60,094 bases of DNA from Patescibacteria group bacterium (GCA_041659905.1 JBAZXK010000003.1:1-60094), one strand, 5' to 3'; positions 1 through 60,094 are shown, numbered from the stretch's first letter. Notes: generated by a model from the letters alone, not told the origin. A program made the numbers and translations.

Positions 1-323
1 TATCTTTTCGGCTGGAGAGATCGGATGTCTTGTTTAGCTAAGAACTTCAGAAAAACCCGCAAGGCAATGATGTGGTAATTTTGGGTAATTAATTTCAGCG
101 GTTGGCCGGTGGCATCTTTGGTGTGATTAAGATGCAGACGGTATTTCCGCACCAATGGCAGAGTAATTAGAGCGGGGGAGAATTTCTTATCTCCACTGTG
201 AGTGGCAAAATCGGCAAACCGGCTCAAATAATGAGCATAGTTCTCGATAGTTTTAGAACTGCGATTTTTTTCGATTTCCAGATAATCCAAAAAATCATCA
301 ATATGAGTTTCAACAATGCTCAT
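1..323 (-). CDS. tyrosine recombinase XerC/XerD-like, N-terminal part (gene runs off the window edge)
   Basis: Absent from the ORF track because it is truncated by the window edge. My reverse-strand translation from the ATG at 323 reads MSIVETHIDDFLDYLEIEKNRSSKTIENYAHYLSRF..., which matches the SAM-like N-terminal domain pattern of Xer/phage-integrase recombinases. An in-frame ATG also exists at 341. Confidence 0.7.
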   Translation of the reverse strand, partial: MSIVETHIDDFLDYLEIEKNRSSKTIENYAHYLSRFADFATHSGDKKFSPALITLPLVRKYRLHLNHTKDATGQPLKLITQNYHIIALRVFLKFLAKQDIRSLQPKR

Positions 324-362
324 ACCTACATTGTGCGACATCTACCCAATAAATACAAAAAT

Positions 363-1586
363 TTATCGGGGCAAGTAATCCAGTGGATTCATCAGTGATC
401 CGCTATGGCGAATTTCGAAATGAACATGAGGGCCAGTAGAACGACCAGTACTTCCCATAATGGCAATCAGCTGCCCTTGTTGGACATAATCGCCAGACTT
501 AACTTTAAATTGAGCTAAGTGGCCGTAATAAGTGACCCAACCGCTTCCATGACTAATAGTTATTAGGTTGCCATAACCGCCATTATAGCCAGTTTTTGTG
601 GTTACTACTCCCGCAGCACTGGCGTAGATGCCCCAACCATTCAAGCGGTTAAGATCAACTGCCATATGTCCTCGGCGCGGAGATTGACTAATGAAACGAG
701 TAGGAGATTGTGTCGGCCAAGCAAACTGTCCTGAGTAAGGTATTGGATTATAAGCCGGCACATTTATGCTAGAGCCAGAAGAGGAAGCAGTAGGTGCTTT
801 CGGGAGAACGGCTCCCGGAATTAAGAGTTCTTGTCCGGCATGGATAGGATCGCCGGCAGTGAGGCCGTTATATTTTTGAATATCATCTACTTTAACTTTA
901 TAGCGGGAGGCTAGACTGCTGAGAGTGTCGTTTTTTTTGACGGCCACATATAGACCATCGACAGGCGGGATGCGTAATTCCTGACCAGTTTTTAAAGTAG
1001 TGCTAGATAAATTGTTCGCATATTTAATAGTTAAGGCTGTGAGTCCAAAATCATTAGCCAATGTGTTTAAAGTTTCTCCAGACCGCACGGTATACTTAAT
1101 CGTTTCTTTTCGGGAACTGCGACTGATAATCGTATCGGTGCCACCGGTTTTAAAGAAATAATCACCGGTAGTGTCGAGTGGCACACTATATTCCTCTGCG
1201 TTAAGCGGGTTGCCGAACTCTTCAATGTCGGCGATAGAAGCGAGTTGAGCAATAGTCCGGTACCGTGCCCCTGTACTGGTAGTAGGCCCCCCGGCGTCAG
1301 CTTGGGGATATACTCTCAAACCAGAAAAAATCACCATGACTGCCAATCCAACTACCCACCAACGAGTATTATAAACCGCCAGATGGCGATTCATTTGTTG
1401 TAAACTGAGAGTTCTTTTATTGCCAGATCCTTTACTAAGCCGGATGGTTTTTAAGCCACGTTTCTGGCGCCCGATTTGTTGCAACAAATCGGCGGCAGGC
1501 GAAAGATTAATTTTTGTGCCCCGTCCGCGGTGGAGTCGAGAAGAGCGGAAAGGGAATTTTCCAGGAGTATTAATAGATGTCCTCAC
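363..1586 (-). CDS. M23 family metallopeptidase with two LysM domains and an N-terminal membrane anchor
   Basis: HMAVDL (HxxxD) and GSTGRSTGPHVHFE (HxH) M23 motifs. Two LysM-like repeats: YTVRSGETLNTLANDFG and YVAVKKNDTLSSLASRYKV. TM segment WWVVGLAVMVIFSG. Confidence 0.85.
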   Translation of the reverse strand: MRTSINTPGKFPFRSSRLHRGRGTKINLSPAADLLQQIGRQKRGLKTIRLSKGSGNKRTLSLQQMNRHLAVYNTRWWVVGLAVMVIFSGLRVYPQADAGGPTTSTGARYRTIAQLASIADIEEFGNPLNAEEYSVPLDTTGDYFFKTGGTDTIISRSSRKETIKYTVRSGETLNTLANDFGLTALTIKYANNLSSTTLKTGQELRIPPVDGLYVAVKKNDTLSSLASRYKVKVDDIQKYNGLTAGDPIHAGQELLIPGAVLPKAPTASSSGSSINVPAYNPIPYSGQFAWPTQSPTRFISQSPRRGHMAVDLNRLNGWGIYASAAGVVTTKTGYNGGYGNLITISHGSGWVTYYGHLAQFKVKSGDYVQQGQLIAIMGSTGRSTGPHVHFEIRHSGSLMNPLDYLPR

Positions 1587-1726
1587 GGTTTAAGAATGGG
1601 CTAAAATTGGCGGGAATTGTTGCCCGCCCCCCGGCGTCTTTAAATTTAAAAAAGCTTATCGGGAAGCCTTCTGCAACCAAAGAATATCCTAGCACAAGAG
1701 GGATGGATTGTCAACCAAGTTAATCC

Positions 1727-2743
1727 TTAATTTACCTGTATGGAAGCCACTTTTTCTTCTAATATACTTTCTCCGGCTTCAGTAGTAACCAGTAAAGACA
1801 AGCGGTATAAGCCGGGATTTTTAGGTGCAGGAATTACGCCGCTAAAAACGCTAGATTTATTAGCGTCTTGCAGGGGATACTGAACTTTATCTAACTCCAA
1901 ACTGACCGCTTTAGTATCAGCCGACACCGGGATGAAAATGCGGAAAGTTTCTCCGGCCTTGACCGGATTGGGTGTAATGCGAAGATTACTGAGGTCAATT
2001 TCCGGATCGGGAGTTTGAATATCGATATTAATCGCAGAACTAATGGCACTCCGAATCCCATACTTATTTATAGTAGCAGCAGTCAACGTGTGCCGGCCGC
2101 GCCTAATCGCTTGTTCTAGGGGATGAGAAAAATTACCGGTTTTGTCTACCTCTAAAGTACTATTCAAACCGGTGTCGATATAAATTTCTACCTGAGTACT
2201 AACTGGCGCTTGTCCGGAAATCAACGGAGTAGCAGTATTAAATATGGCATTGTTAGTAGGGGCAGTCAGGGTAGGTAATGAAGGAGGTGTTGGATCAAAA
2301 GCTTCGATAGCAATGTTTTTAGTTAAGTGTTTGTAGGAAAATGCCAGAGTAATCAGTTGGGGTTGATTGGGAGCTCGCAAAAGAACACGTTTAGATATAT
2401 TGGTTGGAGTAATCGTAGCCACCGTGAGTTCGGTTTGCCCACTGATGATAGCGGCAGTGATTTCAGTGCCGTCTAACAACTGGTCTTGGTTATTTTTTAG
2501 CTGAATATCAATATAAATTTGAGCCAGGCCATTAGCCGGAATGATACTATTCTCTGGCGTGATATTAAACTGGATACGGGGGATTACCAGGCTCATCCAG
2601 GAACGATATATAATCGATAAACCATCCGCATACACAAAAGAGATGATTCCTATGGTTGCCAGTAGAATAACGACAAGTAAATTCAGCCCAATTCTAGGAG
2701 CTAATTTATGTGATGGTTTTTTGACAAGAGTAGTTTTCGTCAC
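1727..2743 (-). CDS. hypothetical membrane-anchored protein with Ig-like/beta-sandwich-looking repeats
   Basis: 338-aa ORF with an N-terminal TM helix (LNLLVVILLATIGIISFVY) followed by T/S/P-rich beta-type sequence. I recognised no catalytic motif. Confidence 0.6.
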   Translation of the reverse strand: MTKTTLVKKPSHKLAPRIGLNLLVVILLATIGIISFVYADGLSIIYRSWMSLVIPRIQFNITPENSIIPANGLAQIYIDIQLKNNQDQLLDGTEITAAIISGQTELTVATITPTNISKRVLLRAPNQPQLITLAFSYKHLTKNIAIEAFDPTPPSLPTLTAPTNNAIFNTATPLISGQAPVSTQVEIYIDTGLNSTLEVDKTGNFSHPLEQAIRRGRHTLTAATINKYGIRSAISSAINIDIQTPDPEIDLSNLRITPNPVKAGETFRIFIPVSADTKAVSLELDKVQYPLQDANKSSVFSGVIPAPKNPGLYRLSLLVTTEAGESILEEKVASIQVN

Positions 2744-2846
2744 GTCAAAATAGATTTGCTCTTTTCATTGTGATGACGGCGATATTTTTTTGTCAATCTA
2801 TTTCTGATATATTAAATAGGTATTAACTCTTTAATAGTAGATCAAT

Positions 2847-4256
2847 ATGGTTATCAGAAAGAAGGATTTGCGAGCCAAGCGAGTGAGTCGTAGTTTGGCC
2901 GCCGAGCGCGAGGAAGTAGCAGATATGGAGGTCGATACTAATGTGCATGTTTTACGTAAACCCAGCTCGGCTAAGCGGTTTTGGGGGATAAGTCTTTTGG
3001 TTATAGTCTTGTTATTGGCGGGTTGGTTTGGCACTAAGTTAGCTTGGAGTGGCTGGAATGTATCCAAAGATACCTTGTTTAAAGATTTATTTAGCTTCGG
3101 GACAACTACCCTCATAGGAGAAGACAAAGGAAGAGTCAATATCCTGCTCATGGGCATCCCGGGAGAGGGTAATGATGGTCCGAATCTAACTGACACCTTA
3201 ATGGTAGCCAGTTTAGCGACTAACACCGAAGGGCAAAGTTTTCTGTTTTCTCTCCCACGAGATTTATATGTAAAAGTGCCTAATTACGGCAATACTAAGA
3301 TCAATGCTGTTTATGAAATTGGTAATGGCCAAACTGCTGGGAGTGGAGGTAAACTAACCTCCCAGGTAACAGGAGAGATTTTAGGATTAGATATTCCTTA
3401 CTACTGCAAGTTAGATTTTTCTGGTTTTGAAAAGTTTATCGACGAACTGGGCGGTATCACTGTTACCGTAGATAAGAATCTATATGATGATAAGTACCCG
3501 GCTGCCAATAAAGGGTACCAGGTAGTCGACATTAAGGCAGGCACTTACACTATGGATGGGGCAACAGCGCTTAAATATGCCAGATCTCGCCAAACTACTT
3601 CTGACTTTGATCGAGCCCGACGACAGCAAATTGTTATGATGGCAGTTAAGACCAAAGCCAGCGAATTAAATTTGCTTACTAATCCGGCTAAAGCCTTGGC
3701 GTTAATCGATATTTTGTCTAATCATTTCGAAAGCAATATGAAATTGGCGGAAATGAAGCGGCTGATCAATCTGATGAAAGATTTTGACGTGACTAAATTA
3801 GTGACCAAGGTGTTTGATGATTCACCCACAGGATTACTGTATGGGACTAAAGTGGACGAAATTTATGTGCTGAGGCCTACCGGTGATGATTTTACAATTA
3901 TCAGCGACTATGTAGCTAAAATCATTTCCGGAACAGCTAAGATAGAAGATTTAGAACAACAAGTCAGCAAGGAACCTTTGAAAATAGAGGTACTTAACGG
4001 CACCACCATAACTGGTTTGGCCAAAAAAGTAGCCACTAAATTAGAAACAGCTGGTTACAAGATAGTCAGCACGGGTAACAATACCGTCAAAGGCTTTACT
4101 AAAAATGTTGTCTACGATCTTAGTAACGGAGAGCGTGTTTGGGAAGTAAGAAAATTAGCCGAGAGCCTGCAGGCCGAAATCAGTACCGAAAAAGTGACTA
4201 GTACCACCGGAGCTTTAGCCAGGGTCGTACTGGGCAGTGATGCAGTTAATCAATAA
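2847..4256 (+). CDS. LytR-CpsA-Psr (LCP) family cell-envelope phosphotransferase with a C-terminal LytR_C-like domain
   Basis: TM anchor, then NILLMGIPGEG..GPNLTDTLMVASL, LPRDLYV and ALKYARSRQTTSDFDRARRQQ, which are typical LCP motifs. Confidence 0.85.
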   Translation: MVIRKKDLRAKRVSRSLAAEREEVADMEVDTNVHVLRKPSSAKRFWGISLLVIVLLLAGWFGTKLAWSGWNVSKDTLFKDLFSFGTTTLIGEDKGRVNILLMGIPGEGNDGPNLTDTLMVASLATNTEGQSFLFSLPRDLYVKVPNYGNTKINAVYEIGNGQTAGSGGKLTSQVTGEILGLDIPYYCKLDFSGFEKFIDELGGITVTVDKNLYDDKYPAANKGYQVVDIKAGTYTMDGATALKYARSRQTTSDFDRARRQQIVMMAVKTKASELNLLTNPAKALALIDILSNHFESNMKLAEMKRLINLMKDFDVTKLVTKVFDDSPTGLLYGTKVDEIYVLRPTGDDFTIISDYVAKIISGTAKIEDLEQQVSKEPLKIEVLNGTTITGLAKKVATKLETAGYKIVSTGNNTVKGFTKNVVYDLSNGERVWEVRKLAESLQAEISTEKVTSTTGALARVVLGSDAVNQ

Positions 4257-5061
4257 AATGGGCACAATGATCTGGGATAGTTTATGGCATTATCGTAAGC
4301 TAATTCTCTTAGAATTAGCTCTCCTCAGCCTTTTGCAGGCGATGTATTGGTGGCCGCCACTTTTACTGTGGTGGTTGTTAGCTGTAATAATGGTTGCTCT
4401 GGTTTTTGCTTGGTGGATCGGTAACGCCAAATTTCAGCATGATGTAGGAGTATTCGCCGCCGAATTGTTATGGGGCGTTTTATCGGGGGTAGGATTTTTA
4501 TCTTTTTCCCTATTTAATCTCTGGCAAGCCCAGCTGACCATTTTGATTATCGGGGTAATCATTGCCTTTGTGGCGATTTGTCACCAGAATCGGATCGATT
4601 CCGGTCAGTGGAGTTTACCGGCCATCAACTGGCTCGGCTCCATCGATTTATTAATCCTATTTATCGGTACCCTCTCTCTGATGGTTTTGGTGCGCTTCTA
4701 TTACAACAATTTCAGTGTAGTCTGGCTTATGTTGGGGACGTTTATTCAGTTAGGATTAGCTCTTTACTTGTTGTTTTGGCGGCAAAGCTTGCCGATTGCC
4801 AGATTTTGGTTATATGCCATAGTGCTAGCTCTGATCGGGGAAGAAATGGTTTGGATGACCAATGCCTGGAATAAAAATGCCTATTTCAAGGCCTTTCTCT
4901 TGCTGGTGATTTATTATTTATTCTCCGAGCTGGTGGCGCATTATTTGCGAGGCAATTTGACGGTACGAGTAGCTTTTGAATATATTGGGATAGCTCTAGT
5001 TTTGATATTGGCTCTTTTCATCTTTGACTGGTTGTTTGTTTTAGCGCCTAATATCTTGTAA
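4237..5061 (+). CDS. polytopic integral membrane protein, function unknown
   Basis: 274-aa ORF that is almost entirely hydrophobic helices. It overlaps the end of the LCP gene; the start may instead be the ATG at 4258. Confidence 0.6.
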   Translation: MMQLINKMGTMIWDSLWHYRKLILLELALLSLLQAMYWWPPLLLWWLLAVIMVALVFAWWIGNAKFQHDVGVFAAELLWGVLSGVGFLSFSLFNLWQAQLTILIIGVIIAFVAICHQNRIDSGQWSLPAINWLGSIDLLILFIGTLSLMVLVRFYYNNFSVVWLMLGTFIQLGLALYLLFWRQSLPIARFWLYAIVLALIGEEMVWMTNAWNKNAYFKAFLLLVIYYLFSELVAHYLRGNLTVRVAFEYIGIALVLILALFIFDWLFVLAPNIL

Positions 5062-5149
5062 TTGACAACGTTTTCTGCGCGTTGTCATCCCTGCCTACCG
5101 GCAGGCAGGCTGGCTTTGCCCAGGATCATATAATTAATTTTTAGTTGAT

Positions 5150-6274
5150 ATGGATAAAAATAAGTTCAATTCTTTTTTGTACAGTATGTTCGGAGGGATC
5201 CTAGGTGGAGCTTTATTGATGAGTTTAGCTCTCTGGGGGGGTTGGTACGGAGGGGTGAATAATTCTTTGCCAACCAATTCCTCAAACAATACCACTTCGC
5301 AAACCGTCACTTTGCAAGAGGATTCGGCCATTATCGATGCGGTGGCCAAGGTATCTCCTTCCGTTGTCAGTATTGTGTCCACACGCAATGTCCAAAGCTT
5401 CTTTGGAATGGTACAGGAGCAGGGAGCAGGCACGGGGTTTGTGATCAAATCTACCGGCTTGATTGCCACTAATAAACACGTAGTCAGTGACCAAGCCACT
5501 TATAAAGTACTAACAGCTGATGGTAAAAGTTATGATGCCACAGTGGTAGCCCAAGATCCGCTCAACGATCTAGCTCTCGTTAAGATTAATGCCACTGGGC
5601 TCAAGGCAGTTGAGTTGGGTGATTCGGATAAATTAAAGGTAGGCCAACAGGTGATTGCGATTGGTAACGCCTTGGGAGAATATCAAAACACGGTCACTCG
5701 CGGCATTGTCAGTGCCATTGGCCGCACAATCACGGCAGGAGGCGGGGATGGTTCCTCGGAAACTTTAGAAGGAGTGATCCAAACTGATGCCACAATTAAT
5801 CCTGGTAATTCCGGGGGGCCGCTGGTTAATTTATTCGGTCAGGTAATAGGGATTAATACAGCTATGGATTTACAAGGCAGCCAGATTGGTTTTGCTATCC
5901 CGATAAATAGCGTCAAGTCAGCTTTAGATTCGTATGCCACTACCGGCAAAATCTCTCGGCCGATGTTGGGCATCCGTTACATAAATATCACCAAAGAATT
6001 AGCTGCCCTCGAAAAATTGGAAGTAACGCAAGGCGCTTTAGTGGTTAAAGGAAGTAACGCGGAACAACCGGCAGTTACGCCCGGCGGACCAGCAGATAAG
6101 GCGGGAATCAAGGAAAATGATATCCTAGTCAGTATCAACAATAAAACCATCAATGAAAATAATAGTATCGCCTCGCTACTGCGCACCTATAAACCGGGCG
6201 ATACGGTTACTATTAAGCTTTTGCGGGCCGGCAAAGAACTGCAAGTAACTGTGAAATTAGGCGAACTAAAGTAA
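5150..6274 (+). CDS. htrA: HtrA/DegP-family serine protease with one PDZ domain
   Basis: Catalytic triad contexts TNKHVV, NDLALVKI and GNSGGPL. C-terminal PDZ-like region (GALVV...GGPADKAGIKENDILVSIN). Confidence 0.9.
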   Translation: MDKNKFNSFLYSMFGGILGGALLMSLALWGGWYGGVNNSLPTNSSNNTTSQTVTLQEDSAIIDAVAKVSPSVVSIVSTRNVQSFFGMVQEQGAGTGFVIKSTGLIATNKHVVSDQATYKVLTADGKSYDATVVAQDPLNDLALVKINATGLKAVELGDSDKLKVGQQVIAIGNALGEYQNTVTRGIVSAIGRTITAGGGDGSSETLEGVIQTDATINPGNSGGPLVNLFGQVIGINTAMDLQGSQIGFAIPINSVKSALDSYATTGKISRPMLGIRYINITKELAALEKLEVTQGALVVKGSNAEQPAVTPGGPADKAGIKENDILVSINNKTINENNSIASLLRTYKPGDTVTIKLLRAGKELQVTVKLGELK

Positions 6275-6295
6275 ACAGAAAATTTACACAATCTA

Positions 6296-6321
6296 AAAAC
6301 CCGCTTAAGTAGCGGGTTTTT
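6296..6321. terminator. bidirectional rho-independent terminator between convergent genes
   Basis: aaaaacccgcttaagtagcgggttttt: a GC stem flanked by an A-run and a T-run, between the stop of htrA and the stop of the 6340..7035 gene. Confidence 0.7.
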
Positions 6322-6339
6322 AGTAATAGTTGAGATTAA

Positions 6340-7035
6340 TTAGTCACGGTGCTTCATCTCTTTGCGGACATCTTCAAGAGTTTCAGCAGCAGCTTTTTGG
6401 CCACCTAGGCCGAAAGCCAAACCGCCAGCCAAAGCAATCATAAAGAAGACTGCCATCATCAAGTAATTGATGATCATAGTGGCTACCCCTAATTGATTAA
6501 GGGCGATCAGAAGGGTGAAGATCCAGATAATCCACTTAGTCATGGCGGCTAGGAAGTTGGCAGAGCGGATTTTCGCTACGCCCACAGTTCCCCGGACGAC
6601 ATGAGAGAAGAAATTAGCAGCCAACATTCCGATTAAGAGAATGCCGACAGCCACAAAGATATTCGGAACATAACCCAGGATTTCATCTAAGAAACCAGTT
6701 ACCTGAGTTAATCCTAGGATATCTGCAGCGGCCAGGAAGGCTACCAACAGAATGGTCCACCGGACTAAACCGCCGACAAAATCGGAGGTTTCAAAGTCGA
6801 CGCCGGATTTACGGAAGAAATTCCGCACACCAACTTTATTTAAGGCTGCATCCAGCTTAATTTGCTTTAAGATCTGAGTTACTAATCTATCCAACCCGGC
6901 GGCGATGATCCATCCGATGATGAGGATCAACAACGCGCCAATCAAATTGGGCAGGAAGACTAGGAACCGATACCAGATGTCTTGCAGCGGGGTAAGCACA
7001 GCCGTTCCCCACGAATTGAGAAGATTGCCTTGCAT
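6340..7035 (-). CDS. membrane protein with conserved-TM-helix repeats (resembles the N-terminal part of MscS-like channels)
   Basis: 231-aa ORF with repeated amphipathic/TM segments (LPNLIGALLILIIGWIIA, LVRWTILLVAFLAAADILG, IFVAVGILLIGMLAANF). Assignment is by resemblance only. Confidence 0.5.
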   Translation of the reverse strand: MQGNLLNSWGTAVLTPLQDIWYRFLVFLPNLIGALLILIIGWIIAAGLDRLVTQILKQIKLDAALNKVGVRNFFRKSGVDFETSDFVGGLVRWTILLVAFLAAADILGLTQVTGFLDEILGYVPNIFVAVGILLIGMLAANFFSHVVRGTVGVAKIRSANFLAAMTKWIIWIFTLLIALNQLGVATMIINYLMMAVFFMIALAGGLAFGLGGQKAAAETLEDVRKEMKHRD

Positions 7036-7194
7036 AGGGCTCCTTTCAAATTAATATAAAATAATAATAACTTTGCTGTAGGAAATAAACATCAAAACTT
7101 TTCCGTAAGCGCACACGATTGTCAAAGTCCTGATGTTCCTCTGTATTATACCTAATAATGAAAATATCTACAATCAGGAGTAGGACTAAAAGAC

Positions 7195-7218
7195 AAAACC
7201 AGCCCTAGGGCTGGTTTT
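7195..7218 (-). terminator. hairpin terminator downstream of the 7265..7837 gene
   Basis: aaaaccagccctagggctggtttt: a perfect stem with flanking A/T runs. Confidence 0.55.
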
Positions 7219-7264
7219 AATTGTATCTTCGATAAATGTCTAAAATGTGCGTTTACTTAACTGT

Positions 7265-7837
7265 TTAATCGGTGTCGAAAGCAACTTTTAATTCTTCCGT
7301 ATTCCACCATTCAACAGTTAAGAGACCTTCAGGTTTGCTACCTGGTCGCTTTAGCGCCAACTTAATCCATCCCCCTACCATCATTTGTAGCAACAAGGAG
7401 GTGTCCGTATGCGCCAGTTCCTCTACATGTTTACGAGGCGTTTCTATCTCCTGTGGGCGGACTAATTCGTAGTGGTGAGAGCTACCAGTGATAAACACTA
7501 AAGCCTCTGTGCTCTGGGAATCTGATTCTTCTTCTTGGATGGTGATTGGTAGTGACCCTTCTGGGGGCCATCCAATGGTTGCATATTCCATTGTGTAAAG
7601 ATCATCCAGTTTCCTTGGTTTATCAGGGTCAGGATCAGGACGAGGCACAGCTTTTAATCTAGTGCCCGATCCCAGGTCAAGAAAAAGATCTTTTGAAGGC
7701 GATTTACCCTTTTTGGGCGAGGAAGGCCACATTGTTATCCCGGGTTTTTTTGTGATGTACTTCTCATTAAACCCCCAGATTTTCAATGTGAACGCTTTCA
7801 TGGCTACCATAATTGTGTCACCTCGGATTTTTATCAA
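7265..7837 (-). CDS. hypothetical protein (orphan)
   Basis: 190-aa ORF. The likely start is further in (MVAMKAF or MKAF). It has a PDPDPDKP linker and no motif I recognise. Confidence 0.5.
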   Translation of the reverse strand: MIKIRGDTIMVAMKAFTLKIWGFNEKYITKKPGITMWPSSPKKGKSPSKDLFLDLGSGTRLKAVPRPDPDPDKPRKLDDLYTMEYATIGWPPEGSLPITIQEEESDSQSTEALVFITGSSHHYELVRPQEIETPRKHVEELAHTDTSLLLQMMVGGWIKLALKRPGSKPEGLLTVEWWNTEELKVAFDTD

Positions 7838-7936
7838 GTTTCAACGAAACATTCTAATATATCACAAATCATCTCTAGGTAGGGCTGGTCTTAAAATAGC
7901 CAGCGCTTACAACGCTGGCTATAATCTAGCTAATGA

Positions 7937-8419
7937 CTAAGACTTTACCTTCTCTGTGGATGTCTTGAGATCGTTTCCATCCCAAGAAATGCAATGTACG
8001 GCTCGCTTAGTGGTAATAGTAATAATTCCACCGCAATCGAGAGTGATAAACAATTCTCGCTCACCGGGCTTATAGATCTCTGTTCCGTTCTGAATGGATA
8101 TAACCCCTAAATTATCTCTCCTCCAGAAGCTAAAGAAACGCACTAATGCTTGTGTTTCAGGACAAGCAACGGTTTCTATAAAGGCGATGCGATCGCGATT
8201 ATCTTTAGCTAGTCTGACATTGTGGATTAAAGGAGGGGGCAGGATATTTTTGCCCGCTATATCAGTAGGTTGGAAAGGATTGAGATAGAGGCATTTAACA
8301 ACCTTTCGTCCAGCTAAAGCATAACGAGGACAATTTCTTAGTGGAGCTATTTCCCATATTTCTAAGCCGGCTGTGAGAGTAACCTTAGTTAATCCGCAAA
8401 TGACGGTGAAGGCTTGCAT
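7937..8419 (-). CDS. hypothetical protein (orphan)
   Basis: 160-aa ORF preceded by aaggaggg on the reverse strand (8424-8431). No motif I recognise. Confidence 0.55.
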   Translation of the reverse strand: MQAFTVICGLTKVTLTAGLEIWEIAPLRNCPRYALAGRKVVKCLYLNPFQPTDIAGKNILPPPLIHNVRLAKDNRDRIAFIETVACPETQALVRFFSFWRRDNLGVISIQNGTEIYKPGERELFITLDCGGIITITTKRAVHCISWDGNDLKTSTEKVKS

Positions 8420-8596
8420 TTGGCGCCCTCCTTTTTATGATTTCAAAGTGATTTTTCAGACGCTTTATTATAACCCAGTAAATTTAGTTAATCCAATATA
8501 GTAAAAACTACCGTCAGGTGACATTAGAGTTAATTATTGGTGGGCGAAACCCGATTTTTCTTTTTAAGCTACGAGATGGACAGGGAAGATTTGAAA

Positions 8597-8680
8597 TGGT
8601 GCCCTGGGAGAGACTTGAACTCTCAATCCTTGCGGAACTAGCTCCTAAAGCTAGCGTGTATGCCATTTCACCACCAGGGC
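8597..8680 (-). tRNA. tRNA-Leu(UAG), CCA encoded
   Basis: The reverse complement gccctggtggtgaaatggcatacacgctagctttaggagctagttccgcaaggattgagagttcaagtctctcccagggcacca folds as a class II tRNA. Acceptor gccctgg/cccaggg, anticodon stem ctagc/gctag, loop tttagga, long variable arm, T-loop ttcaagt. Confidence 0.9.
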
Positions 8681-8764
8681 AAACTCAATTCCATTGTATT
8701 ATATATAGCAAATAAGGATTTCTGTTGGTTGTCTAACCTACTAAACTTCTAACCTACTGGTTCG

Positions 8765-9343
8765 CTATATCGTGATCAGGTCTTTTAATTTAGCGTATTT
8801 GGTAGCCGAGATGCCGCTAACTTTCATCAAATCTTCTTTCTTTTTAAACGGACCCTTCTTGGTGCGGTAATCAATAATATATCCGGCGGTGACCGGGCCA
8901 ATCCCCGGCAAGGTGTCTAATTCGGCCGAGTTGGCTGTGTTGATATTGACCGGCCCAGCCACAGCAGTGGTGCTACTGCTGGTGCTACCCGCCACGGAAT
9001 AATTCACTTCCCCTTTGACGGGAATATAAATTTTCCCGTGGTTTTGCAATTCAGCCGCCCGGTTAACTGTGCGAGCCATTAGTTCTAAATCAGCCTGATC
9101 GGTCAACCCGCCGGCCTGTTTAATGGCATCTTCAATAATTTGCCCAGTGGTGAAATTGTAAACTCCCGGAGTTTGAACTGCTCCAGCGATATCAATCGTA
9201 ACCTGTTCGCTGGCATTAGTAGTTTTAGTAGAAGAATTAGAATATTTAATAATGAAATAAGCGCCCAGAAGCAGGCTAATAGTCAAAATTATTCCTAAAG
9301 GTAAAGCGATTTTATCTAGAACTTTTCCGTAATCTAATTGCAT
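8765..9343 (-). CDS. comEA: ComEA-type DNA-binding protein (SLBB + helix-hairpin-helix)
   Basis: N-terminal TM anchor. C-terminal INTANSAELDTLPGIGPVTAGYIIDYR...VSGISATKYAKLKDLI HhH pair. Confidence 0.85.
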   Translation of the reverse strand: MQLDYGKVLDKIALPLGIILTISLLLGAYFIIKYSNSSTKTTNASEQVTIDIAGAVQTPGVYNFTTGQIIEDAIKQAGGLTDQADLELMARTVNRAAELQNHGKIYIPVKGEVNYSVAGSTSSSTTAVAGPVNINTANSAELDTLPGIGPVTAGYIIDYRTKKGPFKKKEDLMKVSGISATKYAKLKDLITI

Positions 9344-9448
9344 AAATTTAGCTTATCCGAGGTTTAGTAGAAAGCAAAACCGGATCCATTGTTGTGGACC
9401 CGGTTTTTTTGTTCGGGTCTCAGTGAAGATAATAGAACTGAATCAGCA

Positions 9449-9787
9449 TCAACAAGCATGAATCTCCTCCTTCTTTTTGCGGATTGGCGACATGCGGTTG
9501 TTACTGTGAGGGTATGCACCAATCTGGGTGCGGTCAACTAAATAATATTTATCATCTGGCGGCGGCAGGACACGAAGGTGCTTCATCATTAGAGGCAAGT
9601 CTCCCATCTGACTGATAGATCTATTAATGAGATCCAGGCTGATGAAGGTAACTGGCTTGATGATTTTATCAATCTCATCAGCCAACCGCTCACCCTCGCG
9701 TTGATTCTTGCAGGCGAGCATCTGCTTGTACAGATGAACGATCTGTTCACACTCTTCGATGGTTAGATCTGGCTTCTTCTCTGTCAT
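9449..9787 (-). CDS. hypothetical protein
   Basis: The ORF track gives 9449..9841. The ATG at 9787 (MTEKKPDL...) sits about 8 nt after aaggagg on the reverse strand, so I prefer it as the start. Confidence 0.5.
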   Translation of the reverse strand: MTEKKPDLTIEECEQIVHLYKQMLACKNQREGERLADEIDKIIKPVTFISLDLINRSISQMGDLPLMMKHLRVLPPPDDKYYLVDRTQIGAYPHSNNRMSPIRKKKEEIHAC

Positions 9788-9853
9788 TACCATCACCTCC
9801 TTGTGGAGAATTTGCCTTGCTGACCCGAAAGCAAGGAACAATATTATACATAT

Positions 9854-11884
9854 TTACTCACTATGCGGGAGCAAATGCAACTGGATTTTCTTTTTTAATT
9901 CCGGGTAGTTCTTTAAAGCTGGATCCTGAGCTATTAAAGAAGCAGCTGCCGCATGAGTGGCCTTGATTAATTTCTCATCCAACAAATTAGCAATTTTTAA
10001 GTGCAGAAACCCGGATTGCTGCGCATTAAAAAAGGCACCCGGACCCCGCAAGGCTAAATCCAGCTTAGCCAATTCTGTTCCATCGTTAGTTTTGATAAAA
10101 GCCTGCAACCGGTCCGAGGTTTCGATATCATCCAATTTGGTTTCGATGAGGCAATAGGATTGCAGATGACTCCGGCCGACCCGGCCGCGCAATTGATGCA
10201 GCTCGGCCAGGCCAAACCGTTCCGCATCTTTGATCCAAATCACGGTAGCGGCTGCAACATCAATGCCGACTTCAATTACGGAAGTAGCCAGCAGAATATC
10301 AATATCGCCATCTTTGAAATCGCGCATAATTCTCAGTTTTTCTTCAGCAGGAATGCGTCCATGCAGGGTGGCGATATTAGCCTGAGGAAACAATTGGGCG
10401 AGATGTTTGATTTCTGACGCAATCGAAGCTCGTTCTGCCTTGGTATCCTCGTTAATTAAGGGAGTGATCACAAACACCTTATGTTTAGCGGCAATTTCTT
10501 TATTTATTAATTGGCGCACTTTCTCTAAATTGCGAGCAGTTGCCAGCCGGGTAATAATGGGCAGCCGGCCGCGGGGAATTTCAGTCAGAGTAGACACATC
10601 CAAGTCGCTAAACAAAGCCAAAAACAGCGTGCGGGGGATAGGGGTAGCACTCAAACTGACAAAATGCGGCGTAGAGGCACCAGCTTTGTTTTTTAATTGA
10701 TAGCGTTGGCCGACCCCAAAGCGGTGCTGTTCGTCCACAATCACTAAATCAAGGTTTTTGAAAGCGACTTGTTTTTGGATTAGAGCATGGGTACCAATCA
10801 CTAAATTGATTTGTCCGTTTTCTATTTCAGAGTAATCGGCTAATTTAGTGCTGCCAGTAAGCAGAGTGGTCGTAATGCCAAATTTAGCCAGTAACGGCTG
10901 CAAATTGTAATAATGCTGAACAGCTAAGACTTCTGTCGGTGCCATGAGAGCGGCTTGATATCCTCCCTGAATGGCAGCGACGATGGCAGCCGCTGCAACA
11001 ATAGTTTTACCGGAACCAACATCACCCAATAATAATCGATTAGTGGCCTTATCCGCCGATAAGTCAGTTAAAATTTCTTGGATAGCTTGATTTTGGCTAG
11101 AAGTTAAAGGAAAACTAATTTGCGACTGAAATTTAGGTAAAAAATTATCCGCTACCACGATCGGGTAGCTAGGTTCGTTCGCCCAATGCTTTTTAATAAA
11201 AGCCATACTCAGCTGAATCAAAAATAATTCGTCAAATCCTAAGCGTTTCTTAGCTAGTTCTAACTCCAACAAAGAAGCGGGGAAATGAATATTCTCCAAA
11301 GCATTAGCGAACGGCACTAAATGATATTTTTTAATAATTTCTAGAGGTAAGATCTCTGACTGGTGCCGTATGGTATTAAGCAATGTTTTCATAATTCTAC
11401 GGATCATCTTGCTCCCGAGACCGGCAGTTTCCGGATAGATGGGGACAATGCGTCCGGCATGCACAGGGGAGTGATCGGCTTTCTCGAAGACCGGGCTCAT
11501 TAAGGTGAGATGGCCTTGGTAGCTGCCCACTTTCCCGCTGAAATAATAGTCCTCATCTTTTTTGAGAGCAGTTTGTAAATAGGGCTGGTTAAACCAGGTT
11601 ACCCGCAAAGAACCGCTAGCGTCTTGAGCAATAGCGTTAGTAATAAACATGCGTTTATAGGGAGAACGAAAGTGGGAGAGAGAAATCAGCTTAGCTTTAA
11701 CGGTAATCTTCTGATCTGCTTGAGCAGATATCAAGGGCGCCAGGGCGCTCAAGTCCTCCCATTTGCGCGGGTAGTAGTGGAGAAGGTCTGAGACCTGCTG
11801 TAACCCTAATTTCTGCCATTTTGGGGCAGTAGCGGGGCCAATTCCAGGCAATTTAGTAATTGGGTCTGTAAGGAGAAAAAACAC
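9854..11884 (-). CDS. recG: ATP-dependent DNA helicase RecG
   Basis: 676 aa. N-terminal wedge/OB region, Walker A GDVGSGKT, DEQHRFG box, helicase C motifs (QLRGRVGR). Confidence 0.92.
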   Translation of the reverse strand: MFFLLTDPITKLPGIGPATAPKWQKLGLQQVSDLLHYYPRKWEDLSALAPLISAQADQKITVKAKLISLSHFRSPYKRMFITNAIAQDASGSLRVTWFNQPYLQTALKKDEDYYFSGKVGSYQGHLTLMSPVFEKADHSPVHAGRIVPIYPETAGLGSKMIRRIMKTLLNTIRHQSEILPLEIIKKYHLVPFANALENIHFPASLLELELAKKRLGFDELFLIQLSMAFIKKHWANEPSYPIVVADNFLPKFQSQISFPLTSSQNQAIQEILTDLSADKATNRLLLGDVGSGKTIVAAAAIVAAIQGGYQAALMAPTEVLAVQHYYNLQPLLAKFGITTTLLTGSTKLADYSEIENGQINLVIGTHALIQKQVAFKNLDLVIVDEQHRFGVGQRYQLKNKAGASTPHFVSLSATPIPRTLFLALFSDLDVSTLTEIPRGRLPIITRLATARNLEKVRQLINKEIAAKHKVFVITPLINEDTKAERASIASEIKHLAQLFPQANIATLHGRIPAEEKLRIMRDFKDGDIDILLATSVIEVGIDVAAATVIWIKDAERFGLAELHQLRGRVGRSHLQSYCLIETKLDDIETSDRLQAFIKTNDGTELAKLDLALRGPGAFFNAQQSGFLHLKIANLLDEKLIKATHAAAASLIAQDPALKNYPELKKKIQLHLLPHSE

Positions 11885-12162
11885 GATTTTTATGCTCTGG
11901 GAGCTAAAAAGTTCTTGATTAAAACCGAAAAAAGGAGTATAATTAAATAATAGGATAAGGAGGGGTTAACATACTAAGCTTAACCCACCTATGAACAAAA
12001 ACGAACAGATTATCAGCTTTGAGGGGATGCGCTTTGACGGGAGTCGGCGTGCCCGTTTGCCGAGAGCCAAACAATGGAAAGCTCGGCGCCAAGTCAAAAA
12101 TCGGTTGGGCATATCGCGTAATTTACGGAGTGTCTTTAGTGGTCTCTTGGGGGCGTAAACTA

Positions 12163-13356
12163 TTATTGAAGTTTCACAAACTTGCGCTTGCCTACGGAGA
12201 GGACCATGCCCGCTATTGGGTTGATTTGTTGGTCTGGTTCAGTGACTAGTTGCTGGTCAATTTTGACAGCTTTTTGTTCCACCATTCGGCGTGCTTCTGA
12301 TTTAGAATCGACCAATTTAGTTATTACCAGCAAATCTACCAAGGTGGTAGGTTTTGGGGTAACTTGCATCATTGGCATATCATCAGGCAATTCACCCTTT
12401 TGAAAAGTTTTAATAAAGTCAGCTTCGGCGGTGTCGGCGGCGACTGCATCGTGATACATGGCGACAATAGTTTTAGCGAGGCGAATTTTGATGTCTCGCG
12501 GATTGGTGCCCGATTTTAATTCCTGAGCCATGTCAGCCAATTCTTTGTCGGATAAATTAGTGCAAAGTTTCCAGTAGTCTAACATCAGACTATCCGGAAT
12601 CGACATAATTTTGCCGAATTGGACTGCGGCGGGTTCGGCAATACCGATATAATTGCCTAGACTTTTAGACATTTTTTTAACACCATCAATACCCAAAAGT
12701 AGCGGCACAATCATAATATCTTGTTCGGGTTGATTGAATTTTCTTTGCAAATCCCTTCCCATAAGCAAATTAAGTTTCTGGTCCACTCCGCCCAATTCCA
12801 CGTCAGCTTTTAACTGAACCGAATCATAACCTTGCATTACGGAGTAAAGAGCTTCATGCAAGCCGACCTCGCCACCTTGTTTAGCCCGTTGCGTAAAATC
12901 CTCTCGTTCAGTCACCTGAGTGATGGTTACGTGAGCTAGTAGTTGGATGACTTGAGCTAAGTCCATGGCAGCAAACCATTCGCCGTTACGGCGGATTTCG
13001 CATTTGCTCACGTCCAAAATCTTACCCACTTGTTCCAAATAGGTTTTCGCATTTTGTTCAATAGCTTCGTCAGATAAAACCGGACGTGTGGTGTTGCGTC
13101 CGCTAGGATCGCCGATCTTGCTAGTATAGTCACCGATCAAAAAGATAATCGTGTGACCAGCGTCTTGAAACTGTTTCAATTTCCACAGTGACACGGCATG
13201 TCCCAAATGCAGATCGGGGCTGGTCGGATCCACGCCCAATTTAATTCGTAAGGGTGTTGGCCCCCCTAATTTTTTTATGAGACTGGATTTATCGATGATC
13301 TCGCTGACGTTTCTGCCTAAAATGAGATCATTAAGAACCGAGTTATTTTTAGCCAT
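12163..13356 (-). CDS. tyrS: tyrosine--tRNA ligase
   Basis: HIGH-type motif (PDLHLGHAV), KMSKS motif (KKMSKSLGN), and a C-terminal S4-like domain (SKSEARRMVEQKAVKID). Confidence 0.92.
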   Translation of the reverse strand: MAKNNSVLNDLILGRNVSEIIDKSSLIKKLGGPTPLRIKLGVDPTSPDLHLGHAVSLWKLKQFQDAGHTIIFLIGDYTSKIGDPSGRNTTRPVLSDEAIEQNAKTYLEQVGKILDVSKCEIRRNGEWFAAMDLAQVIQLLAHVTITQVTEREDFTQRAKQGGEVGLHEALYSVMQGYDSVQLKADVELGGVDQKLNLLMGRDLQRKFNQPEQDIMIVPLLLGIDGVKKMSKSLGNYIGIAEPAAVQFGKIMSIPDSLMLDYWKLCTNLSDKELADMAQELKSGTNPRDIKIRLAKTIVAMYHDAVAADTAEADFIKTFQKGELPDDMPMMQVTPKPTTLVDLLVITKLVDSKSEARRMVEQKAVKIDQQLVTEPDQQINPIAGMVLSVGKRKFVKLQ

Positions 13357-13456
13357 AGCCTTAACTTATGTCTTGATTATATCAGATGAGGTGAGGAAGG
13401 TTAGAGGTGAGCGCTACTTTGTTATATAATATGGATTGTAACAAAGGAGATAAAGA

Positions 13457-16276
13457 GTGGGAGAATTACTGCCGTTGTTTAAGAACAATTCAGCGGTGAC
13501 GCGGTCGCGTTGGCGTCGCCGTGCCTGGCTGCGTCGCCATAAACAAACTATGGCCAGTTGGCTGCAGAATTTGGGTATTCAGAGTCCATCCAAACTAGTT
13601 TTAGGCGCAGGTATAATCGTAGTGCTGTTTTTCTCGTTTTTGGCCGCGGTTTTAAGTATCGGCTTGCCTAATCCTTCGAGCATGACCATTCAAAGATCAG
13701 GCCAATCCACTAAAGTGCTCGATCGCAACGGGATAGTATTGTATGACATTTATGGCGAGCAGCGCCGGACGCTAGTTTCATTTGTAGACACGCCGGATTA
13801 TGTGAAGCAAGCCACCCTAGCTGCCGAGGACAGTAATTTTTATATCCACGGCGGTTTTGATGTCAAAGGCTTACTCCGCGGATTAGTTCTGAAACCGTTG
13901 ACCGGTCGCGGTTTCCAGGGCGGTAGCACGATCACGCAACAATACGCTAAAAATATCTTTCTAACGTCTAGCCGTTCCATCTTTCGTAAAATGAGGGAAT
14001 TTATTTTGGCGGTGGAGATAGAAAAACTCTACACCAAAGACAAGATTCTGGAAATGTACCTCAACAGTATTCCTTATGGCAACAGTTATTATGGCATCGA
14101 AACAGCTGCGCAGGGTTATTACGGCAAATCGGTTAAAGAATTAACTCTCGCCGAAATAGCCGCGCTGGTGGCTCTGCCGCAAGCCCCGTCTTACTATTCG
14201 CCGTACGGCGGAGATTATGAAAAGCGCTTACTCCCGCGAAAAGATTGGGTATTGGATCGGATGTTGGAACTGGGTTATATCACCAGCAAACAATGCCAAG
14301 AAGCTAAAACTCAGAAACTCACTTTTTTGGTTAAAAGAGATAGTATCCGAGCGCCTCATTTTGTAATGTATGTAAAAGAATTGTTGTCGGAGAAATACGG
14401 CGACCGCGCGCTCGAAGAAGGCGGCTTTACTATTACAACAACGTTGGACTGGACTAAACAACAAGCTGCTGAAGATATTGTGGCGGCCAAAGCCCAGACT
14501 AATAAAGAAAAATACAGTGCCAGCAATGCAGCGCTGGTGTCTATCGATCCGCATACCGGCGAGATCTTGGCGATGGTAGGTTCGGCTAATTATCTGGATG
14601 AATCCATTGGGGGATATGTTAATGTAGCCACCCGCGAACGGCAACCCGGCTCAGCCTTTAAGCCGATTGTCTACGCGGCGGCTTTTTTGAAGGGCTATAG
14701 TCCAGCCACTATGTTAATGGATGTGCACACTAATTTTGGCCAAGGCTATGATCCGTATAATTATGACAACAGATCCCGTGGTCCAATCTCTATCCGGCAA
14801 GCGTTAGGCAATTCTTTGAATGTGCCGGCCGTAAAAGCCTTAGCTTATGTAGGAGTGAATGAGGCGATTGAGTTAGCGCACAAAATCGGTATTACTACTA
14901 TGACTAAACCGGACACGTATGGATTATCGCTTGTGTTGGGAGGAGCGGAAGTTAAATTGTTAGAGTTAACCTCGGCTTACGGCGCTTTAGCGGCCGGCGG
15001 GCAATGGACAGAGCCGTTATCAGTATTAAAAGTTGTCGATAATCGGGGCAGGGTATTGGAACAAAACAAGCCTCAGCCTCTGCGGCAGATTTTTGACGCC
15101 GAAGCCGCCTATCAAGTGACCAGTATTTTAAGTGATGATGCGGCCAGGGTGCCGACTTTTCCTGCGGGAGGATATCTTACCTTGCCGGGCCGGCCGGTAG
15201 CGGCTAAGACCGGAACTACTCAAAGCTACCGTGATGCCTGGACGATAGGTTATACTCCCGATTTGGTCACGGGAGTTTGGGCGGGCAATAATGATAATTC
15301 CGAAATGGATAAAGCCGCCGGCTATGCCGTGGCTTCGCCCATCTGGAATGCTTATATGCGGCAAGCGACTGCTAATATGCCAGTCAAAGCGTTTCCCGTG
15401 CCGGAAGGTATTCGCCAAGTAGTGGTAGATGAATTGTCCGGCAAATTACCCACGGATGCTACGCCTAGCACAAAAACTGAAGTATTTTCTAGCTGGAACG
15501 CCCCAACCGAAAAAGATGATGTGCACAAAAGAGTCCGCGTGGTCAAAGGCACCGATTTATTGGCGCCATCAGGCTACTCAGAAGACCAAGTGGAATATAA
15601 AATCTACACAGAATTGCATTCCGAAAGGCCAGATAATTCGGCCTGGGAAAACCCAGTATTAAAATGGGCGCAGGAGAACGGTTATAATAATGTACCGACG
15701 CAATACTATGATGGCTCGGTAATCACGGGAGGAGAAATTAATATCACCTGGCCCCAGAATGGTGGTCAGATCGCCGGCAATTTTACTATTAACGCCACGG
15801 TCAAGAATGAAACTGTGGTTAAAGAGATTGGGCTCTATTACGACAGCAATCTAGTGCGTAAAGTAACTCAGGCGCCCTGGACAGCCGAAGTCACCGGAGT
15901 AGTTTTAGATGGGAGGAGCCATCAAGTAACGGCCCGGCTATTTAAAAAAGATGGGAGCACGGTAGAAACTTCTATCAGTGTGATAGCGGGGCAGGCCCAA
16001 TCTTCTGATATGGTCACTATGGCTAATCCCAGTACCAGCTTCTTCCCGTTAGATTTATCAGCGCAGCTGACCGAGAAAGGGAAGCAGCTTAATATCCAGA
16101 AGATAGAAATTTATTTAGACAATAAATTAGAAGAATCTTTTTTGCCCAACGCTACCGGAGCGTACACGGCTAGAGTTGAAAGCGGGATCAAGGGGCAACA
16201 TAGTGCTTATGCTAAACTCTATGACAAAGGCGGAGCTACTTATACCAGCAATACGATTACTTTCGAAACCCGTTAA
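13457..16276 (+). CDS. bifunctional class A penicillin-binding protein (glycosyltransferase + transpeptidase) with a long C-terminal beta-rich extension
   Basis: GT51 motifs EDSNFYIHGGFD and GGSTITQQ. Transpeptidase motifs SAFKP, SLN and KTGT. About 250 extra C-terminal residues. Confidence 0.9.
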   Translation: MGELLPLFKNNSAVTRSRWRRRAWLRRHKQTMASWLQNLGIQSPSKLVLGAGIIVVLFFSFLAAVLSIGLPNPSSMTIQRSGQSTKVLDRNGIVLYDIYGEQRRTLVSFVDTPDYVKQATLAAEDSNFYIHGGFDVKGLLRGLVLKPLTGRGFQGGSTITQQYAKNIFLTSSRSIFRKMREFILAVEIEKLYTKDKILEMYLNSIPYGNSYYGIETAAQGYYGKSVKELTLAEIAALVALPQAPSYYSPYGGDYEKRLLPRKDWVLDRMLELGYITSKQCQEAKTQKLTFLVKRDSIRAPHFVMYVKELLSEKYGDRALEEGGFTITTTLDWTKQQAAEDIVAAKAQTNKEKYSASNAALVSIDPHTGEILAMVGSANYLDESIGGYVNVATRERQPGSAFKPIVYAAAFLKGYSPATMLMDVHTNFGQGYDPYNYDNRSRGPISIRQALGNSLNVPAVKALAYVGVNEAIELAHKIGITTMTKPDTYGLSLVLGGAEVKLLELTSAYGALAAGGQWTEPLSVLKVVDNRGRVLEQNKPQPLRQIFDAEAAYQVTSILSDDAARVPTFPAGGYLTLPGRPVAAKTGTTQSYRDAWTIGYTPDLVTGVWAGNNDNSEMDKAAGYAVASPIWNAYMRQATANMPVKAFPVPEGIRQVVVDELSGKLPTDATPSTKTEVFSSWNAPTEKDDVHKRVRVVKGTDLLAPSGYSEDQVEYKIYTELHSERPDNSAWENPVLKWAQENGYNNVPTQYYDGSVITGGEINITWPQNGGQIAGNFTINATVKNETVVKEIGLYYDSNLVRKVTQAPWTAEVTGVVLDGRSHQVTARLFKKDGSTVETSISVIAGQAQSSDMVTMANPSTSFFPLDLSAQLTEKGKQLNIQKIEIYLDNKLEESFLPNATGAYTARVESGIKGQHSAYAKLYDKGGATYTSNTITFETR

Positions 16277-16296
16277 ATTCCCCTCCTGCATTTTCC

Positions 16297-16321
16297 GTCA
16301 TTCCCGCGCAGGCGGGAATCC
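16297..16321. repeat. hairpin repeat module gtcattcccgcgcaggcgggaatcc, the start of a roughly 270-bp mosaic of intergenic repeat modules (16290-16560)
   Basis: Perfect stem ttcccgc/gcgggaa. It is followed by two direct copies of cgctca(a/g)actccaatgtc(c/t)gg at 16497-16550. The same module style recurs in other intergenic regions of the window. Confidence 0.6.
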
Positions 16322-16674
16322 AGACATAAACAAAAACATTTCTTTGCCACTTTTCTGGAAAAGTGGCGTAAAAGCTCCGGACAGTCGTTTTCGCTATGGC
16401 TCTAATAAAATTACCTTTCTATTTCGCCAAACTCGGCCGATAGCACATCGGCCTCGAACAGCTGGCTCCATAAGCGGTAATTTTATTGAGCCATGACGCT
16501 CAAACTCCAATGTCCGGGTTGGGGAAAAAACGCTCAGACTCCAATGTCTGGTTTTGGAGAGTCTGAATTCTAATAGTGGGAGCTTGTGCTAAACCTACCT
16601 CCGTTATATTATTAGACATTACCATACTTTTACTTTCAAGGTGTGTGCCTTGAAAGAAAGGAGGTCGAACCTTA

Positions 16675-17040
16675 ATGAAGCACACTTTTGTGAGAGTCGG
16701 CAAAATCTCAGTTAAAACACTTCAGGATATTGCCAATATCTTTTGTGTTCCTCTCGAGATACTAGTGGAGTCTTCTGGTTACGGACGTATAATCTTTAGC
16801 TGCGAAGCTAGAGAAACTCAAAAAGCTCGAAAAGCTCGGAAAACTCAGAAGGCTCGAAAAGCTCGGAAGAAATTGCTCTATGTAGCAACATTCCCTGCCC
16901 AAGTTCTGCGGGGTGAAACAGTGATCATCTATATTGATCCCTCTTTCTGCTCAGAAAGAGAATCTCTCGAGTCATTCGATGAGCTGCCTCTGCGGCTCCA
17001 GAAATTCCTGGATTTGTTGTTGGACCTCTGGTTGTCATAA
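16675..17040 (+). CDS. hypothetical protein with an N-terminal HTH-like segment and a K/R-rich internal repeat
   Basis: 121 aa. ISVKTLQDIANIFCVPLEILV resembles helices 2-3 of an XRE-type HTH. Contains TQKARKARK twice. Confidence 0.45.
   Translation: MKHTFVRVGKISVKTLQDIANIFCVPLEILVESSGYGRIIFSCEARETQKARKARKTQKARKARKKLLYVATFPAQVLRGETVIIYIDPSFCSERESLESFDELPLRLQKFLDLLLDLWLS
16816..16869 (+). repeat. in-frame tandem duplication, 2 x 27 nt
   Basis: actcaaaaagctcgaaaagctcggaaa / actcagaaggctcgaaaagctcggaag, 24 of 27 identical, encoding TQKARKARK twice. Confidence 0.85.
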
Positions 17041-17320
17041 TTCACCTCACAAATTCTACTCTCAACTCGTTCAATGCCTGTACTCACCCGAAATCAAGGA
17101 CCGCTTTTTTTAAGCGGTCTATTCTTTTATCTAAAACCAATAGCTCTTCGCTATCCGCCAGCTGGTCGGATGTAGACCAGTGAGCTGTTGAAATAATGAG
17201 CACAAAAGATCTATCTGCTGGAGGAATAGTCAATTCTATGTAAATCAGGACTCCTAGCTATTTTTTAGTATATGTATTATCTTAAAGTATTAAAATCGTT
17301 TCTTGACATGGAGGAAATTT

Positions 17321-18085
17321 ATGTCACTATTCGCTAGAATTGTTCTAGGGGACTTAGTTGTTCCCCGGACTTTCGGGGGGGTTAATGACCCCTGGTCTAT
17401 CGGCACTGTCGTAGCAAACAAGCGTTTTGTAAAAGATACAATCGGTTCGTTATTGTCCATAAAAGATATCATCACAGATAAGGTTGTGGATGAAATAAGT
17501 TCAAACATTCATAAAATGGTGATCACGGACGATTATCCGAGAATAACCGATTTGGTTATTCCGAATGGAGGCAGCGCTAAAGATATAGGGAAAGTTATCG
17601 GAGAAATCGAATTGGATAGCCTTCATCCCAAGCTCGTGGTGCAGAACCTTGTCACATCAGAAAAAACCCAAATTGCCTCTGCGTTAGTAAGAGCGCTCAG
17701 GTGTTATGGCACAAGATGGGAAGATTTCCCCCTTGAAGATATGAAGGATAAGATCCTTGTCTTCACGGAATCGGGAGGATTGTTTATTGGACAAATCGAT
17801 ACCATTAGGCTCGTAACCGTATGTCAGGGGCTTCAGATTCAGCTACAGAAGGTCGAACGGCTTAGTCGCCGCCCGACCCATTTATGGCAATCTTTCCACG
17901 AATGTCGTCCCATAATAATATATCCGTTCGATTCAAAGAAAAGACCCCAGGCGGAAAGCTACGGTGTGATTAGTTTTAGAGAAGTGGGGACGGTCTATAT
18001 ATTCGAGAATAAAGAGATTGCTTCCCGATTTATCGCTGACAAACATACTACGGCGATACCTAAATGCCTGGCTGTATCGGCGTAA
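17321..18085 (+). CDS. hypothetical protein (orphan)
   Basis: The ORF track starts at 17303. The ATG at 17321 follows ggagg (17309-17313) by 7 nt. No motif I recognise. Confidence 0.55.
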   Translation: MSLFARIVLGDLVVPRTFGGVNDPWSIGTVVANKRFVKDTIGSLLSIKDIITDKVVDEISSNIHKMVITDDYPRITDLVIPNGGSAKDIGKVIGEIELDSLHPKLVVQNLVTSEKTQIASALVRALRCYGTRWEDFPLEDMKDKILVFTESGGLFIGQIDTIRLVTVCQGLQIQLQKVERLSRRPTHLWQSFHECRPIIIYPFDSKKRPQAESYGVISFREVGTVYIFENKEIASRFIADKHTTAIPKCLAVSA

Positions 18086-18316
18086 TTTCCCCTGTTGTAT
18101 CTTGTAACGGCCTGAACAATTTTGTTCGGGCTGTTTTACTTATGAGGGTAGATCCTGTGATATTATCTATCCCTAGGAGTCAAATCACAAAAAGATGCTC
18201 TAGTAGTCACTAATTTGCTTGATTAAAATTGTTTTTTCGTATATTGTTATTGTATTCTTGGCAATCAGGAGATAGCCTATGAATGCACACTAATATAAGA
18301 GAAGGAGTGATGAATT

Positions 18317-18688
18317 ATGCCGCTAGTTAGAGTATCAGGCCACCTTGTTGCCGATGCTGAAAAACGCGATGCATTGCGCAATAGCATTGTGCAGAAAATA
18401 ATGGGCGTCGAAAAGCTTGGTATCAACGATGAAAAAGGGATTACATGTTTGATTTACCCGACCGATAAGTTAGAGAGTGACCCTGGAACCGCTATCATCG
18501 TGGAAGTTATCGGATTATTTGATAAGCCCGAACGAACTGGTGAGGTTCTTAATTATTTAGCGGCTGAACTGAATGCGGCAATGAGGGAACATTTTCCTGA
18601 AACTGACCTGATTCAGTGTTTCACCAACCCATCTGACCCTGCCAAAGGATTTTCGGAGTCACGGAAGAAATCTGCACTGACAACCTAG
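18317..18688 (+). CDS. hypothetical protein, possibly a tautomerase-superfamily (Pro1) fold
   Basis: Starts MPLVRVSG (Pro right after the initiator Met) and shows two beta-alpha-beta-like halves (MPLVRV..AEKRDALRNSIVQKIMGV.. and IIVEVIGLFDKPERTGEVLNYLAAELNAAM). SD aggag lies upstream. The family call is by resemblance only. Confidence 0.35.
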   Translation: MPLVRVSGHLVADAEKRDALRNSIVQKIMGVEKLGINDEKGITCLIYPTDKLESDPGTAIIVEVIGLFDKPERTGEVLNYLAAELNAAMREHFPETDLIQCFTNPSDPAKGFSESRKKSALTT

Positions 18689-18737
18689 TAAAAGTCCTGC
18701 CCTAAACTGATATGCAGTTATTACTCAAAAATTGATC

Positions 18738-18765
18738 GCCCTGTTTTGCAACAGGGCTTATTTTT
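18738..18765 (+). terminator. rho-independent terminator
   Basis: gccctgtt-ttgc-aacagggc followed by ttattttt. Confidence 0.7.
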
Positions 18766-18934
18766 ATCTAAAAACTATAAAACCGGTCCTAACCTGCCTC
18801 GACTTGTCGCGAGTCAATGCGGGCATCTTCCATCCTTCGCAGGCAGCTACGGAATAGCAGGCCAATACTGTCTGTTATAAGAGCCGGTTATTTTGTATAT
18901 CAAAATATTAGATTAAAACTGATAAAATAGGATC

Positions 18935-19318
18935 GTGATGAAAACTAAAGGCTATAAAATAACCTTCTGCCTGAGTGCTGGCTATACTGGAACCGGCAAG
19001 ACTTATACTGCAAAATTTGCCGAGAAAGTAGTTGAGCAGTGGATGACAGGACGATTAAACAAGGGATTACCTACGGTAAATGGTGTCCTTTCTTTCGGTA
19101 AACTATTCTTTCCAGCTCATGGTAGGAGAAAAGATGGCAAGTTAATCTCGGTAGCCGAAGTAGGAGTATACACAGGAGAAGCTTCTTCGATAGCCGATGC
19201 CAAACTAAAAGACAGCGAGATTAAAAATACCCTAATATCTTTAGCCACTACACTCAAAGAGAGGTTGCAGCAGGATAAGGTATATATTATCTACAAAGAC
19301 AAGAACTGGTTTGTTTGA
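18935..19318 (+). CDS. hypothetical protein (orphan)
   Basis: 127-aa ORF (ATG at 18938). No motif I recognise. Confidence 0.5.
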   Translation: MMKTKGYKITFCLSAGYTGTGKTYTAKFAEKVVEQWMTGRLNKGLPTVNGVLSFGKLFFPAHGRRKDGKLISVAEVGVYTGEASSIADAKLKDSEIKNTLISLATTLKERLQQDKVYIIYKDKNWFV

Positions 19319-19430
19319 AAATAAACCCTAACTTCTTCCAAGATAGAGAGCCAAATAAATTGAGGCTTAGTGGAGCCTTTTTTTATTTACCCTATGTCGT
19401 GAGTTATAATTTTGGTGGTAAAATTTGGTT

Positions 19431-20150
19431 ATGAAAATAAGATTATTACAATGGAACACTTGGTTTAAAGAAGACGTAGAGAACAAATTACAACTTCTAA
19501 AGGAAGTTAATGCTGATATTTATTGTTTGCAAGAACTAAACATCAGCAAGGATAACAACGAATTTGAGTATATTAAAGAAAAACTCCATCTGAAAGGTGC
19601 TCTCGGAACTACGGACACCGACCACGGTGGGCAAGGAAACGCTATTTTAGCGAAATTCCCCATAAATTATTCAGAAACTAGTTTTGTTAAGGAGCCAGTG
19701 GAACCAAGAACTCATTTTTCCGATGAAGGAAGAATCTACGTAGAGACTCAGATTCAATTGCCCGATAATACAATGCTAAACATCGGAACGACACATATGT
19801 CCTATACTGACGCTTTTGAAGAAAATATGTTAAAGGAAGGCGAGTCGAACAAACTATTGGAATTGATTGGGGACCATAAAACCAATTTTATATTTTCTGG
19901 CGACTTAAATACGCCTGAAGATTCCAAATTAATAAAAGAATTAGAGAAATCATTAGATAATGCAGGACCCAATTATGAAGAAAAAACCTGGACCACAAAA
20001 GACTTTAATTATAACGGGTTTACTGCTAAATCACTTGAATGGAGATTGGATTTTATATTCAAAACAATGGACATTAAAGTTGTGAATGCAAAAGTGGTAC
20101 ATACAGATTTTTCTGACCATCTTCCGATTCTGGTCGAATTAGAGATTTAG
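19431..20150 (+). CDS. endonuclease/exonuclease/phosphatase (EEP) family protein
   Basis: IRLLQWNTW near the N-terminus, DIYCLQEL, GDLNTPEDS, and a C-terminal SDHLPILVELEI, which are the canonical EEP motifs. Confidence 0.8.
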   Translation: MKIRLLQWNTWFKEDVENKLQLLKEVNADIYCLQELNISKDNNEFEYIKEKLHLKGALGTTDTDHGGQGNAILAKFPINYSETSFVKEPVEPRTHFSDEGRIYVETQIQLPDNTMLNIGTTHMSYTDAFEENMLKEGESNKLLELIGDHKTNFIFSGDLNTPEDSKLIKELEKSLDNAGPNYEEKTWTTKDFNYNGFTAKSLEWRLDFIFKTMDIKVVNAKVVHTDFSDHLPILVELEI

Positions 20151-20276
20151 TTATTTTGGTTCTAATATTGTCTACTACCTGGAACCAAACAGAATCATTA
20201 GGTTTAAATACGGAGAGGGTTGACGGAGAGAAGGGTTTGGGGCAGGATATAATGGCTTTATAGGTAATTTTTGCGT

Positions 20277-21554
20277 ATGAAATCAGAGAAAAAAGTAGAT
20301 AAATCACAGGTCGAGCTGAAAATCGCACTAGAAGAAGGAGAGTGGCAGGAAGCGATCAAACAAGCAGCGACTAAACTTTCACAGGGTCTAAAAATTGCCG
20401 GATTTCGTCCCGGCAAAGCCCCACTTGAGGTAATTATGAATGAAGTCGGGGAAACTCGCGTGGTTAGTGAAGCGGCGGAATTCGCTATCAATAAGTTTTA
20501 TCTAACAGCACTAAAAGAACAGCAGGTTTTACCAATCGTCCCGCCGAAAATTTCCGTAGAAAAAGTTGAATTAAAAACTCCTTTAGTCTTTACTGCCACA
20601 GTCGTTACCTTGCCAGAAGTGGAATTAGGGGATTATAAAACTATTAAAATTGCACCAAATCCCGTCGCAGTGGATGCTGACCGGATTGATGGAGTTTTAA
20701 AAAATATTCAACGCCAACAGGCGACTTTTAATTTAGTTGAGCGGGAAGCTAAACTCGGCGATTGGGCGGAAATCGATTTTGAGGGCAAACTTGAGGGGAA
20801 ACCGTTTGCAGGAGGTAGCAGCAAAAATCATCCGTTAATTATAGGCGATGGCGTATTCTTGCCTGATTTTGAAACTGCTCTCATTGGTATGAAAGCGGGC
20901 GAGGAAAAGACTTTTTCAATTACATTCCCACTGGATTACAAAGCTGATCTGGCTAACAAAACTGTCGAATTTACCGTTAAATTGCATCGAGTGAAAGCGG
21001 TGGTATTGCCGGAATTAAATGATGAGTTAGCTAAAGCAGTCGGAAAATTCGATAACCTCGAAGCTCTCAAAAAAGATATCAGCAAGTTTTTAGAAGAAGA
21101 TGCGACCAAACAGGAATTAGATCGGCAAAAAGAAGAAGCCATCAACCAACTAATTAAATTAGCCAAGGTTGATTTGCCGGAAGTATTGGTAGAGCAAGAG
21201 ATTGACGGAATGGTACACGACCTGGAGCATCAACTAGAACATCAAAAAACGACTTTAGCCGAATATCTCAAAAAAACCGAGATGACTGAACAGAAACTGC
21301 GAGAAGATTGGCAAGCGACGGCCCGAAGGCGAGTGCTGGCTGGCCTGGCATTGAATGCTTTTCAGAAAGCGGAAAATATTATAGCTACCGATCAGGATAT
21401 TGATAAAGAAATTGCTCGGTTGCAAGAGATCTATCCGGCCGATAAAGAAAAAATTGTCGAAAAATATCAGCAAGAGTGGGAACGGGGCCGGCTCAAAACA
21501 TTGCTCTCTGGTCAGATGGCCATCGATAAGCTCTGGCAGATGGCCACCAAATAA
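20277..21554 (+). CDS. tig: trigger factor
   Basis: N-terminal ribosome-binding GFRPGKAP motif, central FKBP-like domain, C-terminal helical arms. The ATG at 20277 is preferred over the TTG at 20271. Confidence 0.9.
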   Translation: MKSEKKVDKSQVELKIALEEGEWQEAIKQAATKLSQGLKIAGFRPGKAPLEVIMNEVGETRVVSEAAEFAINKFYLTALKEQQVLPIVPPKISVEKVELKTPLVFTATVVTLPEVELGDYKTIKIAPNPVAVDADRIDGVLKNIQRQQATFNLVEREAKLGDWAEIDFEGKLEGKPFAGGSSKNHPLIIGDGVFLPDFETALIGMKAGEEKTFSITFPLDYKADLANKTVEFTVKLHRVKAVVLPELNDELAKAVGKFDNLEALKKDISKFLEEDATKQELDRQKEEAINQLIKLAKVDLPEVLVEQEIDGMVHDLEHQLEHQKTTLAEYLKKTEMTEQKLREDWQATARRRVLAGLALNAFQKAENIIATDQDIDKEIARLQEIYPADKEKIVEKYQQEWERGRLKTLLSGQMAIDKLWQMATK

Positions 21555-21566
21555 CAAAAATAACTT

Positions 21567-21701
21567 GTCATTCCGGACTTGCGCCAGTCCTCCGTAGCTC
21601 GGAGAGCGAAGGATGGAATCCGGAATCCCTGCCTACCGGCAGGCAGACAGGCCTGGATCCTGAATCCGAACTTGGTCTTCGACCAGTCGGTCCAGGATGA
21701 C
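21567..21701. repeat. MITE-like intergenic repeat element (copy 1)
   Basis: Bounded by gtcattccgg...ccaggatgac imperfect inverted ends. It contains the 18-nt palindrome ctgcctaccggcaggcag. Its ends and a roughly 55-nt 3' block match 41367..41475. Confidence 0.7.
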
Positions 21702-21752
21702 AACAAAGCAGGGATGTTATAATAGGAACAGTTACTCTTAACCGGTAAACCT

Positions 21753-22352
21753 ATGAATTTAATCCCGATGGTGATCGAAAAGTCTTCGTTTGGCGAACGC
21801 GCTTTTGATATTTATTCACGCTTGCTTAAAGATCGCATTATTTTTATCGGCGAGCCGATCGATGATAATGTGGCGAATTTAATTATTGCCCAACTTCTCT
21901 TTTTAGAAAGCGAAGATCCGAAAAAGGATATTCATATGTATATCAATAGCCCGGGAGGCTCGGTCACAGCCGGTTTGGCAATCTATGACACGATGCAGCA
22001 CATTAAATGCGATGTTTCCACGATGTGTGTAGGAATGGCAGCGTCTATGGCAGCCGTCCTGTTGGCCGCTGGCGCCCACGGCAAACGGTTTGCCTTGCCC
22101 CATGCCCGGATATTGATTCATCAAGTGATGGGAGGGGCTCAAGGCCAAGCTAGCGATATCGATATCCAAGCCAAAGAAATCCTCCGCATCAAAGTTATCT
22201 TAAATGAAATTTTATCTGATCATACTGGCCAATCGGTAGATAAGATTGAGAAGGATGCCGATCGCGATTACTACATGTCGGCCGATGAAGCGAAGAAATA
22301 TGGCTTAGTGGATAAGGTGACCGACAAAGCCAAAGTCGCTACCGCTGCTTAA
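21753..22352 (+). CDS. clpP: ATP-dependent Clp protease proteolytic subunit
   Basis: 199 aa. [28 protein letters not shown] (Ser) and RILIHQ (His) contexts. Confidence 0.93.
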
Positions 22353-22446
22353 TTATTGTTTCAGTTAATTAGTATAAAACTATTTACAGGAGCTGTTTTT
22401 CATGTAATTTGTAGATATCATTTTGTTCTTTTGGAGGAAAAGCTAA

Positions 22447-22665
22447 ATGATAACAATAGATGATCTCGATGCCAGGATCGAAGATTTTTCCGATGCTAGT
22501 AAGTGGTTAATGGCTAGTATCAAGAAGTTCTCCGTGGCTGGGGGGAATAAGGAAAAACAGAAGCAGTTTAAGTGTCTCAAGCAAGCTGCTGCAACTGCCA
22601 TTGAAGAAGCCAGAATAGCCATTGACGGGTTCCAAGACGAATTAGAATTCTTGTTATCACAATAA
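22447..22665 (+). CDS. small hypothetical coiled-coil protein
   Basis: 72 aa. SD ggagg lies 7-8 nt upstream and a terminator follows. Confidence 0.5.
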   Translation: MITIDDLDARIEDFSDASKWLMASIKKFSVAGGNKEKQKQFKCLKQAAATAIEEARIAIDGFQDELEFLLSQ

Positions 22666-22704
22666 GAATAAAAATATAGTCTTGGTTCCCCATCTCTGCC
22701 CTGC

Positions 22705-22736
22705 GGGTGGTCAAGCAAGCCACCCTTTTCTTTTTG
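22705..22736 (+). terminator. rho-independent terminator
   Basis: gggtgg-tcaagcaag-ccaccc followed by ttttctttttg. Confidence 0.7.
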
Positions 22737-22751
22737 CTATGATGATGAGTA

Positions 22752-23684
22752 ATGGATATAACCATACTTGATCACAATTTGGAGCTATTGGTCGGTCACA
22801 GCCAGGCGAAACATTTATTAACTAAAGGCTTGGTTATGGGCAGTTGCTCGGCTTATTTATTAGTCGGGCCTCCTTATGTCGGAAAAGGGTTTTTAGCGCG
22901 ACTGATGGCAGCTAGCTTGCATAACAAAGACAATACTCAGCGTCCCCATCCAGATACAGTTATCTTTGATGACATTCTCGCAAAAAATAGCGGCGATAGC
23001 GACGAAAACCAATGGAAACAATCGGTCGATGATTTTATCCATGCGATTTATTTGTCACCTGTCCAATCATCTAAAAAAGTGGGTATTGTCGAGAATATTG
23101 ATCGGTTTAGCCCCCAGGCTCTTAATGCTTTGTTGAAGACTCTCGAAGAGCCGCCGGCGCGAGCCGTGTTGATCCTGACTGCCCGGGAAGCCACTGATAT
23201 CTTACCGACGATTATTTCGCGGGTGCAGGTTGTGCGGTTGCATTATTTGTCTGATGCGGAAATTACTGATTATTTACAAACACAACAGGCTAAGCAAATT
23301 CCAGAAATCATCGCTTTGGCCAATGGAGCGGTCGGAATGACCAGCCGATTATTGCAAGATGATAAATTATTGGATAAATCCATTAAAGGTATGGCTGATT
23401 TTGGTATCTGGCTGCAAAAAGATGTGTACAAAATATTGCAACTGGCTAACATTAAAGATCGCGACGAAGCCATAGTTTTAGTGCAAATGTGGTTAAATTT
23501 AGCGCACCGAGCTTGGTTAGGAAAATTAAATAATACCACCGGTCCTTTGGCGGATTTGGCCCAGAATTATTCCACAACTGATTTCATCCGTATTATTGAC
23601 CGCTTAAAATCGGTCTTATTGGCTTTAGAAAATAACGCCAATGTCCGGATTGCTTTAGAAGCGACTCTACTCTCTATCGTCTAA
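22752..23684 (+). CDS. holB: DNA polymerase III delta-prime subunit
   Basis: AAA+ clamp-loader pattern: LLVGPPYVGKG, ALNALLKTLEEPP, TIISRVQVV (SRC-like). Confidence 0.8.
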   Translation: MDITILDHNLELLVGHSQAKHLLTKGLVMGSCSAYLLVGPPYVGKGFLARLMAASLHNKDNTQRPHPDTVIFDDILAKNSGDSDENQWKQSVDDFIHAIYLSPVQSSKKVGIVENIDRFSPQALNALLKTLEEPPARAVLILTAREATDILPTIISRVQVVRLHYLSDAEITDYLQTQQAKQIPEIIALANGAVGMTSRLLQDDKLLDKSIKGMADFGIWLQKDVYKILQLANIKDRDEAIVLVQMWLNLAHRAWLGKLNNTTGPLADLAQNYSTTDFIRIIDRLKSVLLALENNANVRIALEATLLSIV

Positions 23685-23744
23685 GGTTTGTTATAATAAG
23701 AAAGATTCTTGGGATATAACCTAAATAGGAGATATTTTTAAAAG

Positions 23745-24350
23745 ATGGCCATATTAGAGCTGATTATTTTTGCCGCAACCGTAGTCTTGTTGATTATGAT
23801 CCTGAAAAAATTGCCTCTCGAAAAAGAGGTAGTTAAACGATTGTCTCACGAAGCTCGTCAATTAGTTAAAGATGAAGACGAAGAAGAGGATGATGATGAA
23901 GATGTGGTAGCTCGGGCAGATCGCTTGGCTCAAACGGGAGAATACCATAAAGCCGAAAGAATTTATTTGCGTCTAATTACTAAAGATCCGCAAGCCGCCA
24001 GTTTATACAATAAATTAGCGTTGGTTTATTTAGGCGATAAAAACTATAAAGACGCAAGTCACGCTTTAGAGCAAGCCTTGCAATTGGAGCCGGATAATGA
24101 TACTTTTTACAATAATCAAGGCCTATTGTTCTATCAGCAAGCCCAATATGAAGAATCAATTGAAAGTTACGAAAAGTCGATTGCCATTAACAATAAGGTA
24201 GCCTCGCGGTTTATGAATTTAGGGCTGGCTTATTTTATGTCCAAAAAGCACCGGAAAGCAGCGGACGCTTATGAAAAGGCCTTAATTTTGGAACCGCATA
24301 ACGATGAGTATAAGCGATTATTAGCGGACGCCGAAGCCAAATTAAAGTAA
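23745..24350 (+). CDS. membrane-anchored TPR-repeat protein
   Basis: N-terminal TM helix, an acidic linker (DEDEEEDDDED), then four or more TPR-like 34-mers (YNKLALVYLGDKNYKDASHALEQALQLEPDN...). Confidence 0.75.
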   Translation: MAILELIIFAATVVLLIMILKKLPLEKEVVKRLSHEARQLVKDEDEEEDDDEDVVARADRLAQTGEYHKAERIYLRLITKDPQAASLYNKLALVYLGDKNYKDASHALEQALQLEPDNDTFYNNQGLLFYQQAQYEESIESYEKSIAINNKVASRFMNLGLAYFMSKKHRKAADAYEKALILEPHNDEYKRLLADAEAKLK

Positions 24351-24578
24351 TTCTAGTTACTTTCCCAAGGAAAGTAACCAAAGTCCTCCGGCAGTCACCC
24401 TTGCTCTGGATAATATGAAAATATAGCTTTCCGTTCTCGCCGGTATAACCGGCTTCACGAAGTGCTAATTTTCATCATCCAGTACGCTCGGGTTCCAATG
24501 CCGGGTAGGGGAAAAGAAGCGGTCGAATTACAATTTTGATATTCTTGATTAGCTGAGCGATAGATTGAAATATAGGAT

Positions 24579-24653
24579 GCCGGTGTAGCTCAGTGGTAGA
24601 GCAATCGCTTTGTAAGCGAAAGGTCGCGGGTTCAAATCCCATCACCGGCTCCA
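24579..24653 (+). tRNA. tRNA-Thr(UGU), CCA encoded
   Basis: gccggtgtagctcagtggtagagcaatcgctttgtaagcgaaaggtcgcgggttcaaatcccatcaccggctcca. Acceptor gccggtg/caccggc, anticodon loop tttgtaa. One mismatch in the T stem and one at the base of the anticodon stem. Confidence 0.8.
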
Positions 24654-24668
24654 TAATATTGAAAACAT

Positions 24669-24755
24669 GCCGGGATACTCAAGTGGTCAACGAGAGCGGT
24701 CTGTAAAACCGTTGCCTTTATGGCTGCGTAGGTCCGAATCCTACTCCCGGCACCA
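24669..24755 (+). tRNA. tRNA-Tyr(GUA), class II, CCA encoded
   Basis: gccgggatactcaagtggtcaacgagagcggtctgtaaaaccgttgcctttatggctgcgtaggtccgaatcctactcccggcacca. Acceptor gccggga/tcccggc, anticodon loop ctgtaaa, long variable arm. Confidence 0.88.
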
Positions 24756-24967
24756 GCAAAAAATATTACACACCTTTAGGTGGGCAATATTTTTTGCTAT
24801 GTATCTAATTAGGATTCGGACCTGGGAAAGGGGTCGGGGAAACGGGAGTTTCCCCGTAGTGGAGGCAACCCCGAGCAATAGTCGAGGGGTGTCGGACCTG
24901 CCTACCGGCAGGCAGGACCGCAAGGGTCCGAGGAGTCCCGATGTAACATCGGGACGACAGGTTCCAT

Positions 24968-24986
24968 ATCCTACTCCCGGCACCAG
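24968..24986 (+). repeat. exact 19-nt duplicate of the tRNA-Tyr 3' end (atcctactcccggcaccag; the other copy is 24738..24756)
   Basis: The direct repeat is 230 bp apart. Each copy is followed by a long hairpin and then ggattcggacctgggaaagggg (24812-24833 and 25041-25062). Confidence 0.85.
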
Positions 24987-25104
24987 AAAATTGCCTACCA
25001 CCATCCGGTGGCTAGCAATTTTCTGATATTGAGATAGTTGGGATTCGGACCTGGGAAAGGGGTTGGGAAATACAGAGGGTATTATCTAGTAAAAGATAAT
25101 AGTC

Positions 25105-25133
25105 TTGACAAATCAATAAAAGTATAGTATAAT
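25105..25133 (+). promoter_or_regulatory. consensus sigma70-type promoter
   Basis: ttgaca (25105-25110), a 17-nt spacer, then tataat (25128-25133), 27 nt upstream of the ATG at 25160. Confidence 0.65.
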
Positions 25134-25159
25134 GAAATAATATTTATAAACTGATTAAT

Positions 25160-25873
25160 ATGTCGACCGAAACCTTTTCCAACCCAGATCTTTCTGAAAT
25201 TAACTCTAGTGAAAACATAGGTGATCTTGGAGGCGGGACAGAAACGGAAGTGTCGCCAGAGGAAGTAATAACAGAAACAGAAAACCAGCCTGGTCAAGAG
25301 CCGGTAGGTCCAACTGAGGGTATAAAAAAAGAAGAAATTCCTTCAACTGAATCAGAAGCAGACATTCAACGAAAAATAGATGAAGCGACCACAGAACTGA
25401 ACTTGGCTTTCTCTGAAAAAGAATCTCAAGGTTTAAATCCCGATAAAACCAAATCAGAAGAAATCCTGTCATTAGAAGAATTACTAAGCGATGAAGAACT
25501 TGTAACCATAGGTAAACAGTTTATTAAACTATTTGAATCTCTCACCCTGCAAGAATTACAAAGCATGATTGAAACTGGTCTTAACTCGAAGGGCGAAGAA
25601 GTGAGGAATCCAGCTACTGGAGAGAGATTAACACCAGAAATGACCAAGACCTTAGCAAAGACATTTCAACAACTCCTTTTTGTCTGGCTTCGTTTTATAT
25701 TCGAACTTATTACCGGACTCCCGCAGGGGAATCAACAAGAAGAAACTACCAAAGAGCCTTATCATCCGGCGAATCAGACGCCTGAAGCAACTGCATCAAT
25801 AGAACCGCTAGAAGAAACTGAAAAGTTGGGTGATACGAAAATAATTCCTTCTACTGAGGATACTGGAAAGTAG
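25160..25873 (+). CDS. acidic, low-complexity hypothetical protein
   Basis: 237 aa, E/T/P/S-rich ends with one hydrophobic segment (LLFVWLRFIFELITGL). A consensus promoter lies upstream. Confidence 0.6.
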   Translation: MSTETFSNPDLSEINSSENIGDLGGGTETEVSPEEVITETENQPGQEPVGPTEGIKKEEIPSTESEADIQRKIDEATTELNLAFSEKESQGLNPDKTKSEEILSLEELLSDEELVTIGKQFIKLFESLTLQELQSMIETGLNSKGEEVRNPATGERLTPEMTKTLAKTFQQLLFVWLRFIFELITGLPQGNQQEETTKEPYHPANQTPEATASIEPLEETEKLGDTKIIPSTEDTGK

Positions 25874-27001
25874 GACCATCAAGCATTCTTAGGTGATGTA
25901 GAAAAACGTAAGGTCAGCTATTGGGCAATGACTGGTTTTTTGTTGTATAATTTACTCAGTAAATGAAATTGTACATTGAATAGAATGGATTGGGTATGCT
26001 TTCATGAAGAATCAGTATGAGAGATTTTTCGTGGAGCAACCCACCGACTCCATACCGTAAATAGATCAACGGATGGGCGAGAGAGAGTAACTCTTCTTTG
26101 CCGCATCCAAGGTGGTTTATATACCACCCCGGGCGTTTATTCTTCGGTACTTTCTTAGGCACTGCTCGGACTATAAAAAAGTAGCCGGGCCGGCTATAGC
26201 AGTCTGGCGCACCTAGAATAATCTGACGCTTATTGCTTCCTTTCAGCAAGGAGAGCAAGAAGGAGATTATTATGAGACATTTATTTGGCAGGTCGATTTC
26301 CAAAATCAGAAAAAAGAAAGCTGACCAGGAAGCCTCCAGTAAAATTAACAGTCGAAGAAGCCGAAGCGAAGAAGCCCAGGATGCCCAGTAACTCAGTGGA
26401 GTTCAGTGGCAAAAACTGTTATCCGGAGATCGTGAGTCGGCCCACGGCATATCGCCAGAGTAGCATTAAACAGGCAGTACTTGGGTGTTCTTGCGCCATA
26501 AAAAAAGCGTGAAGATTAAGTCACCCGCTGCAAGTTGTTGCCGCTTACGGCGCTCTATTCCAGTGGAGCTGCTTCTCACGGATCGACCAATCGAAAAACG
26601 CGCCTTTCTCTAAAAGGGGGAGGCGCTTTATTGTATAATATAATTAATATATTGTTGGAGCTTGAAATATCAAATCTCGCACAGGAAGGGGCATGGGTCT
26701 TTTCTTGTTGCGGAAAGGAGTGCTTACATCATGAGACATTTAGTATTAGTGAACAACACGTAAGGCCGAACTGCGCAGAGTAACGAGAAACCCTCGTTAA
26801 ATGAAAGGAGAAGGAAATGCGGACGACCTAAGTGTCGGTAGTGTTGGTAGAGAGGCATGTTCTTTTCCCTCGTGATTCCCTGCTTAATAGCCGGAACGAG
26901 AGAGGGTGTACTTCACGATTTCTACGTAAAAATCGATCAAATTTCAGGACGGTTGTGCGAAGGAACGAATAAATACGGCAAAAAAGGAGGAATAATCGAA
27001 C

Positions 27002-27220
27002 ATGAATCCACGGCGTGGATCACCAGATGGTACTTCTTCACTAACAACCAATTTCGAGAAGTTAGTCAGAACGGCCCACCTGCACTCGACAACCAAGAAA
27101 GCTACTACGGCGAAGAGAAAAGCCGGCGGAACATCCTCACTAGGCGAGTACTGTCGCACAAAAGAAAGCGGCAATAACGAGCTTAATGCCATCCAGCAGA
27201 AGAGTATGCCCATAGGTTAG
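27002..27220 (+). CDS. small basic hypothetical protein
   Basis: 72 aa. Strong SD aaggagg (26984-26990) and a terminator at 27284-27313. The sequence is low complexity, so coding status is uncertain. Confidence 0.35.
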   Translation: MNPRRGSPDGTSSLTTNFEKLVRTAHLHSTTKKATTAKRKAGGTSSLGEYCRTKESGNNELNAIQQKSMPIG

Positions 27221-27395
27221 ATCACATAACCTGGAAGGCACACATTGGTATGGCAAGCGAGATTAATGTTCGAAAATATTCTGCTCCCCTGAATAAAAAC
27301 GGGGGAGTTTTTCTTTAACTTTTTATAACAGAGCAATATCTATACTTGGAGTTATTATCTTAATAACCTATAATGAATTTATAAATTATCAAAGT

Positions 27396-27983
27396 ATGAT
27401 TTTTTCTAAACCCGGATTATCGGACTTATATATTAAAAAAGGATACTCTGTTTCTGCTATAGCCAGGCATTTTAATTGCTCTGAAAACAAAATAAACTAT
27501 TGGTTCAAAAAATATGGTGTTCCCAAAAGGAATATAAGTGATGCTATGTATCTTAAACGTAATCCGGGGGGTGATCCTTTTCGGTTTTCTTATCCCAGCA
27601 CCTTAGAAGGAGTTAAATTGTTAGGCATGGGATTAGGATTATATTGGGGTGAGGGCAATAAAGCGGATAAGAATTCAGTCAGATTGGGCAACACAGATTC
27701 GAGCTTAATTAATAAATATATAGATTTCTTAATTAAGATTTGCCAAGTTAACCCGGATAAGTTAAGATTTGGGTTGCAGATTTTCTCTGATACTGATCCT
27801 GGAACAGCATTAAATTACTGGGTTAAGATCATCGGGTTTCCCAGACAACAGTTCTTGCCAAAAGTAATAGTAACCCCAACTAGAGGGGTAGGTAGTTATA
27901 AAAAGAAATCTAAGTATGGTGTTTTAACGGTTTACTTCCACAATAAGAAATTAAAAAACTTGTTGATGAGTATGTTAAATTAG
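27396..27983 (+). CDS. putative single-motif LAGLIDADG-type homing endonuclease with an N-terminal HTH
   Basis: 195 aa. LLGMGLGLYWGEGNK followed by SVRLGNTDSSLINKYIDFL fits the LAGLIDADG helix plus following beta pattern. N-terminal YSVSAIARHFNCSENKINYWFKKYGV is HTH-like. The ORF ends 12 nt before an intron-containing tRNA. Confidence 0.45.
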   Translation: MIFSKPGLSDLYIKKGYSVSAIARHFNCSENKINYWFKKYGVPKRNISDAMYLKRNPGGDPFRFSYPSTLEGVKLLGMGLGLYWGEGNKADKNSVRLGNTDSSLINKYIDFLIKICQVNPDKLRFGLQIFSDTDPGTALNYWVKIIGFPRQQFLPKVIVTPTRGVGSYKKKSKYGVLTVYFHNKKLKNLLMSMLN

Positions 27984-27995
27984 TATTGTAGTCAG

Positions 27996-28273
27996 GCCCA
28001 CGTAGCTCAGCTGGTAGAGCAACTCCATGGTAGAGCATTCACTCTCTGCCCACTAGCAAAGAAATTTGTTAGTGAATCCCGAATAACGGTTAAAGATTAG
28101 TGCCTAATTAAGACCGTGGCGGTAAAATCGCCCGAACGACTGACAAGGGAGGCATCATCTCGTGAGGGAAATGTCTAAGATACAGTCTAATCCTCTCGTA
28201 TATGGCGATAATATCTAAGGAGAGGTATAAATGAAGGAGTAGGTCAGCAGTTCAAGTCTGCTCGTGGGCTCCA
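27996..28273 (+). tRNA. tRNA-Thr(GGU) interrupted by a group I intron between nt 36 and 37; CCA encoded
   Basis: 5' exon 27996-28031: gcccacgtagctcagctggtagagcaactccatggt. 3' exon 28234-28273: aaggagtaggtcagcagttcaagtctgctcgtgggctcca. Joined, they give acceptor gcccacg/cgtgggc, anticodon stem actcc/ggagt, loop atggtaa and T-loop ttcaagt. Confidence 0.8.
28032..28233 (+). ncRNA. group I self-splicing intron (202 nt, no internal ORF)
   Basis: P1 is ggt|agag paired with ctctgcc, giving a U-G wobble at the splice site. The intron ends in G. P-like aataacggttaaag, Q-like aagaccgtggc, R-like cgactgaca and S-like aagatacagtct are present, with P4 (acggt/accgt) and P7 (gactg/cagtc) pairings. Confidence 0.75.
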
Positions 28274-28469
28274 GCCTACGCTACATTTAGTAGCTTCGGC
28301 TGGTTGTACCAGCCATTATAAATAGAACAAAAGCGTAGGCTGTCCTTCGTAGCGCTATCTATATTGGGAGAGACTAATGATCTATTCCCAATGAGATGAA
28401 ACGCAGGATGGACATCGTCGCTTGGCTGTATCAATTTAAGCAACCCCTGAAGTATTATAATAGACAGTT

Positions 28470-29678
28470 ATGAAGACTGCTGTTTTTGCCACACCTCTAG
28501 CCGATCGGATGCGCCCAGCCACGCTGGAGGGGTTTTTTGGTCAGGAAGAATTAGTCGGGGATAAATCTTTTTTGCGGGAAGCTATTAAAGCCGACAATGT
28601 GCCATCAATGATTCTCTGGGGCCCGCCGGGGAGTGGCAAAACTACTTTGGCGTATATTATCTCTCAACAAACTCATGCCGAGTTTGTAAAATTATCAGCA
28701 GTTAATAGTGGCCTAAAAGATCTTCGGTTTATTTTTGAACAAGCTGAATACAATCAGCGTCTAGGTAAAAAGACCATTTTGTTTATTGACGAAATTCATC
28801 GCTGGAATAAAGCCCAGCAAGATGCATTATTGCCGTATGTCGAAAAAGGTACAGTAACTCTAATTGGTGCGACCACCGAAAATCCTAGTTTCGAAATTAA
28901 TTCAGCTTTGATTTCTCGCACCCGGGTGCTAGTGTTGCAAAAATTAGACAAGGAGGCCATTAAGCAAATTTTAAATCATGCCATTGCAGACAAAACTAAG
29001 GGTCTCGGTGATACTAAGATAGAAATTAATGATGACAGCTTGGATTTGATAGCTCGCTTAGCTAATGGTGATGCGCGCATGGCGTTAAATACTTTAGAAG
29101 TTTGTGCGGAGCAACATCAACCGATTACGCTTGAACTAGTCAAACAAGTCCTACAAAAAATGCACCTGATGTACGACAAGGACGGTGAAGAACATTACAA
29201 TATTATTTCGGCTCTGCATAAATCGCTCCGAGGTGGGGATGCCCATGCTTCGCTGTATTGGCTGACTAGGATGCTGGAAGCGGGGGAAGACCCCTTGTAT
29301 GTCGCTCGGCGACTGGTCAGGTTTGCCTCCGAAGATGTGGGACTGGCAGATAATTTTGCGGTGGTTTTAGCTAATAATGTGTTTGAAGTATGTCAAAAAC
29401 TGGGGATGCCAGAATGCTCGGTCCATTTAACTCAATTAGTCATTTATTTAGCTAAAGCTAAGAAAAACATTGTGGCTTATCAGGCATATGGATTAGCTAA
29501 ACGCGATGTGGAACAATTTGGTAATTTGCCAGTGCCACTTCATATCCGGAATGCGCCAACTAAATTAATGAAAGAACTCAATTACGGCAAAGATTATAAA
29601 TACACTCCCATGGAAGGCCAAACCGATTTATCGTATTTGCCCGAAGAGCTCAAAGCCCGCAAATACTTCAAAGAATAA
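28470..29678 (+). CDS. rarA: replication-associated recombination protein A (MgsA/RarA AAA+ ATPase)
   Basis: GPPGSGKTT, IDEIHRWNKAQQDALLP, GATTENPSF, and a C-terminal MgsA_C-like region (HYNIISALHKSLRGGD..ALYWL). Confidence 0.9.
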   Translation: MKTAVFATPLADRMRPATLEGFFGQEELVGDKSFLREAIKADNVPSMILWGPPGSGKTTLAYIISQQTHAEFVKLSAVNSGLKDLRFIFEQAEYNQRLGKKTILFIDEIHRWNKAQQDALLPYVEKGTVTLIGATTENPSFEINSALISRTRVLVLQKLDKEAIKQILNHAIADKTKGLGDTKIEINDDSLDLIARLANGDARMALNTLEVCAEQHQPITLELVKQVLQKMHLMYDKDGEEHYNIISALHKSLRGGDAHASLYWLTRMLEAGEDPLYVARRLVRFASEDVGLADNFAVVLANNVFEVCQKLGMPECSVHLTQLVIYLAKAKKNIVAYQAYGLAKRDVEQFGNLPVPLHIRNAPTKLMKELNYGKDYKYTPMEGQTDLSYLPEELKARKYFKE

Positions 29679-29690
29679 CTCTCTTTTTCT

Positions 29691-29716
29691 GTCATCCTGA
29701 GCGAAGTCGAAGGATC
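29691..29716. repeat. hairpin repeat module gtcatcctgagcgaagtcgaaggatc
   Basis: It opens a mosaic repeat block (29691-29800) that also holds the inverted form of the 18-nt palindrome (ctgcctgccggtaggcag, 29764-29781), nested in accactttg/caaagtggt arms. Confidence 0.6.
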
Positions 29717-29992
29717 TGTTGCTTTCCAAAGCAACCCAATTCTTTCGCTACCACTTTGCTCGCCTGCCTGCCGGTAGGCAGGTCCAAAGTGGTAGTGCCG
29801 TGTGGACGGCCAAGTCGTCGGGATTATTCAATGGCAAAATCTCTGGGTGTTAACAGGCCAAACTCCCCCTCACTAATTTGCTTTGGCATAATTAGTGAGG
29901 GGTCAAACATGGCCTCACCCACAGAGATTTTCCTCATTTCAGCACATCCCTCCTCCAATGGCTTAGCAGGAAAAATCTATTGAACTTCCACA

Positions 29993-30026
29993 GACATGAA
30001 ATACAACGGTCGTTGTATTTCATGTC
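29993..30026. repeat. perfect 34-nt palindrome (16-bp arms)
   Basis: gacatgaaatacaacg-gt-cgttgtatttcatgtc, about 175 nt upstream of the DGR target gene. Confidence 0.9.
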
Positions 30027-30200
30027 TTATGTAGAGTTTCAACGGCTCAACGCGTTGATCCGTTAAAAATCAGGTCTGGGAGCTGAAAACTCTTGACTGG
30101 GAGCGGATTTTGTGGTAAGTTAAAAGTATAAGGTGGAGTTGTTCCAAACAACTAAATCAAACCACCAGCACCTAAACAAGGTGATAAGGGAGACTACCTG

Positions 30201-30887
30201 ATGACACATCAGCCTACCTCTAATCCAGCTGACAAGGAAAATACCGTCAGTGAAGGTCTTGCTATCCATTTGGATCGCATGATTGAAGACGCCACTCGGA
30301 AGTATCCAGGTGGAACAGCCAAGGCCAATCTTGCGAAAGGCCATCCTGGCTTTGTCAAACGGCTCTGGGAGATCTTCGACGAACTGGCCGACGAGCAGGC
30401 CCTGCATCTGCCGATCATCGAGCGTCCGGCATGGAAGGTTCTGCAACGAACCTGCAACGATGCGAAGAGTTACATCTCCGCACTCGAATCGGGCGGATAC
30501 AAGATCGGTAACTGGGCCAGAGACATCATGAACAAACTGGCCTTTATGGCAGGATTCGATGTCAACAGCGTCGAACTGATGTTAGCTACTACCAAGGAAC
30601 TGACTGGCAAAGACACAGCTACTACTACTGAGATCTTTGATGCCATCCGAAAAGTTGGCAGTCTTTGCCCGGCATGGGCAGGACCTGAATTGCGCAAGCA
30701 ATACAGTGACCAGCCCAATGGCGAGTGGTTACGCATCGCCATGGAACCCATCGTGGATTCCAATGGCGGTCCGGGCCTCTTCAGCGTTGAGCGCGATGGC
30801 AGCGGCCTGTGGTTGGACTACTACTTTGACGTCCCCGACCACTTCTGGCATGCCGATGACCGGTGGGTCTTCTGCCGTCGCAAGTAA
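30201..30887 (+). CDS. DGR variable (target) protein, no signal peptide; VR forms the C-terminal 43 codons
   Basis: 228 aa. SD aagggag lies upstream. The C-terminus is VDSNGGPGLFSVERDGSGLWLDYYFDVPDHFWHADDRWVFCRRK. The gene is visibly GC-richer than its neighbours, which produces many spurious overlapping ORFs. Confidence 0.85.
   Translation: MTHQPTSNPADKENTVSEGLAIHLDRMIEDATRKYPGGTAKANLAKGHPGFVKRLWEIFDELADEQALHLPIIERPAWKVLQRTCNDAKSYISALESGGYKIGNWARDIMNKLAFMAGFDVNSVELMLATTKELTGKDTATTTEIFDAIRKVGSLCPAWAGPELRKQYSDQPNGEWLRIAMEPIVDSNGGPGLFSVERDGSGLWLDYYFDVPDHFWHADDRWVFCRRK
30753..30881 (+). repeat. DGR variable region (VR)
   Basis: A 129-nt match to 31226-31354 with 18 mismatches, all at TR adenines. 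It starts on a codon boundary and ends 3 nt before the stop codon. Confidence 0.9.
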
Positions 30888-30937
30888 CTCTTGGCACTTT
30901 GCTCTTTGCCCTTTTGGGCCCTTTGAACTTGACTCTT

Positions 30938-30965
30938 ACCCGCGTTCGCAAGAACGCGGGTTTTC
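30938..30965 (+). terminator. rho-independent terminator after the target gene
   Basis: acccgcgttc-gcaa-gaacgcgggt followed by tttt. Confidence 0.7.
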
Positions 30966-31225
30966 TGTATCTGGTAAACTAAATATGGAATTAGGCAAAT
31001 AATGCCAGCGATCACGGTTGTTGGCGGCCGAACCCAGTATCCATGCAATGAGAATATTCTCGACCAAGGTTTGGAATAGAGGTTGCATGCAGAAACTTCA
31101 AAAAATGAAGATACTTGGTGAAAGATATTCAGGCATTGAAGATGCCGCATAAAATACAACTCTAAAATCCTGCCGCTAGTTGGGTGGATCAAGGAGTGGT
31201 GACAAAGGATAATATCTTTCACGAC

Positions 31226-31354
31226 GTGGATTCCAATGGCGATCCGAACATCTTCAACGTTGAACACGATGACAACGACCTGTGGTTGAACTACAACTAT
31301 GACAACCCCGACAACTTCTGGAATGCCGATAACCGGTGGGTCTTCTGCCGTCGC
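31226..31354 (+). repeat. DGR template region (TR)
   Basis: Non-coding copy of VR, rich in AAC/AAT triplets (34 adenines). It would read VDSNGDPNIFNVEHDDNDLWLNYNYDNPDNFWNADNRWVFCRR. Confidence 0.9.
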
Positions 31355-31356
31355 TA

Positions 31357-31725
31357 CTATCTTTGTTTCTCTCCTGGGCATCCGGGAGAGTTTTGTTTGT
31401 TGAGTTGGCCTAACCAACCTCCCAGCATTTTGCCGATTTCATCCAGAGGCGTGGACAGGGCTATATACTTTTTGCCATCTAATGATTCAGTTTCCCAGAG
31501 AATCATTAAAAACACCTTGATGGTATCCAGTTTACGAATTGCCAATTTTACATAAGGAGCTTTCTCAGTGCGCGGAAGAAAACCTGCTTCAGCTACCGCC
31601 TCAATTATGGCAGTAAATAAGTTATCCACCTTTATCCCCAAAGAGTACCGATGGGTTTTAGGCAAGGTGTTATGATAGCCGTGCCAGAGGATGTAAGCAT
31701 CCTTCAGCTTTTGTAATACCGGCAA
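31357..31725 (-). CDS. avd: Avd-like accessory variability determinant (four-helix-bundle protein, 23S-rRNA-IVS-protein family)
   Basis: 122 aa from a TTG start. YSLGIKVDNLFTAIIEAVAEA...YVKLAIRKLDTIKVFLMILWE...LDEIGKMLGGWL has the helical heptad pattern of this family. The gene sits between TR and the RT but on the opposite strand. Confidence 0.75.
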   Translation of the reverse strand: MPVLQKLKDAYILWHGYHNTLPKTHRYSLGIKVDNLFTAIIEAVAEAGFLPRTEKAPYVKLAIRKLDTIKVFLMILWETESLDGKKYIALSTPLDEIGKMLGGWLGQLNKQNSPGCPGEKQR

Positions 31726-31730
31726 CAGAA

Positions 31731-31756
31731 GTGTGTGTGTGTGTGTGTGTGTGTGT
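31731..31756. repeat. (GT)13 dinucleotide microsatellite
   Basis: 26 nt of perfect GT repeats, 5 nt from the avd TTG start codon and 19 nt upstream of the RT ATG. Confidence 0.98.
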
Positions 31757-31775
31757 GGATATCTTTACTTGCCAT

Positions 31776-32882
31776 ATGAAAATTTCTAAAGGATATTATG
31801 AAAATATTATCTCACTTGAAAACCTGCTTGGAGCTTGGCAGGAGTTTGCGGTAGACAAACATTCAAGAAAAGATGTGCAACAGTTCCAAAGAGACTTGAT
31901 GGCTAATATTATTGAATTGCACCGAGATTTAGAATCTGGCGACTATCGCCATTCAGCTTATAGCCCATTTAAGATATCCGATCCTAAACCCCGAAACATT
32001 CATAAGGCAAGTGTTAGAGACAGATTGCTTCATAGGGCAATTTACCGAGTCCTATATCCAATTTGGGATAAAACTTTTATCTATGACAGTTATTCCTGCC
32101 GGAATAACAAAGGCACTCATAAGGCGTTTACTAAACTAGAGAATGTCTCCAGAAAGATAAGCAAGAATTATACCCACCCCTGTTTTGCCCTCAAGCTGGA
32201 TATCCGCAAGTTCTTTGACAGCATAGACCATGAAATACTAATGGGCTTATTGCGCGAGAGAATTGAGGATAAGAAATTATTAGAGTTATTGGAAAATATT
32301 ATTCAGAGCTTTTCTGTCTGTCATGCTGAATTTATTTCTCGTCATTCTGGGGAGCCTCTAAAGGCGACTCCAGAATCGTATAATAATCAATCTATACGAT
32401 CCTGGACAAGCCAGGATGACGCAGAAAGCAGGGGTATGCCATTGGGAAATCTCACCTCACAGTTATTCGCTAATGTTTATTTAGACCCGCTGGATAAGTT
32501 TGCTAAACATCATTTGAAAGCCAAGCATTATCTCCGGTATGCCGATGATTTTGTCTTTCTGTCTGATAACCCGGATGAATTACTGGGTTATCTGATAGAA
32601 GTAAATCGGTTTCTGAAAGCTAAGCTCAAGCTGAATATCCATCCCAATAAGATATATTTAAGAAAACTTAATTGGGGCATAGATTATGTCGGTTATGTGG
32701 CCTTACCTCACTATGCCATTCCCAGAAAGAAAACTGTCAAACGAATCTTCAAAAAATTAATCTATCTCAAAGAGTATTGCCCAGAGCGAATCCCAGTAAC
32801 CATGCCATCTTATTTGGGGTATTTAAGGCATGCAGATACCCATCATTTAGTATGCTGTTTACTGCAAAGATTTTCCGAATGA
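31776..32882 (+). CDS. DGR-type reverse transcriptase
   Basis: PRNIHKASVRDRLLH (motif 1), LDIRKFFDSIDH (motif A), MPLGNLTSQLFANVYL (the SQ-containing motif B typical of DGR RTs), YLRYADDFVF (YxDD). The ATG at 31776 is preferred over the GTG at 31731 inside the GT repeat. Confidence 0.88.
   Translation: MKISKGYYENIISLENLLGAWQEFAVDKHSRKDVQQFQRDLMANIIELHRDLESGDYRHSAYSPFKISDPKPRNIHKASVRDRLLHRAIYRVLYPIWDKTFIYDSYSCRNNKGTHKAFTKLENVSRKISKNYTHPCFALKLDIRKFFDSIDHEILMGLLRERIEDKKLLELLENIIQSFSVCHAEFISRHSGEPLKATPESYNNQSIRSWTSQDDAESRGMPLGNLTSQLFANVYLDPLDKFAKHHLKAKHYLRYADDFVFLSDNPDELLGYLIEVNRFLKAKLKLNIHPNKIYLRKLNWGIDYVGYVALPHYAIPRKKTVKRIFKKLIYLKEYCPERIPVTMPSYLGYLRHADTHHLVCCLLQRFSE
32319..32422. repeat. in-frame insertion of a MITE-like repeat inside the RT gene
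   Basis: gtcatgctgaatttatttc...gtcattctgg...cctggacaagccaggatgac uses the same modules as intergenic repeats at 21567, 41367, 46845 and 47158. It encodes roughly 35 extra residues (VCHAEFISRHSGEPLKATPESYNNQSIRSWTSQDD) between RT motifs A and B. Confidence 0.65.
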
Positions 32883-32922
32883 TTAAGAATAAGTTGGCGT
32901 GGTTTCAGGAGCGTGATAATAT

Positions 32923-32947
32923 ATACCTATACCTATGGTGGAGGTAT
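32923..32947. promoter_or_regulatory. candidate CsoR operator overlapping a -10-like element
   Basis: atacct-N13-aggtat inverted repeat (tacc...ggta core) just downstream of tgataat (32914-32920) and upstream of csoR. Confidence 0.3.
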
Positions 32948-32969
32948 GTTATATTCTAAAACTACGCAT

Positions 32970-33248
32970 ATGCAAACAGAGAACAAAAAACAGGAAAGTT
33001 TGGTGAGTTTCAAAAAAGCCCACAGCCATTTAGGAAATATTATCAAAATGGTGGAGCGGGGGGATTATTGTATCGACATTATGCAACAGAACTTAGCTGT
33101 AATCGGCCTCCTAAAATCCGCCCATGCCAAATTAATGGAGAATCATCTTAAGGGCTGTTTTACTAACGCTATCCAAACCAACAGCACGGCCAAGAAAGAA
33201 AAGATGATTGAAGAGATTCTGAGTGTTACTAAGATGTTTAATAAGTAA
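32970..33248 (+). CDS. csoR: CsoR/RcnR-family metal-sensing transcriptional repressor
   Basis: A roughly 92-aa helical protein. KKAHSHLGNIIKMVERGDYCIDIMQQNLAVIGLLKSAHAKLMENHLKGC fits the DUF156 pattern with Cys/His/Cys ligand positions. The start is uncertain (32913, 32946 or 32970). Confidence 0.75.
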   Translation: MQTENKKQESLVSFKKAHSHLGNIIKMVERGDYCIDIMQQNLAVIGLLKSAHAKLMENHLKGCFTNAIQTNSTAKKEKMIEEILSVTKMFNK

Positions 33249-33394
33249 GAAGTAACCCCTCTCCGCCAGTTGGCGGATTCGCTCGGGGGATAATAGTTCT
33301 CATTTCATTCGAACAGTAATAATTTTATTTTTCGAGTGAAATCGCTTTCTGCGATGGAGTCGAGAAATTATATATAAGAAAGAGAGAGTTATAT

Positions 33395-34756
33395 ATGCAA
33401 AAACACACCTACTATGTCAAAGGTATGCACTGCGCTTCCTGTGAGATCTTAATTGAAAAAGAACTCTTGTCTTTCCCCAGTGTTGAACTTGCGGATGCAA
33501 CTCTCACCAACGGGCAGGTTAATATAGGTTTCAAACATGACAGGCCGAGTCTTGAGAAATTGAATGAATTATTCAGGGAAAACGGATATGTTTTTTCGGA
33601 CCACCCTTTCCCTAAAGAAAGCTCGGATTGGTTAAAGCCGATCCTCTGGGCCGGGCTGATTATTACAATTTTTATTCTGGTAATAAAATTAGGTTTGGCT
33701 TCTTTTGTCAGCGTCAATTCCCAGAGTTCTTTGGGAGTATTCTTTATCTTTGGTTTGTTGGCGGGAATTTCCGGTTGTGCCGCCCTGATCGGCGGGCTGG
33801 TACTGTCTCTCTCAAAACAATGGCTGGAAATGTACAGCCCTTCTGCCAGCTTAACTGCAAAAATGATTCCGCATACTCTATTTAATGTCGGACGCATTAT
33901 TTCTTATGGTCTTTTAGGGCTGGCTCTGGGATTTCTGGGAGAAAGAATTCAATTCTCTCCAGTTATTACAGCTGTAATCGTGTTGGCCGTATCAGGACTC
34001 ATGTTGTTGTTGGCCTTACAGATGATGGGAGTTAAAACATTTAGTCGATTGCGCATAGCTTTGCCTAAAAACCTGACTGGGAAAATTTACGCAGGAGAGC
34101 GGAAGGGCGGTTGGTTCTATCCTTTGTTTGTTGGGTTTTTGACAGTGTTGCTTCCTTGCGGTTTTACAATTATTGCGGAAGGAGCGGCTATCTTATCCGG
34201 GTCCCCATGGCGCGGATTGTTGATTATGTTTTTCTTTGTTTTAGGTACGATGTTACCGCTAATGGCCATCGGGGCCTCCAGCGTCAAACTGGGGAGTAAT
34301 CAAAAATCTTCCGAAGCATTTTTAAAGACGGCCGGGCTGCTAATTATTTTCTTTATTATATTTAATTTGAATACTCAATTTGGCCTGGTGCGATATCTAT
34401 CAAATTTTATAAGCAACCTGGGAGCTGTTGAGAATTTGGAGGGTCAATCAGGAAATAACGCATTGCCGATACCGGATACCACCCAAGTGATTAAAGCAAT
34501 TTATTCGGACGCCAAAGGGTTGAACCCGAATTCTTTTACTATCAAAGTTGGCCAACCGGTGCGACTGGAGATAGAAGTGAAGGATGATGTCTACGGTTGC
34601 ATGAGCACTATTTTAATTCCGGGATTATGGGATCAACCCGAATTGATGCGCAAAGGCAAAACTGTGGTGATGGAATTTACTGTCCGCCGATCAGACACTT
34701 TCCCGATCACTTGCGCTATGGGAGTGCCTTGGGGCACCATCAAAGCTATTTATTAA
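33395..34756 (+). CDS. fusion membrane protein: N-terminal HMA (MxCxxC) domain, polytopic TauE/DsbD_2-like core, C-terminal cupredoxin-like domain
   Basis: [19 protein letters not shown], multiple TM helices, and a C-terminal beta domain (IKVGQPVRLEIEVKDDVYGCMSTILIPGL...FPITCAMG). Confidence 0.65.
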   Translation: MQKHTYYVKGMHCASCEILIEKELLSFPSVELADATLTNGQVNIGFKHDRPSLEKLNELFRENGYVFSDHPFPKESSDWLKPILWAGLIITIFILVIKLGLASFVSVNSQSSLGVFFIFGLLAGISGCAALIGGLVLSLSKQWLEMYSPSASLTAKMIPHTLFNVGRIISYGLLGLALGFLGERIQFSPVITAVIVLAVSGLMLLLALQMMGVKTFSRLRIALPKNLTGKIYAGERKGGWFYPLFVGFLTVLLPCGFTIIAEGAAILSGSPWRGLLIMFFFVLGTMLPLMAIGASSVKLGSNQKSSEAFLKTAGLLIIFFIIFNLNTQFGLVRYLSNFISNLGAVENLEGQSGNNALPIPDTTQVIKAIYSDAKGLNPNSFTIKVGQPVRLEIEVKDDVYGCMSTILIPGLWDQPELMRKGKTVVMEFTVRRSDTFPITCAMGVPWGTIKAIY

Positions 34757-34776
34757 TAATCCAATAAATCGTAATT

Positions 34777-37056
34777 ATGGAAATGAGGTTTAACATCAAG
34801 GGCATGCATTGTGCCAGTTGCGCCAGCATCATTCAAAAAGCCATTGCCGGATTAGACGGCGTCAAAACTGTGACGGCAAACTTTGCCACAGAAACGGCCA
34901 CTATCGATTTTGACGAGAATAAAATATCGCTCCAAGAGATGAACGAGCCCATCAAAAAACTTGGTTACGAGTTGGCGGCTGATGAAAGCAGTGGCCATGT
35001 GCATAATTACGATGAGCATGCGGATCATGCGGGAATGAACCAATCCAAATCCGACAAATTGCGCAGTTTAGAGCAGCAAAAAATTAAAGTCCAATTTTCT
35101 CTGCCGGTGGCGCTGGTGGTTTTTGTTGTAATGATCTGGGATATTCTCGCCAAAATTTTTCCGGTTGTCCCGCCGCTTTCCATCCCAATGCAGGTATTTA
35201 ATATGGTAGCTTTGGTGATTGCGACCGTCATGGTGTTTTGGGTGGGGTCGGCTTTTCTTCAGGGGGTGGTCCGGTTTGTGAAATACAGAGTAGCTAATAT
35301 GGATACTCTAATCGGTATCGGTACTCTCACCGCCTATACTTATAGCACGGCCATCACCTTATTCCCACAAATCATAGAAGCGCTCAAACTGCCCGAATAT
35401 ACCTATTTTGATGTCACGATTGTGGTCATCGGTTTCGTAACTTTAGGGAAATACTTAGAAGCCAGATCTAAAATTAAAACCGGCGCTGCGATTGAAAAAC
35501 TAATTGGTTTACAAGCCAAATCTGCGCTGGTGTGGCGAGATGGCGGGGAAATGGAAATTCCGATCAGCGAAGTTAGAATTGGTGACCTGGTGATAGTCAA
35601 GCCCGGCACAAAGATTCCAGTAGATGGAATTATTCAAGAAGGCCAATCGTCCATTGACGAAGCCATGGTGACCGGAGAACCGATACCGGTCGATAAAAAA
35701 GCTGGCGATGCAGTGATCGGGGGTACCATTAACAAGCACGGGGCTTTTAAATTCAAGGCCACTAAAGTGGGATCGGACACGATGTTGGCCCAGATCATTA
35801 AAATGGTGGAAGAGGCCCAAGGTTCCAAAGCGCCTATTCAAGAAATTGCTGATAAAATTTCCAGTATCTTTGTGCCGACCGTTTTAGTTATCGCTCTACT
35901 CGCTTTAGCAGTTTGGTTAACTATCGGAACATACTTTTTGGGATTCTCGGCGGCGTTATCGTTTGGCATTATGGCCTTCGTGGGTATTTTGGTTATTGCG
36001 TGTCCGTGCGCTTTAGGTCTCGCTACCCCCACGGCTATTATTGTGGGTGTGGGTAAGGGAGCGGAGCATGGTATCTTGATCAAGAATGCAGAAAGCTTAG
36101 AGAAATTAAGTACTGTTGGCGTAGTAGTTTTTGATAAAACTGGTACCATCACCAAAGGCAGTCCCGAAGTAACTGATATAGTTCCTGTAGATAAAACTAT
36201 AACGGAGAATGATGTTTTGATATTAGCTGGTAGCATTGAGAGATATTCGGAACATCCCTTAGCTCAAGCGATTGTGGCAGAAGCTAATAAACAAACCTTA
36301 CCCTTGCAGGACCCCACTGATTTTAAAGCCTTGGAAGGGGTAGGAGTGCAGGCCAAGTTGCAAAATGTGATGGTAATGGTGCGCAAACCAACTCCCTCGG
36401 AAGCGGATCTTCCAGAAATTCATCTTCTGCAAGCCCAAGGCAAAACGGTAATTATTGTGGAAAGTGATGGCCACATCCAAGGATTTATCGCTTTGAGCGA
36501 TACCATTAAAGACAACGCCAAAACCGCTATCGATGGTCTGCATAAAAAAGGCATTAAGGCGATTATGTTGACCGGCGATAATCAATTAGCCGCCAAATAT
36601 ATTGCCGCTCAAGTTGATATTGATGAAGTTATCGCCGGAGTGCTGCCTCAACAAAAAGCGCAAAAAATCAAAGAGTTGCAGACAGCAGGAATAAAAGTTG
36701 CCATGGTGGGAGATGGCATCAATGATGCTCCAGCCTTAGTCCAAGCGGATGTGGGTATTGCAATGGCTACCGGCACCGATGTAGCGATGGAGTCAGCCGG
36801 AATCACTTTGATTAAAGGCGATCTACAAAAATTGATCCAAGCTATTAGCTTAGCAAAAGCAACTATGACTACCATCAAACAAAATTTATTCTGGGCATTT
36901 ATTTACAATGTGGTAGGCATCCCAATAGCTGCGGGGGCTCTGTATCCCATTTGGGGGATATTTCTTAATCCAATTTTTGCCGGGTTGGCGATGGCAGGCA
37001 GCAGTGTGTCAGTGGTCGGGAATTCTTTGAGGTTGCGTGCCAAAAAAATATTTTAA
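34777..37056 (+). CDS. copA: copper-translocating P1B-type ATPase
   Basis: [21 protein letters not shown] ([11 protein letters not shown]), DKTGTIT, HP (SEHPLA), GDGINDAP. Confidence 0.93.
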
Positions 37057-37099
37057 TGACTGACCGCTCCGTTCATATAAACTATGCAATAATTATGAT

Positions 37100-37606
37100 A
37101 TGAATAAAGTATGGGCAGTTCCATTTGTGGCTGTGAGCGGCGGATTGGCGTTTTTAGCGCATGCTTTTTGTCCGGTCTGTGCGGCCGGGGCGGTAGTTGG
37201 TTTGGGTATATCCCGCTATCTGGGAGTGGATGATAGTGTGACCGGTATCTGGATCGGTGGTTTGCTGGCGCTGCTGGCCATCTGGACGATAGCCTGGTTA
37301 AAACGGCGCTATCCGCGTTTGCCTGAATGGTGGCAGGCCGCAGTTTTCTTTGGCTATTATTGGGTTGTGTTGGGGCCGCTCTGGTGGCTGGGGAAAATCG
37401 GGCACCCTTTAAATCGTTTATGGGGCATCGATAGGTTATTATTAGGAGGGGCTATCGGTACGCTGATAGTTTTGCTGGGTCTCAAACTACACTACTCTCT
37501 GAAAACCAGAAATAATGGCAAATCGTATTTTCAATTTCAGCGCACAGTTATCATATTAAGCAGTTTGATTATTGCCAGTGTGATTTTTTATTTTTTAAGT
37601 AAGTAG
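37100..37606 (+). CDS. membrane protein with an intramembrane CPxC motif, function unknown
   Basis: 168 aa with four or five TM helices. FCPVCAAG lies in the first helix. The gene is adjacent to copA. Confidence 0.55.
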   Translation: MNKVWAVPFVAVSGGLAFLAHAFCPVCAAGAVVGLGISRYLGVDDSVTGIWIGGLLALLAIWTIAWLKRRYPRLPEWWQAAVFFGYYWVVLGPLWWLGKIGHPLNRLWGIDRLLLGGAIGTLIVLLGLKLHYSLKTRNNGKSYFQFQRTVIILSSLIIASVIFYFLSK

Positions 37607-37645
37607 TAAAGTAAGTACCAAGGTAAGTACCAAAGTAAGTAAATT

Positions 37646-38176
37646 ATGACTGACAAAATTCAAAATTTAGATGAGTTTGTTGCCAAAGTGGATGCGATGA
37701 AAAAGGAGAATAAGTTGGATTTATCTTCCGACCAGGATTTGAGCATTGCCATTATGAATCTAGTGAGCTTGGAAGAACACTTCTTTTTTACCGCCGCCAA
37801 AACCGACAAAAATAAATATTATGATTTTATTGGCGAGATTCGGGAAATGCGGAAAAGTTTAATGGAGAAAATCGTCAAAAACCCGGAGGGGGAAATTTGG
37901 TGTATTTCCAAGCATCTCTTGGCGGCTTCCATGCGCTTACTGGAGGTGGGGAATAAACAATTAAGCTTAGGACGGAAAGAAGAGGCCTATGATCTATTCC
38001 AGAAATCCTATCAGCTCTACAATCTCTTCTGGGGCCTCAATATGAATTTGATCGATGTGGGGGAAATCAAGAAGATTGATGGAGGTGCCTTACATAAATC
38101 CGACACGGATAAAAAAGGTTTTCTCGGCAAACTGGGCGATATTCTCAAAAAAGCTCTTGATTGCTGCCGCGAGTAA
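37646..38176 (+). CDS. hypothetical helical protein
   Basis: 176 aa, ending in CC-R-E. No motif I recognise. Confidence 0.55.
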   Translation: MTDKIQNLDEFVAKVDAMKKENKLDLSSDQDLSIAIMNLVSLEEHFFFTAAKTDKNKYYDFIGEIREMRKSLMEKIVKNPEGEIWCISKHLLAASMRLLEVGNKQLSLGRKEEAYDLFQKSYQLYNLFWGLNMNLIDVGEIKKIDGGALHKSDTDKKGFLGKLGDILKKALDCCRE

Positions 38177-38225
38177 TTTGTTGCTCTGGTTGACAAAAAC
38201 AACCAGTTAATCAATAATATGCCTT

Positions 38226-38648
38226 ATGGCAAAGAAGATTAAAGCTAAGGTGAAATTGCAATGCCCCGCCGGCAAAGCTAATCCAGCACCTCCTGTAGGG
38301 ACGGCTCTGGGTCCGCACGGTATCCAACTTATGGAGTTTTGCAATCAGTTTAATGAAAGAACCCGGGAATTGGGTGATACTGTGATCCCCGCTATTATTA
38401 CTATCTATGAGGATCGCAGTTTTGACTTCATTTTGAAACAGCCTCCGATGTCGGAGCTGATTAAAAAAGCGGCTGGTGTGACTAAGGGTTCCGGCAAGCC
38501 GAATAAGGAAAAAGTTGCCAAACTAACTAAAGCCCAAGTGCGGGAAGTCGCCGAAAAGAAAATGTCCGATTTGAACGCTAACGATATTGAAGCGGCCGCC
38601 AAGATTGTCGAAGGCACAGCCAGAAGCATGGGCGTCGATACTGAATAG
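38226..38648 (+). CDS. rplK: 50S ribosomal protein L11
   Basis: [34 protein letters not shown] is canonical for L11. Confidence 0.95.
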
Positions 38649-38823
38649 CATATAGAGGATAGCATCCAGCATCCAGGGAAAACGTGTCTGCGGCACAATC
38701 TAATTAAAATCATGCGAAGCATACCAACACTATATGCTAAATGCTAATCCCTAAATGCTTGTTTAATAATTAATTTGTGGGACCTAATCCAAGAGGTTAG
38801 GGTTTGTACCACGAGGAGGTAAC

Positions 38824-39609
38824 ATGGCAGTAGAAAAGAAGAAAACCACTAAGAAGTCGGGCGCGCCTAAGTCTTCGGGTGCCAAAAGGACAGAAGCACG
38901 CAAAACTGCTCCCATCAACAAAATGGGTCGGGGCAAAAAGTATTTAGAAATGGTTAAGTTAGTAGATAAAAGTAAATTTTATCCTATTACTGAAGCCATT
39001 GATTTGTTAATTAAAACTTCTCCAGTTAAATTTGATGCAACGGTAGAAACTCATATTCAAACTGGCTTGGATCCGAAAAAAGCGGATCAGAATTTGCGCG
39101 GAGTAGTAGCGATGCCGGCTGGACTTGGGAAAACCGTCAAAATTTTAGTGTTTGCCGAAGGTGAAAACGCGACAGCCGCCAAAAAAGCGGGTGCAGATTT
39201 TGTGGGGAGTGAAGATATGATCGAAAAGATCAAAGGTGGTTGGTTAGGTTTCGATTTAGCTATCGCCACCCCGGACTTGATGCCCAAGATTGGCCAGTTA
39301 GGTAAAACATTAGGGACAAAAGGTTTGATGCCTAATCCCAAAAGCGGTACGGTGACAGTTACACCGGCTAAGGCGGTGGAGGAATTCAAAAAAGGTAAAG
39401 TTGAATTTAAGTTAGACAAGGATGCCATTGTGCATTTAGGCTTTGGCAAAATCTCATTGGGCGTAGAAGGGTTGACGAATAATTTCACAACTTTATACAA
39501 AGCCATTATGGTGGCCAAACCAGCTAGCGCCAAAGGCATTTACATTAAAAAGATGAGTTTATCTTCGACCATGGGCCCCGGCATTAAGATAGATTTATCG
39601 AGTTTATAA
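38824..39609 (+). CDS. rplA: 50S ribosomal protein L1 (with a lysine-rich N-terminal extension, or a later start at 38923)
   Basis: GKKYLE...FDATVETHIQTGLDPKKADQNLRG...GKTLGTKGLMPNPKSGTVT. Confidence 0.92.
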   Translation: MAVEKKKTTKKSGAPKSSGAKRTEARKTAPINKMGRGKKYLEMVKLVDKSKFYPITEAIDLLIKTSPVKFDATVETHIQTGLDPKKADQNLRGVVAMPAGLGKTVKILVFAEGENATAAKKAGADFVGSEDMIEKIKGGWLGFDLAIATPDLMPKIGQLGKTLGTKGLMPNPKSGTVTVTPAKAVEEFKKGKVEFKLDKDAIVHLGFGKISLGVEGLTNNFTTLYKAIMVAKPASAKGIYIKKMSLSSTMGPGIKIDLSSL

Positions 39610-39622
39610 ACAAAATCCTGAG

Positions 39623-40006
39623 ATGAAGTTTCAAGAATGGATACAAAATAAACCGATGCCGAAAAATAAGCGGGAAGCTTACCAGCTGTTATTTGATTAC
39701 ATTTTGGATTTGTCGGAGAAAAAAGATTTAGATTATTCCCCGCAAAATATTGGGCTATATGGGGAATTGGGTGTGGCGGTCAGGGTAGGCGATAAAGCCA
39801 TGCGGTTAAAATCATTATTGGTAGATAAGAGAGTTCAGCGAGTTAATGACGAATCAGTCGAGGATACTTGGTTTGATCTGACTAATTACGGACTAATTGC
39901 TGTAATGTTGCGGCATAATTGGTGGTTGGAATTAGATTGGGGTAATAACCAAGAAAAGACTCAACCGGAAAAGCCTGAGGTTGACAGAGAGGCTCCGGTC
40001 GAGTAA
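39623..40006 (+). CDS. hypothetical protein inserted between rplA and rplJ (weak resemblance to DUF1599/Nmad-type helical proteins)
   Basis: 127 aa. RVGDKAMRLKSLL and EDTWFDLTNYGLIAVML resemble the DK..RL and D..NY pattern of that family. By resemblance only. Confidence 0.4.
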   Translation: MKFQEWIQNKPMPKNKREAYQLLFDYILDLSEKKDLDYSPQNIGLYGELGVAVRVGDKAMRLKSLLVDKRVQRVNDESVEDTWFDLTNYGLIAVMLRHNWWLELDWGNNQEKTQPEKPEVDREAPVE

Positions 40007-40173
40007 TATCCTAAACGTATCCTTTAAAGACCGTAGGCGGGGTCCAAACCCCATAAATCCTACCGAGAAGGAACCAATTAGCATTTAGGGGTTAGCATCT
40101 AGCATCTAGGGCTGGCAACTAAGGCAAAAGGTTCGTCTCGGAGGAGACGATTTTTTAATTTTAAGGAGTTAAA
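40007..40173 (+). promoter_or_regulatory. candidate L10(L12)4 autoregulatory leader with an attenuator hairpin
   Basis: It sits directly upstream of rplJ. gaccgtaggcgg...cctaccgag is a helix reminiscent of the L10 binding site, and cgtctcggaggagacg followed by attttttaatttt (40134-40163) is a terminator-like hairpin just before the SD. Confidence 0.35.
40080..40111 (+). repeat. 32-nt motif agcatttaggggttagcatctagcatctaggg
   Basis: A near-identical copy lies at 41252..41284, a half copy at 38661..38678, and an inverted copy at 38734..38759. Confidence 0.85.
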
Positions 40174-40695
40174 ATGCCAAAAACCAGAGTTCAAAAAGAA
40201 GCTCAATTAACCAAACTGGTCGATAAGTTGAAATCCAGCAAAGCGGTAGTTTTGACAGAATTCACGGGTTTAACCATGGAAGACCTGGATGCTTTGCGGG
40301 CAAAAGCGCGCAAAGAAGGTGTCTCTTTCCAGGTAGCTAAAAATACTTTACTAGACAAAGCCACTAAAGAAGCGGGCATCGAGGGATTAATCACTCAAAA
40401 AGTCGGTAAGCAAATTGCCGTGGCGACCGACGGTGAAGACGAAGTGGCTATTTCTAAATTGATTTACCAGTTTGCCAAAAATCATAGCGAAAAAATTAAA
40501 ATTTATGCCGGCATATTAGAAAAGAAAATTGTATCAGTTGATGTGATCAACCAGTTGGCGCAATTGCCCAGTCGCGAAGAATTATTGACTAAACTAGTCT
40601 GGACATTAAATTCTCCGCTCAGTGGATTTGTCCGAGTACTCAATGGCCCGGTACAAGGTTTTTACAATGTAATTAAAGCTTTATCAAGTAAATAA
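40174..40695 (+). CDS. rplJ: 50S ribosomal protein L10
   Basis: 173 aa. KSSKAVVLTEFTGLTMEDLDALRAKARKEGVSFQVAKNTL. Confidence 0.92.
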   Translation: MPKTRVQKEAQLTKLVDKLKSSKAVVLTEFTGLTMEDLDALRAKARKEGVSFQVAKNTLLDKATKEAGIEGLITQKVGKQIAVATDGEDEVAISKLIYQFAKNHSEKIKIYAGILEKKIVSVDVINQLAQLPSREELLTKLVWTLNSPLSGFVRVLNGPVQGFYNVIKALSSK

Positions 40696-40811
40696 TATTT
40701 ATTAAGGTAAGCCCTCGATTTCACTCGGGCAATAACAACTATTTATTCTTCGAGTGAAAATCGCGATCTCGCGATTGAGTCGAGAAGTTACCTGAAAAAG
40801 AAAGGAAATAT

Positions 40812-41246
40812 ATGGCAGATGAACAAATGCAAAATTCCGATGGGGAAAAGGCTGTAGATACGAGTAAATTAACCAAGACCGCTACTCAAGTAATGGAATT
40901 GGTTGAAAAAATGTCTGTTCTAGAATTGGCAGACTTAGTTAAGGTTTTAGAAGATAAATTTGGCGTCAGCGCGGCTGCTCCGATGATGATGGCAGGCGCT
41001 ATGCCGGGTGCCGCAGCGGCTCCTGCGGAAGAAAAAACCGAATTCGATGTGCACTTGACTGGGGCTGGTTCCAATAAAATTGGTGTCATTAAAGCTGTCC
41101 GTGAAGTGACCGTCTTAGGGCTAAAGGAAGCTAAGGATTTAGTTGAAGCTTTACCGAAAGTCTTAAAGGAAGGCGTCAAGAAGGCCGAAGCCGAAGAAAT
41201 GAAAACCAAATTGGAAGCCGCCGGCGCCACTGTGGAACTTAAGTAA
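40812..41246 (+). CDS. rplL: 50S ribosomal protein L7/L12
   Basis: [19 protein letters not shown], an Ala/Pro hinge, and a C-terminal [24 protein letters not shown]. Confidence 0.93.
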
Positions 41247-41251
41247 TAAAT

Positions 41252-41284
41252 AGCATTTAGGGGTTAGCATCCAGCATCTAAGGG
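41252..41284 (+). repeat. copy of the 32-nt motif (agcatttaggggttagcatccagcatctaaggg)
   Basis: It starts 6 nt after the rplL stop codon. Confidence 0.85.
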
Positions 41285-41366
41285 CGGATACGAAGAACCC
41301 CAAAACAGAAATTATGCAAATAACCAAGGCCCGCTTCCTGCGGGTCTTTTGGTATATTATTTGTAT

Positions 41367-41475
41367 GTCATTCCGGGCTTGCCTTTGCCCAGAGGGCTCT
41401 GGCCCGGCGGGACCCGGAATCTAGGCCTGGATCCTGAATCCGAACTTGGCTTTCAGCCAGTCGGTCCAGGATGAC
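41367..41475. repeat. MITE-like intergenic repeat element (copy 2)
   Basis: It shares tgtcattccgg(a/g)cttgc at the 5' end and aggcctggatcctgaatccgaacttgg...ccagtcggtccaggatgaca at the 3' end with 21567..21701. An extra ggattcaggatgac module follows, to 41494. Confidence 0.7.
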
Positions 41476-41525
41476 ATAAAGGATTCAGGATGACGAATAA
41501 GAGGCAGAGCTGTAAGATGTAACTT

Positions 41526-42638
41526 ATGGCGATTAAATTCGATATTTTAGCTAAAGATGGTCAGGCGAGAGCCGGGGTTTTACAAACTGATCATGGCGAG
41601 GTGCATACTCCAACGATTACGGTGAATTTTACGCCAGCTTTGCTTCGGTCTGGCTTATCGGCTAATCGATTGCAGGAGCTGGGTGTGGAAATGGTGCTCA
41701 CCAATACCCTGCATACGATGATGGAGGGCCAGCTGCAAGCGCCGGATATTCACGAGCAGCTGAGTTGGAATGGGCCAGTTTTTGCTGATTCCGGCGGTTT
41801 TCAAATGGTCAGTTTAGCTAAGAATATGCGGGTAGAAAAAGACGGTATTAAATTCAGTTGGGACGACGCCGAACACAAAATTACTCCCGCACAAATAGTG
41901 GAGTGGCAAAAACAGATGGGAGTAGATATTATTATGCCACTAGATCGGGTGTGGCATTTGCGCCAGAAAAATCCTTTCGCTTATTTGGAGTCAGTTTTAA
42001 CCACGGAAAAGTGGTTTCGCGAGTCTCAAAATATCAGCAATAATGTTTTTTATATTTTACAGGGTGGATTGAATAAATGGGCCCGGGCTTTAAGTCTGAA
42101 ATATGCCAATAAACATTTAAAAGATGGTATTGCAGGCATAGCCATCGGTGGATTAGCCTTTGGTGAACAGCGCTCCAAAATGTATAACATGATCGATTTT
42201 TGCAATAGCCAATTACCCGAAGATAAACCGCGCCATTTGTTGGGCGTGGGCGAGCCGGTAGATTTACTAGAAAGCATTGAGCGGGGGATAGATACATTCG
42301 ATTGCGTAGCACATACCCGGGAAGCTCGCCATGGTCGATTGCTAACTAGTCAGGGCTATTTGCGTTTACGCCGCGCAGAATACGCTAGCGATAATTCCGT
42401 GATTGAAGTCGGTTGTGATTGTCCAACTTGTAGAACAGGGATTAGTCGTAGGGAACTTCGGGCCGGCATGAAATCATCGGATCCAATAACCCGTCAACAA
42501 ACATTAATTAAACTAATGTTGCACAATATTCGTTTTCTGATGCGCCTAATGGAACAATCTCGCACTGCCATCTCACAAAACAGATTTAATAAATTCAAGA
42601 AAGAATTTATTGTCAACTTCCGAAATAGTGTAAAATAA
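41526..42638 (+). CDS. tgt: tRNA-guanine transglycosylase (queuine tRNA-ribosyltransferase)
   Basis: FADSGGFQ, LLGVGEP, and the zinc site CDCPTC...H. Confidence 0.88.
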   Translation: MAIKFDILAKDGQARAGVLQTDHGEVHTPTITVNFTPALLRSGLSANRLQELGVEMVLTNTLHTMMEGQLQAPDIHEQLSWNGPVFADSGGFQMVSLAKNMRVEKDGIKFSWDDAEHKITPAQIVEWQKQMGVDIIMPLDRVWHLRQKNPFAYLESVLTTEKWFRESQNISNNVFYILQGGLNKWARALSLKYANKHLKDGIAGIAIGGLAFGEQRSKMYNMIDFCNSQLPEDKPRHLLGVGEPVDLLESIERGIDTFDCVAHTREARHGRLLTSQGYLRLRRAEYASDNSVIEVGCDCPTCRTGISRRELRAGMKSSDPITRQQTLIKLMLHNIRFLMRLMEQSRTAISQNRFNKFKKEFIVNFRNSVK

Positions 42639-42674
42639 AACATTGCCAAATCTGATCTTTGAGAGGTGAGTATA

Positions 42675-43268
42675 ATGACAATTCGTCCTCGAATCTTTGG
42701 TGTTGATCTTGATGGTGTCTGTATACGGATTGCGCCAACTTTCGCTCTGGCGGCTAAGGCTTGTGGCTATCAAGAGGAGCTTGATTATACCCAATATTGG
42801 ATGGGTATACCTCCTAACCTAAGAACCCCGGTACAGAATTATATGGTTGTTTCGGGATTAATCCAAACACTGCCGGCTTATCCTTGTGCAGCCGCTGCTG
42901 TGAAACAATTGCAAGACGCTGGTCACAATGTGGTTTTTGTTACGGCCCGAGGGCGAGGGCACACAGGAACTGATAGCGACCTTAAAGAAACCATCGAGCT
43001 AATCACGTATCAGTGGTTGGCCGATAATAATTTTTCAGTTCAAAGGCCCATCATTTTCACTGCCGATAAGCGCGCAGCAGCGCAAGATTTTGGCATTGAT
43101 GTAATGGTGGAAGATTGTCTGGAAACCGCTGAATCATTCCTAGGCACTGATATCAAATGTTATTTGGTCGATCGACCATGGAATGGTGGTTTGTACATTC
43201 CTTTTGGTGAATATGATTATCCGTGGCGCATTCGGCTACTCACAGATCTGCTCGCACTACTGGAGTAA
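42675..43268 (+). CDS. HAD-superfamily phosphatase, 5'(3')-deoxyribonucleotidase-like
   Basis: IFGVDLDGV (DxDx[T/V] motif I), VTAR, and MVEDC near the C-terminus. Confidence 0.6.
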   Translation: MTIRPRIFGVDLDGVCIRIAPTFALAAKACGYQEELDYTQYWMGIPPNLRTPVQNYMVVSGLIQTLPAYPCAAAAVKQLQDAGHNVVFVTARGRGHTGTDSDLKETIELITYQWLADNNFSVQRPIIFTADKRAAAQDFGIDVMVEDCLETAESFLGTDIKCYLVDRPWNGGLYIPFGEYDYPWRIRLLTDLLALLE

Positions 43269-43424
43269 TTCAATCGCGATAAATCGCCCAGCCTAATCAG
43301 CTGGGTTTTTCTATTAAAGAAATATATTGCGCTGGGAGCCATTTTATGCTAGTTTGAGCTTGGCGTTATTTACTCTACAGAGTAAGAACGACTACTTGTT
43401 ATTTGAAAGGATGGATTAACAACC

Positions 43425-44000
43425 ATGGTCACACAGCATGGCTTAAAAACCACCACTACTTTGGCCACGATGACATGTATCATCGCATGCTTCTTGTTTG
43501 GAGGAATTGCCTGTAAAGGCGCCGCTGCTTTAGCGGGGATAGGACGACCCGACCAACCCGGGCTCTATCTTAATTTGGGACGAGGGTTGGAAATGGTAGA
43601 TCCCTCTAAGCATTTAATCGTCGGCGGATTTCTTACGCCGTCTTTTGAGCTGAATGACTTCAACTCCAAAGCACTGATTGTGGAGCCGGGCATTACCAAA
43701 ATCACGGCGGTCTATGTGATGACAGATGCCGAGAGGAGCTCACAACAGGACATTCTGGACCAGACCAAAGTCTTCTCTATTGTGCCTTTGAAACAAAAGC
43801 CAGATACCGGCAGCACTGCGTGGCTCGAAATGTATACTGATAATTTTACAGAGCAACAGGCTAAAGCCATGGAGTCTAGCCAAAATGATTTACCAGGTGG
43901 ATATATGTGTTATGAATACGCCGTTCCACCACCCGGAACGGCGCCAGAAGGGCAGTATATGCTGGCTTTTGTGGGCGGGATCATCGGTATTAAACAATAA
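43425..44000 (+). CDS. hypothetical secreted or lipoprotein-like protein
   Basis: 191 aa. The N-terminal hydrophobic segment ends in ...GGIACKG (lipobox-like). Confidence 0.5.
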   Translation: MVTQHGLKTTTTLATMTCIIACFLFGGIACKGAAALAGIGRPDQPGLYLNLGRGLEMVDPSKHLIVGGFLTPSFELNDFNSKALIVEPGITKITAVYVMTDAERSSQQDILDQTKVFSIVPLKQKPDTGSTAWLEMYTDNFTEQQAKAMESSQNDLPGGYMCYEYAVPPPGTAPEGQYMLAFVGGIIGIKQ

Positions 44001-44122
44001 GATAAGACAAGAGTCCCTTTTCGTCCAGTTTATGCACTAGAACAACAGTACATTAGGTACCATAATTAAAAAACTCCTCAAAGCGATTGATAGTTCATCG
44101 GTCAGCTGCGAGGAGTTTTTTC

Positions 44123-44899
44123 TTAGAAGGATAAGTTTAAATAATAACCAAACCGGATGGTCAGTTGAGGCAAGGCTTTTAGTAGATCCGAAAACTCTTT
44201 AGGGTATTGGCTTAGCGTTCTCGTTGGGGGCCCCAGCGCAGCTCCGTTGCAAGATTCATCAACCCAACTGCCGCACACATCCAGCTCTTTCAATTTCTTT
44301 AACCCATACAAAACAGTCAAATCCACCGGGTGTTCCAAATCGATACTTAAATATTCTAATTGCGAAAGATGACCTAATGGTGATATATCCCTGAGGTCGG
44401 CATGAGGAAGGGTTAAGAATTTGAGATTGACTAATTTAGCTAGAGGAGAGATATCGGTGATTTTTCCTTTGTCTTCTACTGTGATGTCTAAATTAGTTAA
44501 ACAAGTTAGTCCTTGAATATCCGCTAGGGCTTGATTCCCCGTCTTTTTTACGGCAGTTAAAAATTTATCTCGGCTAGAAATAAAACCTTTTTCGCCCAGG
44601 TGGCCCATAATATTTTCTAAATTGATTCCCGGGCGGGTATTGAACCAAGTTACATAGGAGTAATACACCGCATTGTAGCCGTTACTGGAGCAAGCTACGA
44701 TAACTGGCTGATCCGAAGTAGTGTTGCCGTCTGGTTGTTTCTGTAGCGTCGAGCACCGGGTAGACCAAATTAATAGTAAAATCAGCAATAGCAGTAACAG
44801 ACTGATTCCCAGCCCTTGTTTTCCATGGGCTTTTAGTTGCTCGAGTAGTTTAATAAACGGCGCTGTTAATTTAGAAGTGCCGTTGAAAAGTTTTTCCAT
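44123..44899 (-). CDS. membrane-anchored leucine-rich-repeat (LRR) protein
   Basis: TM helix LGISLLLLLLILLLIW. LRR units: LTCLTNLDITVEDKGKITDISPLAKLVNLKFLTLPHADLRDISPLGHLSQLEYLSI. Confidence 0.75.
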   Translation of the reverse strand: MEKLFNGTSKLTAPFIKLLEQLKAHGKQGLGISLLLLLLILLLIWSTRCSTLQKQPDGNTTSDQPVIVACSSNGYNAVYYSYVTWFNTRPGINLENIMGHLGEKGFISSRDKFLTAVKKTGNQALADIQGLTCLTNLDITVEDKGKITDISPLAKLVNLKFLTLPHADLRDISPLGHLSQLEYLSIDLEHPVDLTVLYGLKKLKELDVCGSWVDESCNGAALGPPTRTLSQYPKEFSDLLKALPQLTIRFGYYLNLSF

Positions 44900-44903
44900 T
44901 ACC

Positions 44904-46121
44904 TTAATGGATTAATTGTGCCACCAGCTGACCCAGCGTCTGTTGGATAAACAGAGCCGCAGTAGTCATGCCGTTTTGTACACTGGTAATTAGCTTGCTC
45001 AGTAAGCCTGGATCGGCAGAAGCAGTGGGGGATGCTGCTGCCGGAGCAGTGATAGAAGCAGCCGGCGCGGTTTGAGTGGTGGTAGCCGGATTCAAATTAG
45101 CAGCCGAAGAAGGTTTTAAATTAAATAGCTCAGTGAAGAAACCGGCGATAGTATTGGTTTGATTTTCTTCAGTAGTGGTTGTATTAGTTGCTTCTGTAGT
45201 GGGAGCCGCACTCTGAGTGCGAGGCGTCGTTATATCAATAATTGGCACTTCCTCGGCAGCTCTAATTAACACCGAGGTAGCCGCGATTAGTTCAGTGCCA
45301 TTGACTTGGACGGTGATAGTGACGGAACCGGGTAGTTTGGGAATAACCAATCCATTCGTGTCTACCGTGGCAACATTAGAGTCGCTCGTTGTCCATTTAA
45401 GCGACCCGCTAGTAGTAGAAATTTGTTTCCCGTCTTGATCGAGCACGATCACTAATGGCCGAAAAGTGGCCGGAGTGTATTTATTCAAAACTAATGTACT
45501 ATGAAACGGCAGAACGGCGATGCTGGCTGGTACGGCCGGGGGTTCGTTCTCGGCAGTTTCTTTTTCCAACTGCAAAGTTGAAATAGTGTAGATTTGGGCG
45601 CCGGCGGTAAATTTAATCAGGATGCTTCCATTGGTCACTTGAATAGTTTTAACTAAAGTGCGGATAGTTTTAAAAGTAAAACCGACCCCATTAATATTTA
45701 AAGTGCCGAAAGCTTTTACGTAAATATTATGGCTGCCATTGCTGACGCCTAAAATGGTGACTTCATTCTTTTCTAGAATCTGTAAATAATTACCGAAGTT
45801 CTTGATGCCGGTTTCTTTTGGCCAGATTTCGAAATCAGTCCGGGTAATTCCTTTAATATCAGAACCAAAATCGATTGTAGGTTGGCCGTGGAAAAGCACT
45901 TCACCGGCTGAGGGGGATACATCCGTAATGGTTTGCACAGTGGCTTCAGTCGCCTGTAGTTCGCTTCCTTCCGCAAGAGCTATCTCTTCCGGCAAACCGG
46001 CGGCCATTGATTGGCTAAACAGAAACGCTAAAACTACTCCCACTGAAATAATGGCTAGGAGTTCTTGCTCGATTAGATTGATAAATTGTTTGCCGAGACG
46101 GCTAATTTTTATTTGTTTCAT
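44904..46121 (-). CDS. surface protein with a bacterial Ig-like (Big_2) domain and a T/A/P-rich tail
   Basis: LKWTTSDSNVATVDTNGLVIPKLPGSVTITVQVNG is a Big_2 signature. An N-terminal signal or anchor is present. Confidence 0.7.
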   Translation of the reverse strand: MKQIKISRLGKQFINLIEQELLAIISVGVVLAFLFSQSMAAGLPEEIALAEGSELQATEATVQTITDVSPSAGEVLFHGQPTIDFGSDIKGITRTDFEIWPKETGIKNFGNYLQILEKNEVTILGVSNGSHNIYVKAFGTLNINGVGFTFKTIRTLVKTIQVTNGSILIKFTAGAQIYTISTLQLEKETAENEPPAVPASIAVLPFHSTLVLNKYTPATFRPLVIVLDQDGKQISTTSGSLKWTTSDSNVATVDTNGLVIPKLPGSVTITVQVNGTELIAATSVLIRAAEEVPIIDITTPRTQSAAPTTEATNTTTTEENQTNTIAGFFTELFNLKPSSAANLNPATTTQTAPAASITAPAAASPTASADPGLLSKLITSVQNGMTTAALFIQQTLGQLVAQLIH

Positions 46122-46225
46122 GTTTGTTTTTCTTTTTACCCAGAGTCCCCTGGGGGACCGGATGGTTTATCTGATTTCGCCAGCAATCGGACCCAACTTT
46201 TGTATTTAATTTTATTATACCACAA

Positions 46226-46798
46226 TTAAATTTTTTTGTCAACTGGAACCAAGTGGTGTTGGGATATAAGAGTATAGATAGGTCCATGAGGAGTGAGGGT
46301 GCTCGCCATTAAATCAATACTGGTTGCGGACATAATAGCAGGTAGGGTGATGACACCATTTAAAGATTGGAGTTTATTCAAAGTGACAACGTCGAGAGAT
46401 TTGACGCGAGCTAAAGTAATATGAGGCTGAAACGGTCTAGCGTCTAATGTGGGCACGATTTTAATCAAACTGTTTAGTAAGTCCGCTTGTATGTTTTTAA
46501 GGGAATCATTAACAACTCCCAGTCGGAGATGATGGGGCTGTTGCCATGACGGGAAAGCGCTAAGTTGAGTAAATTTGAGTTCCGCAGACGGGTGACGGTT
46601 GGCGACATTGTTAAGTATGATTTGAATTTCTGGAATTAAATCTTCTTCCGTATCACCCAAGAATTGCAAAGTTAAATGCAAATTGTCTACCCGAGTTTTA
46701 TTTAGAGCAGAAGAGTCGGGCAGTTTAGCCGCAATTTTAGCTATGGCCAATTTGGTGGCAGCATCTAAATGAATCGCAATAAAGAGTCGTTGGTTCAT
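46226..46798 (-). CDS. thpR: RNA 2',3'-cyclic phosphodiesterase (2H family, ThpR/LigT)
   Basis: Two HxT motifs: HLTLQFLG and HITLARV. Confidence 0.85.
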   Translation of the reverse strand: MNQRLFIAIHLDAATKLAIAKIAAKLPDSSALNKTRVDNLHLTLQFLGDTEEDLIPEIQIILNNVANRHPSAELKFTQLSAFPSWQQPHHLRLGVVNDSLKNIQADLLNSLIKIVPTLDARPFQPHITLARVKSLDVVTLNKLQSLNGVITLPAIMSATSIDLMASTLTPHGPIYTLISQHHLVPVDKKI

Positions 46799-46844
46799 GA
46801 TGTTATTTTACTCTCTTATTTATTCTGTATTTTTTCCTTCCCCC

Positions 46845-47184
46845 GTCATGCTGAACTTGTTTCAGCATCTCTTAGTAAATCCTTCCATTTAGGGTTAACA
46901 CTCTCAATCAAGTTGATTTTCCACTGACGATGCCATCTTTTCAGTTGCTTTTCTCTGGCAATAGCTTCTATTACCGAATCGAATTCTTCCAAATAAACTA
47001 GTCGCTTAAGCCGATATTTTTTGGTGAAGGATTTGATTTCGGATAAATAATGCTGATCTAATCGTTGAACAAGGGTACTGGTTACGCCAACATAAAGCAC
47101 ACCCCTTGGCTTATTGGTGAGGATATAAACATAACCTTTCTTCATAACCCCATTATAGAGATCCTGAAATAAATTCAGGATGAC
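46845..47184 (-). mobile_element. candidate compact mobile unit: a GIY-YIG gene bracketed by 27-nt hairpin-forming inverted repeats
   Basis: Left end gtcatgctgaacttgtttcagcatctc (46845-46871). Reverse complement of the right end (47158-47184): gtcatcctgaatttatttcaggatctc. They are 23 of 27 identical, and two of the mismatches are compensatory within each hairpin. Confidence 0.5.
46846..47145 (-). CDS. GIY-YIG nuclease family protein (UPF0213-like, 99 aa)
   Basis: KGYVYILTNKPRGVLYVGVTSTLVQRLDQH...LVYLEEF..AIAREKQLKRW. The ORF-track N-terminus (47146-47271) is a translated repeat, so the start is set at the ATG at 47145. Confidence 0.85.
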   Translation of the reverse strand: MKKGYVYILTNKPRGVLYVGVTSTLVQRLDQHYLSEIKSFTKKYRLKRLVYLEEFDSVIEAIAREKQLKRWHRQWKINLIESVNPKWKDLLRDAETSSA

Positions 47185-47263
47185 GAACAGCCGCACTACA
47201 CCAGTTTGGGATGACAGAAAAAGAGACAGCGGGTAGTATAAATATACTAAATATAATGCCAAA

Positions 47264-48349
47264 ATGGACAATCTCTATGCGGTGATTTTTGCGGGAGGAG
47301 TAGGGACGCGGTTGTGGCCAGTGAGCCGTCAAAATAGCCCCAAGCAACTCAAACCGTTTCTAGATAGCAACGATACGCTGGTCCAGAAAACGTGGGAAAG
47401 AGTGCGGAAGATTTTGCCACCAGAAAATATTTATATCAGCACAGTCAAAGGTTACGAAAATTTCTTAATCGAGCAACTACCCGAATTTCTACCAAATCAT
47501 TTAATAGTAGAGCCGGAACTTAGAAACACTTGTCCGGCGATTGGGTTGGCAACGGCAGTAGTGGCAAAAGAACATCCCGGCGCTTTCATGATGAATGTGT
47601 GGGCGGATCATTATTATGCCCAGGAAGATAAATGGGTCGAAGTCATCCAAAAATCTTTTAATTATCTAAAACAACATCCGGAACTGGTTGTAAGCGTGGG
47701 ATTGCCGATTATTTATCCGTATACAGGGTATGGCTATTTAGAAGTGCAGTCGGAGCCGATAATTGAAAATGTTTTTGCAGTGAAGCGATTTGTGGAAAAG
47801 CCTAGTCTGGAGCAGGCGCAAGAATTTATGCAAGCCGGCAATTATTATTGGAATCCGGCGCTGTGGCTGTGGCAAGGGGAAAAGATGTTATCTATCTACC
47901 GCCAGTTAGTGCCGGATATCTACCAAGGTCTGCAGACGATTCAGGCAGCTTGGGGGACACCGGATGAGTTAACTGTTTTGCAAAACACCTATCCCACCTT
48001 TACTAAAGTAGCGGTGGATTATGCTATTTTCGAAAAAGGTCCGCAGATGGTGCTGATCCCGGCTGATTTAGGCTGGAAGGATGTAGGGAGTTGGCAGTCG
48101 GTCCACGAAGTTTTAAACGGTAAACAGAAAACAGGAGTGGCGGTAAAGGGTAAGGCTTTAGTTGTAAACTGTCAGGATGTTTTGGTTTTTAATGAGGATA
48201 CCGATAAGCTAGTGACCGTAGTCGGCTTAGAAGATGTCGCTGTCGTAAATACCCCGGATGCTCTGCTGGTAGTCAGAAAGAGCCGGGATCAAGAGGTGAA
48301 GGGTTTGGTGGAGAGATTAGAAAAGGAGGAGATGACAGAGTATTTATGA
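47264..48349 (+). CDS. mannose-1-phosphate guanylyltransferase-like sugar nucleotidyltransferase
   Basis: AVIFAGGVGTRLWPVSR (GGxGTRLxPxS) and FVEKP. Confidence 0.8.
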   Translation: MDNLYAVIFAGGVGTRLWPVSRQNSPKQLKPFLDSNDTLVQKTWERVRKILPPENIYISTVKGYENFLIEQLPEFLPNHLIVEPELRNTCPAIGLATAVVAKEHPGAFMMNVWADHYYAQEDKWVEVIQKSFNYLKQHPELVVSVGLPIIYPYTGYGYLEVQSEPIIENVFAVKRFVEKPSLEQAQEFMQAGNYYWNPALWLWQGEKMLSIYRQLVPDIYQGLQTIQAAWGTPDELTVLQNTYPTFTKVAVDYAIFEKGPQMVLIPADLGWKDVGSWQSVHEVLNGKQKTGVAVKGKALVVNCQDVLVFNEDTDKLVTVVGLEDVAVVNTPDALLVVRKSRDQEVKGLVERLEKEEMTEYL

Positions 48350-48393
48350 TAGTATAAATTGGTAATATGATAAATAAAGCTTAATTTCTCCTT

Positions 48394-49710
48394 ATGGCAA
48401 AGAAAACAGGTCTGTTAGGGGCAGTTATCGTGGCAATTCTCCTGATGGCCTTAATTATCGATATTCCAGCTTTAGCTAAATTCGTCGGATTTAAAAATGG
48501 CTGGACGATTCATGAGGGCTTGGACTTGCAAGGCGGTACTCATCTGGTTTACCAGACGGATTTAAGCAAAGTTGCCGCTGGCGATGAAACCACTGCCGTT
48601 ATGGGAGTAGTGGATGTTATCCGACGCCGAATCGACGCTTTGGGTGTGTCTGAGCCGTTGATCCAAAAAACTAAAGATAATTCTCGGGTAATTGTGGAAT
48701 TGCCGGGTATTAAAGATGTTAACCAAGCTATTGGCCTGATCGGTCAAACTGCTCAATTGGAATTCCGCGAAGGGATAGTGGGGCAGAGTATCGACGCCAG
48801 CAACAAAGTGATTGCTTACGAATACGACAAATGGAAAGACATTGGATTGACGGGCGCTAATTTTGCCAGAGCCGAGGCCCAGATCGATCAAAGCAGCAGT
48901 TCGTTAGTGCAAAAACCGGTGGTGGCAATAGAGTTCGATAGTACCGGTGCTAAAATTTTTGCCGAGGCGACCAAGCGTAATCTCCAAAAACCCCTAGCTA
49001 TCTTTTTAGATAAACAGCTGCTCTCGGCTCCGACAGTTCAAGATGAGATCACGGATGGCCAAGCGATTATTAATGGTAGCTTTTCTCTGCAAGAGGCTAA
49101 AAGTTTAGCCATTCAGCTGAATGCCGGTGCCTTGCCCGTGCCAGTCAAATTAATTTCTCAAAACAATATTGGCGCCACCTTAGGGCAAGAAGCGGTGACG
49201 AAAAGCATTGTGGCGGGATTACTCGGACTGTTAATGGTATTGCTCTTCATGATCATCTTTTATCGTTTGCCGGGCATTTTAGCTTCACTGGCATTAATTA
49301 TTTATGCCATTATTTCTTTAGCTATCTTTATCTTCATTCCGGTAACGATGACCCTGGCTGGTATCGCCGGTTTTATTATCTCGGTCGGTATGGCGATCGA
49401 TGCCAATATTCTTATTTTTGAACGGATGAAAGAAGAAATCAGGGAAGGCCGCAGTATTTTAGCAGCAATTGATGCGGGATTCTATCGGGCCTGGACTTCT
49501 ATCCGCGATTCGAACATCTCTACTTTAATTACCTGTGTTATTTTGTATTACTTTGGTTCCGGGTTAATTAGGGGATTTGCTCTGACTTTGGGTATCGGCG
49601 TGTTTATCAGCATGTTTAGCGCCATTACCATCACGCATACCTTATTGCGCTTAGTCGCAGCGACTCCGCTCGTAAAAAATCTTAAACTTTGGGGAGCCAA
49701 ATCACTATGA
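48394..49710 (+). CDS. secD: protein translocase subunit SecD
   Basis: 438 aa. LGLDLQGG, QLEFR, and the C-terminal six-TM bundle. Confidence 0.9.
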   Translation: MAKKTGLLGAVIVAILLMALIIDIPALAKFVGFKNGWTIHEGLDLQGGTHLVYQTDLSKVAAGDETTAVMGVVDVIRRRIDALGVSEPLIQKTKDNSRVIVELPGIKDVNQAIGLIGQTAQLEFREGIVGQSIDASNKVIAYEYDKWKDIGLTGANFARAEAQIDQSSSSLVQKPVVAIEFDSTGAKIFAEATKRNLQKPLAIFLDKQLLSAPTVQDEITDGQAIINGSFSLQEAKSLAIQLNAGALPVPVKLISQNNIGATLGQEAVTKSIVAGLLGLLMVLLFMIIFYRLPGILASLALIIYAIISLAIFIFIPVTMTLAGIAGFIISVGMAIDANILIFERMKEEIREGRSILAAIDAGFYRAWTSIRDSNISTLITCVILYYFGSGLIRGFALTLGIGVFISMFSAITITHTLLRLVAATPLVKNLKLWGAKSL

Positions 49711-50600
49711 ATGTAGTTAAAACTTTTAAATTCTGGATCGGATTGTCTGTGGTACTGATCATAGTCGGCATTACCGCCATGTTTCTTTATGGATACAAAA
49801 CTGGCATCGATTTTGCCGGAGGCACTATTTTGGAATTGCAGATAGCTCAACCCAAAACTCCGGATACCGACACTAAAATGGTTATCACGGATGCCTACAA
49901 ATCTAAAGTGAACTTGGATGTGGCGCCTCAGGCAGAGGGCGGTGATCGCTACTTTGTGCGCAGTGCTCAAATTAACAATGATCAGAAAAATACCATTCTG
50001 GTGGCCGTGCAAGAAAAATTCAACCAGGTGAGCGAGCTCAGGTTCGAATCGGTCGATCCGACCATCGGTGCTGATGTGGTACGCAAAGCCGTGCTGGCGG
50101 TGATCTTGGCTATTTTTGGTATCTTACTGTACATCGCCTACGCTTTTCGCAGAGTGCCGGGGGAGGTAAGTGCTTGGCGGTTCGGCAGCGCTGCCGTCAT
50201 CGCTTTAGCGCATGATGTTTTGATTCTATTAGGCCTCTATGCTATTGTCGGTCATTTTTGGGGAGCGGAAGTAGACGGCATGTTTATTACGGCGGTTTTA
50301 ACTATGGTGGGATTTTCTGTCCACGACACGATCGTAACCTTCGATCGGGTAAGAGAAAATTTGCGGCGCCGGGCGGGTGAAGATCTCGTTGTGCTGCTAA
50401 ATGACAGTATTGTAGAAACCATTGTCCGGTCAATTAACACTTCCTTTACGCTGTTTTTAGTGCTGGTCGCAATGTTTTTCTTTGGCGGCCCCACTCTCAA
50501 ATTCTTTACGCTAGCGATGATTATCGGAGTAATCGTGGGAACTTATTCCTCGGTCTTTATTGCTTCGCCCCTGCTGTTACTCGGATATAAAAAACATTAA
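49707..50600 (+). CDS. secF: protein translocase subunit SecF
   Basis: ATGA start/stop overlap with secD. GIDFAGGT, HDVLILLG, and VHDTIVTFDRVREN. Confidence 0.9.
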   Translation: MNVVKTFKFWIGLSVVLIIVGITAMFLYGYKTGIDFAGGTILELQIAQPKTPDTDTKMVITDAYKSKVNLDVAPQAEGGDRYFVRSAQINNDQKNTILVAVQEKFNQVSELRFESVDPTIGADVVRKAVLAVILAIFGILLYIAYAFRRVPGEVSAWRFGSAAVIALAHDVLILLGLYAIVGHFWGAEVDGMFITAVLTMVGFSVHDTIVTFDRVRENLRRRAGEDLVVLLNDSIVETIVRSINTSFTLFLVLVAMFFFGGPTLKFFTLAMIIGVIVGTYSSVFIASPLLLLGYKKH

Positions 50601-50602
50601 TC

Positions 50603-51894
50603 ATGTCCAGCTCAAAAGTTATTCAAACTCCGCGGGGACTCAGAGATATTTTGCCCGAAGAGCAGAAGTATTGGTTTTGGTAGAGAAAAATTTTCAGGAT
50701 GTTTTTCATGCCGCCGGCTTTGAGCGGATTATTTTGCCAACCTTTGAAGCTACTGAACTATTTAAACGCAGCGTTGGCGAATTTACTGACATTGTGGATA
50801 AACAGATGTATACCTTCAAAGATCTGGGCGGCAATAGCGTCACGCTACGTCCCGAGGGTACTGCCGGAGCCGCTCGGGCTTACATTGAACATGGCATGCG
50901 GACCTTACCTCAACCGGTTAAATTGTATTATTGGGGGCCAATGTACCGTTACGAACGGCCTCAGGCGGGGAGATTTCGGGAATTCTACCAGTTTGGCTTG
51001 GAATTATTCGGCGACGATGACCCGGCGACCGATGCAGCCATGATCCAATCCATGATGCGGTACTATCAGAAAATTGGTCTCAAAGATTTAATAGTTAAAA
51101 TCAATAGCTTAGGAACTTCCAAGTGCAGAGCCAAATCAGTCGGAGCGTTAGAAAAATTTTTAACTCCCCACAAGAAAGATTTATGTGAAGATTGTAAAAT
51201 CCGCTTGAAGAAAAATACTTTACGCGTGTTAGATTGCAAGGTGGCTAAATGCAAGGGGATTGTAGCCGAAGCTGGCAATATTCTATTGGATAGCTTAGAC
51301 CAAGAATCAAAAAAACGATTTACTAAAGTTCTCGAATATCTAGATGATATGAAGGTAGAATACGAACTCGATTCTAATCTCGTGCGGGGCCTTGATTACT
51401 ACACCCACACGATTTTTGAAGTGGTTATAAAAGGAGAAGATACTTCTATCGGCGGCGGCGGTCGTTATGATGGCCTTATTAAACTTTTAGGCGGTCCTGA
51501 TACGCCGGCAATTGGTTATGCTGGCGGAGTGGAGCGGACTATTGATGCTCTAAAACAACAAACGATTATGGTTCCAGAAACAGCTAAAACCGATGTGTTT
51601 GTGGTGCAACTAGGGGATCGAGCCAAAGCCAAAGCTATCGAAATTATTACTAGCTTGGAACAGGCCGGTTTGAGAGTTTCCAGTTTGCTGGGGAAGGGGA
51701 ATATTCAGTCGCAGCTCGGGGCAGCTAGCCAACTTAATAGTCTTCTGGCAGTTATTATCGGCGATCAGGAAGTGCATGATAAAAATGTGATTTTGCGAGA
51801 TATGCAGGATCGGTCTCAGGAAACAGTGCTGGATCGGAATATTGTCAAAATGATCATCCAGAAGATAGAAGAAAAAACTGCCATTAAACTCTAG
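50603..51894 (+). CDS. hisS: histidine--tRNA ligase, interrupted by an apparent 1-nt frameshift in a T-run near 50675-50679
   Basis: Frame A (ATG 50603) reads MSSSKVIQTPRGLRDILPEEQKYWFW*, the canonical HisRS N-terminus. Frame B (the ORF-track frame) continues ...LVEKNFQDVFHAAGFERIILPTFE...RPEGTAG...FREFYQFG.... Confidence 0.85.
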
Positions 51895-51897
51895 GGT

Positions 51898-52215
51898 ATG
51901 GATCAAGAAAAATGGGGCGAGATTTTAGACCGAGTGCAGGCCCAATTTACTGTGTTAGAGGATACTAAAGCACCCGGTGAAGACGAGATCGGCGAAATAG
52001 AAACTTTAATTTTTACAGGACCGTTAGGAAAAATTAAATTGCTTTGGATCACCCGGCCGGTCGTGCTGGATAAAAAAATTATTGGCGCCCATCGGCGCGG
52101 AACCAGCAGCGCTCAGTATGAATATATTTATTCTCCTACTGAGATCACTCATAAGCTGGAAGCCTATCGGGAAGTAGACGGAGAATGGCAAACTTTTGAT
52201 AGTAGTGTTTTTTAA
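51898..52215 (+). CDS. hypothetical protein
   Basis: 105-aa ORF tightly packed between hisS and the HIT gene. Confidence 0.55.
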   Translation: MDQEKWGEILDRVQAQFTVLEDTKAPGEDEIGEIETLIFTGPLGKIKLLWITRPVVLDKKIIGAHRRGTSSAQYEYIYSPTEITHKLEAYREVDGEWQTFDSSVF

Positions 52216-52220
52216 TTAAG

Positions 52221-52634
52221 ATGAGCGAAGATCAAAATAATTGTGTGTTTTGTAAAGTAGCCCAGGGTGGGGCGATTACTCCCATCCGTTATGAAGACGA
52301 TGATATTATTGTGGTCGATAATTTGCATCCCGATGCGCCGATCCATATGGTCGTGATCACTAAAAGACATATTATCAGCCTGGCTCATTTGGAGGAATTA
52401 GACCGGGATTTAGCTGGCAAGATTTTATTGGTGTGCAAAAAAGTGGCAGCCGATATGCACATAGCGGAAAATGGCTATCGCGTAGTCACTAATATTGGCA
52501 AATGGGGTGGCCAAGCTATTCCCCATCTCCATTTCCATGTTTTGGGCGGCGTACCCCTATCAGAAAAAGTCGGGTTAGCTGTGGCGGAGGAAGAACCCCA
52601 TATTCAAGCAAAAACCATCGAAGAAGCTGTCTAA
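52221..52634 (+). CDS. HIT-family (histidine triad) nucleotide hydrolase
   Basis: CVFCKV and the HLHFHVLGG triad. Confidence 0.88.
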   Translation: MSEDQNNCVFCKVAQGGAITPIRYEDDDIIVVDNLHPDAPIHMVVITKRHIISLAHLEELDRDLAGKILLVCKKVAADMHIAENGYRVVTNIGKWGGQAIPHLHFHVLGGVPLSEKVGLAVAEEEPHIQAKTIEEAV

Positions 52635-52713
52635 GATGCAACAGCTCAACCGGTTGAGCCGTTGCCCGACAGACTCCCTTGACTAGACCTGGTTTACAGG
52701 CTATCATTTGCTT

Positions 52714-52917
52714 ATGTCTAGCTACGTCAAACGTAAAGAAAAAGAGAGTTTCGAGGCCATGATGCGCCGGTTTAACCGGATGGTGTTGCTATCCAAGTCT
52801 TTAACAGAAGCCAAAGAACGGCGGTTTCGGGCGAAACCGGTAACCAAGGGTCAACGGCGAGCCAGCGCAGTGCGCAAGGATAAGATTCGCACGCAAAAGA
52901 AGAAAGAGCTTTATTAA
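52714..52917 (+). CDS. rpsU: 30S ribosomal protein S21
   Basis: ESFEAMMRRFNRMV...ERRFRAKP..KGQRR. The ATG at 52714 is preferred. A ttgact-17-tatcat promoter-like element lies upstream. Confidence 0.8.
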   Translation: MSSYVKRKEKESFEAMMRRFNRMVLLSKSLTEAKERRFRAKPVTKGQRRASAVRKDKIRTQKKKELY

Positions 52918-52920
52918 TTT

Positions 52921-53361
52921 ATGGATATTAAAGCTACGGTCCAGGCCGAATTAGTTGTGGCCATGAAGAATAAGGATGATTTGAAGCTGCAAACCTTACG
53001 GCTGCTTTCTAATGCGATTCATAACCAGGAAATAGCTAAAGGCGGCGAGTTAAGTGAAGCCGATCTGCAAACAGTCGTTAAACACGAAGTTAAAAAACGC
53101 AAAGAAGCTGTCGAAAGCTACACGGCGGGAGGGAGGCCGGAACAAGCCGCCAAAGAAGCCGCCGAAATGAAAATATTAGAGATTTATTTGCCGGCGGCAA
53201 TGTCCGAAGCGGAGGTCGTTAAAATAGTTGAAGCAGAGCTAGCGGCTCAGCCCGGGGCAGCAGTGGGCCAGATTATCGGCGCCGTGATGAAAAAAGCCGG
53301 TGGCCAGGCCGACGGCAATTTAGTGGCAAAATTAGTTAATAGTAAGTTGGCTAATCGGTAA
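52921..53361 (+). CDS. GatB/YqeY domain protein
   Basis: LVVAMKNKDDLKLQTLRLL..AI......KHEVKKRKEAVESY fits the YqeY pattern. Confidence 0.8.
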   Translation: MDIKATVQAELVVAMKNKDDLKLQTLRLLSNAIHNQEIAKGGELSEADLQTVVKHEVKKRKEAVESYTAGGRPEQAAKEAAEMKILEIYLPAAMSEAEVVKIVEAELAAQPGAAVGQIIGAVMKKAGGQADGNLVAKLVNSKLANR

Positions 53362-53364
53362 TCA

Positions 53365-53814
53365 ATGTCGCAGGTTTTTATTGGCTATGACGGGTATGGC
53401 ATTGAAGGGGTGGACGATGAGTTCATCCGTTTTATTTTTGACGTGGTGTTGGGTTCAGCTAATAAAAGTCTGGATAGCGAAGCGGGTTTGATTTTGGCCA
53501 ACGACGATAAAATGAAATCATTAAATCAGCGCTATCGGGGAAAGGATAAATCAACTAATGTTTTATCTTTCGAAAATAAAGACATAGTCGGCGTGACGCA
53601 AGCCCAGTCAGACAAAAATTATTTAGGAGATGTGTATATTAGCTGCGAGACATTAGCACAGGAAGCCAAAGGTTTGCGAATTTCTGACAAAGAGCGCTTT
53701 GCTCAATTATTTGTCCACGGATTACTCCATTTATTGGGGTTTGATCATGAACAATCAGCGGATGCTAAAGAGATGGAAAGTCTAGAAGACCGCATTGTCC
53801 AGCTGGTGCTGTAA
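53365..53814 (+). CDS. ybeY: rRNA maturation endoribonuclease YbeY
   Basis: TNVLSF and HGLLHLLGFDH zinc motif. Confidence 0.9.
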   Translation: MSQVFIGYDGYGIEGVDDEFIRFIFDVVLGSANKSLDSEAGLILANDDKMKSLNQRYRGKDKSTNVLSFENKDIVGVTQAQSDKNYLGDVYISCETLAQEAKGLRISDKERFAQLFVHGLLHLLGFDHEQSADAKEMESLEDRIVQLVL

Positions 53815-53896
53815 CATAGGGGATGATTGGCTAAGCGGGACATCTCGCATATAATAGATAAGAACGTCAACTTTTTAAGGAATAAATAAGCTCTGC

Positions 53897-55111
53897 ATGA
53901 GGGAAAAAGTTACCATCGGCATTGATGTGGGTAGTTCGGAGGTTGTGGCTATTATTGGTCATCGCGGCGAAGACGAACTCCATCCCAATATTATCGGCGT
54001 CGGAGTCCAGGAGAATTCTGGTCTCAGAAAAGGGGTAGTCACCGATGTCGAAGAAACTGTGGCCGCCATCACGGCAGCTTTAGATAAGGCCGAACGGATG
54101 GCGGGAGTTCCGATCGAGAATGCTTATGTCAGCGTTAATGGGGAACATATCCAATCTTCTAATACCCGCGGATTGATTTCCGTAGCCCATCACGAAATCA
54201 GTAGCGACGATATTCTGCGAGTGATTGAGAGCGCCCAAACCGTGGCCTTACCAGCCAACCGCGAGATTATCCACGTAGTTCCGCGCACTTTCATTGTGGA
54301 CGGTCAGGATGGCATCAAAGACCCTATTGGGATGGCCGGGACCCGGCTAGAAGTAGATGCCCATGTCATTACCGGCGCCACCCCCTTTATTAAGAATTTG
54401 CAGAAGACAGTGGAACAGGCAGGCGTCAGTATCGCCAATTTTGTCATGGCTCCCTTGGCTGCCAGTAAGGCCGTGCTATCCAAGAAGCAAAAAGAACTCG
54501 GGGTAGTGGTGATCGATATCGGGGCTGGCACCACCGGATTAGTCGTTTTTGATGAGGGAGATATTTGCCATTCCGCCGTACTGCCGATCGGTTCATCCCA
54601 TCTCACTTCGGATATTGCTATTGGGCTCCGGACTTCCCTAGATGTCGCCGAAAAAGTTAAGGTCGAGTATGGTATGGCGAGCTCTGTCATGTTGTCCGAC
54701 AAAGACACCGTCGATCTTTCGCGGTTTGATAAATCGGAAGACCAAGTTATTTCCAGGCGTTACATTGCCGAAATTATCGAAGCGCGGTTGATGGAAATTT
54801 TTATGATGATTAAAGCCGAATTACGCAAAGCCGGAAAAGACGGTATGTTGCCGGCAGGGGCAGTGTTAGTGGGCGGCGGCGCTAAGTTGCCGGGCATTGT
54901 TGATTTTGCTAAAGATCATTTAGGTTTGTCGGCGCAAATCGGTTTTCCTATTGAATTGCGGGGAGTGGTCGATCGGTTGGACGATCCGCGGTTTGTCACT
55001 GCCATTGGTTTGGTTTTGTGGGGAATGGATGAAACTAGCAACCTATCCGGGTTCACTAGAGAACCTAGTTTTAGCGGAGTGATGGCTCGTTTGAGAAGTT
55101 GGTTTAAATAA
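53897..55111 (+). CDS. ftsA: cell division protein FtsA
   Basis: Actin-fold motifs IGIDVGSS, VIDIGAGTT and GGGAKLPG. The gene lies immediately upstream of ftsZ. Confidence 0.9.
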   Translation: MREKVTIGIDVGSSEVVAIIGHRGEDELHPNIIGVGVQENSGLRKGVVTDVEETVAAITAALDKAERMAGVPIENAYVSVNGEHIQSSNTRGLISVAHHEISSDDILRVIESAQTVALPANREIIHVVPRTFIVDGQDGIKDPIGMAGTRLEVDAHVITGATPFIKNLQKTVEQAGVSIANFVMAPLAASKAVLSKKQKELGVVVIDIGAGTTGLVVFDEGDICHSAVLPIGSSHLTSDIAIGLRTSLDVAEKVKVEYGMASSVMLSDKDTVDLSRFDKSEDQVISRRYIAEIIEARLMEIFMMIKAELRKAGKDGMLPAGAVLVGGGAKLPGIVDFAKDHLGLSAQIGFPIELRGVVDRLDDPRFVTAIGLVLWGMDETSNLSGFTREPSFSGVMARLRSWFK

Positions 55112-55314
55112 GTTATCCACAATTTGGGGATTAAAATTAGTGGGGATGGAATATGGCTTTTATGGCTCCCAAAGCCATTTTATAGAAAACCTTTTAATCC
55201 TTTTGACTTATCTTTTACTACTCATATATAATAAGAAGTCATTGGGTGGATAACTTGGGGATTGGGTGTGGATTATTTTAAGCCAACAAAATAATGCTTA
55301 GGAGGAATAATTAT

Positions 55315-56418
55315 ATGGTTTCGCGGAAAATGGTGTCCGATTTTGCGGGCGAAGGGGTGTTCGCTCGAATCAAAGTGGTGGGGGTTGGTGGTGGTGGTTC
55401 ACATGCCATTAATCGTATGATCGATGCCAATATCAAGGGCGTCGAATTTGTGGCAGTAAATACAGATGCGCAAGATTTACATTATTGCGAAGCGTCCACT
55501 AAAATTCATATTGGCCAAACTACCACGCGTGGACTTGGCGCGGGAGCTGATCCGGAAAAAGGCAAGAAATCAGCCGAAGAGAATAAAGAAGATATTTACA
55601 ATGCGCTCAAAGATGCCGACATGGTCTTTGTGACTTATGGTGCGGGCGGCGGCACTGGCACTGGCGCCGGTCCGGCAGTAGCGGAAATTGCGCGCGAACT
55701 AGGAGCCTTAACCGTAGCGGTGGTCACCAAGCCATTTTCTTTCGAGGGTTTGCGGCGCCGGAAAATTGCCGAAGAAGGGATTGAGGAACTTCGCACCAAA
55801 GTCGATACGCTGATTGTGATTCCCAACGACCGCCTGTTGCAGGTGATCGATAAAAAAACTTCGCTGTACGATGCCTTCTCGGTGGTCGATGATGTGTTGC
55901 GCCAAGGCGTCCAAGGCATTTCTGATTTAATTACTCAGCATGGCATGATCAATGTCGACTTTGCCGATGTCAAAGCCATTATGTCCAATTCCGGTTCCGC
56001 TTTGATGGGTATTGGCCGGGGCACTGGCGATAGCCGGACCTTAGAAGCTGCCAAGCAAGCCATCGACAGTCCTCTCTTAGAGCTTTCGATCGACGGAGCG
56101 AAAGGCGTTCTCTTTAACATCACCGGCGGTCCCGATCTGGGGATGTACGAAATTGACGAAGCGGCCAGAATTATTACCGAAGCGGCGGATCCGGATGCCA
56201 ATATTATCTTTGGCGCCGTGATCGATGAAGCGATGCAAGGCGAAGTAAAAATTACTGTAGTAGCGACTGGCTTTGATGATGATATGTACAGTGTCGGTCC
56301 AGGCCGGCGCCGGATGGAGCAGCCAGCCCGAGTTGGAGGACAGCCGTCCAAGGAAACTACCGAAGAAGACAAGGACGAGATCGATGTGCCGGCTTTCATC
56401 CGCAAAAAAATCAAGTAA
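55315..56418 (+). CDS. ftsZ: cell division GTPase FtsZ
   Basis: [13 protein letters not shown], the tubulin signature [13 protein letters not shown], and a C-terminal DIPAF-like DVPAFIRKK. The ATG at 55315 lies 9 nt after ggagg. Confidence 0.95.
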
Positions 56419-56506
56419 ATATTCCCCAAGCTCTAATATTTACCCTCCGAGCGCAGTCGAGGAGTCACCTAAAGTACTTCTCGATTACACTCGAAGAATA
56501 ATAACT

Positions 56507-56532
56507 TAAAACAGCCTATCCGGGCTGTTTTA
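56507..56532 (+). terminator. rho-independent terminator after ftsZ
   Basis: aaaacagcc-tatccg-ggctgtttt. Confidence 0.65.
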
Positions 56533-56539
56533 AGTAGAC

Positions 56540-56568
56540 TTGTCAATTCCTGCAGTGCTGGCTATAAT
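56540..56568 (+). promoter_or_regulatory. sigma70-type promoter
   Basis: ttgtca, a 17-nt spacer, then tataat (56563-56568), upstream of the 56640 ORF. Confidence 0.55.
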
Positions 56569-56639
56569 AGGCCATTCATGGTCGATCATTGATTTTTAAA
56601 TTAACACTGCCCTAATGGGGTGAAAAAGGGAGGCCACTT

Positions 56640-57056
56640 ATGCCGCCTACGGCTATTAGATTTGTTCCGGTTATTTTTCTGACTCAAGTTCAAAAATTGG
56701 CTCAAAAACATGGCCTGCGGGGCCACGCTGATTTCTCTGGGAGCGAAACCTTTGGATCCATCCGGATATACAAACCTATGAAGGAAATGAAAAAAGGGGA
56801 GACCGGTTTCTCGGTACGTTTTCCTATTGCCAACAGAAAATCGCTCAATACCCATGAGGTGTATCTCGATATGAATCCCTTGTGGGTAGAGAAATTCATT
56901 GTGGACAGTCCGGACTTAGGTATCGCCGCAGGCCACGAAGCAGTGAGCCAGAAAGACATCACTTCAGAGACGATGAATCTTTTTCTCGCAGATGTTGCAG
57001 CTCTGTTTGCAGCTGAAACTACTAAGCTTCGGCTTCTCCTCGCCAGCACTGAATAA
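56640..57056 (+). CDS. hypothetical protein
   Basis: 138 aa. SD agggagg lies 6 nt upstream and a terminator follows. Confidence 0.5.
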   Translation: MPPTAIRFVPVIFLTQVQKLAQKHGLRGHADFSGSETFGSIRIYKPMKEMKKGETGFSVRFPIANRKSLNTHEVYLDMNPLWVEKFIVDSPDLGIAAGHEAVSQKDITSETMNLFLADVAALFAAETTKLRLLLASTE

Positions 57057-57114
57057 GATTAGTCTTAGCCTGGCTCTGCACACTAAATCATTACAACAAG
57101 ACCATGAAAATAAG

Positions 57115-57140
57115 CGACCTGTTTCTACACAGGTCGTTTT
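57115..57140 (+). terminator. rho-independent terminator
   Basis: cgacctgt-ttctac-acaggtcg followed by tttt. Confidence 0.7.
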
Positions 57141-57198
57141 AAATATCTTTCAACAAACTTTTCTGGCTGGGGGCGAGTTTTTTCTTGCTATCTTGGCG

Positions 57199-57245
57199 AC
57201 ACAAGATATTGGGGGTAAGTTAGGAATTAGATATCAACATAGTGT
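57199..57245 (+). promoter_or_regulatory. candidate pair of NrdR boxes
   Basis: acacaagatattgggg (57199-57214) and gatatcaacatagtgt (57230-57245), centres 31 bp apart. Both partially match the acaCwAtATaTwGtgt-type palindrome, directly upstream of nrdR and the RNR gene. Confidence 0.35.
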
Positions 57246-57251
57246 AGATTT

Positions 57252-57704
57252 ATGCGTTGCCCCGCCTGTAAACAAGGAGACACGGCTGTCATTGATTCCC
57301 GTGAAAGCGACGAAGCCGATAGTATTCGCCGCCGGCGCGAGTGTACCACCTGCCATTACCGTTTTACTACCTATGAAAGATTTGAAGTGCCCAATTTAAT
57401 GGTAGTGAAAAAAAGCGGGGCGCGGGAAATGTTTGATCGCCATAAACTTTCTCGGGGAATTTATAAGGCCTTTGAAAAACGCAACGTCAGTCCGGACAAA
57501 ATTGAAATAATGATTGATAGTATTGTCCGGGAAATTATGGAAAAATATGATGTAGAGATTCAAAGCACCGTCATCGGGGAAATGGTGCTGGAACGAATCA
57601 AGCAACTAGACAAGGTGGCCTACATTCGGTTCGCGTCAGTCTATCGGGAGTTTGTGGATTTAGCAGCTTTTCAAGAAGAGATCAAAAAATTAATTAGCAG
57701 ATAA
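57252..57704 (+). CDS. nrdR: transcriptional repressor NrdR
   Basis: MRCPACKQ...CTTCHYRFTTYE zinc ribbon followed by an ATP-cone. Confidence 0.93.
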   Translation: MRCPACKQGDTAVIDSRESDEADSIRRRRECTTCHYRFTTYERFEVPNLMVVKKSGAREMFDRHKLSRGIYKAFEKRNVSPDKIEIMIDSIVREIMEKYDVEIQSTVIGEMVLERIKQLDKVAYIRFASVYREFVDLAAFQEEIKKLISR

Positions 57705-57726
57705 TAATTACTACTTAGGAGGTGGT

Positions 57727-60094
57727 ATGGCAGTAACTCGCACGGGAGTTAAGTTGGTGTCGCGGTATTTTACGAGAGAGGGTGAGAATGTTTTTGATAA
57801 AGAAGAATGGGGGAAGCGCCGAGCCTATTTATTTGATAGTAAGGCCAATCAGGTTTTAATTGATTGGGAAGTCGAGGCGCCGGTGGCCTGGTCAGATACC
57901 GCCGTCAATATTGCCGCCTGGAAATATTTCCGGCGCAAGGGCGTACCAACTCCGGAAGGCCGCGAGATGAGCGTCCGCCAAATGATCGATCGGGTGGCTT
58001 TGGCGATTACTCAAGCCGGAAAAAAATTAGGTTATTTTTCCGATGACGAAGAAACCCAAACTTTTTACGACGAAATAGCGCATTTATTGCTGTTGCAAAA
58101 AGCAGCTTTCAATTCACCGGTCTGGTTTAACGTGGGTATTTTCGAAAAATACGGCATTACCAGAACTACGGACACTAATTTTTATTACTACAATCCCGAC
58201 ACGGACAAAGTTGAGGATTCGCTCGATAATTATGAACACCCGCAGTGCAGCGCCTGTTTTATTCAATCCATCAAAGACACATTAGAAGATATTTTTGATT
58301 TAGTTAAGCGCGAATCGCGGCTGTTTAAATGGGGCTCCGGCACGGGCACTAATTTTTCGACGCTACGCTCGCGGCTCGAACGATTATCGACTGGCGGCAA
58401 CCCTTCGGGGCTGATATCCTTCCTAAAAGTTTTAGATGCGGGAGCTGGTGCCACCAAGTCCGGCGGCATTACCCGGCGGGCGGCTAAAATGGTCATCGTT
58501 AATATCGATCATCCTGAAATCGAAGACTTTATTAAATGGAAAGCCAAAGAAGAAGAAAAAGCCCAGGCTTTAATCCGGGAAGGCTATGATGCCGATTTCA
58601 ACGGCGAGGCTTATCACACCGTGGCAGGGCAAAATTCGAATAATTCGATTCGGGTGACCGATGAATTTATGCAAGCTTACTTAGCGGACGAAGACTGGCA
58701 GACCAAAGCCGTGACTAATGGCGAGGTGATCCAGACTTACAAAGCGAAAGACCTAATGCGGATGATCGCCGAGTCAGCTTGGCGCTGCGCAGATCCGGGT
58801 ATGCAATACGATACCACGGTAAATCGGTGGCATACTTGCAAAATGTCCGGTCGGATCAACGCCAGTAATCCTTGCAGCGAATTTATGTTCCTAGATGATT
58901 CGGCCTGCAATCTTTCTTCCATCAACTTGGTGAAGTTTGCCGACGAAGAAGGCAAATTTGATATCGCCTCGTTCCGGCGGGCGGTAGAATTGATGATTTT
59001 AGCGCAAGAGATCTTGGTAGATTACAGTTCTTACCCGGTAGATAAAATCGCTCTCAATACCCACAAGTTTCGGGCGTTAGGACTGGGTTATGCCAACCTC
59101 GGCGCTTATTTGATGCGCTTAGGGATGCCCTACGACAGCAAAGAAGGGCGGGGAATGGCCGCGGCGATCACCGCTATTATGACCGGACGAGCTTACGCCA
59201 TGTCAGCTAAAGTTGCCGGCCGGATGGGGCCGTTTGTCGAATATCCGCTCAACACTGAGAGTATGCAAGAAGTTATCCGCCTGCATAAATATGCGGCCGA
59301 GAACTTGCGAGATATTCCAGATCCAGATTTGCAAACAGCAGTAATAGCGGATTGGACCGAAGCCTCAGACCGGGGCCAAGAGTACGGCTACCGCAATGCT
59401 CAAGTCACTGTCTTAGCTCCCACCGGCACTATTGGTCCATTGATGGATGTAGACACTACCGGCATCGAGCCAGACTTTGCTTTAGTAAAATATAAAAAGT
59501 TATCCGGCGGCGGCGGCTATTCAATTATTAACCAGTCAGTCGAGCCGGCCTTAAAAAACTTAGGCTATACGGTTGATCAAATTGAACAAATTAAACAATA
59601 TGTTCTAGAAAAAGGCACGATCGAGGGTTCCCCGGAAATTAAAGAAGAACATTTGCCGATTTTCGATTGTGCCAACAAATGTAATGGCGGCGTCCGCTTT
59701 ATTCAGCCGATGGGGCATATCGAAATGATGACCGCCGTGCAGCCGTTCCTGTCTGGAGCCATTTCTAAGACCGTGAACATGCCTGAGGAGGCTACCGTGG
59801 AGGCGATCGAGGAGATCTACATCGAAGCGTGGCGCCGGGGCCTTAAAGCCATCGCCATCTATCGGGATAATTGCAAAGCTTCCCAACCGCTGACTGCTAA
59901 AGGTGCCAGCCAACCCGGGATGTTAATGGTGCCGTCGCGCCATCGCGAGATGCCGTTAACCCGCGAGGGCGTCACTCATAAAGTTGTCATCAACGGCCAG
60001 CACAAAGTTTACATTACAGCTAATAAATTTGAGAACGGCGATCTGGGCGAGATCTTTATCGCTGCCGGCCTGGAAGGTTCGGTAGTATCAGGAT
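57727..60094 (+). CDS. nrdJ: ribonucleoside reductase, class II (adenosylcobalamin-dependent) type, N-terminal about 789 aa (runs off the window)
   Basis: Absent from the ORF track because it is open to the window end. ATG at 57727 after aggaggtgg. My translation reads MAVTRTGVKLVSRYFTREGENVFD..., CSACFIQS, NPCSEFMFLDDSACNLSSINL, and AIYRDNCK. nrdR lies upstream. Confidence 0.75.
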   Translation, partial: MAVTRTGVKLVSRYFTREGENVFDKEEWGKRRAYLFDSKANQVLIDWEVEAPVAWSDTAVNIAAWKYFRRKGVPTPEGREMSVRQMIDRVALAITQAGKKLGYFSDDEETQTFYDEIAHLLLLQKAAFNSPVWFNVGIFEKYGITRTTDTNFYYYNPDTDKVEDSLDNYEHPQCSACFIQSIKDTLEDIFDLVKRESRLFKWGSGTGTNFSTLRSRLERLSTGGNPSGLISFLKVLDAGAGATKSGGITRRAAKMVIVNIDHPEIEDFIKWKAKEEEKAQALIREGYDADFNGEAYHTVAGQNSNNSIRVTDEFMQAYLADEDWQTKAVTNGEVIQTYKAKDLMRMIAESAWRCADPGMQYDTTVNRWHTCKMSGRINASNPCSEFMFLDDSACNLSSINLVKFADEEGKFDIASFRRAVELMILAQEILVDYSSYPVDKIALNTHKFRALGLGYANLGAYLMRLGMPYDSKEGRGMAAAITAIMTGRAYAMSAKVAGRMGPFVEYPLNTESMQEVIRLHKYAAENLRDIPDPDLQTAVIADWTEASDRGQEYGYRNAQVTVLAPTGTIGPLMDVDTTGIEPDFALVKYKKLSGGGGYSIINQSVEPALKNLGYTVDQIEQIKQYVLEKGTIEGSPEIKEEHLPIFDCANKCNGGVRFIQPMGHIEMMTAVQPFLSGAISKTVNMPEEATVEAIEEIYIEAWRRGLKAIAIYRDNCKASQPLTAKGASQPGMLMVPSRHREMPLTREGVTHKVVINGQHKVYITANKFENGDLGEIFIAAGLEGSVVSG

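What the first reader, a model, noticed from the sequence alone, without database searches (positions are those of the whole stretch)
30201..32882. Complete diversity-generating retroelement with strictly adenine-specific VR/TR divergence
The last 129 nt of the coding part of the 228-aa ORF (VR, 30753-30881) are repeated at 31226-31354 (TR).
- Hand alignment gives 111 identities and 18 mismatches. Every mismatch is an A in TR, replaced in VR by G (12), C (3) or T (3).
- That is 18 of the 34 TR adenines and 0 of the 95 non-A positions.
- The variable adenines sit at codon positions 1 and 2 of AAC/AAT/GAC-type TR triplets. Sixteen codons differ, giving TR NIFNVEHDDND...NYNYDNPDNFWNADN versus VR GLFSVERDGSG...DYYFDVPDHFWHADD. 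Such triplets cannot mutate to stop codons.
- Identity ends abruptly after the GC-rich ggtgggtcttctgccgtcgc, which is IMH-like.
- Next to TR lie an Avd-like four-helix protein gene and an RT with the DGR-specific LGNLTSQ..N and YADD motifs.
Mutagenic retrohoming has therefore operated on this locus.
Basis: partly seen in the sequence, partly recalled or inferred. Interest (0 to 1): 0.85.

Follow-up and report, generated by a model that had tools for sequence, protein, structure and literature searches.

The report
Complete Patescibacteria diversity-generating retroelement
This is a genuine, complete diversity-generating retroelement (a reverse-transcriptase system that rewrites the tip of one protein at template adenines) in a Patescibacteria chromosome; it belongs to an already catalogued type, but its relatives share some apparently undescribed control sequences.

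Summary
The observation reproduces exactly. VR 30753-30881 and TR 31226-31354 are 129-nt direct repeats with 18 mismatches, all at TR adenines (18 of 34 A, 0 of 95 non-A; chance about 5e-13). The RT (31776-32882) is closest to the Bordetella DGR RT, an Avd gene lies between TR and RT on the opposite strand, and the host is a Patescibacteria (CPR) bacterium. This TR-(avd)-RT layout is the published B3 architecture typical of CPR DGRs, so the element is a new member of a known kind.

Thirty-three related loci share:
- a covarying ~115-nt RNA element just 5' of TR;
- a 9-bp tetraloop hairpin just 3' of TR;
- a CTTGG-type heptad array just 3' of VR;
- a simple-sequence repeat (poly-G, here (GT)14) in the tiny avd-RT spacer.

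The 155-residue VR-bearing domain belongs to a very large family with no Pfam model. Its confident AlphaFold model matches no solved structure, so the C-type-lectin expectation is not confirmed.

Current activity is unproven. Two other assemblies carry an identical VR, and the RT allele changes abruptly at the (GT)n tract relative to a sister contig.

The parts
30201..30887 (+). Target (variable-protein) gene, 228 aa: a lineage-variable helical N-terminal part and a conserved ~155-aa C-terminal domain that ends in the VR. No signal peptide or TM segment is evident by eye.
   Evidence: ORF. No Pfam, NCBIfam or PDB sequence hit. 61 close homologues and 6664 cluster representatives at E<=1e-3. 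AlphaFold pLDDT 90.5 for the full protein and 95.0 for the domain.
30753..30881 (+). Variable repeat (VR), the last 43 codons of the target.
   Evidence: 129-nt repeat of TR with 18 mismatches, all at TR adenines.
30860..30881 (+). A-free, GC-rich 22-nt 3' end of VR, identical to the 3' end of TR (IMH-like segment).
   Evidence: Sequence. The longest A-free run near the TR 3' end has a median of 22 nt in 33 related TRs.
30888..30931 (+). Array of CTTGG/CTTTG-type motifs spaced 7-8 nt apart, directly 3' of the VR and stop codon. It includes a small hairpin GCCC-TTTT-GGGC (30908-30919). This is a candidate VR-specific recognition element.
   Evidence: CTTGG occurs 58 times against 4.1 expected in the 75 nt after 33 VRs, with spacings of 7 or 8 nt. 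That is 23.4 per kb against 1.29 per kb background, with 0 after the TRs. It is the only such cluster in the window.
30938..30961 (+). GC-rich hairpin followed by a T run: an intrinsic-terminator-like end of the target gene.
   Evidence: Equivalent hairpins are visible after the array in most related loci.
31096..31222 (+). Structured RNA element 5' of TR. P0 hairpin 31096-31110; P1 31118-31129 paired with 31211-31222; P2 31132-31135 with 31143-31146; P3 31159-31167 with 31189-31197. P1 ends 3 nt before TR.
   Evidence: RNAalifold on 33 loci: 23 pairs, 17 with compensatory changes. 96.7% of cells are paired against 30-52% in slid controls, and 0 of 500 shuffles reach the observed values. Covariance model R1 gives 47 hits, all on the target strand; in the loci with a mapped TR each hit ends at the TR start, and there is one per TR. 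No other hit in the window and none in BPP-1. There is a sub-threshold full-length match to Rfam RT-16 (21.8 bits against GA 50).
31226..31354 (+). Template repeat (TR).
   Evidence: 34 adenines, 33 of them at codon positions 1 or 2 of the VR frame.
31369..31402 (+). 9-bp stem with a GCAT tetraloop (31369-31390) 14 nt after TR, followed by TTTTGTTTGTT. This is the putative Avd-binding stem-loop and/or terminator of the TR RNA. It overlaps the 3' end of avd on the other strand.
   Evidence: a hairpin is present in all 33 loci and a T-rich tail in 27, with stems that differ by compensatory changes. The shape matches the 9-bp tetraloop 'Avd-binding stem-loop' predicted downstream of TR in 207 of 278 DGRs.
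31357..31725 (-). avd (accessory variability determinant), 122 aa, TTG start, antisense to TR and RT.
   Evidence: NF033474 DivGenRetAVD E 5.7e-16 over 1-103 of 104 profile positions; PF22296 bAvd E 3e-7. It is on the minus strand between TR and RT in all 35 related loci where it is present. There is C-terminal similarity to BPP-1 Avd.
31731..31757 (.). (GT)13.5 simple-sequence repeat in the 50-nt spacer between the divergent avd and RT start codons.
   Evidence: Related loci carry poly-G of 8-12 nt (mode 10), or (GT)n or (GA)n, at the same place: 29 of 34 spacers. 25 of 30 G/C runs of at least 8 nt in 704.5 kb lie in these 1.8 kb. The tract has 14 units here and 11 in the sister contig L083.
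31776..32882 (+). DGR reverse transcriptase, 368 aa, with a lineage-specific in-frame insertion of about 33-40 aa (32313-32432) between RT motifs 3 and 4.
   Evidence: bRT-like. Motifs are located. The insertion is absent from L083 and L001, and present with a different sequence in L005.

Best explanation
The locus is a chromosomal diversity-generating retroelement of the Patescibacteria 'target - TR - (avd) - RT' type. Shown: the VR/TR pair with adenine-only divergence, a bRT-like RT, an Avd-like protein, and four conserved flanking elements. Inferred from the Bordetella paradigm: a short TR RNA is transcribed on the + strand. It comprises the 5' three-way-junction element (31096-31222), the TR, and the 9-bp tetraloop hairpin with its U-rich tail. 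The RT-Avd complex binds this RNA and copies TR into cDNA, inserting random nucleotides opposite adenines. The cDNA then replaces the VR of the 228-aa target. The A-free 22-nt 3' end supplies invariant homology. The VR-only 3' flank (the CTTGG heptad array plus hairpins) marks which copy is the recipient. Because 33 of 34 TR adenines are at codon positions 1 or 2 of AAY/GAY-type codons, up to about 5e19 protein variants can be made without creating stops. All variation falls in a 43-residue C-terminal surface of a small, apparently cytoplasmic protein whose ligand is unknown.
For: Strict A-specificity, p about 5e-13. Codon placement and absence of possible stops. RT closest to bRT (8ub7, 1.7e-43, against 8e-19 for group II RT), with 28% full-length identity to Brt, and its tblastn phage matches include RTs of Bordetella, Vibrio and Faecalibacterium phages. 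Avd profile matches cover the whole profile length. In 33 related loci, 566 of 590 VR/TR mismatches are at TR-A, and every locus with avd has the same gene order and orientation. This equals the B3 architecture reported for 90% of CPR DGRs. Natural hypervariation occurs in the family: 74 homologue pairs are 99.5% identical over the 107 aa before the VR but only 72% identical within it. The covarying 5' element, the hairpin after TR and the VR-specific array are conserved. The host is Patescibacteria by ribosomal protein L1, and the neighbours are housekeeping genes with the same GC content.
Against: No evidence of ongoing activity at this locus. Contigs L083 and L084 from other assemblies have a VR identical to the window, and a scan of JGI metagenome contigs with the A-degenerate TR pattern found nothing. 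One homologue cluster of 28 sequences also has an almost fixed VR. The RT carries an unusual insertion of about 33-40 aa. From the (GT)n tract onward it is only about 79% identical in nucleotides to the RT of the otherwise identical sister contig, so the RT may not be the original partner of this TR and avd. Avd scores are below the curated cut-offs. The roles assigned to the RNA and DNA elements are inferred from position and conservation only.
Confidence: 0.9

Rival explanations
1. A relic: a DGR that diversified the VR in the past but is now silent or defective. Possible causes are the RT insertion, an RT allele swapped in by recombination, or the simple-sequence repeat sitting in an 'off' length.
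For: The VR is identical in three independent assemblies. There is an insertion of about 33-40 aa between RT motifs 3 and 4. The RT allele changes exactly at the (GT)n tract. No VR variants were found in JGI contigs.
Against: All ORFs are intact and the catalytic YADD and LGNLTSQ motifs are preserved. TR and VR have no non-A differences at all, whereas decaying pairs accumulate them. The insertion site corresponds to where group II RTs carry their 3a insertion (own knowledge), and a related RT (L005) tolerates an insertion at the same site. Three assemblies are a very small sample.
Confidence: 0.3
2. The cassette as shown is a mosaic. Either an assembly artefact or a real recombination at the (GT)n tract has joined the target-TR-avd module of one strain to the RT and downstream genes of another.
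For: L083 is 100% identical to window 27201 to about 31730, then about 79% identical up to 32273, and unalignable beyond that. The window's RT 3' half and the downstream CsoR-like gene are syntenic with L005 at 77% nt identity.
Against: Both alternatives still place a full-length DGR RT directly after avd, so the conclusion 'complete DGR' does not depend on which is right. The repeat is only 27 nt, too short to mislead a k=141 assembly by itself. Repeat length differs (14 against 11 units), as expected for two real haplotypes.
Confidence: 0.35
3. An ordinary duplicated gene fragment that diverged by point mutation or gene conversion and lies next to an unrelated retron, group II or defence RT.
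For: NCBIfam's best named model for the RT is the group II intron RT/maturase (137.8 bits, far below its cut-off of 300), with weaker Drt and retron hits. Some phage homologues are annotated 'retron-type'.
Against: 18 of 18 mismatches fall at TR-A (5e-13). The same bias holds in 33 loci. NCBIfam and Pfam gave no DGR-RT-specific model match, so their ranking is uninformative. The PDB ranking puts bRT 24 orders of magnitude ahead. There are no intron RNA domains or maturase/X domain, no msr/msd, and no Rfam group II or retron hit.
Confidence: 0.02

Closest known systems
Bordetella phage BPP-1 DGR (mtd-avd-TR-brt)
   Same: A bRT-like RT (28% identity, E 3e-48) and an Avd-like four-helix protein. 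A 129-nt TR/VR pair (134 nt in BPP-1) at the 3' end of the target. Adenine-only mutagenesis with AAY codons. A GC-rich A-free 3' end, and a hairpin just after TR like the Avd-binding stem-loop.
   Different: Here avd lies after TR on the opposite strand, so there is no 140-nt Sp spacer between TR and RT. The conserved structured RNA lies 5' of TR, and model R1 finds nothing in BPP-1. The VR flank carries a CTTGG heptad array. The element is chromosomal in a Patescibacteria cell, not in a phage. The target is a small protein with no detectable similarity to Mtd (hhalign probability 0.1%).
CPR/Patescibacteria DGRs: 'B3' architecture TR-(avd)-RT of Wu et al. 2018 (PMC5758913) and DGR clade 2 of Roux et al. 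2021 (PMC8144416)
   Same: Identical gene order and orientation. The host group is the same. The targets have no recognisable domains or TM segments. The VR belongs to the unclassified kind ('UVR' or ungrouped).
   Different: Nothing in architecture; this is the family the locus belongs to. I could not check whether this VR class is one of UVR1-6, because the supplements are not held. I did not find the flanking RNA and DNA elements or the spacer repeat described in the papers I could search.
Rfam RT-16 (RF03019) and RT-10 motifs of Weinberg et al. 2017 (PMC5737381)
   Same: RT-associated structured RNAs. RT-10 is the BPP-1 Sp region, and the authors guessed that other RT motifs serve other DGRs. 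RT-16 has the same layout as the element here: a leading hairpin, a long-range helix enclosing inner hairpins, a conserved AUAAAAUACA stretch, and GGU after the last hairpin.
   Different: The score of 21.8 bits is below the gathering score of 50 in the window. No related locus reaches any Rfam threshold. The element is therefore at best a divergent relative of RT-16 and is not covered by the current model.
Simple-sequence-repeat phase variation in promoter spacers, such as (TA)n between the divergent hifA/hifB genes of Haemophilus influenzae and poly-G/C in Neisseria porA/opc (own knowledge)
   Same: A hypermutable repeat of typical contingency-locus length (G8-12, (GT)9-14) lies in a very short spacer between two divergently transcribed genes. 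Its length differs between otherwise identical haplotypes.
   Different: No promoter has been mapped here, and no expression or switching data exist. The repeat could instead be a leader element of the avd or RT mRNA.

Membership tests
Diversity-generating retroelement (DGR) | A TR/VR repeat pair whose differences fall (almost) only at TR adenines | tested here: met
   18 of 18 mismatches are at TR-A and 0 of 95 at non-A; p about 5e-13.
Diversity-generating retroelement (DGR) | An RT of the DGR lineage ([I/L]GxxxSQ in motif 4, YxDD, closest to bRT rather than to group II, retron or DRT enzymes) | tested here: met
   PDB: bRT 8ub7 at 1.7e-43, against 7.9e-19 for GsI-IIC RT and 2.6e-5 for Drt2. 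Full-length 28% identity to Brt. LGNLTSQ and YADD are present. No phylogenetic tree was built, and no DGR-RT-specific HMM was available.
Diversity-generating retroelement (DGR) | VR in frame inside a protein-coding target, with TR adenines at codon positions 1 and 2 and no possible stop codons | tested here: met
   33 of 34 A are at positions 1 or 2; 0 of 23 variable codons can become a stop.
Diversity-generating retroelement (DGR) | An accessory protein (Avd) next to TR and RT | tested here: inconclusive
   There are end-to-end matches to NF033474 (58.7 bits, cut-off 80) and PF22296 (31.3 bits, cut-off 40), both below the curated thresholds. No PDB sequence hit. Conserved adjacency in 35 of 35 loci supports the assignment.
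Diversity-generating retroelement (DGR) | IMH at the VR 3' end and a distinguishable IMH* at the TR 3' end | tested here: inconclusive
   An A-free GC-rich 22-mer is present, but it is identical in VR and TR. The two copies differ only from the stop codon onward: CTTGG array after VR, stem-loop after TR. Function is untested.
Diversity-generating retroelement (DGR) | Demonstrated mutagenic retrohoming (new VR variants arising) | not testable with these tools
   Indirect only. The VR is identical in three assemblies of this lineage. VR-restricted variation is seen among near-identical homologues elsewhere.
CPR-type B3 architecture (Wu et al. 2018) | Core order TR-(avd)-RT with avd on the reverse strand, in a CPR host | tested here: met
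   Coordinates; 35 of 35 relatives share the order; definition; host by ribosomal protein L1.
C-type-lectin-fold DGR variable proteins (Mtd, TvpA, AvpA, FGE-sulfatase/DUF1566 types) | The VR lies in a domain with detectable CLec/FGE fold or sequence similarity | tested here: not met
   The domain model has pLDDT 95. Foldseek against the PDB gives a best E of 0.66 and TM of at most 0.21 for the domain. The full-length model gives only marginal C-type lectin rows (TM 0.26-0.41, probability at most 0.10). No Pfam FGE-sulfatase or DUF1566 hit in 39 members at E<=1. The profile against PDB sequences finds nothing relevant. hhalign against Mtd gives probability 0.1%. The beta-alpha-alpha-beta(5) order of the last 100 residues would be compatible with a very divergent CLec fold, so absence is not proven.
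Rfam RT-16 RNA (RF03019) | A score at or above the gathering threshold of 50 bits | tested here: not met
   21.8 bits in the window. No hit at threshold in 15 related loci.

The most novel reading that the evidence does not exclude
In this Patescibacteria DGR clade the mutator itself is under a contingency switch. A hypermutable simple-sequence repeat (poly-G of 8-12 nt, or (GT)n or (GA)n) is conserved in the 24-61-nt spacer between the divergent avd and RT genes. By slipped-strand length changes it would turn expression of the machinery on and off, so that only a subpopulation diversifies and useful VR variants can be locked in. This would go together with a clade-specific RNA/DNA grammar (a 5' RT-16-like element instead of a 3' Sp, and a CTTGG heptad array marking the VR) and a variable domain that is not a recognisable C-type-lectin fold.
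Probability: 0.3. Interest if true: 0.7.

Novelty: new member of a known kind. Interest (0 to 1): 0.4.

Why it matters
As a DGR, the locus adds one more well-formed example to a catalogued CPR clade, which is of limited interest. Its value lies in what the comparison exposed.

- **An unmodelled target family.** The VR-bearing domain belongs to one of the largest DGR target families. It has at least 6664 clusters at 50% identity, no Pfam model and no structural match. This bears on the open question, raised by Roux et al. 2021, of whether every DGR scaffold is a C-type-lectin fold.
- **A testable set of cis elements.** The clade carries a sharply defined set of cis elements. These could be tested for how a DGR without a TR-RT spacer primes cDNA synthesis and tells VR from TR.
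- **A possible on/off switch.** A simple-sequence repeat is conserved at the avd-RT promoter region. It suggests a testable answer to how cells restrain a targeted mutator.

Tried and rejected
- **Further VRs in the window.** An A-degenerate scan of both strands found none.
- **Population variants of this VR.** A scan of JGI metagenome contigs with the A-to-N TR pattern gave 0 hits. Exact-protein look-ups found only contigs with the identical VR. A look-up of the 122-aa Avd found nothing, and the 90-aa gene call found only L083.
- **Hypervariation inside the 90% cluster of P0058.** The VR is almost fixed there, so this was uninformative.
- **Fold assignment.** Two AlphaFold models and three Foldseek searches (PDB twice, BFVD once) gave no significant match. 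The profile against PDB sequences gave only a spurious hit to ribosome-recycling factor in the helical part.
- **N-terminal domains of longer family members.** Pfam found nothing except a weak PcfJ match.
- **MAFFT/RNAalifold on the TR 3' flank.** The hairpins were mis-registered, so I replaced this with per-locus folding.
- **A 'cPRT-stop'-like duplex between the A-rich 5' leader and the U-rich tail after the hairpin.** Complementarity is high, but it is trivially A-run against U-run, so I do not claim it.
- **Rfam.** No family reaches threshold in the window or in 15 related loci. A suhB/mmgR row in L001 is only a resemblance of hairpin plus terminator.
- **Literature access.** The supplementary tables of Wu et al. 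2018 and the paper of Paul et al. 2017 are not held.
Full report
**1. The observation**

Window 30753-30881 and 31226-31354 are ungapped 129-nt direct repeats with 111 identities. All 18 mismatches have A in the downstream copy (12 to G, 3 to C, 3 to T). The downstream copy holds 34 A and 95 other bases. The chance that 18 mismatches all land on A is 5e-13.

Similarity ends abruptly on both sides. No further copy exists in the window, even with all TR adenines wild-carded.

The upstream copy is the last 43 codons of the 228-aa ORF 30201-30887. In that frame, 33 of the 34 TR adenines are at codon positions 1 or 2. Ten of the 23 A-containing codons are AAC or AAT. None can become a stop codon, 16 codons differ, and about 5e19 protein variants are possible.

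**2. The proteins**

*Reverse transcriptase.* The RT most likely starts at ATG 31776, because the ORF's GTG at 31731 lies inside a (GT)n tract.
- It matches the cryo-EM structure of the Bordetella DGR RT (8ub7) at E 1.7e-43. The best group II intron RT scores 7.9e-19, and DRT enzymes score about 1e-5.
- It aligns over its full length with Brt of phage BPP-1 at 28% identity.
- LGNLTSQLFANVYL and YADD are present.
- NCBIfam and Pfam gave no DGR-RT-specific match, and their best named hit (group II RT/maturase) is far below its cut-off.

*Avd.* The 122-aa ORF 31357-31725 lies on the minus strand. It matches the DGR Avd models end to end but below their trusted cut-offs.

*Target.* It has no Pfam, NCBIfam or PDB sequence match.

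**3. Host and context**

Flanking genes are housekeeping genes: trigger factor, DNA polymerase III delta', RarA/MgsA, CsoR and a copper ATPase, ribosomal protein L1, and TGT. GC content is even at about 0.44.

The closest named relatives of ribosomal protein L1 are from the Patescibacteria group and candidate division Kazan. The element is chromosomal in a CPR bacterium, not in a phage.

**4. Relatives**

- The target has 61 close homologues. One genome per species yielded 250 tblastn-confirmed relatives; the 78 loci kept come mostly from Patescibacteria MAGs, with a few from other phyla.
- A-biased VR/TR pairs were detected in 37 of the 82 loci fetched by then. In the 33-pair set analysed further (window plus 32 loci), 566 of 590 mismatches are at TR adenines.
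- In all 35 loci with a detectable avd, the order is target(+), TR(+), avd(-), RT(+).
- This is the 'B3' architecture TR-(avd)-RT that Wu et al. 2018 found in 90% of their CPR DGRs. Roux et al. 2021 describe a Patescibacteria-restricted DGR clade whose targets lack recognisable domains. The locus is thus a member of a catalogued kind.

**5. Evidence that the family is diversified in nature**

Among 41 homologues of about 198 aa, 74 pairs are 99.5% identical over the 107 residues before the VR but only 72% identical in the 45-residue VR. The changes fall at fixed positions between invariant scaffold residues.

No such evidence exists for the window's own lineage. Two other assemblies carry the identical VR. 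A metagenome scan found no variants. One 28-member cluster of a relative has a nearly fixed VR.

**6. Cis elements shared by the clade**

- **(a) 5' RNA element.** Directly 5' of TR is a ~115-nt RNA element. It has a 12-bp long-range helix whose 3' strand ends 3 nt before TR, two inner hairpins and conserved loops.
  - 23 pairs are predicted, 17 with compensatory changes.
  - 96.7% of cells are paired, against 30-52% when partners are slid, and no shuffle reaches the observed values.
  - A covariance model finds 47 copies in 768 kb, all on the target strand. In the loci with a mapped TR each copy ends at the TR start. It finds none in BPP-1.
  - In the window it gives a full-length but sub-threshold match to Rfam RT-16. 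RT-16 is one of the RT-associated motifs that Weinberg et al. 2017 suspected of serving DGRs. Related loci reach no Rfam threshold.
- **(b) Hairpin 3' of TR.** A stable hairpin lies 3-24 nt after TR. In the window it has 9 bp and a tetraloop, at 31369-31390. A T-rich tail follows in 27 of 33 loci, and the stems differ by compensatory changes. Its shape matches the 'Avd-binding stem-loop' that Handa et al. predict downstream of TR in 207 of 278 DGRs. It could also terminate the TR transcript.
- **(c) CTTGG array 3' of VR.** Directly after the VR stop codon is an array of CTTGG/CTTTG motifs spaced 7-8 nt apart. CTTGG occurs 58 times against 4.1 expected, or 23.4 per kb against 1.29 per kb. It is absent after all 33 TRs and unique within the window. 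A small hairpin and a terminator hairpin follow it. VR and TR are identical up to the stop codon, including an A-free 22-mer. This flank is therefore the obvious candidate for telling recipient from donor.
- **(d) Spacer repeat.** The 24-61-nt spacer between the divergent avd and RT start codons holds a simple-sequence repeat in 29 of 34 loci. It is usually poly-G of 8-12 nt, (GT)n in the window, L083 and L001, and (GA)n in L017.
  - Of 30 G/C runs of at least 8 nt in 704.5 kb, 25 lie in these 1.8 kb. Three more are at the same site in truncated or second cassettes.
  - The window has 14 GT units. The sister contig L083, identical over the preceding 4.5 kb, has 11.
  - Two searches of the paper library for DGRs together with homopolymer, simple-repeat or phase-variation terms surfaced no such report among the listed results.

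**7. How it most likely works**

*Shown:* the parts, their conservation, and the adenine-specific footprint.

*Inferred from the Bordetella mechanism* (own knowledge of Liu 2002, Guo 2008 and Handa 2018):
- A short TR RNA (5' element, TR, hairpin) is bound by RT-Avd.
- TR is copied with misincorporation opposite A.
- The cDNA replaces the VR, bounded at the 3' end by the A-free segment.

Because avd sits where BPP-1 has its Sp spacer, the structured 5' element may supply functions that Sp supplies in BPP-1. That is a hypothesis. The spacer repeat may act as a phase-variable switch for avd and/or RT. Alternatively it may be an unstructured C- or CA-rich leader of the Shine-Dalgarno-less avd mRNA, or part of the RT leader.

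**8. The target**

AlphaFold gives confident models: pLDDT 90.5 for the whole protein and 95.0 for residues 74-228.
- Foldseek finds nothing significant in the PDB or BFVD.
- The profile finds no solved relative.
- No member hits FGE-sulfatase or DUF1566.
- hhalign against Mtd gives probability 0.1%.

An exhaustive profile search finds 6664 cluster representatives at E<=1e-3 and 1778 at E<=1e-30. Some proteins carry two or three copies of the domain. The secondary-structure order of the last 100 residues (strand, two helices, five strands) would fit a very divergent C-type-lectin fold, but this is not demonstrated.

**9. Caveats on integrity**

From the (GT)n tract onward the window diverges from L083. 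Identity is about 79% through the RT 5' half and there is no alignment after 32273. The RT 3' half and the downstream gene are instead syntenic with L005, a Patescibacteria MAG.

The RT also carries an in-frame insertion of about 33-40 aa between motifs 3 and 4. L083 and L001 lack it, and L005 has a different sequence at the same site.

The cassette may therefore be a natural or assembly mosaic. Either way a full-length DGR RT follows avd.

**10. Verdict**

The element is a new member of a known kind, the Patescibacteria B3-type DGR. Interest is moderate. The DGR itself is ordinary for CPR genomes, but the clade-wide cis elements, the spacer repeat and the unmodelled target family are worth following up.

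Noticed in passing
window 31731-31757; avd-RT spacers of L001, L005-L079: A simple-sequence repeat is conserved in the tiny divergent avd-RT spacer of this DGR clade: poly-G of 8-12 nt in most loci, (GT)n here and in L083 and L001, and (GA)n in L017. 25 of the 30 G/C runs of at least 8 nt in 704.5 kb of loci lie in these spacers. The window has 14 GT units and L083 has 11. This may be a phase-variable switch for the mutator.
   Followed up: partly
window 31730-32273 and beyond, compared with L083 and L005: Sister contig L083 is 100% identical to the window from 27201 up to the (GT)n tract, about 79% identical through the RT 5' half, and unrelated after 32273. The window's RT 3' half and the downstream gene are syntenic with L005 instead. 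This indicates a recombination or assembly breakpoint at the repeat, with modular exchange between the target-TR-avd part and the RT.
   Followed up: partly
window 32313-32432: In-frame insertion of about 33-40 aa in the RT between motifs 3 and 4. It contains a short inverted repeat (ATTCTGG...CCAGAAT). It is absent from L083 and L001, and L005 has a different sequence at the same site. Origin and effect on activity are unknown.
   Followed up: partly
window 31096-31222; 47 hits of model R1 in related loci: A strongly covarying three-way-junction RNA lies immediately 5' of the TR. It resembles Rfam RT-16 in layout but scores below its threshold. L018 and L028 each carry two identical-scoring copies, which suggests a duplicated TR unit.
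   Followed up: yes
window 30888-30931; 75 nt after VR in 33 loci: An array of CTTGG/CTTTG motifs with 7-8-nt spacing occurs only after VRs and never after TRs. The single-stranded junction of the 5' TR element also contains ACTTGG (31113-31118), so one factor might recognise both.
   Followed up: partly
P0046 (homologue), C-terminus: This homologue reads through its stop codon into ...CRPRHSLHFSPSGF..., which resembles the frame-translated 3' flank of a TR. It is either an assembly jump from VR to TR or a homing event that copied sequence beyond the TR end.
   Followed up: no
L005 5424-7065 and 3249-3953: In this Patescibacteria MAG, the RT most similar to the window's RT (71% aa identity) serves a TR that matches VRs in two paralogous genes of a different, unrelated target family. 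A homologue of the window's target lies 3 kb upstream with no TR match detected in the 8.9 kb held for this locus.
   Followed up: no
P0085, P0086-P0088, P0201 (representative search): Some family members carry two or three tandem copies of the VR-bearing domain, or carry it at the end of a 634-aa protein. None of the extra regions has a Pfam match.
   Followed up: partly
L007 (Bryobacterales), L021 (Syntrophorhabdaceae chromosome), L064 and L068 (Verrucomicrobiota), several 'Gammaproteobacteria' MAGs: The target family, and in L007 the whole cassette with one TR and two VRs, also occurs in MAGs assigned to non-CPR phyla. This reflects either horizontal spread or binning errors.
   Followed up: no
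window 32913-37056: Directly downstream of the RT lies a copper-resistance set: a CsoR-type metal-sensitive repressor, an HMA-DsbD_2 membrane protein, and a 759-aa ORF that by its sequence looks like a P-type ATPase (not scanned against profiles). The CsoR-like gene is syntenic with L005.
   Followed up: no
window 16805-16868: A tandem repeat with period 9/27 nt (AAGCTCGAA units) lies in this stretch; I did not check whether it is coding.
   Followed up: no
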